This document shows, one piece after another, positions 1 through 64,000 of a stretch of DNA of 64,000 bases (its first letter is position 1; each line of letters opens with the position of its first letter). The stretch is from NCBI RefSeq assembly GCF_031769215.1, contig NW_026782264.1, positions 434,001 to 498,000 of the forward strand, given 5' to 3'. A program made the translations under genes and the position numbers. Origin of the DNA: Ylistrum balloti (taxonomy: Eukaryota). Under the pieces are notes generated by a model. That model ran no database searches. It saw nothing but the letters and a program-made list of their open reading frames with translations, and was not told the origin of the DNA.

Positions 1-1447
1 GCTATGTTTGGTGAAGTGTTTATTTTTGCTTTGTTTGGTGTAGTGTTTATTTTTGTTATGTTTGGTTTAGTGTTTATTTTTGTTATGTTTGGTTTAGTGT
101 TTATTTTTGTTATGTTTGGTTTATTGTTTATTTTTGTTATGTTTGGTTTAGTGTTTATTTTTGTTATGTTTGGTTTAGTGTTTATTTTTGCTTTGTTTAG
201 TGAAGTGTTTATTTTTGCTATGTTTAGTGAAGTGTTTATTTTTGCTATGTTTAGTGAAGTGTTTATTTTTGTTATGTTTGGTTTAGTGTTTATTTTTGTT
301 ATGTTTGGTTTAGTGTTTATTTTTGTTATGTTTGGTTTATTGTTTATTTTTGTTATGTTTGGTTTAGTGTTTATTTTTGTTATGTTTGGTTTAGTGTTTA
401 TTTTTGCTTTGTTTAGTGAAGTGTTTATTTTTGCTATGTTTAGTGAAGTGTTTATTTTTGTTATGTTTGGTGAAGTGTTTATTTTTGTTATGTTTGGTTT
501 AGTGTTTATTTTTGCTTTGTTTAGTGAAGTGTTTATTTTTGCTATGTTTAGTGAAGTGTTTATTTTTGCTATGTTTAGTGAAGTGTTTATTTTTGTTATG
601 TTTGGTTTAGTGTTTATTTTTGTTATGTTTGGTTTAGTGTTTATTTTTGTTATGTTTGGTTTATTGTTTATTTTTGTTATGTTTGGTGTAGTGTTTATTT
701 TTGTTATGTTTGGTTTAGTGTTTATTTTTGCTTTGTTTAGTGAAGTGTTTATTTTTGCTATGTTTAGTGAAGTGTTTATTTTTGTTATGTTTGGTGAAGT
801 GTTTATTTTTGTTATGTTTGGTTTAGTGTTTATTTTTGCTTTGTTTAGTGAAGTGTTTATTTTTGCTATGTTTAGTGAAGTGTTTATTTTTGCTATGTTT
901 AGTGAAGTGTTTATTTTTGTTATGTTTGGTTTAGTGTTTATTTTTGCTATGTTTGGTTTATTGTTTATTTTTGTTATGTTTGGTGAAGTGTTTATTTTTG
1001 TTATGTTTGGTTTAGTGTTTATTTTTGCTTTGTTTAGTGAAGTGTTTATTTTTGCTTTGTTTGGTGAAGTGTTTATTTTTTATATCTTTGGTGAAGTGTT
1101 TATTTTTGTTATGTTTGGTGAAGTGTTTATTTTTGCTATGTTTGGTTTAGTGTTTATTTTTGTTATGTTTGGTTTAGTGTTTATTTTTGTTATGTTTGGT
1201 TTAGTGTTTATTTTTGTTATGTTTGGTGAAGTGTTTATTTTTGCTATGTTTGGTGAAGTGTTTATTTTTGCTTTGTTTGGTGAAGTGTTTATTTTTGCTA
1301 TGTTTGGTTTAGTGTTTATTTTTGCTTTGTTTAGTGAAGTGTTTATTTTTGTTATGTTTGGTGTAGTGTTTATTTTTGTTATGTTTGGTTTAGTGTTTAT
1401 TTTTGTTATGTTTGGTGTAGTGTTTATTTTTGCTATGTTTGGTGTAG
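1..1447. repeat. 27-bp T-rich minisatellite (~53 copies, runs off the window start)
   Basis: Unit TTATGTTTGGTTTAGTGTTTATTTTTG with variants. The 9-aa periodicity of ORFs 4..1476 and 1080..1469 simply reflects this unit. Confidence 0.97.
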
Positions 1448-2774
1448 TCCTTAGCTTCGACAGATGCACAAGTTAGTTTGAACAAAGACTTTAATTTTGG
1501 CCACTACTCAGGACAAACAGATATAAGTAATCAGCGTATGGCACCTGCTGTAGTGTTAATTATCTTACAATGACGGGGTACGATACCAGGAAACAGAGTG
1601 CCGCGCTGATTAACAAAACAAACTGGTATTGTAGTATAGTCCTAATTATATTATCAGTGTCATGGATTCGATGTTGCCTGAGAAGAATCCCGTGTTCATG
1701 TCCGTGTCAAATGTATGCCTTCATCAGACCTAATAACCGATAACTCCAACATGAAACCTTCACATTAACTTAAAGACGAACTTTTAATTACTACAGAGAA
1801 AGGTCAAACACATCCTCCTGTTATTATAAATCACATGATCAGGGCTTAGAAGTATCCATAATTATGTTAAGGATATGTGTCAATGAGGGTGCTAGAATTC
1901 CCAAATCATATATAATTATCAGCTTATTCTCTCACACGTGAATCACCAGGGGAATATATATCCTGTGTAAATTTACAACATCAATGTAGACTACCAGATA
2001 GGTAACATGCCATATTTGGTGTTCAATTATGTCTGATGCAAATATTACAAGACATGCTACATGTTAGCCGCGTCTGTCGTTCCCAATAAAATGTACTGGG
2101 TTGTAGGTAATGCCCATAATCGTATTTGATTTAAGGGTATTCAGATGTTCTATCCTCTAAACATACATAAAGTACATGTAAGCCGTGAAGAGAGCAGCAT
2201 TGCATTAAGGTATCTATGTATCGTATCAAATTAAGCGATCACACCAAAGACATACAGCGGAATACAATTAAATGCTGTACACTTTAATGCAAAGTTTTAC
2301 AATAAGTGCAAATAATGGTTTAAACTACATTATAAAGCTGATTCGTCCCTACAGGATTTGTCAGTGATGTTACACGAGGAGCTGCCCGATTACAATAAGA
2401 TCTACACGACATCAATATCCAGATCAAAGTGGGAAGACACAGAGGCCCTAAAATTCAATGATTTTCATATGACTTTCCAAAACTGCATAACTTCGAACGT
2501 ATGTCAAAAAACCTATGTATGGACATATTCCAAACCACATCACTAATCTAATTAATACAATTTCAAAAATTAAAGTTGGAATTTATCAAGACAGAATATA
2601 AAGAACATAAAACAGGAACATACTGTAACTGTACTTTAAGCTTTAGCTTTGAGACAGCAGGTGGTTGACAATGCTGGTGGACTTTTAGTCCTGGTGGAGT
2701 GCCGTACCTGCATGCCACGTTTTAATTCAATCGAATATTGGTACGGTTCAGAATATACACATGGTCTTTTCTGG

Positions 2775-2975
2775 TATATGAAATAACGAAATGTATTTAA
2801 TCATAGGACTCCTGCACCACCCTGTCTAAATTTTTACTTTTCTTTTGATCTTCAGTCGCCTCCTAAGCTTCAACTTTTAAAGCACTTCGCATCACTGACG
2901 AGTCGTAGAAGTTCGAAACTACGGTATGATACAGTTTAATTCATTATTTGGCTATATGCTGTATCTAAGTCTAAA
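2775..2975 (+). mobile_element. ~200-bp hammerhead-bearing dispersed element (PLE pLTR- or retrozyme-like), degenerate copy
   Basis: GCATCA-CTGACGA-GTCG-TAGAA-GTTC-GAAA-CTACGG-TA-TGAT at 2889-2930. The upstream flank (TATGAAATAACGAAAT...AATTTTTACTTTTC) aligns with the reverse complement of 30378-30495. The downstream TATCTAAGTCTA matches the TATCTAACTCTA terminus of other copies. Confidence 0.8.
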
Positions 2976-3029
2976 TGTACGTCTTTTGTACAATCTTTAA
3001 CACTACAGAGATAAAGAAAGGCAGAAACC

Positions 3030-3490
3030 AAGAGGGAAATCAGGGATATCTGTTTACTAAACACGGGCATGACAGGCTACGTATCCTGTTATTTATGGTG
3101 TTTCAGGTAAGCATGGTAATGATCAAAGTAAAGCTTTATGGTCGTCATCGTTATATCATTTAACCATATTCTATTTCTTTGTGTGATGTGAAGCTGGACA
3201 TGTTAGATGCTTGTTAGGTTGCCTGTTGGTTCCGTTGTTGTATACAGTGTTCTCATTTGAGAACGTGTCATTACTTACTTGGGTTAATCAAACTTTACAT
3301 AGCGGTTGTCGTTGACAAAGTAGAAAACGTTTACTCATCCGAAACACCTGGTCTTATTCTTCTTGTTCAATTTCGGATTACCTGGTTTTTATCTTCCATG
3401 TACCTTTCAGGAGCATCCGTATTAATTTTTCTTTAATTATTCACGTTTGCCCTAGCTTCATCAAATTTGTGTTTCAATTCAGATTATTGT
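3030..3490 (+). mobile_element. Naiad-type Penelope-like element 3' relic (RT C-terminus plus 3'UTR)
   Basis: Translates NQGY...KLYGRH (PLE RT-terminal KFYGRH motif). It is followed by the family 3'UTR: GTTCTCATTTGAGAAC, CATTACTTACTTGG, TTACTCATCCGAAACACCTGGTCTTATT. Confidence 0.7.
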
Positions 3491-3869
3491 AATCGGTCTT
3501 CATGTCCCCTACTCTTTCGGTTTTTTTAAACTGAGCGGCACGTATGTGTAAAAATGGAAACTTTTCCCGGTGCCTCTGTTTGTGAGAATTTAGATATTTA
3601 ACATTCCTCTTACTTACCCATGACACATATTCTTTTTGGTTGATTTTTGTCTTTCCTTTCCTATTCAACCTCTGTCTCTTGTTTTGAGTCACATTGCCCA
3701 AAGTTGGCTGTTGTATAAATTCATCCTTATTTGTTTTTGTTTCATTTCTTTCCCTGCAGGAAGGGTAAGAACCATAATTGCTGCACCTATTACGTGATGG
3801 TAGTGTCGACTGAATAAGGAATCTGATATTAACAACTGTGATTTATCCTTATGTCTCTCTTGATGCTGC

Positions 3870-4190
3870 CGTACGTTTGGCCTTTCAGTTGAGCGTTCGT
3901 CCCTGCGAGGAAGCTTTGGGTTCTGTCCTCTGGCCGAGATATGTCAGAACTTTAAAACGGTTGGATTGCCTGTTGTCATTATAATGTCACCCAGTTGCCT
4001 CCGACACTGTACTGCAGTGTGGTAGTTCTATGAAGGCAACTTAATTTCCGCACGACCATTCCGTGGTTCACATGATCATATATCACATGAAATTTATCAC
4101 AGCCTCGCTCAACATATGGGCATCTTATACAACAGAGCTCATGCCTTAAAAAAGACCATAGATGTTGGTAGGACAATTCCAAATTAGATG
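3870..4190 (+). mobile_element. Degenerate tRNA-derived SINE (Meta-type central domain suspected)
   Basis: A-box-like TGGCCTTTCAGTTGAGCG (3878) and B-box-like GGGTTCTGTCC (3918), followed by GTTGTCATTATAATGTCACC and ACTGCAGTGTGGTAGTTCTAT. These resemble bivalve SINE bodies recalled from memory. Confidence 0.55.
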
Positions 4191-5885
4191 ATGTTGTATT
4201 TTCTTTTATACTTTAAGTCAAACATTTCTTTGTAAACATGCGAACAATACCAAATAGTCCTTTTAAAACTAAAACAATAATGTATCACATACCGAACAAT
4301 GTAGCATTCACTCTTTGGTATGTTGGTGCTGTTCCCGATTTAAGGTCTGGGTTAAATTTTCGTTCGTATTTTGCTCAGGTTTCTTACAAAATTGAATTTG
4401 AATTAAGATACTGTTGACGAGTCGGTATTTTCTGGGTTTGTCTCACCGTTCTGCATAATGCTTTCTCCTGGTACGTTACTGTTTTTGTATTGTTGTATAT
4501 ATGGTTAATACATTGTGTCACATAGACAATGTGGTGTATTTTGTTCCTGTAAAGTCGGGTATAAATTGATCTCGAAGAATAATGTTAACATTTTATACTA
4601 GTTATATAAATGATGTTATTAACTTGATTTGTATTTTATAATCTTTCGCAGCGATCAAAGTTCACATTGTCATTTAACAATTTTACTAAAAAGTAACACA
4701 TATGATTTGTTCATAGCCATATTTATAACAATATGACATGAATAGCCGAATTAAGAAAAATCATAATAGTTTGTATCTCAAAATGTTGATTCGATCAACG
4801 CTATTTTCCTTCAGTTCAAGTATGCATATTAAAACGCTATGGATGACTGATCCTACAGCATAATACAGAACCAGTTTCTATTGATGGCACGCAATTCTCA
4901 GTCCATGAGGACAGATGCTGTATCTAAAGTCATGTTAAGAGAAAAATTGCATGACTCTAACAGTTCATCACGTTACGTAATTTGATTGCTGCATCAGCGT
5001 GGTGTTCATCGATGCTCTCTGATACGATGGGGTGTGGGGAGGCCATGTTTTCCCTAGATGTGATGGTCTTTTCAGTTTGACAATATTAATTACTTATAAC
5101 TGTAGGAATCATTGTACAGCTGCTAAAATGCACTGATTGGTATGCAACACCATCTCAGTTTTTAATATTTTGGGAATGCATGCATTTTACTTCCAGGAAC
5201 AATAAAGACTTTTTAATGCTCCAACGAACAATTGTCATCATCCTTCACACGCTATTCTGAGGTTTTGATTTATCGGTTTTTCATGGCATTTTTAAGGCCC
5301 CTACATTGAATGAAGACTTCTCCTTACAATAAATACTCGATTGAAATTAAACTTTTGTAATATAAATTATGGTGCCTACGTTTTCTCAGAAAAGGACGTT
5401 AGTCGTAACGTTAAAATAAGCAAACCATTGTCTTTCTAACTTTATCCCTGTTACACAGGACATACGAAGTGAACATATCACGATATTAAAGTAAAGAAAA
5501 AACCGTTCTCTGCTCCCATTTAGCAGAATCGTGAATCAAACTTAAGGTCAACGGAACGTGGACAAAACATTAATAAAGTAAACATTGACACAGAAAGCTT
5601 TAACAAATATACAAAGAGAATAAGTCTTGATTTTAAACAAAGGGAAAACGTTTCATGCTTCATTGACGATATATGCCAAGCAAATCGAGGTAATTAAACT
5701 CAGTTGCTTTATTAAATGAGAACAAGGTCGACAACAAAACCAGCCATGTTGTCGGGAAGCGGATGCATCTGATATCAAATCACATGGGATAATTCACAAT
5801 GAGGTCCTGTTGGCAACCATTAATCTTTCCCACAGGCTTCGTCAACGTGAGTGTTTAAGGGTTTACCAAAGTTATGATGACAAAT

Positions 5886-6333
5886 GTTTGAGCTCACCTC
5901 GTCCTTTGGTGTAAAGGAATCAATTGTTAACAATCCTTCTTCTTCTATAGTAAATTTTTAATTTTAATTTTGTCCCTATTCGGACTGAAGCATGCTTGGG
6001 TAGGAGGAGTCAGTTTGGTGTAAATGGTGGATTTCGTTCCTGTAGGACAGGAAGGATTGAGTCCAAGATGAAACAGATGGGCAAAATCGTTAAAAATATT
6101 ATTATGTACTTTAGGAATGCCTGTATTCTGTCCCAATTTGGTCTGAGACATACTTGGATAAATGAAATCAATTTTGTTTGAACTATGGATTCTGGCCTCT
6201 TAGGACTTCTTTTGAAGAGGGGCGAGCCTATTATAAGGAAATATATACAAATGTTTTGAATACTTTTCCTTTAAATAATCAATTTCAGCAAATTAGATCA
6301 GGTGAGCGCTACTGGCCCAATAGGCCTCTTGTT
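5886..6333 (+). mobile_element. Helentron-associated non-autonomous element (HINE/DINE-like)
   Basis: Subterminal inverted repeats GCTCACCT (5892-5899) and AGGTGAGC (6300-6307). A 5' short hairpin CCTTT-GGTGT-AAAGG and a 3' hairpin GGCC-CAATA-GGCC followed by TCTTGTTT. T-rich flanks. Confidence 0.6.
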
Positions 6334-7844
6334 TGATATGTAATTCCTTCATTACGGGCCTGGTTAAAAGCAGTACATTTTCAAGACATTTGTTCAATGA
6401 TATTCTACGTCTTTCATTTTTAATATCCGTGTACTGTGTTTTATAGCCGTCGACATCCGCTTGTTTCTGTCTCATTATCCACATAACTCTAAATTAGGAC
6501 AGAGAAATCATAAAACACATCTTTAAAGACAACAACCTGACACATGTATAAGATATCTGATAATGTTATTGATATTTAAACACCAATAATCCTAATATTT
6601 AACAAACAAAATATATTACCTCAAGGTTTACATTGTCTGAGTCATTCCCAGATGATTCAAATAAACCTTTGGGATTATGTCTCGTAGACGATAGTTATGT
6701 TTTCTCTGCTGCGTTGTTCTCTGAGTGTCATTTTGTCCCTCTAGTCATTTGTGTGTAAACATTATTATATCGATCTGAACAGGAACCCTCGTTGTGTCAC
6801 AGGTTTAGGATGCACAATGAAATCGAACAGGCTTCAGGGACACAGGGGGGCAATTTTAATTCTGAAAATCGAATTTGCATTTAAACGCCACATTCAAAGT
6901 AGATTTATGTAAAATAATCTGAAACACGACTGGGCAGTGAGAGATATTCAATCGGTATCAAGTGTATTGGTGTATTTAACCGCCATGGAAATACCTTTGT
7001 TCAGAACTATGAATATTTTACCCGCAATAGAATAAAGGACTTCCAAATTTGAATCAAGTGCTATATTGTAATACAATAAATAACACAAGTGCAAATTGTC
7101 GAGGTGCTGTAAAGCGTACGTGGACAAGGTTACAAAGGACATAAGTTAAATGAAGTTTCATAAAGCCAATCATTTGCAAATTTCTTTCGTTGAAAAATCT
7201 GCCACCAATCATAATTCTATTGGGTACAATGTTGTACGAAGTCTAAATTTAGAAATTAATTACTGTTGTAGTTTTACATTCGTATGTTTATATCACCAGA
7301 GTCTTCATTGCACACTGTATAGAGGAAAGATATGAAACGGTCATATGTCGTATGTTGATTTAGTGTAAAAGTACAAATGACAGAACATTAAAACACAATA
7401 ATGAGCATAAAATAATGAGTATATAGAATGATTCCATGTCACAGACAATGGAAACTTTTAGCTTTCAAATCATATTTCTGCATTAATTGATGTTTTAATT
7501 AATAAGTCAAGCAGTCACACAGGATTATCAAATGTGTCACACAGGTTTTACTCACCTATTCACGTCTGTAAAAGTAATACTATATATGCAATATAGTTTT
7601 AATGTATAATTTGATTATTTAACACTCATGGTGAAACTGTTCCTTTGTGATCTTGGGTAAATTATTCAGTAATGTTGTCATGGTAAAGCGTTCGTGAAAG
7701 GCATTGCTATACATTTTATTGTCAGTATTGTGCGATGTTAGAGGGACTGTAAGACCAATGTATCAAAAATCAAGTAACATATATGAAATAATGTACAAAA
7801 GAAACACAATAGATTACACCATTAACTTGTATATTAAATATATT

Positions 7845-7990
7845 TAGAGTTGGATAAAGTAGAGTCCACCCGTCGTACAGCTGTTTCGTGTTTCTATTAC
7901 TCGTCATTGATGCGACGAGCCTTAATTTTAGAGCCTTGGGGTGACGGAGGAAATTTCAAAATCTCGACGGGGAGTTGCACTAGTCCTATA
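7845..7990 (-). mobile_element. Degenerate copy of the hammerhead-bearing element
   Basis: Minus strand reads GCATCA-ATGACGA-GTAA-TAGAA-ACAC-GAAA-CAGCTG-TA-CGACG (7871-7913). Flanks are homologous to the other copies (CTCCCCGTC...CCAAGGCTC; TATCCAACTCTA). Core C3 is mutated and stem II is broken. Confidence 0.75.
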
Positions 7991-10900
7991 GATAAATCGC
8001 AAATATATAATTCTGATTAAGTTCTTGATTTTACTGCAGTGATAAACCATGTAAATGCGTTTACACATTGTAGATAGGTACATGTTTACGCTGATCTACC
8101 GAGGTCAGGATCCCACAGAGTATGCCAGGTCTAGAACAGATCCAGAATCTGATGTGTGAAACAATAATAATAATATAAAATAACTAGATCGGCGACGACA
8201 TGACGATCAATATAACTATATAAGTCATAACACAAAATAGATATCTTTGATTGCTTATAGGGGAGGGTGTGGCTTGACAACGAATGATTGTCGTGGTCGC
8301 TGATTGCTCTGATACATGATATGGTTTATAGCAGGAAACAGTTAATTTGCATTTGTTTGCTTATAAAAAGTACATCATTATATGTATATATATTTATAAA
8401 TTACATAACAATTACATTAATAGTAGAGAGATAAATATTGCGTAAATAAAAAAACACTCTGATTTCTGATATGTGATTACCAAGGTAACCAACTCAAAAA
8501 ATGGTAAAAATGAAAAAAAAACCTTCTAATTCCAACTTAACACTTCAACTTAATAGAAGAAATTCATCTTTGAACATCTGTCTTAAAATCAACAATAATG
8601 TCAGGGTAACAAACTACTTACATTTTAGCAAATTCCAACAAGGAAAGCCCTTACAACATGGCCACGTGTAAACACTATGGAAATTTCACTTCCTGTAAAG
8701 CTAGTTTTTGTTGTGCAGACACAGATTCGAGACTGCCCAAATAGTAATCTCCTACACAAAGCTAAAATATTATTCTGAAAAATGAAACCCCACATTGTCC
8801 ACTTCAATATGACAATACCAATTTTAGAAAGGATTTTTATTTTTAAAATTTTGATTAAAATCTTAATAATAGGGTAATCTAATGAACAAAAATATCACCC
8901 ATTGCCACACCGAGAAACTGTGTACTGCTACCAAAGGATCTGCCACAAGGTTCCATTCATTTGACCGCGTCTAAAAATTCCTAATCATCTTATTTAGACG
9001 CTTAATGAGATCAAATTGAAAATCCGTGGCAAGATTCATCAATATTGTGTGGCTTTAAAACGGATGCAGCATTCTTTATATAACACGGCTTGAATCCTTT
9101 TGTACACCTTGGTATACATGTTTTGTTTAGACTGATCTCCAACCTATATTAAATTTTACTCTTCATGTATCACTCTTTTTAGCGACGTGTTAATGTATAT
9201 GATACTATCAAGTTACTCGTAAAACGCTTCAATGGAAACAATGACAACCTTCAATAAATGTCAAAAAAAAAAAAAAAAAAGAGGGAAACTTACTCCAAAT
9301 TGAACCATTGTTTAAAATACAATACTCCTCTGAGATATACTTCGGAATGGAAAACTTTGTTTCTCTTATTTATTGTTTCAAATAAATAACTTGAAAATTA
9401 TTGAATGGTAACAATGTACAATGGAGTAACACAACCCCGATTACAAATTAATTCCTACCACAATGAATTCTACAAGTTAGGGACGACATCTTATTCGTGG
9501 TTTCCAGTCGTAAATTTCCACACAAACAAGTACTCGCTACATATTATCGACTAACGTCCACAATTCAATTAGCACACTCTAATTTTCGTAAAAACCTAAA
9601 ACTTGTAAAAACTCGCAATAGCAATTAAATGGAAATTGAATGACTGGATCCATATGCTGCTGTAGGATTATCACTTAGATTTATTGTTTTCTAAAAGTGT
9701 TCGCCTCCTCCTTAGAGAGAGTTTATCGCGGTTGGGTTTGTGTCGTTTGTGAAGACGAATAGTAGAGACATTACAGTGCCTCTAGGCGTCTAAATGGGAC
9801 GGTACTTTGGATAGAAAACTATTTGTTCTAAATGATTTATTACTATCTTAATATCTATACAATAAAAGTAGGTCATCGGAACAGATTAGGAAGATTTGAA
9901 AAGATTACTGATGTCGGAAATGGCTGACATTAGAAATGTACATGTATCAGTGTAATTACATTCTTTTCAAAAAACAAGTTAAAAAGTTATGGTTTCCAGT
10001 AATACATGTTTCACCAAATAACAGAACCAAAGAATACAGTAATTTTGTGGTAAGCAGCATTGATCTAATCTATGCTGTGTACCCAAAGTTATTGGACGAT
10101 ATCTTGTAAAACGATCAATAATATTCTAAGGGTTTCCAATTAACGATGCAGGCGATGATTGATTGGTCATTAGAATAACATTGAAAATATAAAATTTCGT
10201 TAACTGTAATGATCTGATGACAAGCTATAACGTCCGTCTGAAACTGTTCATTATTCCATATGTATTTGTGCAATATATCCTGTCTTTTTCTGAACTCATA
10301 AAATACTCAGAAACCATCCCAATTACCATCAGCGTAAGTTAGAGAAGAATATTTTTATTTTGATATGTTCTTTATTAATTACTTGTGGTTAATATAATTA
10401 AGATGTTTAACACTAACTTTGATACAAATGTATAGGTAACCCGATTTTGTCTGCTGCAATATACGGCGCTATGCAAGTCCCAATTATTCAATCGATCATT
10501 AAAAGTGTTGTGAAAAAATCATTCCACGCGTTTTGATTGGCTGACATGATGACATTGACCAGGAGAATTTTCGACCTGATCATGTCAACCGCTAACATAG
10601 ACCAACTGACAAACATTTGAATTCATTTCGATCTCTATTTGGATCACCGACTGATGGTTGCACATTTAACACGATCATTAACACTGTTCCTTCAGTATAT
10701 ATATAAAAACCCGTGGGTTATTTACTCAAGTGACAAAGAATTGCTGACGTATGAACCGTGAAGGAATCGACAATTTGTCGGAAAGAGCGGATAATGCACG
10801 CGCAGAAATTAAAACTTGTTTAGCAATTGCCTTCGTAAGAATTCAATTTTAAGATGGATTTATATGAATTAATTATTAAGAAGATAATAAACTCACTAAT

Positions 10901-11381
10901 CACTTGTTATGGTTTGTAACAAATTATTACATTTCCAAATATATTTATGGGACTGTCAGTTTTGCATACTTAGTAGTAGTATTCACTATAGGTCATTTCA
11001 TTAAGCTTCACCTGATATCAGAAATAAAACACACTCGGATTATGTCAGCCACTCCAACCTGGTTATATTTTTTAGCACCCCAGTCTGATTATTTCCGTAT
11101 CGTAACATATACCATGACGATGTACAGAGTAAAATGATGGATCCACTAAAGTGACCAGCACCTGTAACTGAATTTATATACCAGAAATTGTAAGGCTGTT
11201 TCTGGACGTCATGGTTTTGACTCAATAGTTGGTCCCATCTAGTAAAGACGCACTACCTGTTTCTCAGTTTATCGATCCACTTCGACAGTTTTCTTGTGTT
11301 TGTTGCTGGCAGTAGCAGTAAATTGTGCTTAAACATTGCCGCAACAACTAATTGGGTAATTGTCCTAATTGTTACATTCAT

Positions 11382-11630
11382 CTCAAGCAAGAAGATGTTG
11401 ATAAACAGAAAATGCCCATATACCTCTGCGTTAGTGGTTCTTGTGTCTTAGATCTCCAGCAGGTAGATGTTGATAAACAGAAAGTGCTCATATACCTCTG
11501 TGTTAGTGGTTCTTGTGTCTCAGATCTCAAACAAGTAGATGTTGATAAACAGAAAGTGCCGATATACCTCTATGTTAATGGTTCTTGTGTGTCAGTACAA
11601 ATATCAACAACAAAAAAGTACCGATATACC
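11382..11630. repeat. 72-bp tandem repeat, ~3.4 copies
   Basis: The block GATGTTGATAAACAGAAAGTG...ATATACCTCTG.GTTAGTGGTTCTTGTGTC repeats with a 24-codon period. It lies just downstream of the minus-strand RT relic. Confidence 0.9.
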
Positions 11631-11639
11631 AGCAGAATC

Positions 11640-12400
11640 CTAGTTTAGATACAATGTCAATGAAACTATGACCGTAATTTTTTCCGTAATCTTCAACCTG
11701 TATCTCTTGAAACCCTGTGTTTTGAGTTTTTCTGTTAGTTGTCAACATCTTGCACAGTAATTATAATACTAGAAACAAGCCTAGAATACCGCCATGGTTT
11801 GGTATTGCACGTATCTGATTATCTAGAAAGGGAAAATGAAATCAATATATTATTCTGACAGCTTGTAACGTGAAGTTGAAAGATTTCACAAGATGTTTGT
11901 GACGTGAAATTGAAAGATTTCACAAGATGTTTGTGACCTACATGTTGATGAGCTTGTAACGTGAACTTGAAAGATTTCACAAGATGTTTGTGACCTACAT
12001 GTTGATGAGCTTGTAACGTGAAATTGAAAGATTTCACAAGATGTTTGTGACCTACATGTTGATGAGCTTGTAACGTGAAATTGAAAGATTTCACAGTTTG
12101 TGACCTACATGTTGATGAGCTTGTAACGTGAACTTGAAAGATTTCACAAGATGTTTGTGACCTACATGTTGATGAGCTTGTAACGTGAAATTGAAAGATT
12201 TCACAAGATGTTTGTGACCTACATTTTGATGAGCTTGTAACGTGAAGTTGAAGGATTTCACAAGATGTTTGTGACCTACATGTTGATGAGCTACCAATTC
12301 AAGCTCGTATGGAAACCTCGATAACTATATCGTCAACCAGGAATTAATTTTTATGACTTCGTCCCTTCTTCCCTGATATAATACATTCAATATATAGTTC
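11640..12400 (-). mobile_element. Decayed Naiad-type PLE RT fragment with an internal satellite expansion
   Basis: Minus-strand frames give FLVDDIVI (cf. FLVDNIFV), KHLVKSFNFT (cf. KKLARSFNFTFRYIDD), FPFLDN, RKLKTQGFKRYRLK and KNYGHSFIDIVSK (cf. KFYGRHHDLV) in the expected order. Frameshifts and deletions are present. Confidence 0.7.
11861..12292. repeat. 57-bp minisatellite, ~7.5 copies
   Basis: Unit GAGCTTGTAACGTGAAATTGAAAGATTTCACAAGATGTTTGTGACCTACATGTTGAT. Confidence 0.97.
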
Positions 12401-13729
12401 ACTTCCATTTATTGAACCAACGTTCAGTGTTCATGGCAAGGACTTCTTTCTTAACAACGAATGTTTACCGTTTGGATTTGGATTCAATTCTTTAAAATCG
12501 ACACAACTTTAATTCTACTCCCGGAGTAAATAGTAAATCCAGGCTGTCATTCTGATTAGATTGCATTAAGAATGATAGTAAAAACCTTTGACAAAGGTGT
12601 GGTTGAACAAATTAGACAACTGGAGTACGACGCAAAATGTTTTAAAGTGTATCACACAGAGGTGTTTTGATTAAATGTCATTGATATCAAGGGTTCTAGT
12701 GTGTCAGAAATAGTTCTGTACTCGAGGCTTCAACCCGTCTCGTGCATTGTTTTTGAAGTACGGATACCTAGTACAGACCTAATGATTACTTTTACGTATC
12801 AGTCTATCCATGACAACCAAGCGAATTGGATTCGAATGAAAAATTGTATCCCTCCCTTGCTGTTTTTACTAGACTCAAAAAGAAACAGTAACGGCATTTT
12901 TCAATTTTGAAAATTCAGTCAATTGCTTGAGGAACTCACAAGAGACGTTTCATTTGAATGATTAGAAGGAAACATTGTACTGTTTTCCCGGTGAATTTTA
13001 GGAAAACAGCATATATCTTAGAAAGCCCTGATTTGATTTCCATGAAATGAAAGAAAAAAATTCTTAAATTGGATGAAATCATTTTTTGTCTCTGAGTCAT
13101 ATATCTGTTTCAGAAGCATGTTGGTTTGAATCGTTCAGTGTACTATTGATGTGTCAATATATATTATAATGACATATTACTATATCATTCCTTTACAGCG
13201 TTGAATCGATCCGGTTTGAAGTTTAAGAAAATACTTTCATGAAGATAAACGAGTAGAGCTGATAATGCCTAATTAGTTACGTTGATACCTGACAAATTGT
13301 AATTGAACCAGACATTAGTTAAATGCATAAACATCGTGTTGTGTAATGAAGGAAAATAATGTTTTTGCTTCGTTCTAAGAAATCAATGCAGCTGTATGTT
13401 GAAAGGTCCATTCACTTTTGATAATTATGAAATGTTTAGATTCGTCAGGTTACTCAATGTGGGAGTATCATTACGAACTTCAGACAGTTTCGTATCTGTA
13501 AATCATTGTAGTGCAATTAAGAAGTTCTTTTACATGTTATCGAGTGTCGTGACGTCGTCACACTGCATCAAACGGCCTATATGATCTATACTGTGACTAA
13601 GGCCTGGGTCTGGAATAGCTGTACGAGAAGTGTTGACTTATTGATTTGAGAATCAGCTGTTTTCAACACGAAATAAAACAAATCAGAAAAAAGGACGTCA
13701 GTGCAATGCATTAGATCTGATATATATAT

Positions 13730-14120
13730 ATATGACAGATATTGTCTCGTGTCTTAGTTCTGATATATGATATAACAGATACTATCTTGTATCTTAGTTT
13801 TGATATGTAATATAACAGCTACTATCTCGTATCTTAGTTCTGATACATGATATAACAGCTACTATCTCGTGTCTTAGTTCTGATACATGATATAACAGAA
13901 ATTGTCTCGTATCTTAGTTCTGATATATGATATAACATATACTATCTTGTATATTAGGTCTGATATATATAATAAAAGATACTTTCTCGTATCTTAGTTC
14001 TGATGCATGATATAACAGACATTGTCTCGTATCTTAGTTCTGATATATGATATAACATTAGCTATCTCGTATCTTAGTTCTGATATGTGATATGACAGAT
14101 GCTATCTTGTATCATAGTTC
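13730..14120. repeat. 40-bp minisatellite, ~9.5 diverged copies
   Basis: Unit TATGATATAACAGATACTATCTCGTATCTTAGTTCTGATA; 40-bp period seen at 13751 and 13791. Confidence 0.95.
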
Positions 14121-14554
14121 TATAATACTATATACAATTAGGCAGAAATCATGTGATGAGATGGTAAAGATATTTTACTCTGTAACATATTCTTTTAACC
14201 TAATGTGTGTAAAACTACATTATATTAGTCCTGACTTTTCCATTTGACAAATACTAGTCACACAGAGGGATGCTCTCGTGTTCTACTCAGATGTGATAAA
14301 TTAAAACAGAATGTTCTCCATTACAGAGTTGACGCGTCGTATAAAGCGTTATTGACAGCCCAAAGAACAGATCGTGATTGGTTTTGACTTCACTGTCAAT
14401 TTTGATCAGAACAATTTGTCAGATCTGCGAGGTACTTAATTCAAGCCTGGCTAATGAAGTTGAAATCTTTGCGATTGAGACTACTGACGCCAGACACAGG
14501 TAACATATTAAGTAAACATGGTTTGATGCCATAATCTTCTGCATCTGCTGCTGT

Positions 14555-14692
14555 TGATGGTGATAAATGTGGTAGTGGTGGTGATGGTGATGGTGATGAT
14601 GAAGGTATGGTGTTGGTGGTAGTGGTGGTGGTTTTGATGGTGATGATGAAGGTGGTGGTGACGGTGGTGTTGGTTATAGTAGTGATTATGGT
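14555..14692. repeat. Imperfect (GGT/GAT)n trinucleotide microsatellite
   Basis: Runs of GGTGATGGTGAT and GGTGGTGGT are directly visible. Confidence 0.9.
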
Positions 14693-14867
14693 ATATATAT
14701 ATGTATATTTAAAGAAAATTATTTAAAAAAAAACACACAAGAAAAAGTTAAGTTAGCATTTTGCATAACTTTTTCACAGCTTAGCTACTCCTCAGTGCAA
14801 TCTAACTATGCAAAGAATATATGACGTCATGTGTATTGTCCACTTATTCGTGACGTCATAGATGATT

Positions 14868-14908
14868 TATATATATGATATATATATATATATATATATA
14901 CATATATA
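14868..14908. repeat. (TA)n microsatellite
   Basis: Direct TA run. Confidence 0.95.
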
Positions 14909-17900
14909 GCTTAGTCAAAATCTTTCAAAAGTAAACAAATACAAAATTGTAACGGGATGTTTGTAACCGGGGACGATCTGGGAAACTCCGGATCTGGAAT
15001 TTGCCGTTTAACTTTCCACACGGCTGCCAACGAAAGAAAAACACATATCAAAGGTGTAGCGTTGTTATACTGAGAAATGTCGACTGTACATTACTTTGTG
15101 TATAACTGTCAACATTGATTTTTCAAATCTTTCGTCAATTTAGAATTACATGCAAACCTCCAATTAATCAAGGAGATTTATCGACTGATAATTGTTATAT
15201 CAGAGAAAACAGATAACTTTAGAAAGATTGTTTTTCTGTGTCGCAAGATTTTTGTGTTGATGAACTTTTAACAACACTGATAACACAACCAAAAAAAAAA
15301 ACCAAAAAAAAAAAAAAAAAAAAAAACACATCAAAAAGAATCCATCACAAAACCACAGGTGACATCTGGGTTTTCCAAATCTAAATGAGGCGTGGAATTA
15401 TTAGCAAAATCTTCCAGTTAAATAGTTAACTGTGGATTATTTACACAAATACAATTTGGTCTATACATTCGAACCAACAGACAGATACCAAGTATTTTCT
15501 TTTTTCATCACTTTTTATCAAATCAAGACATTTTGTTCCATTTACCTGAAAGAGTCAATCCACAAGGATACATATGTACACTATACAATGTTTATGCAAC
15601 ATATATTGAGGACAGTGGATGCACCTGCCTCGTAATTAAAAATGGTTTTATAAAAGAACAATGCATGTTTGCAATCTTTCTTGTTAGATCATGGAAAATA
15701 TAAAACGAGCTTCTAATTTTATGAAGGACTTGCCTGTATTTGTAACAGAATACTATTTCAAACATCCACACTTCAAAGTCAAATATTTAATTAAAATACC
15801 CCGCTACTTCGGAGTGTGTCGCCTTTCAAATCACACAGAAAAAATGTCGGGAAAATAAAGATATCATAACGGTTTCTGTAATCATTATTCTGAGAGCAAG
15901 TGTGTGAGAATACAAACGGATATGTTGTTAAACTATTAACACATATAGACAATGTGTCAACAATGTTGTAATGACAGTTGACCAGGATTTCGTCCTGTTT
16001 TTGTTTCCAAACTGTTTCAGTAATGCAGATACATTCATTATCTAGCCCTAATGTCTCTGATTCCAAATTTGTGTCGAAAGGTGCTGCTCAGAGATGTTTT
16101 GTACAATCCTCTTAATCTACCAATACGTTGTGTAACTTCGTTTAATCGGAACTCGAAACTAACACGGATACTTTACATATGTCATTTTAATGTTTACACC
16201 ATTTCCTAATTATCAAAGTCGTGATATTATAAAAACATTTAGGTTTATTTCCATTAACATGCTTGTAAAGAGACCATATCAGTTGTTTTTTGTACCAGCT
16301 ATTTCATAAGTTAATTTGTCACACGATTACGATATTGCAAGGTGCAAAGAGCCAGTCGGACCGTTATAACATAAACGTGTGAATATCAGTAAAACAGGTC
16401 AGTGGCAGTAACTCGAGAGCTACACAGGCAGTACCTAATACAGAGAATACCAAATATTTCTCTGTGATCACACTGCTACTAAGTCATTCCCAGCACAAAA
16501 CGTATCGAACAGAGCACATGGTTGTCTCCTGGGTAACTGTAGGACGCAGTGTACAAGAGTTCTGTCAACCAGCTATAGTCAAATTGTTATAGAGAGAATA
16601 CTTAGGACAAGAGGGATCAGAGTAATTCAATAACAGACAGGATTATGTCGGGGAAGTATTTCATCTTTATTATTTCTTGACAAGGTAAGTAGTGCTTACA
16701 AATATAGGATGCAAATCAAGTCTACTTTTCATACACATGTATATATTTTGTATATACCGCCAATGTTTCTGTTGTACCAGAAGACGTGTGTGATTGTTTT
16801 TCTAGGATATTTCTGTCGATATGCATCAGATTTCAAACCTATTTTACGATGATTACACATTGTTCTCTGGGAAAGCGGTACTAAGATGGACAAATGAATT
16901 GAAAACTTGTTTGTTTAGTAAGTCGCATTGAAGATATTTTAAAACTATATGGTACTTGGATTATTTTGTTTAACTTATTCATGACAAATGTTGCTTTTAT
17001 TCTTTCAACTTAGGTTTTTTGTTCACATTTTTATCAACAATGTGTAAGAATTCTGAAAAGAGGCTTTGATAGCAAACATTGAGTGAATAAGATAGAAATC
17101 TTTCATTTCAAATTCAACAAATCAGATATTTCAAAACAAGTTGTATTCAAATTGAAAGAAGGAATTATTAATATACTATAAGAGTTTCCTTTTTAGAATA
17201 CATCACGTACAGAAACACAATATTGAACAAATAGTCTGGTATTCTCTTAGACAAACATTGTAAAACATTGCAGTGGAAATTCGCTTGTATATTAGATCCA
17301 AACTTTCCACATCAGTGGTAGTCCTAACTCCTTTTATATATCGATGTTAGCGTTTGTTTTGTTCTATACAGGAACATTTTTCTGGACAAAGTGTTTCACG
17401 ACAATTGAGGGGATTTGTTGTTTCCTGAAGTGTGCTGGTTTGGCATTGTTATTCAACATTCATACATAAACGACGTGATTGATACGAGGTTTATTGTGAT
17501 AGCTAGTAGCCGACAACACCATAACACTACCGATTGCCAGATTCATTCGCATTGCATGTCCTGGGAACTTGTGTTATTTCTAGAACGCCCGGGGTTTATT
17601 TTACATTTGAATACACATCACTCATTCAGGAATGTTTAACACTCCATAATAAATAAATGAATGCATGCCAATCGCTTAAAGTTAATAATTAATTTGATGT
17701 TAATATCATTTACAGAACCTACAAAAATAATTGGTAAATGATCAGAATAAATAACAGACGGATTCTGTCATGTGCGTTTAGGCTAACATCTTAAAATCAT
17801 TTAATTAACTGTCATTTGGTGTTTATACGACTCATTAGACTGAATTTGTGTACATGTCAGTTTTTTTTTTTTTTTTTTTGTTATTTTTTTTTGGTGGGGG

Positions 17901-20299
17901 AGGGTGTGTGTTTGGGTGTGTGTGGGTGGTAGGTCGGAAGCGTGAGTTTGTTTGTTTTTTCTTTTTTTTGTGTGTGTGTATTTTTTTTTGAATTAAGAAT
18001 TTGCTAGCGTTAAAGTTAGGTTTTTAGCAACAAACTAAAAGATGGTAAATGAGTGATCTTTGTATAACCGATTTATAACAAAGATGTTTTAGCCAATTAA
18101 TGTTGATGATTTCAACAAAGTTTAAAATCAGCTTTCTAATTATAGATATGATACATATAGACGATAGACAGAAACATTTTTGCAATATCGGCATTCTGTC
18201 AAAAGGTAATATTCAGACAGGCCATTTTCTGTGTCTAGTAATGCACTTAGTTTCAGTGAACGTAGTTGATGTTAACGGATTCGAACTCACTTATTTAATG
18301 CGTTTCCAGTTTGACCAACATAATGTTATTTACAAACTCGTAAGGATACGTTAAATTCCTCTGAAGTCCCGGGGGTGAAGACCGTGTGCATGGGTGTCAT
18401 TGTGACCCAGGTAAATGATTCTGGATAAAGACTATATAATCCAAATGAGGTGATATTATATATTTACTTCCAAATTGACCATAACGATTTATATATATCC
18501 TATTTTTTGTCTGGTTTTAGATAAGTAGACATTCGGTCTGTTCAATTTTAGCGAAGATAATGTATACTCACAAAGAAAGGCATACACATTTTACTGTTTT
18601 TGCGAACTTTCCCTAAAACGCAATAGACGGGAACATGTTTATCAGACTCTGACCAAAGTACACATGACAAGCAGAGTAACCATCACATGAGTCGTTCCCT
18701 GTTTAAATCCCTGTCAGGGGACATAAGATGGAGACGTTTCGTCCACCCCTTTCAATTTTGCATTACTTAACCTCGCGTACGAAAATGAGGAATGATGAAA
18801 TAAAGGCCATAAACTCGACCCTAGACTATTATATACGATGTAAAACGCCCTCTGGGGAGGTCTCGGTCGGCGGAAGAAGTTCAAAGGCTGTCAACTATAG
18901 GCAGTAAATATGTACTGTACATTACGTACATATATTGCATGGAACATAAATTGCTATATAGAATTATTGGTATAGAAACAGAAGGAAACGATACGGCTGA
19001 ATGTCTTTCCAGCAACGAGGCCATATTTGTGAGAATAACAAGTCAGGCAACATTCTCGATGTCGTACATTTTAACTCTGTTTTGTATTCATGTTGTTTTT
19101 TTTTGGTTTCAATTATACATCAACAATTGCAGCTTCAAAGATCATCTAAAATACACATCAGTGAATAAAAGATTTCAATACAAATTTTGAACAATATTAA
19201 GGATACCCATATCTTAGATTAAACTACAGCTGTATTGTCTTTCTGGAACTCTTAAGTGATACTAAGAGCATAAATTTGGAAACAATTATGCAGATGAGGA
19301 ATATAGAATGTCGAAATATAGAATGGACAATGTATAAGAACGATGATTCAAGAAATTTCCTGATTTTCGAAAGTAACGTATTGAAGGGAATGCATGGTCC
19401 CTAACTGCCACCAACTTACAACAGTACCTCGCCGACGAAAATTATATGATATAAAACTACTCCGAAACAAATGGAAAGGCAACATTTACAGGTAAACGAA
19501 TCCTTGACGTTTGTATTTAGCAAATCAACTGATATATGGTGTAAATTAACCGTATGATAACTAATGACTATGGCGACAGTTGTTGAGCGTTCTGTATAAT
19601 TATATCTGTGTGATATATAACATCATTTCTCGTATCATAACCATGTTAGTGTTACCGTCGTCATTGTCTGATTTTATGTATAACTGATTTAATCTGTTTC
19701 TACCTTATACCATATTGTAACAATGCTGACAATTCTAATATTACAAATAGTTTTCCTAACCTCCATTTTTTTAGTGTATCAAATATGTCTATCTGTTTCA
19801 TTAATTGCTTGTCAGCATTTCTACAGCAATATTAACTTGGTCATTTTGGCTACAGACGCCATGTTTGTTGTTTGACCATTGTAAACGTCTCTCAGTAGTG
19901 TCAATCTTCCTTGTTTGTATAGTGTCGCCGACAAATAGTTACATACTTAATGAGTTGTGATATATATCCTGATGGTAACAAGCTATATCGCAATGGGAGA
20001 AATATATTAGCACCCACTCATCATCAAGTTCTAAAGGCGACAAGGTGATGCGGACTCTATTTAACAAAATAATGCGATTCATTGTTAGAGTGTTGTGCCT
20101 CTGGTTAAATCAATAGGCATACAACAGTCTACCAAAGTGGTGACGGACGTCTCACTAGGGAGTGTTAACGTCCTTGAAATGTTGATAAGGTCAAAATATG
20201 ATGTGTGTACAACGGGTTAATTGAGGGACAAATTCAGGGAGGACGTCATGGCAAATTAGAGGGAGACTACTCCGATGAATGCACAAAACCAACAAGACC

Positions 20300-20645
20300 A
20301 AATCAACATGTCTCCATTATGATACTCCGCACTAAAATTCCATATAACTATGGCAAAATATGAACGACAGAAAGACTTACTCAGAGACTCCAGAAAAAGT
20401 ACAAGGAAAATAAGACCAGATGTTCCGGAAGAGTAAGAGGCTTCTGTTTCATTGACGGCACCCGCCATGAAAATCTTGGTCAATCCTAGTAGGTAATGTC
20501 ACGTTCTCAAATGAGAACAAGGTTTACAACAACGAAACCAACAAGCTAACTAACAAGCATCAAACACGTCCAGCTTCTTATCGCACAAATAGAATAGTTC
20601 TCAATGAGGCCGTAAAACTTCCCCATAAAATGTCCTGAGGATTCC
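20300..20645 (-). mobile_element. Naiad-type PLE 3' relic
   Basis: Minus strand reads KFYGL (AAGTTTTACGGC), then AAGCTGGACGTGTTTGATGC, GTTCTCATTTGAGAACGTGACATTAC and CTTACTCTTCCGGAACATCTGGTC. This is the same 3'UTR as at 3200-3490 and 24540-24845. Confidence 0.75.
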
Positions 20646-21302
20646 ATGTGTATTCCATAGAACATGTGCGATAACGGCCGCAAAATAGTCGTTTTATGTT
20701 TATAATGAAATCCATTATCATTCTAGTTTTATTTGATTTTGGTGGCCATTTTGAAAATCAACCATTGGTTTTATTTTAGGCCCTCTTGCTATTGTGTATC
20801 TGTGTAACAAATGTAAGACGTTGTAAGACGAGTTTAAATATACGTTCGAAATGACCATGGGTAGCTTTGCCTGTTGAAAAACGAAATTGTCTCGTTGATG
20901 AAGCGGAACAGTTCAACCTTCCACACACTTCGATCTTTTTCCTTGTACTTCTTCACGAGTCTCATTATATCTCTTTCTTTCGTTCATATTTTCCTCGTTT
21001 GAATGTTGACAAATAATTTTGTCATGTGAGTTGTGCTCTGTTATTTTCGTTGGTTTTGACGTTTAAGTACAATTATGAAACAGCAGAACATGATGGATGT
21101 TTTACTAAAGATTGTACAGACTATACACACATAAACAGTACTTTTTAATACATTTAGGATGGATTCAATAGAGCCAAATTGTGAATAAAAGTGAATCACG
21201 TTTTACAGCATGTGATTCCAAGACCTTATATGGTTTGAAAGACATTTGAGTTTGGTTTCAAGATAGCAGCGCGGTATCCTAGGCATCGAATTGTTAGCCA
21301 AA

Positions 21303-21345
21303 GCATCACTGATGAGTCCTATAAGAACGGAACAGTTACATAATG
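21303..21345 (+). ncRNA. Degenerate minimal hammerhead motif
   Basis: GCATCA-CTGATGA-GTCC-TATAA-GAAC-GGAA-CAGTTA-CA-TAATG. The GAAA is mutated to GGAA and the cleavage triplet is lost. Confidence 0.7.
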
Positions 21346-21462
21346 TGTTTTTCACTCATGTGTCGTTAGTTATTATTTTTTTATCGGAAAGTTATTTTAT
21401 ATTATATATAACATAGAATATCTCACCCCAGTGGCCATCTAGGTTTCGAACTTTGACCCTAA

Positions 21463-21545
21463 GCGTCCCTGAGGAATCCTAGAAGGACGAAACAGTTGTA
21501 TGATGCAGTAAATTAATTGTTTGACTCCAATGTATCTAACTCTAA
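21463..21545 (+). ncRNA. Minimal type I hammerhead motif with intact core and imperfect stems, plus the element 3' terminus
   Basis: GCGTCC-CTGAGGA-ATCC-TAGAA-GGAC-GAAA-CAGTTG-TA-TGATGC (21463-21506), followed by ...TATCTAACTCTA. Confidence 0.8.
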
Positions 21546-23954
21546 CCTAGTATAAAAAGGTACTATTCACTTTTGTGTCCTTTACACATTTTTTTTAAAT
21601 AAGAAGGCTATATTTGTAACGAGCTGAATCCAAATGACTGTGTGGAAGGTTATATGTTAAAACATTTGACATTTGTATGAATAGTAGAGCTAGTTCACCG
21701 ACTCTTGACAGCTAGTAAACCCGTTTTGTCAATAATAGACTGTATTGCATAACTTCATTACTATAACATGGCGTCAGAAGTTTAATGGTATTCCTACTTT
21801 ATTAACTCTGCTTCAAATTCAGTCAGTCTAATGAAATGAACGATGTTGCATATTCATCATTTGTTTCTGTATTGATTTTAATCACAAATGTCTTACACAT
21901 CCATGTGCATGTCATGCCGCATTAGACAAGTCCATGTCGTCGAACGATGTACATGTATCAGCTTTGTGGTACTCACTTAACTACGTAACTTTGTCAGAGA
22001 GATGAAACATTATTAGATTTTGTAAAGTACATTTCTGATGATATACAATATTCAGCAATTGATAAAAACCATAAGGCATTCATAACTTATGGCATATCTC
22101 ATGTAATCATTCCAAAATAGAAACAAACATTTACAAATCCGATCTTGAAAACATTTATTCTATTAAACGAGATGCATCACAAGATCGTTTTATTTTTGAC
22201 TGATTTATTGTATTAGCTTCATAATTGAAATATTTTTTTCATAAAATGTGCTTGATAACGAAATGGTAAAGTTTTGGTGTATCATTAAGATGATTGAACG
22301 TCTTACCGCCAATCTAAGCATCGATATTGTGAATAAGAAATTCTATCATTCTCAATATTCCATCCTCAGAATATTTCACCTCGTTTTTTCACCTGTATAT
22401 GTCTCTACCATACCTATATTTCCCTTGTCCTTGTATCTGTACTGATACAATGTGTTGATAACACTGTATATTATAGAGTTAGACGTCCTGTTGAACACCA
22501 GCTGAGATACTCATTACAGCAGGAAATTATAAAATCATTTGATACAAAGGAGTTAGATGCATATTTCTGACCGTTTAAAAGAGTTATTGGATTGAATCCT
22601 TTCAAACATTATTATGTACATAATGTCATAAAGATTATAATGAAGGCACTTAAGCGAATGTTGATAACATGTTAAGACGCTGCCTTGTCCTAAATCAATA
22701 TCGTCAAGAAGTCAGAATTCCGTTAAATCCTAGTAGGTAAATATAGTGGGCGCGGTTGATGATCGTTATAAGGATCTAATGTGTAAAATTATACTTCCTT
22801 ATCATAGTGACTGACTGACTTAAGGACATGGTATTTCTTTCATTTGACGTTTATTTGTATAGCAGAGATTAACATCACACAGAACAATTATCTTTCACGA
22901 GTGTGTTTTTTGTACATTCTTTGACTTATTGTGTTCATAGTTCTCGCCAGTTTCACAATTTTTTAGTTGGAATTATAATATTTTAAGCATTGCTTTAATG
23001 TCCAGTTCTTGCTGGTGAGAGGTAATACATGGTATATATGGTTGCATTTAGATGACGCTAACTTTCAGTAGGTGATCTAATCAGTAATGAAATCTTTATT
23101 GTGTCCTTCAGCAAACAAATTCTTCGTTTTAACTGTCTTTATTATGATAAATTTCATTACGTTGTATTCCGTCATGACATCCCAATCTTAAAACATTGGT
23201 CGACATACGCAAGCCAATTAAATATGACATAGATACTCTCAACGTGGATATGAAGACAGACATCGTTGATACCAATATGAAGAATATTTTACGACAAACT
23301 CTTTGTTGTCGGTCGCTACATCTGGTTTGCATATACATTTGCTGATATGTTTGTGCGTTATGAAATTGGACATTTTTGATGCTACACCTGGTGATCGCGT
23401 TGTTGTTAATTGGTCGTGTAAGAATTCAACATATCTATCTTGGATTGATCTAATTGGGTGTCGTTGGAGAAGCAGAAGATACTTCCTTTCCTTTTTTTCA
23501 CATTTGTTTCCTCATTTCATATTTGGATTGTTTACTTGTCATCTTTTTCCTTTTTGTTTTTACTGTAAGTTAGCCTTAAGTGTACAAAGAATAGACAGTT
23601 GAGTGGTGTGACAAAACAGCTTTCTGTTAGTGTAGACAACACTGATCAATATACTTTTATCATTTTGGACACGGTGTTTTACCAACTACAAGGACCTTCA
23701 GAGCACAAGTCTTGAACTGTAGAAAACGAGAGATTGATTGGTAATATATCTGTACAGCTCCAGTCTATTGTATTTACTGAGCTATGTATTGTTACCTGTG
23801 GGTGTAGTTTACAACGTCTTTCATTGGACGTCAGTGAAAATGCTTAAGCTTCATTTCTACCATATACTTGACACCATGTACATATGAGAACGAGAGACCT
23901 GTGAAGCAGAAAGTTTCAATATTTTGATTTAAATATAGAGAATGTTTTAAATAC

Positions 23955-24845
23955 GTGAAGATATGTTTTATGTATTTAAGTTTTTGGTTGACAACAACTC
24001 CATCAAATTTGGTGGTACGATCTTCAAACCGACTATTGGCATATCGATGGGAACCAACTCCGCCCTCTATTGACTGACTTGTTTTTTTGTTTTCATACGA
24101 GGCTGCATTTACCGCAGAGGTTGCACCTTGCAAATTCACATTTCAGATAAATTGATGACGTCTTGTCTTTAAATAACAATGAATTTATTGACCACATCCA
24201 TCGTATATACCAACTAGAATTGGGAATCAAATCAACGACAGTCGTATGCATATCAGGCACTTGTCTCGATCTTTTCCTGTAACAAAACCAACCTGGGCAG
24301 CTTACCACCCAGTTGTATAATAACCGTGATTATTCCAATTTTCCCGATGTTAATTTTCCATTGCTGGATAGCAACTTCCTTCATCCACAGCCTTTTGATG
24401 TTTACATGTCGCATTTATTTCGATATTCAAGGACCTGTTCCCATTATCACGATATTTGCGCAAAAAGTACAAACTCGTAACGCAAGGTTTCAAAAATGCA
24501 GGGATATAAAAATGTTTTTGTCTTAATGATGTCATTAAAGATAAATATTCTATTTGTGCAATATCAGACTGGACGTATGTGATGCCTGTTAGGTTCCGTA
24601 GTTGTATATCTTGTTTTCATTTGAGGACATGACATTACTTACTTGGACTGACGAATGTTTACATGGAGGGTAACGTCGACACAGCAGAAGTTTGAGACTT
24701 ACTCTTCCGGAACACCTGGTCTTATTCCCCTTGTACTTCTTTCAGGATTCTCCATGTAAATCTGTCTTTCCTTCAATTTTGCCCTGGTTTTATTGGGTTT
24801 GAGTTTGAATTATGATTATTTGGACGTGTTGGTATTTTCTTGTTA
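23955..24845 (+). pseudogene. Naiad-type Penelope-like reverse transcriptase pseudogene fragment plus 3'UTR
   Basis: Frames give FLVDNNSIKFGGTIFKPTIGISMGTNS, then FR*IDDVLSLNN (the Y of YIDD is mutated to TAA at 24148-24150), then RIYQLELGIK...CLDL and QLYNNRDYSNFPDVNFPLLDSN...FRYSRTC. The RT is followed directly by the 3'UTR with no C-terminal GIY-YIG, consistent with the Naiad domain order. Confidence 0.88.
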
Positions 24846-26794
24846 TTTTATGCATACAGCATATCTTCTAATCGAAAGGAACCATCAAATTTCCTACCGA
24901 AGTCGAGAATGTCAGACATTTAGATTCTAAACCTTATTACTTATTACCAAGATTATATTCTAAGATACTGCTACAATTTTAGCACTGAATTCAGTGATGC
25001 AGATGTAAATATAAATAAAAGATAATTCAACAGAAGAAACACGTGGGAGGCATTTTACTGGTGCTGCTTAATCCTGGTGCTTTCCTTTACTTTATGGGGT
25101 AGTTTATGGGACATTGATGTTTAATTTTTTTTCTGGGAGCTTTTAGTTTCCGTCACTTCGACCTGATAATTATGAACATTTCTGTGTGTGCTAAAATAAT
25201 GTATTTAAGTCATCTTGTGATTTTAATACAATCTCCCATTGCTGTCAACAGAGCTACAATTCAGCACTTCGTGGAGTACAAATTATTGTTAGGAAATATA
25301 GTATGATGAATACGTTCGTCGTGTAAGCGATCGCAGCCATTAATATAAGAGAGGAAAATGTTGATCAGACTAGAAGAATTGAGGAAAGCATGGTATTTGT
25401 TTTATCGCTAACTTGCCTGATTAATTATCATGTGTTAACCAGCATGAAATACAATAAAATGATTATCCTTATGACAATGGTTCACTCGCTGGTTTACGTC
25501 ATCACGACGGATGTCAAAGACAACAACGACATAACAAACCAAAGACAAGAGAAACATGGAAGAGGAAATAAAAACTGTTGTCATGGTGACAGGTCAATCC
25601 AGTATCTCGATTAACAAGTAGGAATCCAAACAGAAATATCCTGCAAGGATTCGCAGCCACTTATAATGTAACAGGACGGGGATATCTTATTTTAGTTTCC
25701 ACAGTGCCCTCTGTCGGCAGACGAAGGAGGAACTGAGAGACGTAGTACATCGCTTTATAAAGGACCTTGTTAGTATGTTTAGATATAAATAGCTCATAAG
25801 AGCGTCATAAGCTGATTTCACAACTTACATAAAAGTTAAACTGAATTATCAATTTATTGCAGGTGTTTACGTCTGTGATGATTATAATAGAATATATTAA
25901 TTCCAAACCAACGCTCGCGACATTTTCCTAAGCGTTTGTTCATATCCATGCATTTATCCCATACTTACCTGTAGATGTTTCCCACGTGCGGGTGAGAGAG
26001 GGACTGACGTAGGTATAGATTTCAATCGATAAAGTTTTAAGACATATTTTGGTTAGCATTACCTTCATTAACATAATTCTTCCCAATAAGTCATCAGTTA
26101 AAACATACAACTGTGACAGCGCTTTCCGTATTTCAACAATACTGACGATCGTTAAAGAAGCCATCGTGGCTGAAATTTGTTATCGTCGATCGTTAGCGAT
26201 GGAAATGAAGCCTACTTTAGACCCACGCCGTTTCCGGTCACGTGTGTGCTACTTCCGGAATCAGGATACGTGACTCGAGTTATAATGAAATGCGTTTATG
26301 AATACCGTATGTCTGTGTCGATACAATAACCAGATAAGTATGGCTATGATTTGTATTGATTGGTTCCGGAGGACAGGCTATTGATGATAGGAAACAGCTC
26401 AAAGGATAGACTTTGTTAGGGTAACTTGCTTACATATTTGCCTGAAACGGTCAATGAGTCAAATTAAATAATCATTATCGATAATGAGAGTCATTCCCAT
26501 TCTGAATATCTACCATTAAAATAAATGAGGCAGTTTTGTCGTGTTATGCTTACTATCAATGCTAATTGCAAATAAAACAAACCAAAAACAAAAACAGGTT
26601 TATGTCTTTTTCATCAAAACAGCAAACTGAAAAAGAAAAAGAAATATTGCAAATATTTCTCGAGAAAAAAGAAAATATAACATTGTCAATTTTGATGATA
26701 ACTATCTTAATCATAAAAGAGGTTTTTTTTTTTTTTTTGTTATTTTTGTTTTCTACTATGATTTTATACCTTACTGTTTAAATTGATAAGTGAA

Positions 26795-26935
26795 TATCGT
26801 AGAGTTAGATGATGAATCACACTGTATTGTTCAGCTGTTTCGTCCTTCTAGGATTCATCACAAATACCAAGGATATAAATTGTAACCTAGAAGGCAATAA
26901 AAGAAGTTTTACCGAAAAAAGTAATTAGGCCCCTT
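26795..26935 (-). mobile_element. Degenerate copy of the hammerhead-bearing element
   Basis: Minus strand reads GTGATGA-ATCC-TAGAA-GGAC-GAAA-CAGCTG-AA (26825-26865), with the CATCTAACTCTA terminus. C3 and the cleavage triplet are mutated. Confidence 0.75.
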
Positions 26936-28525
26936 GTATTCACACTAGATCGCTTTCTATTGCGGGAAAACCTTCGATCGATACTCAAAATTATCAAGGT
27001 TATCTCGGAAGGTCCGTGGGACTGTGTTGTGAAGTAAGTCATAGCTTACAATAAAACACCATGCACTGTCCTAATTTTTAATATCAGTTTATACGTATTT
27101 TGTAAAGTTGTTCAGTTTGGAGAAAACACCGTCTCTGTCCGAATCAGAATGCCCTGTAACATCTGACGGTTAGGATCAGTCAGCAATACCGAGGTTAAAT
27201 TCCTGTATTTGAGGTTTAACCTCCGTATTGCCTGTAGCGTCCGCGATCAGCAGGAACTGCCGACGTATTTATAAAATTGCGTCAATACAGGAAGCTCTAT
27301 GATATTTCATCGACTTTATGTCAAGTATACAGAATGAGAAGCAAGTAATTCGATTTCGGTTTGGACGATATAGAAGGCGGTCCGGAGAATCTGTGTTTCT
27401 CAGTATTACATCTCCACAGATTGTTATTGTTATAGAACTGAAAAAATCATAAAACGTACTGGCGATACGATCACGTCTACGAAATGGAAGGCATGGAATC
27501 GGTGGATACAACACAATTGTTATGGAACACTAAATCATGTATAGTCGATTAACCATTTGATACTACAGTAAATGTCCAGTGATATATGTATGTTTGTATA
27601 CCGTCTTTAGCACCGTTTCTATCGTGTGACTGGCCAACATACATTTTACAATTAGTTCCATCTCGTCTTACCTGTATTTAATTTAACGTTGCATCATTAA
27701 AAACACGTTAAAAGGAAAATATAATTAAATAAAAGCTACAATTATATCTGCAACGTTGATCGAGTTTCTCGACGGTCATTATATCAACTGGGACATTAAT
27801 TTCACCACAGTTAGAAGTTAACACATAGGGGACGACTCCAGCACTACCACAAGGTATCAACACAAACACTATATTGGCTTTGCTGTGGTTTTATTTCCAC
27901 TAAGCAGCGTTTCTATCGTTATCCGTGTATCGGTAGGCTCCAACTCTGGTCTTAGGCTAACAATAGCTCTGACAATGAATTCCTGGTAACTAGCCGCTAT
28001 GTATTGATATTATACTGGCTGGCTGTTAGATGTGATATATATTTCTAGGCCTGTTGTTTTCCCTGTCTCCTTACAGAGCCTTGATGCTAATTCTCTGACC
28101 TCGTATATAATCACCGATAGGCTGTACATATGTATATATAACTGGCCATGTAAGGAAACGATTGAAATGAACGACATAGATGACATTGCAATCAATTATG
28201 TATAATTACTTCATGTTTATACATCACAGGTCTATATCATATATTGTGATACACTATATTTGTATATAAGATAAGTATGATATACATAAACAAGAATTGA
28301 AGAAGACTTTCCAAGGACATCACTACGTCTGATGGCTTCTGGGTTCCCCCTGAAGAGATGAAAACCATAGAAAATTCTGCCCTTATACGTATTCAATTGT
28401 ATTACTTATTCCGGAACAAGAAGAACATCTATATCTGTCTATAAACGCACACAACGTACCGAGAGTTCTGAAAAACATACTGGAATCGCCATCTTCCTTA
28501 CAACAGCTTGAGATGGTATTTTGCT

Positions 28526-29545
28526 CTTTATAAAGGACCTTCGGCGTCCATCGGCCGAAGGGATTATCAAGATATCTAAATTTACCCTACCGTTCGAGAT
28601 ATCTAAATTTACCCTACCGTTCGAGATATCTAAATTCCCTACCGTTCGAGATATCTAGATTTACCCTAACGTTCTAGATATCTAAATTTACCCTACCGTT
28701 CGAGATATCTAGATTTACCCTACCGTTCGAGATATCTAAATTTACCCTACCGTTCGAGATATCTAAATTTACCCTACCGTTCGAGATATCTAAATTCCCT
28801 ACCGTTCGAGATATCTAGATTTACCCTAACGTTCTAGATATCTAAATTTACCCTACCGTTCGAGATATCTAGATTTACCCTACCGTTCGAGATATCTAAA
28901 TTTACCCTACCGTTCGAGATATCTAGATTTACCCTACCGTTCGAGATATCTAAATTTACCCTACCGTTCGAGATATCTAGATTTACCCTACCGTTCGAGA
29001 TATCTAAATTTACCCTACCGTTCGAGATATCTAAATTTACCCTACCGTTCGAGATATCTAAATTCCCTACCGCTCGAGATATCTAGATTTACCCTAACGT
29101 TCTAGATATCTAAATTTACCCTACCGTTCGAGATATCTAGATTTACCCTACCGTTCGAGATATCTAAATTTACCCTACCGTTCGAGATATCTAAATTTAC
29201 CCTACCGTTCGAGATATCTAAATTCCCTACCGTTCGAGATATCTAGATTTACCCTAACGTTCTAGATATCTAAATTTACCCTACCGTTCGAGATATCTAG
29301 ATTTACCCTACCGTTCGAGATATCTAAATTTACCCTACCGTTCGAGATATCTAGATTTACCCTACCGTTCGAGATATCTAAATTTACCCTACCGTTCGAG
29401 ATATCTAGATTTACCCTACCGTTCGAGATATCTAAATTTACCCTACCGTTCGAGATATCTAGATTTACCCTACCGTTCGAGATATCTAAATTTACCCGAC
29501 CGTTCGAGATATCTAAATTTACCCTGCCGTTCGAGATTATAGTTT
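28526..29545. repeat. 27-bp minisatellite (~36 copies) flanked by a GC-rich hairpin; possibly a Helitron/Helentron-type non-autonomous element
   Basis: Unit GAGATATCTAAATTTACCCTACCGTTC at 28569-29538, with 25-bp variants. A perfect 8-bp hairpin CCTTCGGC-GTCCATCG-GCCGAAGG lies at 28538-28561 and the palindrome CTTTATAAAG at 28526-28535. Confidence 0.9.
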
Positions 29546-30197
29546 ATAACTTTATATTTGTTTTGTGGTCAATGTATGTGATGTATCTTTTGTAATATTT
29601 TGTGTCTTGATAAATTGGCAATTAACTTGTCTGTACTGTCGTTATTTCTTCATTGATGTTATACCCAACAAAGGATATTTATATACATAAAAATGGACCT
29701 TGTCCAGATAAACAAACAAATAACAATGCATTTATCAATGTTAACTTGACCTTGGTTTTTATCACTACATTATGCAACGTCATTTCCGGTTTATCGACAA
29801 TATTTGTATCGTACTACATAGCTGAGATGAGAGATGGGTCCCGCGGGACCTGTTATTGAAGTCATTACCCTGCTCAAACTAGTAAATACCTCATCTACAC
29901 AACAGGCAGGGAGCTGGCCGTCAGCTCTGTGAAGTCATTTTTGCTGGCCCAATCAGTCTTATTGTGTATACGTTGTATATTAAGACGTATTCATCGGTGA
30001 ATGCCTTATCAGTCAATTTCAAAATATTAACAAACCCTACAGATAGAGAAAGCTTCGGAGAAGGACTCTTGAAGTCTCTAGTATACATCTCGGAATCATA
30101 GATGTGTAGGATGTGCTAATTCTAAACGAATATTACAGAAATTGTACAAAAGACACACAAGTGAATAGTTCAGAGTTATATACAGTGAATTCATCAG

Positions 30198-30377
30198 CAT
30201 CATACAGCTGTTTCGTCCTTCTAAGACTCGTCAGTGATGTTACATCATACAGCTGTTTCGTCCTTCTAGGACTCGTTAGTGATGCTACATCACACAGCTG
30301 TTTCGTCCTTCTAGGACTCGTCAGTGATGTTACATCATACAGCTGTTTCGTCCTTCTAGGAATCGTCAGTGATGCTA
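30198..30377 (-). ncRNA. Head-to-tail array of four 45-nt minimal hammerhead ribozyme units
   Basis: Minus-strand consensus TAGCATCA-CTGACGA-GTCC-TAGAA-GGAC-GAAA-C-AGCT-G-TA|TGATG. It contains the canonical core CUGANGA...GAAA, stem I CAUCA/UGAUG, a 4-bp stem II, a palindromic stem III loop and a GUA site. Units start at 30198, 30243, 30288 and 30333. Confidence 0.92.
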
Positions 30378-30502
30378 AGGGCTTAAATTGGAGCCTTGGA
30401 GTCGACAAAAATCGAATTTAATCGAAGAAAAGTAAAAATGTAGACGGGGAGGTGTAGTAGCCCCATGATTAAATTTCGTTATTTTCATGTATCGGATATA
30501 TC

Positions 30503-30578
30503 GGCCTCGAACCCGCGACCAAGAGGTTGAGGGCGAGTGATAAAGACGGTCAGACGCCTTAACCAGTCGCCACCGCTT
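30503..30578 (-). mobile_element. tRNA-derived SINE head (Pol III A and B boxes)
   Basis: Minus strand reads GCGGTGGCGACTGGTTAAGGCGTCTGAC (A box)...CTTTATCACTCGCCCTCAACCTCTTGGTCGCGGGTTCGAGGCC (B box). Confidence 0.75.
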
Positions 30579-31512
30579 AGGACATGGACTTTTAGATCGC
30601 TTGATTCGCGATATCTTTAGTAGCGCCGATGGGTGTGTTTTGTTAATATGAACAAAAAAAAAAAAAAAAAAGAAAAAAAACCGTTCCACTAATCGCATTA
30701 CTATAACATAAAAATAGTTCTAGTCGAGGGCCTTGAACTCATGTTTCTTGCCCAAAACACTTTATGTAAAAACCTTCTATAAAGACATTAGATTTTTTAA
30801 TGATGTTTTGTCAATTGAGTGACCACATATTGTATTTATTGTGGAAATTTTTCACAAATTCAAAACGTAAAATACGCTTGTGTCGAGGGATTTATATGAC
30901 AGAGACAATGACTTGCAATATCGAAACCTGTACAGTTATAGTACAAAGAGGAAAAGGTTAACGTTTGGATGCACGTATAACTTGACAAGGCAGAAAGGAG
31001 ACGTTGGACAGCAATAATGGACATATCGCCTGAACCGGAACTACTATGGTTGTTTCTGTCAATGCCCGACCTTTATGCTTAACGGAATTAGTCTGAGAGG
31101 GTAATGTATCGTGGACAAATTGACAATAGACACGAGGTTTTTGTCGTGCCCAGAAGCTTTTCCTGGCGCTTTGTGAACACTTATAAATGTCTGCAACTAA
31201 AATGTTGTATGTTATCTCGGGATTTTCCAAGGTAATCCTCAAGTTGTTTTTGTGACGCTAAGTATCAGAGGTTTCTATTTCTTTCTGAAAACAGGATACA
31301 CATTGCTGGCTTACTTTTGAAAGTCTGCTTAGATCACTAAATTTCAAGACCACAAAAAGTGAAAGGATGATCAAACTAATTGGTCTTGATGGTAGACTTC
31401 CGTCGCTCGTTCCTTTATTGCCGACATTCCACATATAAATTTAAGTGAATCCAAACAATCTCATGTTCTCAAAACGTTTATCGGGTGAAAAGCAAGGAAA
31501 CAACCATATATA

Positions 31513-33237
31513 CCAACATCTAACTCATCTACTTGAGATTCCACCAACATCTAACTCATCTACTTGAGAATCCACCAACATCTAACTCATCTACCTCAAA
31601 ATCCACCAACATCTAACTCATCTACCTCAAAATCCACCAACATCTCACTCATCTACTTGATAATCCACCAACATCTAACTCATCTACTTGAGAATCCACC
31701 AACATCTAAGTCATCTACTTGAGAATCCACCAACATCTAACTCATCTACCTCAGAATCCACCAACATCTAACTCATCTACTTGAGAATCCACCAACATCT
31801 CACTCATCTACCTCAGAATACACCAACATCTAACTCATCTACCTCAGAATCCACCAACATCTAACTCATCTACCTCAGAATCCACCAACATCAAAATCAT
31901 CTACTTGAACATCCACCAACATCTTACTCATCTACCTCAAAATCCACCAACATCTCACTCAGCTACTTGAGAATACACCAACATCTAACTCATCTACTGG
32001 AACATTCACCAACATCTAACTCATCTACCTCAGAATCCACCAACATCTAACTCATCTACCTCAGAATCCACCAACATCTAACTCATCTATCTCAGAATCC
32101 ACCAACATCAAAATCATCCACTTGAACATCCACCAACATCTAACTCATCTACCTCAAAATCCACCAACATCTAACTCATCTACCTCAGAATCCACCAACA
32201 TCTAACTCATCTACTTGAGAATCCACCAACATCTAACTCATCTACCTCAGAATCCACCAACATCTCACAGATCTACTTGAGAATCCACCAACATCTCACT
32301 CATCTACTTGAGAATCCACCAACATCTTACTCATCTACTTGAGAATCCACCAACATCTCACTCATCTACTTGAGAATCCACCAACATCTCACAGATCTAC
32401 TTGAGAATCCACCAACATCTAACTCATCTACCTCAAAATCCACCAACATCTCACTCATCTACCTCAGAATCCACCAACATTTAACTCATCTACTTGAAAA
32501 TCCACCAACATCTAACTCATCTACTTGAGAATCCACCAACATCTAACTCATCTACCTCAGAATCCACCAACATCTCACAGATCTACTTGAGAATCCACCA
32601 ACATCTCACTCATCTACTTGAGAATCCACCAACATCTCACTCATCTACTTGTGAATCCACCAACATCTCACTCATCTACTTGAGAATCCACCATCATCTC
32701 ACTCATCTACTGAAACATCCACCAACATTTCACACATCTACTGAAACATCCACCAACATCTCACTCATCTACTTGAGAATCCACCATCATCTCACTCATC
32801 CACTTGAGATTCCACCAATATCTAACTCATCTACTTGTGAATCCACCAACATCTCACTCATCTACTTGTGAATCCACCAACATCTCACTCATCTACTTGA
32901 GAATCTACCATCATCTCACTCATCTACTGAAACATCCACCAACATTTCACACATCTACTGAAACATCCACCAACATCTCACTCATCTACTTGAGAATCCA
33001 CCATCATCTCACTCATCCACTTGAGATTCCACCAATATCTAGCTCATCTACATGAGAATCCACCAACATCTAACTCATCTTCTTGAGAATCCACCAACAT
33101 CTCACTCATCTACCTCAGAATCCACCAACATCTCACTCATCTACTTGAGAATCCACCAACATCTCACTCATCTACTGGAACATCCACCAACATCTCACTC
33201 ATCTACTTGAGAATCCACCAACATCTCACTCATCTAT
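31513..33237. repeat. 31-bp minisatellite, ~56 copies
   Basis: Unit CCAACATCTAACTCATCTACTTGAGAATCCA; 31-bp period seen at 31513 and 31544. The period is not a multiple of 3, so the S/T/P-rich ORFs cycle through frames. Confidence 0.97.
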
Positions 33238-33284
33238 CTGATTATCTCGATACCAGGTCATTTTACTTCACGATTGGCAACAAC

Positions 33285-33420
33285 TACAGAAATAAGAAGG
33301 TAATGTCACGTTTGTAACTAAGAACAAGGTTAACAGCAACAGAACCACAAGGCCTACTAACTACTTCAAGTCGCACCAGAATTATAGTCCTAATGATATC
33401 ACGGTGATGATAATAGGATA
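33285..33420 (-). mobile_element. Naiad-type PLE 3'UTR fragment
   Basis: AGGTAATGTCACGTTTGTAACTAAGAACAAGGTTAACAGCAACAGAACC matches 20493-20540. Confidence 0.6.
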
Positions 33421-35945
33421 CGCCAATCTATTGTGATATTTTAAATAATTCTTTTGGTTGTTGTCGTATTGAGCAAAGTCAATGTAAGGATTTTGCCGCG
33501 ATCTCTACTGTGATGTTCGTTTTACCCATTACTAATTTTAGAATAAATCTGAAGAATGTAGAAAGATGTGAACTTAATATAGAAAACATTGTTTCGTATA
33601 GCGACTGTTGACATTGTATATAAAACACGCTTGTGAATAGCATCTTTCAAAACAAATTGATAATAAGGAGAACTAAATAATGAAAGTAAACCTTCAGTTA
33701 TATAGTCAATTCGTCCCTCCAGGACAGAGAGGTGCTAGTTAAAGTTTTCTTTCAAACTGACCTGTAGGTCGTATTTCCTTATCTAGGTAGAGGTTTGCTT
33801 GGGTCTATGTCCACTTCAGTTAATTCACGCAACTGTTCTGAAAAGGGAATATGTTTTGGTTTTCAGTATTTATAATTTATAAAAATAAATAAATCATGTT
33901 TAGTTATGTACTTGCATGGTCGATATTCTTATTTTGCAACAGAAAAAAATTGCTAGAATCATTGTGTGTGATGATATATTACAAAGTTAGACGAATCTAC
34001 AATGATGTATGTACCGGTGAGTATCCCGGCACTTTCTAGACGTGTCAAATTGATAACCATGTCTCCATGCTCTTCAGACCAGTTGACAGCTAATGTTTTT
34101 TATGATTTCTATTCCATTTAGCCTAAGTGTTACTAACACGTCCGGCCCAATCATGTCAACACGTACATATACTTCGTGAAACAGCTAGATACATTTCAGT
34201 TTGATTTGCTACTCTATAAAACAAGTCGGTCCCTTTAAAATAACAGAAATCTGAACTGTATTTGGTACCAGAAATAAAAACATATAATGTTATGCTGACT
34301 TTACGTAATTCCACTATATTCAGTTATACGGCTGCTTAGGGAACCATCATCGAAAGAACAGAAGGAAGAGATCACACGAGTCACAATCAATGTGTAGGAT
34401 AGATCACACCATATCTGTTGTTCCTCCGCACTATATAGTGGACTTCTGCCGATTCTATAGGGGGTGTCACATTAGTTGCCTCACACTATGACATTGAGTC
34501 TGTGACAAAAAATCTGTTTTCCCCAATCCAATAGAGAAATACATTCGACAATATTTCACTGCCAGAACAGTTTTCACCAGTGAATAAGATCAAAAGTATC
34601 TAGTATTCAATAGCTAACTATATCTTTATAAATGAACATAAGGGTTTGTGTGGATAAATCGCAAGCTGATGATGTACAGATAACACACAGACAAATTCTT
34701 TATCAGTCAAACATTCGATATCGTCAGTCGGAACCCCGAAAATAAACAGTAATTACTTAGGGGGGAGGGGCTGGGGTTATAAAGTCTAATTTAGGATTAG
34801 AAGGAGGAAGCTGTTGTTTGATGCAGTTTAATTTTTTGTTTGGCTCTACTCTGTCTTACTCTGAATGTTTGTACTAAATGGTGTGATTCACTAGTGTGTT
34901 TTTGTACTATCTAAGATGTGATTTCCAACACACGCCAAAGATCAGAAATATTTATCCTTTGTGTGTAGTTGTATTATAAGGTATAATGCATCGTAATGCC
35001 CACGACACAGAAAGACAATGATAATCCTTGTTAAGTAGTTATTATCGATTTTTTTATACGCTTATTTGACACAAGGGACACATCAACATAGAAAAAAACA
35101 ATAACAGATCAGCGCTCCATCCCACACTACCACAAGGAGGTCATTGAGGTCAAGATGGAACTCTGGATCAGATCGACGGTCGAATTGATGTAACACCCCG
35201 TACACACTACAAAACACAAGGATGGGTAATTATAGAATCAAACGTCCGGCCATTAGAACACAGATACACCATCTAAGCACTTAAATACTTAATACAATGT
35301 ATTACAGTATAACATCTAACAGATCAGTTATCAGACCACAAACATGGTCAGCAGTTGTTGATATTCTACTAAGTGGTTGATTGAACAATAATGATCTGCG
35401 AAGTATGTGCTTAAAATATATGTTTCGCTTCACATCTAATGTAATTATATGTAAGCACAACCTGCTCCTTGTCGACACTGATCCGTCTGTCAGACTTCAC
35501 GACAAAATACACTGGTTAAAGAGACGGCAGCATTTAACACGTCACGTCTAGCTAGACTAGTCAGTCAGTTTGCGTTAAGAATTTGATTAGAAAAGCCATC
35601 CATTTGTATTGGTCTGTCTGGTGTGGTTGATGAGTCTTGATATATAGAAACAAAAAGACGCTAAGTGATTGGTATATAAAAAACACGATTCAGTTTCACT
35701 AAATCACATAGCAGCCAACGACTCCACAAAGGCTTGGGTATCACTTTCATGCTGCTTCGTTTTGAAATCTGATGTTCGTGTCATGGACGTTTCGCCATTA
35801 CGCTAAGATACAGCAACATCACTGGTATTTTAACCTGGATGACGGCTGTATCACACATTTATAACTTCACAGATTCTGGGCTACATTTAGCCGTCGACAG
35901 ACTCTCCAGACGAGAGAAAATGAAATTGTCAGTATCAATCAAGAT

Positions 35946-36055
35946 ACGGAAACATCCGATCTTAGTGTGGATCACGGAAACATCCGATCTTAGTGTGGAT
36001 CACGGAAACATCCGATCTTAGTGTGGATCACGGAAACATCCAATCTTAGTGTGTA
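35946..36055. repeat. 28-bp tandem repeat x4
   Basis: Unit ACGGAAACATCCGATCTTAGTGTGGATC at 35946, 35974, 36002 and 36030. Confidence 0.95.
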
Positions 36056-37631
36056 TTCATTTTGGCTAGAAATGTATCTGATACAACTTATATCTACATA
36101 TCTATTATAGATTTGCTATTTTGCTTCAATCATCGTTTATATTCCTATCGTCTTTCAATAAAAAAAATCATACTCATCTCCTTGTGTGACCATGGCATAT
36201 CGTATACTCGTTCTAATACATCCAAAGCAATACTGATTTTCCCAGAATACCACCAACTTCCGGTGGAAAATAGACATGCCTGCATTAGTGATACTGTACA
36301 ACCACTTTGTTCCAATTCCTCGAGTCGAATGAACTGACTTTAAACTCTGGGTGTTCTCCGCAGACAAATAGACGAATCTTCAAAAACCATTACAGTTATC
36401 TTGTTAAGTACAAACGGTTCAACTACAAACATGAATGCAGTCTTCTTCTGGATAAATGGACCATTCAGAAGTTACGGACAGATGGACCGACATCAAACAA
36501 CATCAGTGTTGTCTTTCATTTGACAAATAGACCGAATTTCATTTTTATTTCACTATGTTATATTTCCATATTGTTTTTTAATGAATGATTCCACTATGAA
36601 CAGCTACAATGGCAAGCTAGTTAGACTTGTAAATAAACCACAAAGACTCAATATGAATTGAAATTGGCCGTTTTTATTGACGACGTATATATATATAAAT
36701 GTACATATGTAAACTCTCAATGAATGTACATCATATACCAAATTTTCTTGTTTACAATGTTATGAAAAACATTAAACAAGTCTAAGATTGGGGTCAGAAA
36801 ACGCCCCTCGATAAAAGTACATCAAAATACAATTGTTAAGTGAAACAATGAATGGAAAAAACAGGCAAGCAACGAGCCTTTAATGAGGGAAAGTAACCCC
36901 ACTATTGAAGACATATCCAAAAAGATATACAACATGTAATAATTACTGGCTTAACCGCATGTAAGAAAAGAAACTTCAGTTCATGACAAAGTCATAAGAT
37001 AAGCAAATAAGAATTATTCATTTAACCACTATAGGAAAATAAAAAGTAGGCCATAACAATGTCAAAAAGTATGCAACAACTACTAGGTATTTATTATGTA
37101 ACCAACAGACAAAACAAGTACAACAAAATGACGGGAGGACCGCAGGGGGAGGAGGTGGGAAAAGGAATTCAAATGTCAATAAACTTTGACAGCAAGTCAT
37201 ATAAATAAAAGATGCCACTGACCTTGTTCCTCCATAATGTCCGAAAGGTCTCTGACCAGTGGTGGTCAGTGCCCTTTCCTTATATAGCGTGCTAAAAATG
37301 GCACCAAATAACTGCATCCCTGGACCCTATCACCTCCTTCCAAACGGTCAACATCCGCTGATATATAACGTAACCACAAACATTATATAATTCCCCCTAT
37401 AAACTTAGTCAACATAACAAAGAAATAAAATAAATGTGGAACATTCATAAATGACATTAAACCCATGATTTAATAAGTATTTAACTAATTATATTGATGT
37501 GCCTTCATATAACCTGTTTGTCTGCTAGATTTATCGTGCCTTGAATGGTCAGGGTAGGTTGAGGAGAGTCTCAGTAATAGCTGGTGGCTACCTCATGGAA
37601 CAACATACCGGATGCCCGTCGCATGCCATCA

Positions 37632-37673
37632 GGAGCAATTAAGGTAAATTGCCTCGGTTAAAGACGCGACCAC
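37632..37673 (+). mobile_element. Possible CORE/V-type SINE central-domain fragment
   Basis: GGAGCAATTAAGGTAAATTGCCTCGGTTAAAGACGCGAC resembles GGAGCAATT.GGGTTAAGTGCCTTGCTCAAGGACAC, which is recalled from memory and not verified. Confidence 0.3.
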
Positions 37674-38234
37674 ATCAGCTCAGACCAGCCCGTTCCTCCG
37701 CTTTCTGACAAACTATCTATAACGGGTAAGGCAGTCGAACCACTCACCTCGAATTTCAACCTGAGGTTATGTAGGTCAAAGACTAAACTGATTTGAGTTA
37801 TCGCAGGGCCTATAACGTGTCATTTAATAACCGTAGAGTCTAGAATCGTCAGCAGTTCTGTGAATGATACCTGCGTCGGTTAAACATACACTAATATATT
37901 GTCTTATTTTGATGATACAAACCAGAGCTGTCTCATTAGTTTATAATTGATTTTTTTAGTTCTTCTGATAAACGACTCACTTTTATTTGGTAAATAGCAT
38001 GCAGCTTGACAAAACGGTTCTACAGTTTAAATAATGTCTGTAGATATTGTGGGTTAACAGTTCATTGAATATGTTATAACAGCTATTCTTAATCAAGATT
38101 GACAATTTATTCCAATAATGTTTTAACTGTGGGAGTTTGGAATGCTGTTGGTAAACCTGAGATAAGTAAAACCTGGTTATTACAACAAAAGTGTCACTGA
38201 TTCGGTATATAATACAGATTTATCATGTCAAAGA

Positions 38235-38445
38235 TTGATTTACAAACGCTTTTCCTGTTGGTTCCGTTGTTGTATACCTTGTTATCATTTAAGAACGTAA
38301 CCAAGATAAAGCAGAAGACGCTTACCCTTTCTGAACACTTTGTCTTAATGTACATGTTCTCTTTTAAGAGTCTCCTTATAAATCATTCTTTTGTTTGCCC
38401 TGGTTTTATGGAATTTGAATTTGAGTTATGATTCGATTGACATTT
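38235..38445 (+). mobile_element. Naiad-type PLE 3'UTR fragment
   Basis: CCTGTTGGTTCCGTTGTTGTATAC, GCAGAAGACGCTTACCCTTTCTGAACAC and TTTGCCCTGGTTTTATGGAATTTGAATTTGAGTTATGATT match the 3200-3490 and 24590-24845 copies. Confidence 0.75.
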
Positions 38446-41437
38446 TTTTTTAATTTATGTTTTTATTTTGAATTTCTTTTTAAAATGTCAATATCAACTT
38501 TCCCAAAAAGGGTACGTTTTGGAGACTATAATAAAACATTAATTTCTAAATGACCGTACAGTTTAAGCTTGTCGAACTTCACCAACAATATACAGAGGAA
38601 AGAGACATGCACACCTAAATCTGTAGGTCAATAATTGTCCTCTACTGTCTTCAATAGACTAATAGTTCCGTCTACTGAATATTCCAAGGAGATTAGACCT
38701 ATTTAATCACGATGGCAGACACATCCTGGAGATGTGATAGAGGCTGTCAGGTTGAGACTGTCGACATGTAAGGGAGTACGGTAGGATTTGTCAGCTTACT
38801 GCTGTATCTGTGAAAACCTCAAATATAGTCATCTGCCAATACTTTAAAGTTATAAACAGTCGATCCAAATACCGAATTAAACTTTACTATACTGAGTTGT
38901 TTTGTAATCCTATGACTAGTTAGTCGTTGACACCTAAAGGAATGTCCGAGGAAAATCAAAGTTTGTCCCAATCAATTTCAAAAAAGGGAAGGTGCATTAA
39001 CTACAAAACGTTCATTACTGTCAATATTCTTTATCATTATTTCAAATTAGCGTTAGGTCAGTGGGATATTCTCAGCTAATTCACTTAACGAATAAAACAC
39101 TGTAGTGCAGGTAACGTTAAACATCGAAATCTGAAAGTCCGTCACTAAATATTAATTAAGGATGTATTTTAACTTGCTTTCTGAAGTATCTAATTTTAGA
39201 AAGACATTGTTAAGGATATCTTTTTATTTCTCTCATTGTCAGAACTAGAGAAGACATAAATATCGCATTCATAAAGCCAGGGGATATGTATAATACATCT
39301 ATCAACCAGGGTGTCACAAACAGATATAGAATTCACAAATAAAATTTATAAATTGAAATAGCATGTTGACACCATTATATCATGTTCTCTCTACACAAAC
39401 GGTCGGTATACAGATATATTAAGTGACTTTTATATTAGGTATTGAATCCTGTAATGAAAACGAGTTATTAATCTACGAGCTTACAAATGGTATACAATGA
39501 TACATTAATTACAATGTGTGGTGTAAATGAGATCCACAGTTCCCAGGTGTTACACAATCTGACAACCAGGTCACAGCTGTGCACTGATAGGACTAATCTG
39601 TAGACAAAACCTTACACTGTTATTAGTGGTCAGTCAGTAGAGAAACAATTGGTCATCAGCTATACTGACCGGTACCTTACAAGTATCTCTAGTTACAGAA
39701 GTCAGGTATGGAGTCATCCGGGATCTTAACAGCAGTGGGTGTTCACGTGTTCGGGACTAGCGTTGTTTTAGTCCATTGTGAGTAAGAAATACGTTGGTAA
39801 TTTTTTGTTTTGATACGAAATGGTAGCCAAAATCCTGGTACAATGACAATAGATTCAGTTGGACTTATGGTAATCTTTCCGTTGTACATTGTGACAAAGT
39901 AATAGGAATGTCCGTTTGTTGTTTCCATGCGGATAAACTGTTGTAGAATTGTATTCTCTATCAAGGTAAGCGATGTATTTTGTATGTATCGTGTGATCTG
40001 AGATGATGATACACATTATAACTGACGTTTAATTACATGTTTTTAGATATGAAAAAAATACTGCATTTCAACCCGATGACGCAACATGCGACCATGGAAT
40101 GTGTGTTTGATTTGTTTATATACAATTCAGGACAGAAACAATTGTTATAAATATAACAAGCTAAAATAAGGGATTTCAGTGGTGGCTTAATATAGTGTTC
40201 GGCTGGTATTACACCTCCAAATCGTAGATAAAGGATCTATCTCATACCAGTCATCAGAATTGACCAGAGACGTACACTATCTAATATTGATATTTGTTAA
40301 GGCTGTGTTCGCCTCTACCAACAGCATTCGTCTGAGTTTGGAGTCACACTGAATTTCCCAAGCATATAATCCGTATTTATAAGTTCTATCATCCAATAAT
40401 TCTATTGATTTGCTGTCTATAATTTGCTTGGTGAACTTTGCGTTTCAGGAGTCCAGCTGGGAATACAGCTTACGACAGAAAGGTTAACGAGATTAAACTG
40501 TACGTCTCGTGTGTTTTTCACGATAACTGAATAATTTTGTACACGAACTCAAAGAACCCGTATGCTTATTTTCAGCTCACTTCCCAACATCACGATTTTG
40601 TGCAAGATGTCGGGAAATGACAAACAGGCTCATAATACAAGGTTTCAGTAAAATCATTGCATTGTTTCAATCGTACTTTTTCGTGTACTTAGAGGCAAGG
40701 TAAGACAAAAAAACCAACCTTAGACTCGTTACATGAATCCCACATGACGTAGAAACTCGTGTAAAATTCATTATAAGAACGTTCTCTACAGGACTGATAG
40801 AACAGATCGTCAGGTTATAGTGTGATGAAATAACAGATAATGACACTCATTATCATCGTACTTTTTCACGACATTTTCCATATCTTTTCAGGCGGATAAG
40901 TTTAACTGTTGTTAACAAAATGATGACGTCACTGTTTATCGTTATCCTGTTTTTAATCGGATATATATTACAGAGTTTGTGTTATAATTTTTTCAGAAAG
41001 GATTACAAAGGTGGAAGTTAAAAATTGTGTGTTGTCTTCAAGAAAAATAAAACTTTTAAAAACAAGGTCATGGTGTCCAGGGTTATACGATCGATACAAT
41101 ATAATGTCATTATCAAGATTTATTAGGTCTACGTAAAGATTAAAGGTCGACACTATTGTTACGATTTTAAAAAAATGTCATGGAAATATTTGTCCAAAAT
41201 GTTTAGTTTGTTTTTATCTGGGGAACATATTTTCAATATTATATTATAAACACTTGTATTATTGATTCATCCGACCGAGGCTAGGTACTCATACATACTG
41301 TGTAAGAGCGAAATTTAAAGATCATAAAATTAAACGTATATATGATTGATGGATTCCACAGTGAAACTGTCTCCGGATTAAATTATCTAACTAGCTTGCA
41401 TTCACACAGTAAATATTTGTGTTACGTTAATTAATGT

Positions 41438-41592
41438 GAGACAGGAGTCGATAACTCGTGTCGTCTGTAAGACAGGGGTCGATAACTCGTGTTCTCTGTA
41501 AGACAGGGGTCGATAACTCATGTCTTCTGTGAGACAAGGGTCGATAACTCGTATTCGTTGCGAGACAGGGGTCGATAACTCGTTCCTCTGTG
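41438..41592. repeat. 31-bp tandem repeat x5
   Basis: Unit AGACAGGGGTCGATAACTCGTGTTCTCTGTA. Confidence 0.92.
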
Positions 41593-43138
41593 GTAACAGC
41601 TGTTTTATGAAGCGAGTGGTGTTACTTGTCAGCTTCACGGAATTTATCCTTTTCCTATGATAAATACATACAATTTTAAAGTCACAAATTTTAAATGATA
41701 ACAATTATCTATATTATGAATAATTACGATTTTCCTGTACCTTCGGTAAGTATGACTCATAGACACAAATAGAAATTGTCAATTGACTAGTTTTAAATCA
41801 ATGATAATCTTGTGGGAAAAACAGCATTCTTCCTAAACAGTCATTTTCATACCAATATTTTATCATTTATCAGTCAACGACACGAAGAAGATAACATATT
41901 CTGTTAGGTTAATTATAGTTAATCACGCGAACCACTGAGCCATTCATCCCTGTATGTTGTAACTCAGGATAATATCAATTTAATGATGACAGTAATCGCT
42001 TTCAGCAAGCGTCGTTGGACCCTTTGGAATATATCGCCCACTTGAGTTGTAGACGTCATTTACACCCGGGAGATGAAATATGGGGAAGGGCGTGGAATTT
42101 GTCGTCTGGGTTTATGATATATTCATCTGAAGCGTTTGAATGACATTAGTTAGACATAGCTCAGGTTTCTGACGTAAACAGCAGAAGGTACAATATAAAA
42201 ATATTTCACTCTGAATAGAGAATTAATAAATAAATGCTAACATGATTGTAATTGTAACTGTCTAAACATTTTGTTTAACGTGACGTGGTAATTTAGGTTT
42301 CCCTGTAGGCGTGTGTTATTCCACTTTCAATGCATCATTTAATCATTTCAGCTATTGTGTAAACAAAGTAAACAACACGTTTATTGAACTCTAAACGCCT
42401 TTAAAAATGGTTGACACTGTGAACGGGAAATCGCTTCACACACTCGCGAATTCAAATGCACAAAACAAAAATGGGTAGAGAGCTCTCATTTAACGAACCT
42501 CGTGTAAATAGCCGGTACTATGAAATACGCGTACGCGACAATCCCGATAAGGAATTAAAAAAACGACTGTAAGACATCAGCAAAGTAACGACTCTCCTAC
42601 AGATATGCTGCCTGTTTCCTTCTCATGATTTCTTATTTATATCTGTAGTTTCTTTCATGAAAAACCGTGTTGCTGCATTAGATAAGCTAAGTCCCAGTGT
42701 TGATTGTGCAGAATTATTATAGTTACAGAATGATGCTATCAAATCCTATCGAAGAGAAAATTTCTATCTATTCCTTCTCTTCAAACTTGCCCTGTAAAAT
42801 GTTCAGAATAGCTGTTGACTTGGCGTCTAATCGTACGACAACACGACTGCTACAGCTGCAAACAGAAATGTCCTTCCAATCAATTGTGAAATCACCTTTT
42901 ATTTTCAGAAAATCGTTTTGTTCCTAGGCCGCTCTAAATACAGATTGCGTTATCTTCATCAGAATAACTGTGGTATTTACAACAATATTTCTGTTAGGGT
43001 GCTGTACCATATAGCGCATTCATTTCACAAAGGGTTTTTTTTCGAGTCTTGGAACCAATAAGAGGATTTTGATTTTGACGAAATTATTCAGTATTTCAAA
43101 AAGTGTTTCTATGCCAACAACACATATTACGGTCGCTT

Positions 43139-46100
43139 TTCTCTGTCACGTTACGGACACATTCTCCGTCATGTTACGGACACATTCTCCGTCATGTTAG
43201 GGACACATTCCCCGTCATGTTAGGGACCCATCCTCTGTCACGTTACTGACACATTCTCCGTCATGTTACGGACACATTCTCCGTCATGTTAGGGACACAT
43301 TCCCCGTCATGTTAGGGACCCATCCTCTGTCACGTTACGGACACATTCTCCGTCATGTTAGGGACACATTCCCCGTCATGTTAGGGACCCATCCTCTGTC
43401 ACGTTACGGACACATTCTCCGTCATGTTAGGGACACATTCCCCGTCATGTTAGGGACCCATCCTCTGTCACGTTACGGACACATTCTCCGTCATGTTAGG
43501 GAAACATTCCCCGTCATGTTACGGACACATTCTCCGTCATGTTAGGGACACATTCCCCGTCATGTTAGGGACCCATCCTCTGTCACGTTACGGACACATT
43601 CCCCGTCATGTTACGGACACATTCCCCGTCATGTTAGGGACCCATCCTCTGTCACGTTACTGACACATTCTCCGTCATGTTACGGACACATTCCCCGTCA
43701 TGTTAGGGACCCATCCTCTGTCACGTTACTGACACATTCTCCGTCATGTTACGGACACATTCCCCGTCATGTTAGGGACCCATCCTCTGTCACGTTACGA
43801 CACATTCTCCGTCATGTTAGGGACACATTCCCCGTCATGTTAGGGAAACATTCCCCGTCACGTTACGGACACATTCTCCGTCATGTTACGGACACATTCC
43901 CCGTCATGTTAGTGACACTTTCCCCGTCATGTTAGGGAAACATTCCCCGTCACGTTACGGACACATTCTCCGTCATGTTACGGACACATTCCCCGTCATG
44001 TTAGGGACACATTCCCCGTCATGTTAGGGGTACATTCCCCGTCATGTTACGGACACATTCCCCGTCATGTTAGGGAAACATTCTCTGTCACGTTACGGAC
44101 ACATTCTCCGTCATGTTAGGGACACATTCTTCGTCACATTACGGACACATTCCCCGTCATGTTAGGGACACATTCTTCGTCACATTACGGACACATTCCC
44201 CGTCATGTTAGGGACACATTCTTCGTCACATTACGGACACATTCCCCGTCATGTTAGGGGCACATTCTTCGTCACATTACGGACACATTCTCCATTACAA
44301 TCCGGACACATTCTCCGTCATATTACGGACACATTCTCCGTCATGTTACGGACACATTCCTCGTCATGTTACGGACACATTCCCGGTCATGTTAGGGACA
44401 CATTCTCTGTCACGTTACGGACACATTCTCCGTCTTATTACGGACACATTCTCCGTCATGTTAGGGACACATTCTCTGTCACGTTACGGACACATTCTCC
44501 GTCATGTTAGGGAAACATTCCCCGTCATGTTAGTGACACATTCCCCGTCATGTTAGGGAAACATTCCCCGTCATGTTAGGGACACATTCCCCGTCATGTT
44601 AGGGACACATTCCCCGTCATGTTAGGGGTACATTCCCCGTCATGTTAGGGGCACATTCTTCGTCACATTACGGACACATTCTCCATTACAATCCGGACAC
44701 ATTCTCCGTCATATTACGGACACATTCTCCGTCACAATCCGGACACATTCTCCGTCATATTACGGACACATTCTCCGTCATGTTAGGGACACATTCTCCG
44801 TCACATTACGGACACATTCTCCGTCACATTACGGACACATTCTCCGTCATGTTAGGGACACATTCTCCGTCATATTACGGACACATTCTCCGTCACAATC
44901 CGGACACATTCTCCGTCACATTACGGACACATTCTCCGTCACATTACGGACACATTCTCCGTCACATTACGGACACATTCTCCGTCACATTACGGACACA
45001 TTCTTCGTCACAATCCGGACACATTCTCCGTCACAATCCGGACACATTCTCCGTCATATTACGGACACATTCTCCGTCATGTTAGGGACACATTCTCCGT
45101 CACATTACGGACACATTCTCCGTCACATTACGGACACATTCTCCGTCACATTACGGACACATTCTCCGTCACAATCCGGACACATTCTCCGTCATATTAC
45201 GGACACATTCTCCGTCACAATCCGGACACATTCTCCGTCATATTACGGACACATTCTCCGTCATGTTAGGGACACATTCTCCGTCATATTACGGACACAT
45301 TCTCCGTCACATTACGGACACATTCTCCGTCACATTACGGACACATTCTCCGTCATGTTAGGGACACATTCTCCGTCACATTACGGACACATTCTCCGTC
45401 ACATTACGGACACATTCTCCGTCACATTACGGACACATTCTCCGTCACAATCCGGACACATTCTCCGTCACATTACGGACACATTCTCCGTCACATTACG
45501 GACACATTCTCCGTCACATTACGGACACATTCTCCGTCACATTACGGACACATTCTCCGTCACAATCCGGACACATTCTCCGTCACATTACGGACACATT
45601 CTCCGTCACATTACGGACACATTCTCCGTCACATTACGGACACATTCTCCGTCACATTACGGACACATTCTACGTCACATTACGGACACATTCTCCGTCA
45701 CATTACGGACACATTCTCCGTCACAATCCGGACACATTCTCCGTCACAATCCGGACACATTCTCCGTCATATTACGGACACATTCTCCGTCACAATCCGG
45801 ACACATTCTCCGTCACGTTACGACACATTCTTCGTCATATTACGGACACATTCTCCGTCACGTTACGACACATTCTTCGTCATATTACGGACACATTCTC
45901 CGTCACAATCCGGACACATTCTCCGTCACAATCCGGACACATTCTCCGTCACATTACGGACACATTCTCCGTCACATTACGGACACATTCTCCGTCACGT
46001 TACGACACATTCTTCGTCATATTACGGACACATTCTCCGTCACAATCCGGACACATTCTCCGTCACAATCCGGACACATTCTCCGTCACATTACGGACAC

Positions 46101-46147
46101 ATTCTCCGTCACATTACGGACACATTCTCCGTTACACTCCGGACACA
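43139..46147. repeat. 23-bp minisatellite, ~3 kb (~130 copies), with a 69-bp higher-order trimer at the left end
   Basis: Units ACGGACACATTCTCCGTCATGTT, AGGGACACATTCCCCGTCATGTT and AGGGACCCATCCTCTGTCACGTT. The 23-aa periodicity of the local ORFs reflects 3x23 bp. Confidence 0.97.
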
Positions 46148-46519
46148 CAACGTCGTCACGGTACGTTCACTTCACTATGTCGTAATACCAAAATATCTTG
46201 TAGGATTAAGTTACGCTGATTAACAGGGGGTTAATATGAATGATTTCTCATTGTTTACTTCATAGAACTTATTATGGCAAATTACTGACAGTGGGAATAG
46301 ATTTGTTATGTTCTCGACTTTGTCGTTTCTTCTTTTCGTTTTTGTTTCATTTCTTCTGTTTCCGACCTTTCCCTGAATCTTGTGCACCTCACTGACCCCA
46401 AAGTGCGACCTCTTACGACCCAATCACATTATTTTACGGTTGATTTTATCATCTCTGTCTTAGGTTGGATTTGCCGAAATGAACATTGATGACTTTTTGT
46501 TTTTAAATGACAGGATTTT

Positions 46520-47690
46520 TTTTAAACCAGAATTTGAAATCGACAGACTCTTCTACATCAGTTGCTTACCTCAATCTTTTCCGACAATGTACCTACCACA
46601 GACAGCTTCCCACCAATCTGTATGATTAGAGAGACGATAAAAATCTTTTTCTGATGGGAAATTTCCATTTCTGTATAGCAACATACATGTCGCTGGTGCT
46701 TCGATATTGTAACATCTGTCCCCAAAATATCCCGTTTTTTGTGTGGAAGATATCGGCAACTGACAGACACACATGGACCAAATGTTCTCGAGATATAAAG
46801 GCTGATGAAGTTTATGGGATGTTTTACAGTCGTCATATAATGATCACATAGAGAAAATATTATATTTGCTGTCCGATAAGGAGCTGGACGTGTTTCATGC
46901 GCGTTAGTAAGCCTAGAGATTCCGTTGATTTTTTTTAACATTGTTCTTATTTGAGAACGACACATTACTTACTTGGAATGACCAAAGTTCACATCACTTT
47001 CTAGAACAACTGGTTTTCTCCTCCTTTTCAGACGTCTTGGTGGAAAGCCTTCTTCTGTTGTTAATTGTGTGTGAATTAAGTTTTAACATGTCGATTCTGA
47101 TGTTGTTTTGATCACAAAACATGAAAACATTTGTCGGTGAACCGTTTACTCTATTTTCTCAAAAATAACTTAAATGAGTTCCGTGATTTCCTGTTCAGCA
47201 CAGGAATTGTTTACATGTTCTAGTAAAGAACCCATCTCTGCTGTGTGTCTTAGTTCAGTACTCGTTTTTCAATGCTGCTGTGTGTCATAGTTCAATTCTC
47301 GTCTCATAGGGTTACTTGTGTGTCATAGTTTAGTGTTTGTTGAGGAGCGCGAATATATATCATGCTGAGTATTCGTCTCTGAGAGGTGATATTTGTCTTT
47401 TTAAATGGTGTTCGTCTGTGAGAGATAATGTGTGACTTTCAAGTCGTGTTTGCCCCTGAGAATTATGTGTGACTTTTAAGTGGTGTTTGCCTCTGAGCGC
47501 TACTCTATGTCTTTGTTCAGTGTCTTATGCAGGACTAAATACAACTCCTTATAGGAACAGAAGACGCTTACTCTTCTGGAACATCCGGTCTTATTCTGTC
47601 CGTACTTTTCAAGGAGTCTTCACGAAAATCTTTGTTTTGGTTATTAATTTGCTCTACTTTCGTTGAATTTGATTTTCAGTAAAGACTTAT
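46520..47690 (+). mobile_element. Naiad-type PLE RT 3' relic plus 3'UTR, interrupted at ~47000-47545
   Basis: Frames give STDSSTSVAYLNL, LYD*RDD, NFPFLYSNI and FYSRH. The 3'UTR CATTACTTACTTGG ends at ~46995 and resumes with CAGAAGACGCTTACTCTTCTGGAACATCCGGTC at 47558. Confidence 0.72.
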
Positions 47691-48867
47691 TGTTTTTCGT
47701 AGATTGATTGATTCTCAGTGTTGGTGTTTGTAGAATAGAAAACAACTGAATACTGTTTCCGGATTAGTTCTGGATGTTGTGATGATAAACGACCTATAGA
47801 GGGCGCTGTGACAGATAACACGTGTAGTATTGACAATATGTCTATATACTCCATCACAACCTTTAGGACCAGAATAACGATTGTTTGGTAAATAATTGGC
47901 TAGCTTGGACGTAGAGGATATCATCAATGACAGATGGTAACAAACATGGCTCACAGGACTAATATCACAATGGAATCGTTTCAGTATTAACTCACATCCG
48001 CCTTTATATTTCGGCAACACGCCTCAGATGTAGGGACCAAATGTCTTGTCGTTCAATTGTGCTTTCAGTTAGTGAAAGGCTGTTTCATCATGAAAATTAC
48101 CAAAAAACCTACAGAGAGAATCAATAAAACAATCATAGTAAATAGTTGTTGGTAATGATACGTGTCAGTTTTACTTGTGTCTATTACTGAACAGTTAAAC
48201 TCCTCCAAGATAGCATACAACGACGACGGAGGAGCTGTTAACATGAATATCTTTAGGGCGTTCATTCTTATACAATTTACCAACATGTTCAACTATATTG
48301 ATACTTTCAACAGCAAACCGTTTATTTTGTGTAGAAATATTTGTGGTTCACGACGTCTTTCGTGTTGCTGTCTGTTTGGTACCTGTCGTTTTTCTATTGT
48401 TGTATGAAATACCATTGACCTTGTCTTTATACCCTGATGTCCCAGTGTTTTCCTATCTCACTAGAGTATGCAGTTTAATGACGGATAATACATTTCTATA
48501 ACTCGTCAACATTCCGGAAATTAACTAGAAGTATATTTTCCATTGTAAGAATTTCGAGGGTTTTGCTTACTTACTAGAATTGAAATGAAAAAAAGGAGAA
48601 AAATGAGAAACATTCCTTATTGGTTGAGAACATATAAGAAATGCAGTCATGCATTAAAGTCCATATGTTTACATGCAACCCTGGTAAAATACTAATAATG
48701 ACGTCTGTTACATTGGCGTCCATGTAGGGACCTAGGAATAGTACTTAGCCATGCCCCACCAGCATTGCTGTAACCCCTGAAAACTCGAGGACAAGTTATT
48801 TCCAGGAGGGGGAGTATGTAACCCTGGTAAAATACTAGCCGCAATATACCACTCGGCTAGAGAGAAC

Positions 48868-48931
48868 TTCTCTTTAGCTCGATTGGTTGAGCGTCAGACT
48901 AGTAAGCCGGGTTCGATTCCTAGCGGAGGCA
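48868..48931 (+). pseudogene. tRNA-Thr(AGT)-like pseudogene or SINE head
   Basis: TAGCTCGATTGGTTGAGCG (D arm/A box), anticodon loop CTAGTAA, and GGGTTCGATTCC (T arm/B box) followed by TAGCGGAGGCA. The variable region is deleted and the acceptor and anticodon stems are imperfect, so this is not a functional tRNA. Confidence 0.65.
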
Positions 48932-49642
48932 TTGAAATAAATAATGACCTCTGTTAGATTTTCTGTACCGATAAATTAGACTTTATATAAATGTACATTT
49001 TTGGCGAGGGATGTATGTTTCATCGTCTGGTGCTTTACCTAACAGCAGAATAACTGTCTGGACCTGCAATAACTAACGCAGACATATCTTTCAGATTTCA
49101 CACTCAATACACTTACTTATGAAATCTCGTTGAAATCTCGTAATCCGGAAAAGATTGTTGCATTGCTAGACAAGCTAATTAGTTTTACGTCACGTACTTG
49201 TAGACTAATCTCCCAATCAGCGGGTTCATTCCTCGCGTGTTTTATATTTATTTAGAGTAGAGAGAAAGATTTCCGATTATATTGCAATCACAGCAAGTGA
49301 TGCAGTCTGTCACCAGTTACATCCAGACGGACTGGATTCTGTTATTGTCCGACAACCAAGGTTTGCAACCGGTCCAAGATGTATCGGAAATTAATTTGCC
49401 TGTATCGTTAAGGATTTTAGATTCAACAACAAGCTCTTCTCACGAGTAAAAGACATGGTTTATGTTATGTGTGTTCCTGTACCATCTATACAGTGTTTTC
49501 GTGTAGACTTCACATTCCGGGACTCGTCAAAATCTGACGTGTCATACACTACTTGTTGTCCGTCGTTATATTGTTTCAGTAAACCTTATATATGATAATG
49601 ACGTGATCAGAATACTGACGTTCGTCGGTGAGATAACGCCAA

Positions 49643-49866
49643 GAGATGGGAGGAGCCATGGAGATGGGAGGAGTCACGGCGATAGGAGGAGTCACGGAGA
49701 TGGGAGGAGGCACGGAGATGGGAGGAGTCACGGAGATGGGAGGAATCACTGAGATGGGAGGAATCGATGAGATGGGAGGAGTCACTGAGATGGGAGGAGT
49801 CATTGAGATGGGAGGAGTCACAGAGAAGGGAGGAGTCACAGAGATGGGAGGAGTCACGGAGCTGGG
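49643..49866. repeat. 18-bp minisatellite, ~12.5 copies
   Basis: Unit GAGATGGGAGGAGTCACG. Confidence 0.95.
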
Positions 49867-50744
49867 AAACCTGTAAAAAACCAACCAACCAATCAAAGAT
49901 TTATTATCATGTTCTCTTAAAAGTGTTTTAAACACATGTAATTGTATAAAAACTAAATAGTTTCAATTATATTCTTAGTTCGGATATGTTGGAACCTGTT
50001 CTGCTGTTTGACGATTGATAACGAAATGGTGTATAAAATTGTTTAAAACGGAATGGACATGATAACATACTCAGAAAATAAGTATATTTTAGCCGTCGAT
50101 TTCAGGTAAGATAATCGATGACTAGCACGCTGTCCATAGCACCTTCTTACATTCATGTTTAACTGACTAGATAACCAGGTAGAGTTCACCAACACACTGT
50201 ATTCAACCTCTCAACATTACTATATATTTACACAGAAACACATATAGGTATCAGACTTTGTTTATGAGTTACACATATCTACAAATGTCCACAGTAACGC
50301 TACCGAGTTTGTGTTAAAACACCCAAAACACCCTGAATACTTCAGTATTCATGTAATGAAATACGACGTAGCAATTCAAATACCGCTATACTATACAAAT
50401 CCAGGACCTTTGATTGTACAAGTATATATTGTATAACAACGAAGGCAAAAATACTATATTAATAAAGAGGCAAAACGATTACAAGAAAAAGACACCGAAG
50501 TGTGAAAATTGAGAGAAATTCTAAAGAACGGGATTCATATCAGAATAAAAAGGAATGCTGACAGACCTACATCTCTGAAAACTGATATTTTTGTGTTTTT
50601 GTAAAATAATTAAGTGATAATTTAAAAAAAAAAAGCATTATTGAAGTTTTTGTGTTTCATCAATAATTGATTGAGTGACATTTTAATTTAAACATCCCTC
50701 GACAAGTAAATGTTATCAAACATGGAGTGTTGAAAACTGAATGT

Positions 50745-51489
50745 CACTTAGATCAGTGTATATACCATGTACTAGGAACTTCGTAAGAGGCCCAACACTG
50801 ATCAGTGTATATACCTTGTACTAGGAACTTCGTAGGGGGCCCGACACTGATCAGTGTATATACCTTGTACCGGGAACTTCGTAGTGGGCCCAACACTGAT
50901 CAGTGTATATACCTTGTACTGGGAACTTCGTAGGAGGCCCAACACTGATCAGGGTATATACCTTGTACTAGGAACTTCGTAGTGGGCCCAGCACTGATCA
51001 GTGTATATACCTTGTACTAGGAACTTCGTAGGGGGCCCAACACTGATCAGGGTATATACCTTGTACTAGGAACTTCGTAGGGGGCCCAACACTGATCAGG
51101 GTATATACCTTGTACTGGGAACTTCGTAGGGGGCCCAACACTGATCAGTGTATAAACCTTGTACTAGGATCTTCGTAGTGGGCCCAACACTGATCAGTGT
51201 ATATACCTTGTACTGGGAACTTCGTAGGGGGCCCGACACTGATCAGGGTATATACCGTGTACTAGGAACTTCGTAGGAGGCCAACACTGATCAGTGTATA
51301 TACCTTGTACTGGGAACTTCGTAGGAGGCCCAACACTGATCAGTGTATATACCTTGTACTAGGAACTTCGTAGGGGGCCCAGCACTGATCAGGGTATATA
51401 CCTTGTACTAGGAACTTCGTAGGGGGCCCGACACTGATCAGTGTATATACCTTGTACTAGGAACTTCGTAGGGGGCCAAACACTGATCA
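50745..51489. repeat. 49-bp palindrome-rich minisatellite, ~15 copies
   Basis: Unit CACTGATCAGTGTATATACCTTGTACTAGGAACTTCGTAGGGGGCCCAA; 49-bp period seen at 50796 and 50845. Confidence 0.97.
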
Positions 51490-51895
51490 CTCGAAAATAG
51501 ACATGAGTGTCTGCTTTAGTGCTATTTTTCTTAGCTTCATTACACTCGTTGAAAATCAGACATGTCAGGAATACAATCATGATCAAAATGTAGACAAAAA
51601 GGACGCCGATTGGTCAATTCATTCAATGAGTCTTTGTTTGGGTCTGAATCTCGGAATACCATCTTGATAAAAATTGGGATAATCAGGGAAAAATTGCCAT
51701 GGTAAATGTATCGAAAATCTTTTGAAACGAAATATTTTCAAATTCCACAGTTACTCACTTGCATAAGGATTTTTTCCCCAAATAAATGTTCCATTGAACA
51801 CACATAGTACTGACGAAATGAATACTAGCTACATTCTGGCGATCTTTAAATACAGACATTTTTTCTTTGTAAAGAACACCCTGCAGTTGATTTTA

Positions 51896-52070
51896 GATAT
51901 CAACCAATCAGAATGCCAGGACTGTTAGCTCTGACGTGTCTACCCCGCAGTAAATATAGATATCAACCAATGACAGAATGACAGGACTGTTAGCCCTGAC
52001 GTGTCTACCCCGCAGTAAACACAGATATCAACCAATGACAGAATGACAGGACTGTTAGCCCTGACGTGTC
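51896..52070. repeat. 63-65-bp tandem repeat x2.7 containing CCAAT and TGACGTG motifs
   Basis: GATATCAACCAAT(GA)CAGAATG.CAGGACTGTTAGC.CTGACGTGTC at 51896, 51959 and 52024. Confidence 0.9.
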
Positions 52071-53119
52071 GTCGTATTTTCGAGGAGAAGTCTAGCTGAA
52101 GTTAAAAAAACTAAGACATGCAATCCAGTCTACAGGAAGCTATCCTGTGAACAGCTGACAAATGTAAAACGATTCATCTTGTGGTCTATAGAGTTAAGTA
52201 TTATATCTGCGTGTTACGCTACCCTGAATGATGGCCTAGACTGAAGGTTGACACTCCGGGCAGGTCAGAACGTGGTTTTTCCTCCGGGAATAACAAATTG
52301 CTCCCAGGTTTACACAAAGTAATTAATTAAGGAAACATTTGCCATATTACGGTCCTTGTTTCTACTGGTCACACCTAATACTAGACAATCAGGCGATTAA
52401 TCACGGGGAATTAGGTTCTATGGTTATCTACAGATTGACCAATGCTGACCACAAATGTCCATAATACAGCCACCGTGACTATTGATCGGGAGTCTGTACA
52501 GCCACATCGTCAACTTGATCGTATTATTTCCTTCTGTACCAAAAGAAAATGGAATATTTCGTGTTAGTGTTCTGTAGAATGGATGACTCCTTCCTTTAGG
52601 CTGACTGTTGAGGTACAGTCGGCTTGTGAATTCAATCATATCTCGGTACTGTCTACCGGGATATTTTCGCCCAGATCGTTTTCGCTCTTGTACCATTATA
52701 CACTAATTCGCCCCATGTTCATTTCGCCCTCTAGGGATCATATCAAAGAGTCATATAAGCAACAATTTTTCGCTCTTGTCTTAAATTCTCCCTTCCTTTT
52801 CTAGAACGAGAAGAACGAAAATTAAATGGGGCGAAATGTCTAGGTATACAGTATCAAGGCATTAAAACTGCAGGAAAATTTTTATATGTCATTTCTTTTT
52901 CTATCAGATTAAACCTGATCCCTGATTTGAAATTCACAGTAACAGTGCACATGTCATACAAGTGTTAGGCATTGAAGTGCAATTGATTTTAACAGTGCAA
53001 GACAGATCATTAAAACATATTAGCTCACTTCGCTAAACCCGCAGTAAGATACATGTAAAATGCTATTTTTTGTTTGAATTATAAATATGTTTTATTCACG
53101 ACCAAACCGTTTTAAATAT

Positions 53120-53140
53120 TGCTTTATCTTTTTTTCCCAG
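53120..53140 (+). other. Splice acceptor of the RASL10 coding exon
   Basis: Polypyrimidine tract TTTATCTTTTTTTCCCAG ends at 53140, 17 nt before the start ATG. An in-frame TGA at 53143-53145 confirms 53158 as the start codon. Confidence 0.75.
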
Positions 53141-53157
53141 AATGACCACATGTAACC

Positions 53158-53793
53158 ATGACGACCTCTCATCTGACCATCGACTCGGACCAGCAGAAGA
53201 TAAAACTGGCTGTGTTGGGAGCACCGGGTGTAGGAAAGACTTCCATTGTCAAACAGTTCGTGTGCAACCACTTCGAGGAGGACTACGAGCCAACAGACCG
53301 GAAACACGTGTACCTTCCGTCTGTCATCATCAACGATCACCTATATGAATTAAAAATCATAGATTGCCCATACATTCCATACTTCCCAGTGAATTCTCTG
53401 TACGAATTTACGGACTTCCGGGGCTATGGCTTACGAAATGCCACGGCCTATATTTTAGTGTATGACGTCACTTCCGAGGATAGTTTCCAGTATATTAAAT
53501 CATTACGCGATCAGATTTTGGAAAGTCGCAATATGCATGACGTTCCACTTTTTGTTGTCGGAAACAAACATGATTTGTCAGATGAGCGTGGGAAGTTTCG
53601 ACGAGAGGTCGCAAATTTAGTAAAGAAACAATGGAAATGTGGCTACGTAGAATGTTCGGCAAAATTCAACTGGCATATCGTGTTACTGTTTAAGGAACTC
53701 ATGAAGGCCGTGGATTTCATCGATTATGGTCATAAGCCCACGGCTGTGAGAGTGCAGGATGCTCTGCGGCGAAACAGATGCGTCATTTTATGA
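53158..53793 (+). CDS. RASL10B: Ras-like protein family member 10 (RASL10A/B co-ortholog), prenylated small GTPase, 211 aa
   Basis: G1 GAPGVGKT, G2 Thr (YEPT), a RASL10-type divergent G3 (IIDCPYIPYFPVNSL; cf. human RASL10B ILDFPPISAFPVNTL), AYILVYD, G4 VGNKHD, G5 KCGYVECSAKFNWHI, and C-terminal ALRRNRCVIL CaaX (cf. ALRRNRCAIM). The reading frame is uninterrupted with a good start context. Confidence 0.96.
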   Translation: MTTSHLTIDSDQQKIKLAVLGAPGVGKTSIVKQFVCNHFEEDYEPTDRKHVYLPSVIINDHLYELKIIDCPYIPYFPVNSLYEFTDFRGYGLRNATAYILVYDVTSEDSFQYIKSLRDQILESRNMHDVPLFVVGNKHDLSDERGKFRREVANLVKKQWKCGYVECSAKFNWHIVLLFKELMKAVDFIDYGHKPTAVRVQDALRRNRCVIL

Positions 53794-53899
53794 GATTTTA
53801 CATAGGATAAATATACCAGTTTAAGATATTCAATCCCCTTTATTTTCAGCCTGTGCAAGTATAAATTGTCTTTTGCCTTTCAGCAGATGTTGTTAATAT

Positions 53900-53905
53900 A
53901 ATAAA
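53900..53905 (+). terminator. Candidate polyadenylation signal for RASL10
   Basis: First AATAAA after the stop codon, ~107 nt downstream. Further AATAAA motifs follow (e.g. ~54091), so usage is uncertain. Confidence 0.35.
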
Positions 53906-54319
53906 GACTGTTTAGCGCATAGCTGGGGAAGTACATATATATATTATCAAACGATAAAACACGACTTGCTGGCGACATGAAAGGCTGCGTGATAGCGAAA
54001 CATTTATACTGGAAATGTATCGTGTCTTTATCTATCATTGGATTTTTTTATGGTATGATCGTTTTTGTATGTAATGGAATCCGACATGAAAATAAAGGCG
54101 AGCATTAAAATAAGGTGTTTATTTAAGAAACCAGTTTATAGATATGCACGTACATTGATGTATAAGTTCACTATAAAGCCTATTGTCTGTACGAGACTAC
54201 CATCGGACACCTAGTCCGTCGTCCTTGTAACATCTTCAGTTGGTTTAGTTACCCTAGAAAAATATCAACATGCATCTGATTTTGAAAGTCCATTCAAGTA
54301 TGCTTCTAATTCTGCTTAA

Positions 54320-54452
54320 ACAACAACGACAACATCAACAACGACTACAACAACAACGTCTACAACAACGACTACAACGACGACGACGACGACAACACCA
54401 CCAACAACGTCGACAACAACAATAACAACAACGATGACGACAACAACAATGT
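54320..54452. repeat. Imperfect (AAC/GAC)n microsatellite
   Basis: Runs of CAACAACGAC are directly visible. Confidence 0.92.
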
Positions 54453-55872
54453 CTGAAATTTTATTATTATTATTATTGTCTTATTCCATAAAAGGTTATC
54501 AACGTTAATTGAAGGTATATAATATTAGAACATACCACCGTCTTGTTTATCACTAAATGTAAATGAAATCAATATTGAATTAAAACTAAAGGCTAAAAGG
54601 GTCTTTCAAATAAAATTTGAATAACATGTGTCAAATATCTCTTTAGAAACATCGAGATAAAAAACAAAATCAATTAATCATCCTGGAGAGATCGATATAA
54701 CGACAATTATCCATGTCGGACAGTCTTATGGCCTTATATATCTTTGTGGGACAGAATCTGGCTGTGACGTACTGGAATGACGTACAGCGATCTATTTATA
54801 TCTGTGAAGAAAATCAACTGGTACAAACATTCCTTAAGAAAGTATGAAATTATGTGGTAAATTGCAAGCAGACACAATAAAATCAACAAACACAACACTG
54901 TTGACAGTGACTCAATATTCCATGTTTAAACACATAATATGATTTCAATTTGCACTAAAGAATATAATTTCAATTTCAACAGAAACGTGGAGTAACACTA
55001 CTCTTAACATTACAAGTCCGGGAGTATGACAATAGCTGTAGCACAATACTCACCTTTCTGAGTACCAATTGCAGCAGTGTACATGAAAACAAATCTGTGA
55101 TCTTTCTTCCTTCCGATATTACCACAGAAGCTTCTATCGTACTTTTCAAATGACGTATTTGATCGGTCGATTTTATTTTTGGCCAATCAAATACTTCCTT
55201 TGAAAATTAAAATTGGTCCGATCCTATTCGGTTCTGCCGACAATAATAGCGACTGATTTGATTTAAATAAAGTTCTACACGAAAAGAAGTCTCTATCTAG
55301 AATTATTCACGAACTGAATAGAAGATTTGTAGTTTGTATACATAAATATGTTACTAAAAGTTATTTCAGCTGAAAGTGAACTAAACATGCTGACAGTGTT
55401 TTCATATGATACTAGTCTGATATGACGTGGATATCAGCGGACATACCTACAGAAATGTATATTGAGAAATCGTTGGTATTGTTTCGCTTTGAAAGTGAGC
55501 GGAAGGTGTCTATTGTAATGAAGCCATGGTTCCATAGCAGGTTATTTAGGTGTGATCGTTTTGGTACTAAAGTTTTATCTGAAATGTTATCTAGTGTATA
55601 TATCTCGGATACAATCAAGAACATAGACAGTGTTTGTGGGACCAGATGACCACACACCGTTACCTCGACTTCATCTTGAACTTCACTACTTTCCTGAACG
55701 TGCATTACTTTCTGATCTACAGAATATCATACATCGATACATCGATACATCATCGATACATCGATAAATACAACTGATTAAGACAAAGTATTGTTAAGTT
55801 ATATGAATTAATGACCACTATCAATATCCAAATATTACGGAAACTTAGCACTTTTATAACGAAACATGTTTA

Positions 55873-55965
55873 AACTATGTTCCTGGTTGTTTTAAAAACG
55901 AAACGTATTTAATCTCTGTTCCTGGTTGTTTTAAAACGAAATTTATTTAATCTCTGTTCCTGGTT
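55873..55965. repeat. ~39-bp tandem repeat x2.4
   Basis: TGTTCCTGGTTGTTTTAAAA(A)CGAAA..TATTTAATCTC repeated. Confidence 0.85.
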
Positions 55966-56702
55966 ATGAGCTCTCCATAATTACTGCACACAGGTTTCTC
56001 TATATAAAAGTAATTTGTAAAAGGGGAATGAATTGAATTTCACGTTCGGTCGGTTGAGAAATCGAATTCCGGAGGCTTAGAAAAAGCCAGACCACTTCAC
56101 CACAGTGTGTAAATAAGATACAGATGCTGAACCATGTACACACCAATAGACACACAAATAATACAATAGGATTCCAGTACAGTAGATCAAATACAAAAAC
56201 ATACGGTCAAAGTATTTCAAAACATAGGTAAACTTGTAACAGAAGCCGGAAGGTGACTTTCCATTAAGTTTGAATATTTTTTTGATTATGTTCACCTCCT
56301 CAGGATGACGTCATCTACAGACTACAACAAACTACAAGTTGTTAATCCATTCACAGTATTAACAGCATTAAGAAGAAAATAATCACCACAAATTGTAGCT
56401 ATTTTAAACTAATAATGGAAGCCGGAAGCTAATTAAATATGACATTGTAACCGTAAACGACCTGTCTAAGTAAACCAAACATAACACAGTGACATAAAGC
56501 ATTCCTCGACTCGGTGACAGATTGTAAACATCTCAGCGGAATTGAAGATTAATATCAGATATCAGAAAGCCCTGTAACACTACAAATTACAAGCAAAGCC
56601 CACATCGACCAGTGTAGCACAAAGACGCACAAGAGAATAACACCTTTAGATACACAGTTAAACTAAGATACCGAGAAAACTAGTGAGTTAGACTATGTTA
56701 TA

Positions 56703-57073
56703 TAATTGTTTCGTACTAGATCCTGTCAGTGATATTACATCATACAGGTGTTTTACTCATCAGTGATGCTACATCATACAGATGTTTCACTCGTCGGTGG
56801 TGCTACATCATACATATGTTTTACTCATCAGTGATGCTACATCATACAGGTGTTTCGTACTAGATCCTGTCAGTGATGCTACATCATACAACTGTTTCGT
56901 CCTTTTAGGTCTCGTCAGTGATGCTACATCATAAAACTGTTTCGCCCTTCAAGGACTCGTTAGTGATGCTACATCATACAACTGTTTCGTCCTTCTAGGA
57001 CTCGTCAGTGATGCTACATCATACAGCTGTTTCGTCCTTCTAGGACTCGTCAGTGATGCTACATCATACAGGT
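56703..57073 (-). ncRNA. Head-to-tail array of hammerhead units: four 45-bp units, 42-bp and 34-bp deletion variants, and partial end units
   Basis: 45-bp units start at 56882, 56927, 56972 and 57017; the last is the perfect consensus TAGCATCACTGACGAGTCCTAGAAGGACGAAACAGCTGTATGATG on the minus strand. A 42-bp unit starts at 56840, and 34-bp units start at 56738, 56772 and 56806. Confidence 0.93.
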
Positions 57074-57231
57074 GCACTTCTAGGTTCTGCACGGGGACAC
57101 CGGAAGATTTCATGAATTCAAAATAATGAATGGAAACAAAGGAAAATGTGAGCGTATCTTTACAGGAAACTGTTCAATAAATATCAGGCCTGGTAACAGG
57201 CCAAAGTAGTCGTCTTCTTCTATATGAATCG

Positions 57232-57478
57232 TACCCAACCGGATCAGACCTGGTGCTCTGAAAGGGTAACCGTCTTCTGCTGTATCGGTGATACACAAAT
57301 GGATCAGACCTTATGCTCTGAAAGGGTAACCGTCTTCTGCTTTATCGATGATACCCAACTGGATCAGACCTGGTGCTCTGAAAGGGTAACCGTCTTCTGC
57401 TTTATCGATGATACCCAACCGGATCAGACCTGGTGCTCTGAAAAGGTAACCGTCTTCTGCTGTATCGATAATACCCAA
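57232..57478 (-). repeat. 60-bp tandem repeat x4 derived from a PLE 3'UTR motif
   Basis: Minus strand GCAGAAGACGGTTACCCTTTCAGAGCACCAGGTCTGATCC matches GCAGAAGACGCTTACCCTTTCTGAACAC (38311) and CAGAAGACGCTTACTCTTCTGGAACATCCGGTC (47558). Confidence 0.85.
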
Positions 57479-58804
57479 GATATTGTTCAGAGATACATCA
57501 GCGATACCAGACGTTTCAATTTTACAACCACCTTTTATATATAAATTTAACTGGTTGTAAGTTTGATTTGCCTAACCATTTATCAGTACTGGTTTATATA
57601 TATTTGTGTAAATTTATATTGTCAGTTAAGTAATACTTTCTATCTGGGTGGTTAATATCTTTTTAGATTATCTCTAATCTCTATTGTAACTAAGTATATC
57701 TTTATCTCAACCTTAAAACCAATTGTACAATTTATATTCAGTTCTGTTCATATGATGTGTAATGATGTTTATGAACTGTAAATGTCACAGGGAGAGGATT
57801 AATATAAGCTTTGCCTGGTGCCCGTATTGTATTTTTATATGTGGAATAAAATTATTTTGAAAAAAATGATGTCAAATCTCCGTTCACAATCTGTAGATAC
57901 ATTTATATACATAGGCTTACTGGTGCCACTTTTTCGAACGAAAATTAAAAGAAATTATATTTCTACATATTCTTTAATTGTACTGAAGAGATAAAAAGTG
58001 TTTCCAGCTAACTCGTTCGTACGACTTAATTGTGTTTTTTTCGTTCTGAAAGTGACATGGACAAGCTTTCGTGAATTTCAACCACCTACACAAATTATCT
58101 TTAGGTCTATATGTGTCGGTTTACTAGCGACGTTTCCATGGTGAAGTCTATATTTATACACTGTATTCATGATTGATGTATTTTTCATCTCGACATCCAC
58201 TATTTAGACCACAATATCTACTCGTGCGCCTATAGTCTGAGCTTAAGGGGCTGATCAATATGACAGTAAAGCTCCCCTTGGACCACATAATTACCTCTTA
58301 CACTAAGAATTACACTTGATCTTTCCTAACATCATGTTGGTCACAAGAAGACAAGTTTATTTCCTCTTAAGGTAACAGTGGCCAGGACATTGTCCTGATA
58401 CAGAGATCCCTTGCCGTATATAGGACAATGATTGTATGGAGGAAAGTGCATCATTCCATTCAGTTAGAAATTAGTCATTCCCAAATTTGTTTCTCGGAAT
58501 AGTTCTAGGCGTATTGAAGAAATCTCAAAGCTTCCTTACCGTAATGAACCACAAATCTAGAGTTGGTTCCGTTGTTCTATTGAATTTGAGTTTGGATTGT
58601 GATTCTGTTCACATGATTGTAATTTTTGTTGTTCCAGTCTGTGAACAATATACGCATTAAGCCGTGTACAAACAGTGTTTCTCTTATCAATCAAGGCAAT
58701 GATATTACTACCGTATAAAAACCACCCTCACTCTTACATGAAATCCTCAAAACAAACTCTAAACAACACAAAGTTAGCATACAGAGACACAAGTTCCAAG
58801 GAGA

Positions 58805-58870
58805 CAATGTATTCCGGAAGGGTAGGCGTTTCCTGCTTCATCTACAACACCAATCGTGTCAATCTGGATT
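58805..58870 (-). mobile_element. PLE-type 3'UTR motif fragment
   Basis: Minus strand GATGAAGCAGGAAACGCCTACCCTTCCGGAATAC is related to the family motif CTTACTCTTCCGGAACAC. Confidence 0.5.
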
Positions 58871-59382
58871 AGCAAATACAAGAATTGACATTAGAACATT
58901 GCCTGACAATACACATTAATAAACAACCTTTTTCCTTTCAATGTAATTCTGTGGAATCCTTGTACCATTAGTGTATTAGTGGTAATGACAACAGGTCAGC
59001 AATATTGAACCAACTGTGACACGGTAGCATCGTGAGAAGCAGTAATGTTTGTTCTTACTTGAAATAAAAGCACAATAAAGGAAGGTAATTTGAAACCATT
59101 ACGTTTATTAAACTGATCATCACCTGATAAGAACATGTAAGAACATCAACATTACAGCGTATGTTGTTTGATTGATTTTCAAATTTTAGGGCTTATCCGA
59201 TTCACATGGTCTAATGATTTCTTGTCATTTGAAAACTAAATGATCGTCAGTATAGATAAGCTCGAAGTTTACAAATTGCACATTTACATCAGCAAAGTAT
59301 TTCTTGTAAACATGTTTAAAGTTCATCTTCTTGTAGAAGTTATTCTTATTCTTCGCCAGTGAAATGCGTTTCTGTAACAGGA

Positions 59383-59952
59383 GATCCCCGAGGAGTATTG
59401 ATGCCCACCGTGATAATCCTGATCCCCGAGGAGTATTGATGCCCACCGTGATAATCCTGATCCCCGAGGAGTATTGATGTCCACCGTGATAATCCTGATC
59501 CCCGAGGAGTATTGATGTCCACCGTGATAATCCTGATCCCCGAGGAGTATTGATGCCCACCGTGATAATCCTGATCCCCGAGGAGTATTGATGCCCACCG
59601 TGATAATCCTGATCTCCGAGGAGTATTGATGTCCACCGTGATAATCCTGATCTCCGAGGAGTATTGATGTCCACCGTGATAATCCTGATCCCCGAGGAGT
59701 ATTGATGCCCACCGAGATAATCCTGATCCCCGAGGAGTATTGATGCCCACCGTGATAATCCTGATCCCCGAGGAGTATTGATGCCCACCGTGATAATCCT
59801 GATCCCCGAGGAGTATTGATGCCCACCGTGATAATCCTGATCCCCGAGGAGTATTGATGTCCACCGTGATAATCCTGATCCCCGAGGAGTATTGATGCCC
59901 ACCGTGATAATCCTGATCCCCGAGGAGTATTGATGCCCACCGTGATAATCCT
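59383..59952. repeat. 38-bp minisatellite, 15 highly homogeneous copies
   Basis: Unit GATCCCCGAGGAGTATTGATGCCCACCGTGATAATCCT. Confidence 0.97.
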
Positions 59953-60062
59953 AACTGTTTCTACATCACTTGAATTCTTTTCGTTCTTTCCCTTTCTTTT
60001 CCATTGCTTGTTATTTTGTCAATCATTCCGAGATTTGTATTTAAACCCGTTTATAAATCGTG

Positions 60063-61246
60063 CACAACTAATGACCGAGAGGAACCTGGACATTATATTC
60101 GCGCACAACTAATGACCGAGAGGAACCTGGACATTAAATTCGCGCACAACTAATGACCAAGAGGAACCTGGACATTAAATTCGCGCATAACTAATGACCG
60201 AGAGGAACCTGAACATTAAATTCACGCACAACTAATGACCGAGAGGAACCTGGACATTAAATTCGCGAACAACTAATGACCGAGAGGAACCTGGACATTA
60301 AATTCGCGCACAACTAATGACCGAGAGGAACCTGAACATTAAATTCGTGCACAACTAATGACCGAGAGGAACCTGGACATTAAATTCGCGAACAACTAAT
60401 GACCGAGAGGAACCTGGACATTAAATTCGCGAACAACTAATGACCGAGAGGAACCTGGACATTAAATTCACGCACAACTAATGACCGAGAGGAACCTGAA
60501 CATTAAATTCGCGCACAACTAATGACCGAGAGGAACCTGGACATTAAATTCACGCACAACTAATGACCGAGAGGAACCTGAACATTAAATTCACGCACAA
60601 CTAATGACCGAGAGGAACCTGAACATTAAATTCGCGCACAACTAATGACCGAGAGGAACCTGAACATTAAATTCACGCACAACTAATGACCGAGAGGAAC
60701 CTGAACATTAAATTCACGCACAACTAATGACCGAGAGGAACCTGAACATTAAATTCGCGCACAACTAATGACCGAGAGGAACCTGAACATTAAATTCGTG
60801 CACAACTAATGACCGAGAGGAACATGGACATTAAATTCGCGAACAACTAATGACCGAGAGGAACCTGAACATTAAATTCGCGCACAACTAATGACCGAGA
60901 GGAACATGGACATTAAATTCGCGCACAACTAATGACCGAGAGGAACATGGACATTAAATTCGTGCACAACTAATGACCGAGAGGAACCTGAACATTAAAT
61001 TCGTGCACAACTAATGACCGAGAGGAACCTGAACATTAAATTCGTGCACAACTAATGACCGAGAGGAACATGGACATTAAATTCGCGAACAACTAATGAC
61101 CGAGAGGAACCTGAACATTAAATTCGCGCACAACTAATGACCGAGAGGAACATGGACATTAAATTCGCGCACAACTAATGACCGAGAGGAACCTGAACAT
61201 TAAATTCGCGCACAACTAATGACCGAGAGGAACCTGGACATTAAAT
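60063..61246. repeat. 41-bp minisatellite, ~29 copies
   Basis: Unit CACAACTAATGACCGAGAGGAACCTGGACATTAAATTCGCG. Confidence 0.97.
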
Positions 61247-61384
61247 TTGAGAATTAGTCTCAGAAGGAAGGCTGAAGGGAAATTAACAAACAAAATTTGA
61301 GATAAAATCGATCTGTTTCTTCTTAGGAAATACGTTTTGTGACCGTCGGGCAGATCAGGGACGAAGGTCGATTAGAACAGCGCA

Positions 61385-62220
61385 CTGTATGATGAAAGTG
61401 AGTTGTACTATATAATGATAGTGAGTTGTACTGTACAACGATAGTGATGAGTACTATATAATGATAGTGAGCTGTACTATATCATGAGAGTGAGCTGTAC
61501 TATATAATGATAGTGAACTGTATTATATAATGATAGTGAGCTGTACTATATAATGACAGTAAGCTGTACTATATAATGATAGTGAGCTGTATTATATAAT
61601 GATAGTGAGCTGTTCTATATAATGATAGTGAGCTGTACTACATAATGATAGTGAGCTGTTCTATATAATGATAGTGCGCTGTGCTACATAATGATAGTGA
61701 GCTGTACTATATAATGATAGTGAGCTGTATAATATAATGATAGTGAGCTGTATTATATAATGATAGTGAGCTGCACTATATAATAACAGTAAGCTGTACT
61801 ATAAAATGATAGTGAACTGTATTATATAATGATAGTGAGCTGTCCTATTTAATGAAAGTGAGATGTATTACATAATGATAGTGAGCTGTCCTATTTATTG
61901 ATAGTGAGCTGTACTATATAATGACAGTGAACTGTATTATATAATAATAGTGAGCTGTACTGTATAATGATAGTGAGCTGTACTGTATAAGGATAGTGAG
62001 CTGTACTGTATAATGATAGTGAACTGTATTGTATAATGATAGTGAGCTGTACTATATAATGAAAGTGAGCTGTATTATATAATGATAGTGAGCTGTACTA
62101 TATAATGATAGTGAGCTGTATTATATAATGATAGTGAGCTGTCCTATTTAATGACAGTGAACTGTATTATATAATGATAGTGAGCTGTACTGTATAATGA
62201 TAGTGAGCTGTACTGTATAA
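61385..62220. repeat. 23-bp minisatellite, ~36 copies
   Basis: Unit TGATAGTGAGCTGTACTATATAA. Confidence 0.96.
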
Positions 62221-62504
62221 CGGTAAATTAAGGATGAGCATGCTATTCTTTTGCAGGTGAAAGAGTTCAATCCAGGAACTGTTACGACATTTTCTTTCTC
62301 ACTAAACCGTAAGCAACAACACTTCATAGCAAACAAGGTCGAAATAATGAAGGTGTAACTGGAATGTAAAAATTGCGTCTAGTCTGAATTAAAATTCTCT
62401 CAAAATGACTGGTCTTGTACCAAAATGTCAAACGTGTTGGGGTTTTTTTCTTTTCTTGTAGAATCCTAACCGTTGTGGCCATTGACAGCTGTACTTTGCC
62501 AATT

Positions 62505-62720
62505 TGTTTATTTGGGATTTTACGTCCTCACATCAGCTGCAGGCATATAAAGACGGTGCCAAGAAACGATGAGGTCATCCAACGACATTTTTATAGAGTG
62601 TCTAAATCTCAACTCCTAAAAATAACTCCTCGGCTGAATATTACAGCTGCGCCATAGGGACGCAAACAATATCGGGGCTCACGACCTTTCCATTATCATA
62701 ACCTCGCTGTTCCTTTCGGT
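62505..62720 (-). mobile_element. Possible degenerate SINE
   Basis: Plus-strand GTTTATTTGGGATTTTACGTCCTCACATCAGCTGCAGGCATATAAAGACG resembles the reverse of a bivalve SINE tail recalled from memory. A GC-rich head-like segment lies near 62670-62712. Confidence 0.33.
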
Positions 62721-63769
62721 CTCTCGGGCTCCTAATAAAGACCAATTACACACACATATATATACATATACATATATCTACAGACGAAGCCTGTATCTGA
62801 AGCGAGATTAAAGTTTAATATGTAGATGTACTTCTGGGACATGCGCACTGGTATTGAGTAAAGCAGTGGAAAGTGGACAATAAGAATGAAAATATATGAT
62901 AGAAGGTAAAACGACAACTTTATCTGTTGTTGTCTAATAGTAAGTTTTACGATGAAACATCAACCAAACGAAAAGGATTATTTCAGTGAAAGTTTATATA
63001 AGTAAACTATAAAACAAATATTTTTTTGAGTGATATACAAGTTTTTATGTTGAAAATGTAAGTAATATTTAAACTGAGTTTGAAACCCAAGCTTTGATTT
63101 TTTTTTCATACATTATTGACCAATCAGATCACAGCATTTGCAGCAGAGTAAATCAATTCTCATTGCGCGCATTACGGAACACCACCATTGATAGGTAATG
63201 TCAGGAAACCATCATCACTCTACAGTAATGTATAAAAGCGGTTTTACCTTTCAGTGTAAGAGTAAGACTATTTATCATGTATTCGGTCAGTTCTCCTGTG
63301 AACTTGTCCATGTAAGGTTTTTAATATATCACTAATGTGATTTGCGTTGAAGTCAGAAATCGATCTTATAATATGAACAACCACATTATGTCACACAACA
63401 AATGCCGGTCTCCGTTTGATTTTGTCCTCCATATTTTTACTTTCAAGCCTGATAAAATGCAACTTTTCTGAGTTAAATGGTCAAAAGCGTCTTAATTTTG
63501 TTTTAGTGTAATATGAGATTTGATTAAACAAGACAGGAAAAGATTTCTTTTAGCGAGCCTTGGTGAGCATCAATCAAAACTAAGAGACGAGTGACATGAA
63601 ATAAAAATGAAAATCTGCATAAAATTTCTAATTTAGTCAAAATAGAAAAATAGATTAAAAATTTACATCAATTGAAAATTAAATTAAAATCACTCTCATT
63701 TAAAATTCTAAAAATTTCACGGCAGAAGATATCGGCATGTTAACCTGTTTGTCAATTACATAACACGGC

Positions 63770-63890
63770 ATAATATTATATAGCATTACATAACATAGCA
63801 TTATATATCATTACACAACATAGCATTACATAGCATAGCAGTGCAGTACACAGCATAACATAACATAGCATTACATAATCATATTACAGC
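63770..63890. repeat. Imperfect (CATAA/CATAG/CATTA)n pentanucleotide microsatellite
   Basis: Directly visible. Confidence 0.85.
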
Positions 63891-63891
63891 A

Positions 63892-64000
63892 GGCATAACA
63901 ACAGATCTCCATTCTCACCAAATATCTACTACAGAGGACATAACAACAGATCTCCACTCTCACCAAATATCTACAACACAGGACATAACAACAGATCTCC
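63892..64000. repeat. ~45-bp tandem repeat (runs off the window end)
   Basis: GGACATAACAACAGATCTCCA.TCTCACCAAATATCTAC.AC repeated ~2.4 times. Confidence 0.88.

What the first reader, a model, noticed from the sequence alone, without database searches (positions are those of the whole stretch)
30198..30377. Second hammerhead array: mutations look disruptive in the monomer reading but complement each other in the junction (type III) reading
SEEN: in the monomer (type I) reading only unit 1 (30198-30242, with a U-G wobble in stem II) is intact. Unit 2 has core CUAACGA (G5A), unit 3 has a GUG site, and unit 4 has a U10.1/C11.1 mismatch. In the junction reading, unit 4's GUA site plus unit 3's perfect core give a flawless 53-nt type III hammerhead (30346 to 30294, cut 30338|30337). 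Unit 2's GUA site plus unit 1's core give a second one (cut 30248|30247). The two killing changes, GUG and G5A, fall together in the single 3-to-2 junction. KNOWN: G5A and a G at position 17 abolish hammerhead cleavage. INFERENCE: the pattern hints that the junction ribozymes are the functional unit and that a 90-nt product (30337-30248) is released. With only four units this may be chance.
Basis: partly seen in the sequence, partly recalled or inferred. Interest (0 to 1): 0.8.

Follow-up and report, generated by a model that had tools for sequence, protein, structure and literature searches.

The report
Decayed four-unit hammerhead ribozyme repeat
This is a four-copy, partly mutated stretch of a 45-base self-cutting-RNA (hammerhead) repeat found about 15,000 times in this bivalve genome; neighbouring copies can complete each other's fold, but the seemingly purposeful placing of its mutations is what chance gives.

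Summary
On the minus strand, 30377-30198 holds four 45-nt hammerhead units. They carry U10.1/C11.1 (unit 4), a GUG site (unit 3), G5A (unit 2) and a U-G wobble (unit 1). Rfam scores the 4>3 and 2>1 junctions as type III hammerheads (50.3 and 47.1 bits) and the 3>2 junction as a wreck.

The inter-unit fold is the only stable one. Helix III within a unit is 2 bp, whereas the ACAGCUGU palindromes of two units pair over 8 bp (-39 to -46 against -17 kcal/mol). This is the known double (dimeric) hammerhead.

The mutation pattern is not evidence for this. Two lethal changes share a junction by chance in 3 of 16 placements. Genome-wide, GUG+G5A occurs 17 times by junction, 14 by unit, 13 at lag -1 and 11 at lag +2. 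In 894 units (chains of three or more), lethal site and core changes show no lag preference. Palindrome-keeping double changes match the independence expectation (55 seen, 60 expected). Copies decay neutrally.

The array sits in a short dispersed element that often carries a single unit. Cleavage and expression are not shown. The scan had already noted this repeat family on other DNA.

The parts
30198..30377 (-). Four-unit array of the 45-nt hammerhead repeat. Units in my register: unit 4 30374-30330, unit 3 30329-30285, unit 2 30284-30240, unit 1 30239-30195.
30294..30346 (-). Junction (type III) hammerhead made of site 4 and core 3. It has no defect. Predicted cut 30338|30337.
   Evidence: Rfam RF00008, 50.3 bits; sequence
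30204..30256 (-). Junction hammerhead made of site 2 and core 1, with a U.G pair in helix II. Predicted cut 30248|30247.
   Evidence: Rfam RF00008, 47.1 bits, 1.4 bits under the gathering score
30249..30301 (-). Dead junction: GUG site of unit 3 (G at 30293) with the G5A core of unit 2.
   Evidence: partial match only, 18.7 bits
30248..30337 (-). The 90-nt RNA expected if sites 4 and 2 are cut. This is a prediction only.
   Evidence: inference
30378..30505 (-). Proximal part of the conserved left arm of the carrier element. It abuts the first unit after ...CCCUUAG.
   Evidence: alignment with 18 other loci
30141..30197 (-). Conserved right arm of the carrier element, ending in ...CTTTTGTACAAT.

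Best explanation
The stretch is a short, partly decayed copy of a genome-wide 45-nt minisatellite whose unit is one minimal hammerhead ribozyme. It sits between the conserved left arm (about 200-250 nt) and right arm (about 100 nt) of a small non-autonomous dispersed element. Many copies of that element carry only one unit, so arrays are local expansions of that unit. If the minus strand is transcribed, a unit cannot close its own helix III (2 bp). Instead, the 8-nt palindromes ACAGCUGU of two units pair and form a double hammerhead with two composite active sites. The outer site joins the site of the 3' unit to the core of the 5' unit. In this array the GUA sites of units 4 and 2 can each be served by an intact core (3 or 1) in either pairing register. 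Site 3 (GUG) can never be cut. Site 1 has only damaged partner cores (2 or 4). The predicted products therefore have ends at 30338|30337 and 30248|30247 and include a 90-nt piece. The placing of the mutations is accidental: genomic copies of this family decay neutrally, and nothing selects individual junctions. SHOWN here: the anatomy, the Rfam matches, the fold energies, the genome-wide randomness of the changes and the carrier element. INFERRED: that the inter-unit fold is the catalytic one, the cut sites and the 90-nt product. Transcription of this locus is not shown.
For: Anatomy and Rfam matches. Fold energies, counting only the defined helices, are -17.1 kcal/mol for four monomers, -39.5 for two junction ribozymes, -44.1 for adjacent double hammerheads and -46.4 for nested ones. 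The unconstrained minimum-energy fold (-68.2, z = -4.7) is the nested double-hammerhead form. The consensus dimer folds as a double hammerhead and the consensus monomer does not fold as a hammerhead. The literature says hammerheads with a short palindromic helix III act as dimers in tandem repeats (PMC4209133; PMC7229834 for axolotl; review PMC6765202). Neutral decay is supported by five results. (1) The change rate is 4.3% at core positions and 5.1% elsewhere, with excess transitions at CpG positions. (2) In 894 units, lethal site plus lethal core co-occur in 19/793 pairs by junction, 24/894 by unit, 22/793 at lag -1 and 23/692 at lag +2; the bootstrap difference between junction and unit is -0.3% (95% CI -1.5 to +0.8). 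(3) Whole-genome exact counts of GUG+G5A are 17 of 5441 junction frames, 14 of 5158 unit frames, 13 at lag -1 and 11 at lag +2; Fisher p = 0.72. (4) GUG+G8A occurs in 15 arrays by junction and 11 by unit. (5) For the central helix III pair the counts are AGCT 6264, AACT 542, AGTT 705 and AATT 55, against 60 expected under independence. Dead variant units with shortened or mutated cores have still grown into long arrays, and the higher-order period varies from 1 to 4 units. The carrier arms and the single-unit copies are shown.
Against: No cleavage data exist. Helix I of the junction form is only 5 bp with a 3-nt loop, so the loop-loop contacts that make natural hammerheads fast at cellular Mg2+ may be missing. 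Penelope-type dimeric hammerheads cleave poorly in vitro (PMC4209133). Rfam accepts the unit (type I) permutation as readily as the junction one: 26 Hammerhead_1 against 3 Hammerhead_3 calls in 20 other loci. Homology models therefore do not choose between the readings. Four probable RNA runs hold the repeat unit but not the arms of this locus. Junction doubles are slightly, though not significantly, more numerous than unit doubles (27 against 19 arrays over the two mutation pairs). A weak effect therefore cannot be excluded.
Confidence: 0.72

Rival explanations
1. One reading: selection acts on junction ribozymes, so lethal changes accumulate together in junctions that are already dead. The live-dead-live pattern would then be a designed way to release a 90-nt RNA.
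For: In this array both lethal changes fall in one junction. Genome-wide, junction doubles are nominally the most frequent class: 17 against 14, 13 and 11 cells, and 12 against 8 arrays.
Against: The differences are not significant (Fisher p = 0.72). They also go in the direction expected from the shorter span of the junction frame (5441 against 5158 frames). In the 894-unit sample the junction lag has the fewest double-lethal pairs (19/793). One array (L002) repeats a 90-nt block with A9U and GUG in the same unit, which kills every junction. There is no sparing of the core, no compensatory excess in helix III and no preferred two-unit period. The pattern has a chance probability of 0.19-0.25.
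Confidence: 0.05
2. The monomer (type I) reading is the working form, perhaps helped by proteins. Only unit 1 would be active, cutting at 30203|30202.
For: Arrays start and end in register with whole type I units. Many copies of the carrier element hold a single unit. Rfam calls most units elsewhere as Hammerhead_1.
Against: Helix III is 2 bp with a 4-nt loop. The single-unit minimum-energy fold is not a hammerhead, and four monomers are about 22-29 kcal/mol less stable than the inter-unit folds. Published hammerheads of this build are inactive or weak as monomers (PMC4209133, PMC7229834).
Confidence: 0.1
3. The family is now inert DNA: a minisatellite spread and expanded at the DNA level inside a transposable element. 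The hammerhead would be a relic with no present role at the RNA level.
For: The decay is neutral at all positions. Catalytically dead variants have amplified. The higher-order periods vary, as expected from unequal exchange. The arms of this locus are absent from four probable RNA runs.
Against: The family consensus is still a flawless hammerhead after about 15,000 copies. Three arrays carry a compensated helix I pair, G-C to U-A. Contigs of probable RNA runs hold the unit at high summed depth, although DNA carry-over is not excluded.
Confidence: 0.13

Closest known systems
Double (dimeric) hammerheads: newt satellite 2, avocado sunblotch viroid, Penelope-like-element hammerheads (Forster et al. 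1988; Cervera & de la Pena 2014, PMC4209133; Lunse et al. 2016, as cited in PMC6765202)
   Same: The hammerhead has a 1-2 bp helix III capped by a palindromic loop. Two copies pair through an extended helix III, and each active site is built from the site of one copy and the core of the other.
   Different: In those systems the two copies lie hundreds to thousands of nt apart or on separate molecules. Here they are directly adjacent, so the inner half closes into a compact 53-nt type III hammerhead that Rfam recognises as such.
Metazoan non-LTR retrozymes (Cervera & de la Pena 2020, PMC7229834)
   Same: These are tandem genomic repeats each carrying a type I hammerhead, found in molluscs among other animals. 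Some work as dimers.
   Different: Retrozyme units are about 170-400 nt with a non-ribozyme body and are shown to give linear and circular RNAs. Here the unit is 45 nt with no spacer, no RNA product is shown, and the array lies inside the arms of another element.
Schistosoma Sm-alpha / Sj-alpha SINE-like elements with a hammerhead (cited in PMC6765202)
   Same: They are short, dispersed, non-autonomous elements carrying one type I hammerhead.
   Different: There the whole element of about 335 nt is the repeat unit. Here only the ribozyme is multiplied between fixed arms. A polymerase III head was not demonstrated here.
Helentron-associated elements carrying tandem repeats (Cg_HINE of the Pacific oyster, PMC7492417)
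   Same: In a bivalve, conserved left and right arms of about 50-100+ nt flank a central tandem array of variable copy number, and copies are dispersed genome-wide in both orientations.
   Different: The described Cg_HINE monomers are 140-180 bp and are not ribozymes. The defining sub-terminal inverted repeats, the microsatellite and the TT insertion site were not tested here.

Membership tests
Hammerhead ribozyme (Rfam clan CL00010) | Conserved core CUGANGA ... GAAA and a cleavable NUH site | tested here: met
   Met for the pairs site 4 + core 3 and site 2 + core 1. Not met for site 3 (GUG) or core 2 (G5A).
Hammerhead ribozyme (Rfam clan CL00010) | Three helices around the core, scoring at or above the Rfam gathering score | tested here: met
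   RF00008 scores 50.3 bits against a gathering score of 48.5 at 30345-30295. The second junction scores 47.1 bits, just below it. Elsewhere, units pass RF00163.
Hammerhead ribozyme (Rfam clan CL00010) | Self-cleavage at the predicted bond | not testable with these tools
   The runs are held as contigs only, so RNA ends cannot be seen.
Double / dimeric hammerhead | Unstable helix III (1-2 bp) with a palindromic loop | tested here: met
   The A-U and C-G pairs plus the AGCU loop make the 8-nt palindrome ACAGCUGU.
Double / dimeric hammerhead | A second copy available to extend helix III, with the dimer fold favoured over the monomer | tested here: met
   The consensus dimer's minimum-energy fold is a double hammerhead. 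Energies are -44 to -46 kcal/mol against -17.
Double / dimeric hammerhead | Cleavage that depends on the dimer | not testable with these tools
   This needs an in vitro assay.
Metazoan non-LTR retrozyme | Tandem repeats that carry type I hammerheads | tested here: met
Metazoan non-LTR retrozyme | Unit of about 170-400 nt containing a non-ribozyme body | tested here: not met
   The unit is 45 nt and is all ribozyme. The size range comes from PMC7229834.
Metazoan non-LTR retrozyme | Expressed as linear and circular monomer RNAs | tested here: inconclusive
   Probable RNA runs hold the unit in contigs. No ends or circles can be read, and the arms of this locus are absent.
HINE-type (Helentron-associated) element carrying tandem repeats | Element-specific conserved left and right arms around a central array of variable length | tested here: met
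HINE-type (Helentron-associated) element carrying tandem repeats | Sub-terminal inverted repeats, a 3' palindrome, and insertion at TT without target duplication | tested here: inconclusive
   Only a TTGTACAA palindrome at the right end was seen. The termini were not defined and empty sites were not examined.

The most novel reading that the evidence does not exclude
Arrays of this family are transcribed and cut through inter-unit double hammerheads into RNAs of 45 x n nt. Uncleavable GUG sites and dead cores would set n (here n = 2, giving 90 nt). The 5'-OH and 2',3'-cyclic-phosphate ends would then be joined by tRNA ligase into the smallest ribozyme-derived RNA circles known in animals.
Probability: 0.08. 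Interest if true: 0.75.

Novelty: new variant of a known kind. Interest (0 to 1): 0.33.

Why it matters
The family is the most compact hammerhead repeat I could find described: 45 nt with no spacer, about 15,000 units, carried between the arms of a small dispersed element. It shows how a type I ribozyme, once duplicated head to tail, automatically yields type III ribozymes at the junctions. That makes it a convenient natural test bed for the double-hammerhead model. For this particular finding the useful result is negative. The apparent complementation of mutations is chance, and genomic copies decay neutrally. Mutation patterns within single arrays should therefore not be read as evidence for which fold is functional.

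Tried and rejected
I replaced this with exact whole-genome pattern counts.

(2) I looked for RNA evidence. All 24 runs offered are held as contigs and none is on record as RNA. Laying four of them showed the unit but no flanks and no usable ends.

(3) I tested helix I and helix III covariation by unit against covariation by junction. The only clear compensated pair (1.2/2.2, G-C to U-A, in arrays L046-L048) is carried by whole arrays and does not discriminate.

(4) I considered using Rfam as an arbiter between the readings and rejected it, because both permutations pass.

(5) By eye, 30510-30600 (minus strand) looks tRNA-like. ARAGORN and Rfam find nothing, so I make no claim of a polymerase III head.

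(6) I searched the window for other minisatellites sharing the same arms. At up to 3 mismatches only this element matched. Later, single-unit copies with more diverged arms turned up.

(7) Literature searches for hammerhead with bivalve, satellite DNA, Crassostrea or scallop found no description of this repeat. Lunse et al. 2016 is not held in the library.

Full report
WHAT IS THERE. On the minus strand, 30377-30198 holds four head-to-tail 45-nt units. I index a unit from the C of CAUCAC. Positions 0-4 are the 5' strand of helix I. Positions 5-11 are CUGANGA. Positions 12-15 and 21-24 form helix II. Positions 25-28 are GAAA. Positions 28-35 are the palindrome ACAGCUGU. Position 36 is nucleotide 17, the cleavage site. 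Positions 37-41 are the 3' strand of helix I, and 42-44 are a UAA or UAG linker. Units start at 30374, 30329, 30284 and 30239.

Unit 4 has U10.1 opposite C11.1. Unit 3 has a GUG site (G at 30293). Unit 2 has G5A. Unit 1 has a U.G pair in helix II. Rfam finds Hammerhead_3 at 30345-30295 (50.3 bits, gathering score 48.5) and at 30255-30205 (47.1 bits). The 3>2 junction gives only a partial 18.7-bit match.

THE FAMILY AND ITS CARRIER. The stretch is one copy of a very large family. The 31-nt core pattern matches 15,125 places in the 648-Mb genome at up to 2 mismatches, and the reversed control matches none. A BLAST of the four units found arrays on many contigs. I collected 990 units in 71 arrays. 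Loci L002-L030 were picked by BLAST and so are biased towards the query. Loci L031-L059 were taken in contig order and are unbiased.

On the ribozyme strand, arrays are always preceded by a conserved left arm and followed by a conserved right arm. The left arm is about 200-250 nt and ends in ...GGCCCTTAG. The right arm is about 100 nt and ends in ...CTTTTGTACAAT, at 30165-30141 in the window. Arrays begin and end in the linker, so they consist of whole type I units. Many copies of the element hold a single unit between the same arms, and five such copies lie in this window. Arrays are therefore local expansions of one ribozyme inside a small non-autonomous element.

The class of the element is open. 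Its build recalls the repeat-carrying Helentron-associated elements of oysters (PMC7492417) and the SINE-like hammerhead elements of schistosomes (cited in PMC6765202). I did not test the defining terminal features of either.

WHICH FOLD. Within a unit, helix III is only A-U and C-G closed by AGCU. ViennaRNA folds a single consensus unit into something that is not a hammerhead. It folds a consensus dimer into a double hammerhead. The 221-nt transcript of this locus folds into nested double hammerheads (-68.2 kcal/mol, z = -4.7).

Counting only the defined helices gives these energies:
- four monomer hammerheads: -17.1 kcal/mol
- two adjacent double hammerheads [4.3][2.1]: -44.1
- the nested register 4[3.2]1: -46.4

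This is the double hammerhead of Forster et al. 1988. Cervera & de la Pena (PMC4209133) describe it as the rule for metazoan type I hammerheads with a short palindromic helix III in tandem repeats, and it was shown experimentally for axolotl repeats (PMC7229834).

Working through both registers gives the following. Sites 4 and 2 (both GUA) always have an intact partner core (3 or 1). Site 3 can never be cut. Site 1 has only core 2 (G5A) or core 4 (mismatch) as a partner. The predicted cuts at 30338|30337 and 30248|30247 and the 90-nt product therefore follow from any inter-unit model. They separate these models only from the monomer model.

Rfam cannot arbitrate. In 20 other loci it units as Hammerhead_1 and 3 junctions as Hammerhead_3.

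IS THE MUTATION PATTERN EVIDENCE? No, for six reasons.

(a) Chance. One dead site and one dead core placed at random in four units share a junction in 3/16 of cases and share a unit in 4/16. With the third change added, at least two junctions stay flawless in 25% of placements. In the sample, 55.6% of all junction pairs and 54.5% of all units carry neither a lethal core change nor a lethal site change. Two good junctions out of three is therefore ordinary.

(b) Sample test. In 894 units in register, a lethal site change and a lethal core change co-occur in 19/793 pairs at the junction lag. The figures are 24/894 within a unit, 22/793 at lag -1 and 23/692 at lag +2. The bootstrap difference between junction and unit is -0.3% (95% CI -1.5 to +0.8) (a broader definition gives the same picture).

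GUG then G5A across a junction occurs 17 times in 12 arrays among 5441 frames. G5A and GUG in one unit occur 14 times in 8 arrays among 5158 frames. Lag -1 gives 13 and lag +2 gives 11. Fisher p = 0.72. For GUG with G8A the counts are 47 cells in 15 arrays by junction and 28 cells in 11 arrays by unit. Fourteen of the junction cells come from one array of 44-nt units, which the unit frame cannot match. The small nominal excess by junction is not significant. It is expected from the shorter span of the junction frame.

(d) No compensation. For the central pair of the inter-unit helix III, the counts are AGCT 6264, AACT 542, AGTT 705 and AATT 55. Independence predicts 60 for the palindrome-keeping double.

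(e) No sparing of the core. The change rate is 4.3% at core positions and 5.1% elsewhere, with excess transitions at the CpG positions.

(f) Counter-examples. Locus L002 repeats a 90-nt block with A9U and GUG in the same unit, which kills every junction. Variants with deleted helix II or dead cores have grown into long arrays. The best higher-order period is 1, 2, 3 or 4 units in 20, 11, 8 and 5 arrays respectively.

Genomic copies thus decay neutrally and expand at the DNA level.

EXPRESSION. No run on offer is on record as RNA and all are held as contigs. In four probable RNA runs, hundreds of contigs hold the unit, but the arms of this locus have no coverage and ends cannot be read. Transcription and cleavage at this locus are therefore not shown. 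The 5-bp helix I with a 3-nt loop may lack the loop-loop contacts needed for fast cleavage in cells. This last point is an inference from general hammerhead knowledge.

VERDICT. The structural idea is right but already known: it is the dimeric hammerhead. The mutational argument is chance.

A spacer-less 45-nt hammerhead minisatellite inside a dispersed element appears undescribed in the literature I could search. It is a new variant of a known kind. Other agents of this scan had already noted the family on other DNA of this genome and on this window.

Noticed in passing
window 2890-2934 (+), 21304-21348 (+), 21464-21508 (+), 7868-7912 (-), 2325-2369 (-): Five further copies of the same carrier element lie in the window. 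Each has a single, variously decayed hammerhead unit between recognisable left and right arms. The one-unit state is therefore common and probably ancestral.
   Followed up: partly
window 30510-30600 (-): Where other copies continue the left arm, this copy has a stretch that looks tRNA-like by eye (D-arm-like and T-arm-like boxes). ARAGORN and Rfam report nothing, so this is unconfirmed.
   Followed up: partly
L046, L047, L048 (all on contig C18): Three arrays carry a compensated helix I pair (1.2/2.2, G-C changed to U-A) throughout. This is real covariation for helix I, but it does not tell unit pairing from junction pairing.
   Followed up: partly
window 56726-56855 (-); L031 1-800; L044 2000-4200: Sub-families with shortened or catalytically dead units (34-42 nt, with helix II deleted or A6G/G12A cores) have expanded into long arrays. 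Array growth therefore does not need an active ribozyme.
   Followed up: partly
loose ends at 30242, 30287 and 30332: Contigs of probable RNA runs often carry units with three extra bases (CCC on the ribozyme strand) in the helix I loop or linker. These make a 48-nt variant not present in this array.
   Followed up: no
L032 2377-3142 (-) and 3723-3947 (+); L051: Pairs of hammerhead arrays lie in opposite orientation within a few hundred bases of each other.
   Followed up: no
whole window: The window is unusually rich in unrelated minisatellites: 36 TRF rows with periods of 15-72 nt, several of them over 1 kb. At up to 3 mismatches none shares the arms of the hammerhead element.
   Followed up: partly
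G000:C19:1174784-1176130 (-): An array alternates G5A units with units that read GAAG instead of GAAA (A15.1G). Every core is dead, yet the two-unit block was amplified many times.
   Followed up: no

Follow-up and report, generated by a model that had tools for sequence, protein, structure and literature searches.

A partly decayed array of 45-nt minimal hammerhead units in Ylistrum balloti, with predicted type III folds across the unit junctions

RESULTS

The locus and its tandem units

The window is a stretch of 64,000 nucleotides from a contig of Ylistrum balloti, and its features are collected in Table 1. An uninterrupted open reading frame of 211 amino acids with a Ras-family GTPase domain (Pfam PF00071, E 1.8e-29) is located 3 kb from a tandem array of hammerhead motifs (array 1), on the strand opposite to the hammerhead sense. 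Directly upstream of array 1 in the hammerhead sense is a minisatellite of 60 bp units; a 34-nt piece of this unit recurs elsewhere in the window, and a reading frame of 106 amino acids inside the 60-bp repeat is probably spurious. The window also contains unrelated minisatellites, with units of 27 bp (36 copies), 31 bp (56 copies), 60 bp (4.5 copies) and 38 bp (3 copies).

Array 1 occupies 57100-56701 of the minus strand and comprises nine head-to-tail units, four of 45 nt that are each one minimal hammerhead and five dead derivatives of 42 or 34 nt. Read along the minus strand the 45-nt unit runs UGAUG-UAG-CAUCA / CUGACGA / GUCC-UAGAA-GGAC / GAA / ACAGCUGU / A, in which ACAGCUGU is palindromic. 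Tandem Repeats Finder (TRF) returns a period of 45 with 5.6 copies and 87% matches at 56823-57070, adjoined by a 34-nt array at 56726-56855 (period 34, 3.8 copies). A 21-mer of the unit has 11 matches in the window at three mismatches or fewer, compared with 0 expected.

An earlier sequence-only reading had described each minus-strand 45-nt unit as one minimal hammerhead, with the units abutting, and the sequence reads exactly so. It had placed the array at 56882-57073. The 45-nt units are real, but the array continues to 56701 as dead 42- and 34-nt units; unit 3 combines a G5>A change with a UUA cleavage site, while helix II of unit 4 contains an A.A mismatch; and a sister array (array 2) exists at 30198-30377. 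Seven of the nine units or junctions of array 1 are defective. Exactly two junctions have an intact core with every core nucleotide kept, and they are neighbours, at the predicted cuts 57067|57066 and 57022|57021 where the same reading had correctly located two competent consecutive junctions. A third junction, 56977|56976, may perhaps also function, cut by the outer core of a predicted double hammerhead formed on palindromes 1 and 2. Array 1 has the character of a DNA minisatellite, with units in the range of 10-100 bp arranged head to tail and dead variants amplified within it (the 42-nt form twice and the 34-nt form three times).

Table 1. Positions of the hammerhead arrays, their junctions and other features of the window
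Feature	Position	Strand	Remarks
Array 1, degenerate partial unit	57067-57100	-	Gives junction J0 its GUA site and the 5' strand of helix III (CACCUGU, one C.C mismatch); sequence reading, Rfam alignment
Array 1, unit 1, 45 nt	57022-57066	-	Every hammerhead core position intact (CUGACGA, GAA, A15.1-U16.1, GUA)
Array 1, unit 2, 45 nt	56977-57021	-	Core intact; palindrome is ACAGUUGU, in which a G.U wobble maintains pairing with ACAGCUGU
Array 1, unit 3, 45 nt	56932-56976	-	Dead: G5>A (CUAACGA) and UUA site with C15.2/U16.2 mismatch
Array 1, unit 4, 45 nt	56887-56931	-	Core intact; helix II A.A mismatch (GACC/GGAC); Rfam Hammerhead_1 21.5 bits
Array 1, 42-nt dead variant	56845-56886	-	CUGACAG replaces CUGANGA
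Array 1, three 34-nt variants	56743-56844	-	Without helix II, amplified in place; TRF period 34 and sequence reading
Array 1, 42-nt dead variant, second copy	56701-56742	-	Array end
Junction hammerhead J0, type III reading	57024-57074	-	Predicted cut 57067|57066; RF00008 43.9 bits, E 4.6e-08
Junction hammerhead J1, type III reading	56979-57029	-	Predicted cut 57022|57021; RF00008 47.1 bits (scanned alone), E 3.2e-10
Array 2 (sister array), about 4 units	30198-30377	-	Rfam 50.3/47.1 bits; TRF; 92.8% identity to array 1 over 180 nt
Copy of ~300-nt dispersed hammerhead-bearing element containing array 2	30100-30566	-	Alignment to the copy near 2690-3000
Solo copy of the parent element	2690-3000	+	Single decayed type I hammerhead (core starts 2895)
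Two decayed hammerhead copies	21290-21510	+	About 160 nt apart, same orientation
Box A-like and box B-like stretch	30500-30575	-	TGGTTAAGGCG and GGTTCGAGGCC
Minisatellite, 27 bp x 36	28570-29537		160-bp higher-order period
Minisatellite, 31 bp x 56	31512-33236		
Minisatellite, 60 bp x 4.5	57211-57478		
34-nt piece of the 60-bp unit	38305-38338		
Reading frame of 106 amino acids	57224-57544		Inside 60-bp repeat
Ras-family reading frame, 211 amino acids	53158-53793	+	

The unit junctions as type III hammerheads

The core nucleotides C3U4G5A6N7G8A9, G12A13A14, A15.1-U16.1 and H17 are all present in J0 and J1 (units 1 and 2) and in two junctions of array 2, and are incomplete in units 3 and 5-9. 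In the type III junction alignments and in the predicted fold of isolated J1 three helices surround this core, with helices I and II closed by loops and helix III open. The hairpin UGAUG-UAG-CAUCA is a normal type III helix I, since helix I of the RF00008 consensus likewise has 5 bp and a loop of 3 nt.

The sequence-only reading had proposed that the junctions form a circularly permuted type III hammerhead with an 8-bp helix III and had named the Rfam covariance models as a check; run here, these and RNAfold agree with it in silico. The Rfam gathering scores are 48.5 bits for Hammerhead_3 (RF00008, type III) and 34 for Hammerhead_1 (type I). Both junctions of array 1 score just below the former (43.9 bits for J0 and 47.1 for J1), while in array 2 the junction at 30295-30345 lies above it (50.3 bits) and that at 30205-30255 has 47.1 bits; E values of the type III matches in the two arrays range from 1e-6 to 1e-10. 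Read as type I, unit 2 scores 30.0 bits. The Rfam alignment of J1 is free of non-canonical pairs. Neighbouring type III matches share one palindrome, so that a scan of the whole region reported only one of them; for the same reason the folds of adjacent junctions are mutually exclusive at any one moment.

Predicted folding of single and multiple junctions

As an isolated 51-mer J1 has the hammerhead as its minimum free energy structure in RNAfold (-13.4 kcal/mol), as does an isolated junction of array 2, where it is the type III form. The isolated 51-mer of J0, which carries the C.C mismatch in helix III, is instead predicted to adopt a competing fold in which the CUG of the core pairs with the CAG of the palindrome. 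An isolated junction of consensus sequence takes the type III fold, with a pair probability of 0.98 for helix III.

The predicted minimum free energy structure of a consensus trimer consists of nested double hammerheads with all three junctions in complete three-way cores, and natural array 2 has the same nested form. In consensus arrays with an even number of units one inactive CUG:CAG conformer stays inside. For natural multi-unit transcripts of array 1 the nearest-neighbour model gives a probability of 0-0.15 for helix III between adjacent junctions. This low value arises because the CUG:CAG conformer competes, which makes the efficiency of cleavage uncertain, and in part because long-range nested versions of the same helices are preferred and are uncounted by so simple a measure. 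The numbers therefore express competition, and were rejected as evidence of inactivity. Nearest-neighbour energies also omit the tertiary stabilization of the hammerhead core; no tertiary loop-loop contact was identified in the junction hammerheads.

The sister array and its parent element

Array 2 is contained within a copy of a dispersed element of ~300 nt. When the array is collapsed to one unit, the element aligns with the copy near 2690-3000 at 67% identity over 338 columns, with a score of 204 compared with a shuffle maximum of 60. Homology thus extends on both sides of the ribozyme, and array 2 is an internal expansion of the hammerhead of the element. The same hammerhead also occurs in the window as several solo copies inside the longer dispersed element; these are too decayed to provide covariation. 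The segment repeated within the parent element runs from TAGCATCA to GTATGATG, which is the ribozyme domain closed by helix I plus two or three bases, and this places the unit boundary at the outer base of helix I rather than at the cleavage site. The flanks of array 1 resemble the tail of the parent element by eye, at a similarity that is not significant (score 50, shuffle maximum 60).

Arrays 1 and 2 share the unit junction, and the register of their alignment pairs a G5>A unit in each. These correspondences suggest that both descend from a multi-unit ancestor. One junction of array 2 is doubly dead, with a GUG site and G5>A. Pairing of defects within the junction reading was considered as a signal and set aside, as it occurs in array 2 (GUG with G5>A) but the defects of unit 3 in array 1 pair in the type I reading.

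Further observations were made around these copies. Array 2 is flanked by the two large unrelated minisatellites of 27 and 31 bp units. Just upstream of it, inside the parent element, is the stretch resembling box A and box B; a Pol III-type head, as in tRNA-derived SINEs, may be present at this position, the resemblance being by eye only and neither ARAGORN nor Rfam returning a tRNA match. At 21290-21510 the tail of the parent element is followed by a second copy truncated at its 5' end, a partial tandem of the retrozyme or Penelope-like element (PLE) kind. A Pfam search of six of the eight open reading frames of at least 130 amino acids in the window found no reverse transcriptase (RT) or GIY-YIG domain, a scan that decayed or distant copies would escape.

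Contigs from RNA-labelled runs

No RNA run containing the locus was found. Logan contigs from four RNA-labelled runs under two organism labels, both different from those of the DNA runs that bear the locus, were aligned to 56400-57500; these data are contigs only and carry neither strand nor read-end pile-ups. Each run has 88-600 contigs, placed only on the intact units of array 1, and the summed word depth reaches 22,805 on 57029-57065. Contigs at least 99% alike number 23-67 in three of the four runs and three in the fourth (X13). The sequence-only reading had proposed RNA libraries as a place to seek products of the array: consensus-type units are present in the RNA-labelled libraries, but the dead variants of array 1 and both of its flanks have a depth of about zero in all four runs, and the contigs give no sign of transcription of array 1 itself.

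Most of the contig differences listed affect neutral positions (N7, loop 1, and the palindrome, where the change is compatible with wobble pairing), and core-inactivating variants are minor among them, A14>G at 6-11% being the only one listed. About 40% of the unit depth carries an AGGG insertion with C>T (TGATG-TTAGGG-ACATCA, aligned at 57009-57021), corresponding to a unit variant of 49 nt. Its loop 1 reads UGAUGU-CCCUA-ACAUCA and includes one telomere-type hexamer (CCCUAA in the hammerhead sense); neither this variant nor a TTAGGG dimer is present in the 64-kb window. A length of 74-80 nt is common among the contigs; it equals the period plus 30, the value obtained when a tandem or circular template is traversed as a cyclic path at k=31. 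Joints that go back 43-91 are seen among the contigs, and others of 1.1-1.8 kb end in hammerhead units. Hundreds of core-intact consensus contigs at high summed depth indicate that the satellite family may be expressed and processed, although such contigs cannot separate circles, linear multimers and carried-over DNA of a high-copy satellite.

DISCUSSION

Origin and possible activity of the array

Array 1 is probably a small and partly decayed array of a bivalve 45-bp minisatellite, the unit of which is one minimal hammerhead, and it probably grew at least partly as DNA. The source of the unit would be the single hammerhead of the dispersed ~300-nt element, which is non-coding and of a retrozyme, Penelope pseudo-LTR or SINE-like type, with growth most likely occurring at least in part by slippage or unequal exchange. 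Growth as DNA offers the simplest origin, given the local multiplication of dead variants and the unrelated minisatellites in the vicinity. The embedding of array 2, in register, in a parent element with solo-hammerhead copies elsewhere in the window argues for this account; against it, the shared junction and G5>A register would fit equally well a multi-unit block spread by transposition or by an RNA route.

If the minus strand is transcribed, the UGAUG-UAG-CAUCA of each unit would close helix I locally, and the palindrome ACAGCUGU of one unit would pair with that of its neighbour as helix III, generating a type III hammerhead that makes up one of the two halves of the classical double hammerhead. 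Nesting of double hammerheads could, in longer arrays, bring all junctions into complete cores. With only two junctions intact, and perhaps the third at 56977|56976, array 1 would release at most one or two 45-nt RNAs. On the modelling, the type III junction fold is a sound structural reading and an extreme, spacer-less case of the double hammerhead. The sequence-only reading had suggested that tandem repetition activates a weak motif. Complete type III junction folds are indeed obtained in silico, but this is the established principle of the double hammerhead and hence not a new mechanism. Its candidate reading of array 1 as a minimal retrozyme or generator of 45-nt circular RNA is not supported: seven of nine units or junctions are defective, dead variants have been amplified and the RNA-labelled runs lack locus-specific sequence.

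A minimal retrozyme would act through RNA: transcribed arrays would cleave themselves to 45-nt monomers with 5'-OH and 2',3'-cyclic phosphate ends, RtcB would circularize these, and a Penelope-like RT would copy the circles or multimers by rolling circle into new arrays. The junction hammerheads are complete by Rfam and RNAfold, arrays 1 and 2 have the unit junction and the G5>A register in common, and a weak helix III of 2 bp would protect the monomer circle, by the logic put forward for viroids and newt RNA (PMC4209133). The RNA-labelled runs add the hundreds of consensus-unit contigs, many of 74-80 nt, the backward joints and the minor place of core-inactivating variants, but strandless contigs could equally stem from circles, linear multimers or carried-over genomic DNA. 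Published circles are moreover of 170-400 nt with a self-paired body (PMC7229834), the unit boundary is at the outer base of helix I and not at the cleavage site, dead units have been amplified, and no Penelope RT reading frame was found among the six scanned with Pfam. We regard this route as unlikely. The wider proposition that the spacer-less 45-/49-nt satellite is a living RNA-propagated element, whose nested double hammerheads cut themselves and whose unit RNAs are circularized and copied back by a Penelope-type RT, is doubtful to a slightly greater degree.

A minisatellite of DNA alone, with no activity at the RNA level, would make the hammerhead an accident of which transposon segment happened to expand. 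Most units of array 1 are dead, dead variants expand, several unrelated minisatellites share the window and array 1 has no locus-specific RNA signal. Yet in runs labelled as other organisms core-intact consensus units are kept at 99% identity or above, the variants listed are mostly neutral, and every array seen has as its unit precisely the ribozyme domain closed by helix I, so this stricter form of the DNA account appears quite improbable. Very improbable indeed is use of the arrays as a processing module by the host or an element, whereby arrays in introns or UTRs would cut host transcripts, or the 49-nt CCCUAA variant would serve telomere-related priming as in endonuclease-deficient PLEs. 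Such elements do combine reverse-complement telomeric repeats with adjacent hammerheads (PMC8557442), TGATG-TTAGGG-ACATCA makes up ~40% of the depth in the RNA-labelled runs, and the long contigs end in hammerhead units. However, the hexamer is single and near the 5' end of the cleavage product rather than its 3' end, the window contains neither the 49-nt variant nor a telomeric repeat, and no gene model ties array 1 to a transcript.

The preferred account, an array grown at least partly as DNA, leaves room for activity of the family. Were propagation through RNA true, this would be by far the smallest retrozyme-like replicon known, with nothing but its own ribozyme. An active family would set a lower size limit for mobile or circular RNAs delimited by ribozymes, and would mean that tandem repetition by itself, with no other sequence, is enough to make a self-sufficient type III ribozyme out of an animal type I hammerhead; it would bear both on the origin of viroid-like and retrozyme RNAs and on compact designs for small circular RNAs. 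Even as a DNA minisatellite and no more, it would clearly exemplify a transposon ribozyme turned satellite, and would caution that thousands of the 'ribozymes' counted in motif searches will be satellite units.

Comparison with known hammerhead systems

Double hammerheads, in which tandem copies share a palindromic helix III, are known from newt, avocado sunblotch viroid (ASBVd) and PLEs (PMC4209133 Fig. 1A; PMC6466107; PMC6765202); these sources credit them to Forster 1988 (as cited in PMC4209133) and to Lunse 2017 (as cited in PMC6466107 and PMC6765202). The 45-nt unit resembles the minimal hammerheads of newt satellite 2, ASBVd and PLEs in its type I motif, whose helix III has 2 bp and ends in a palindromic loop, in that two tandem copies would merge helix III into a long active helix, and in a weak monomer of the sort thought to protect the unit-length RNA. 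The copies recur at ~330 nt in newt and at kilobases in PLEs, whereas here they abut without a spacer at a period of 45 nt. Lacking a spacer, helix I is closed by 3 nt and the junction becomes a bona fide type III hammerhead by the Rfam model, and, unlike the known double hammerheads, the arrays could fold as nested ones.

Plant and viroid type III hammerheads (RF00008) have the same topology, 5-bp helix I with a 3-nt loop, core CUGANGA...GAAA and NUH site. They differ in loop 2, which is of 8 nt compared with 5 nt here, and in the loop-loop contact, of which none was identified here; moreover, an animal type I motif here takes on the type III form only through circular permutation across repeat units. 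Scanning public collections with the core and helix II gave only four matches, which are single hammerheads of phage or environmental origin sharing GUCCUAGAAGGAC. These environmental or viral hammerheads (L001:758-782, L002:1346-1370, L003:11262-11286 and L004:5652-5676) have an identical core and helix II, CUGAUGAGUCCUAGAAGGACGAAAC, with unrelated helices I and III. Judged by sequence, the shared string looks like convergence and not kinship. The unit junction had zero matches in the metagenome contigs scanned, which hence supply no extra arrays for covariation.

Metazoan non-LTR retrozymes likewise consist of head-to-tail repeats with one hammerhead each, in genomes that also have dispersed hammerhead retroelements, and are abundant in RNA libraries, a likeness that here concerns RNA-labelled contigs in which circles, multimers and DNA carry-over are indistinguishable. 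The tandem units of animal retrozymes span 150-450 bp, include a highly self-paired non-ribozyme body and give circles of 170-400 nt (PMC7229834), and it has been argued that they derive from Penelope pseudo-LTRs (bioRxiv 10.64898/2026.07.22.740005). The present unit is all ribozyme and at 45 nt falls outside this size range; the Mytilus retrozyme hammerhead (PMC7229834, Supplementary Table 2) also differs from it in sequence. The hammerhead of the Penelope-like pseudo-LTR is close in its minimal type I motif, the helix III of which is palindromic and very short (here AC-AGCU-GU in the type I reading), but it belongs to repeats on either side of an RT and GIY-YIG reading frame, which the weak test of six reading frames with Pfam did not reveal here. 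As with Sm-alpha and Sj-alpha of Schistosoma (PMC6765202), the parent is a short dispersed non-coding element bearing one type I hammerhead; here, however, the tandem unit is the ribozyme and not the whole element, and the tRNA-like head is unconfirmed by ARAGORN and Rfam.

The sequence-only reading was aware of no ribozyme-only 45-nt satellite, and full-text searches of the literature likewise yielded no description of a spacer-less satellite with the hammerhead alone as its unit, Lunse et al. 2017 being covered only through the reviews that cite it. The principle of the double hammerhead is already known. What these searches did not bring up is the geometry, with a period of 45 nt comprising nothing but ribozyme, compared with the 150-450 bp of published animal retrozymes.
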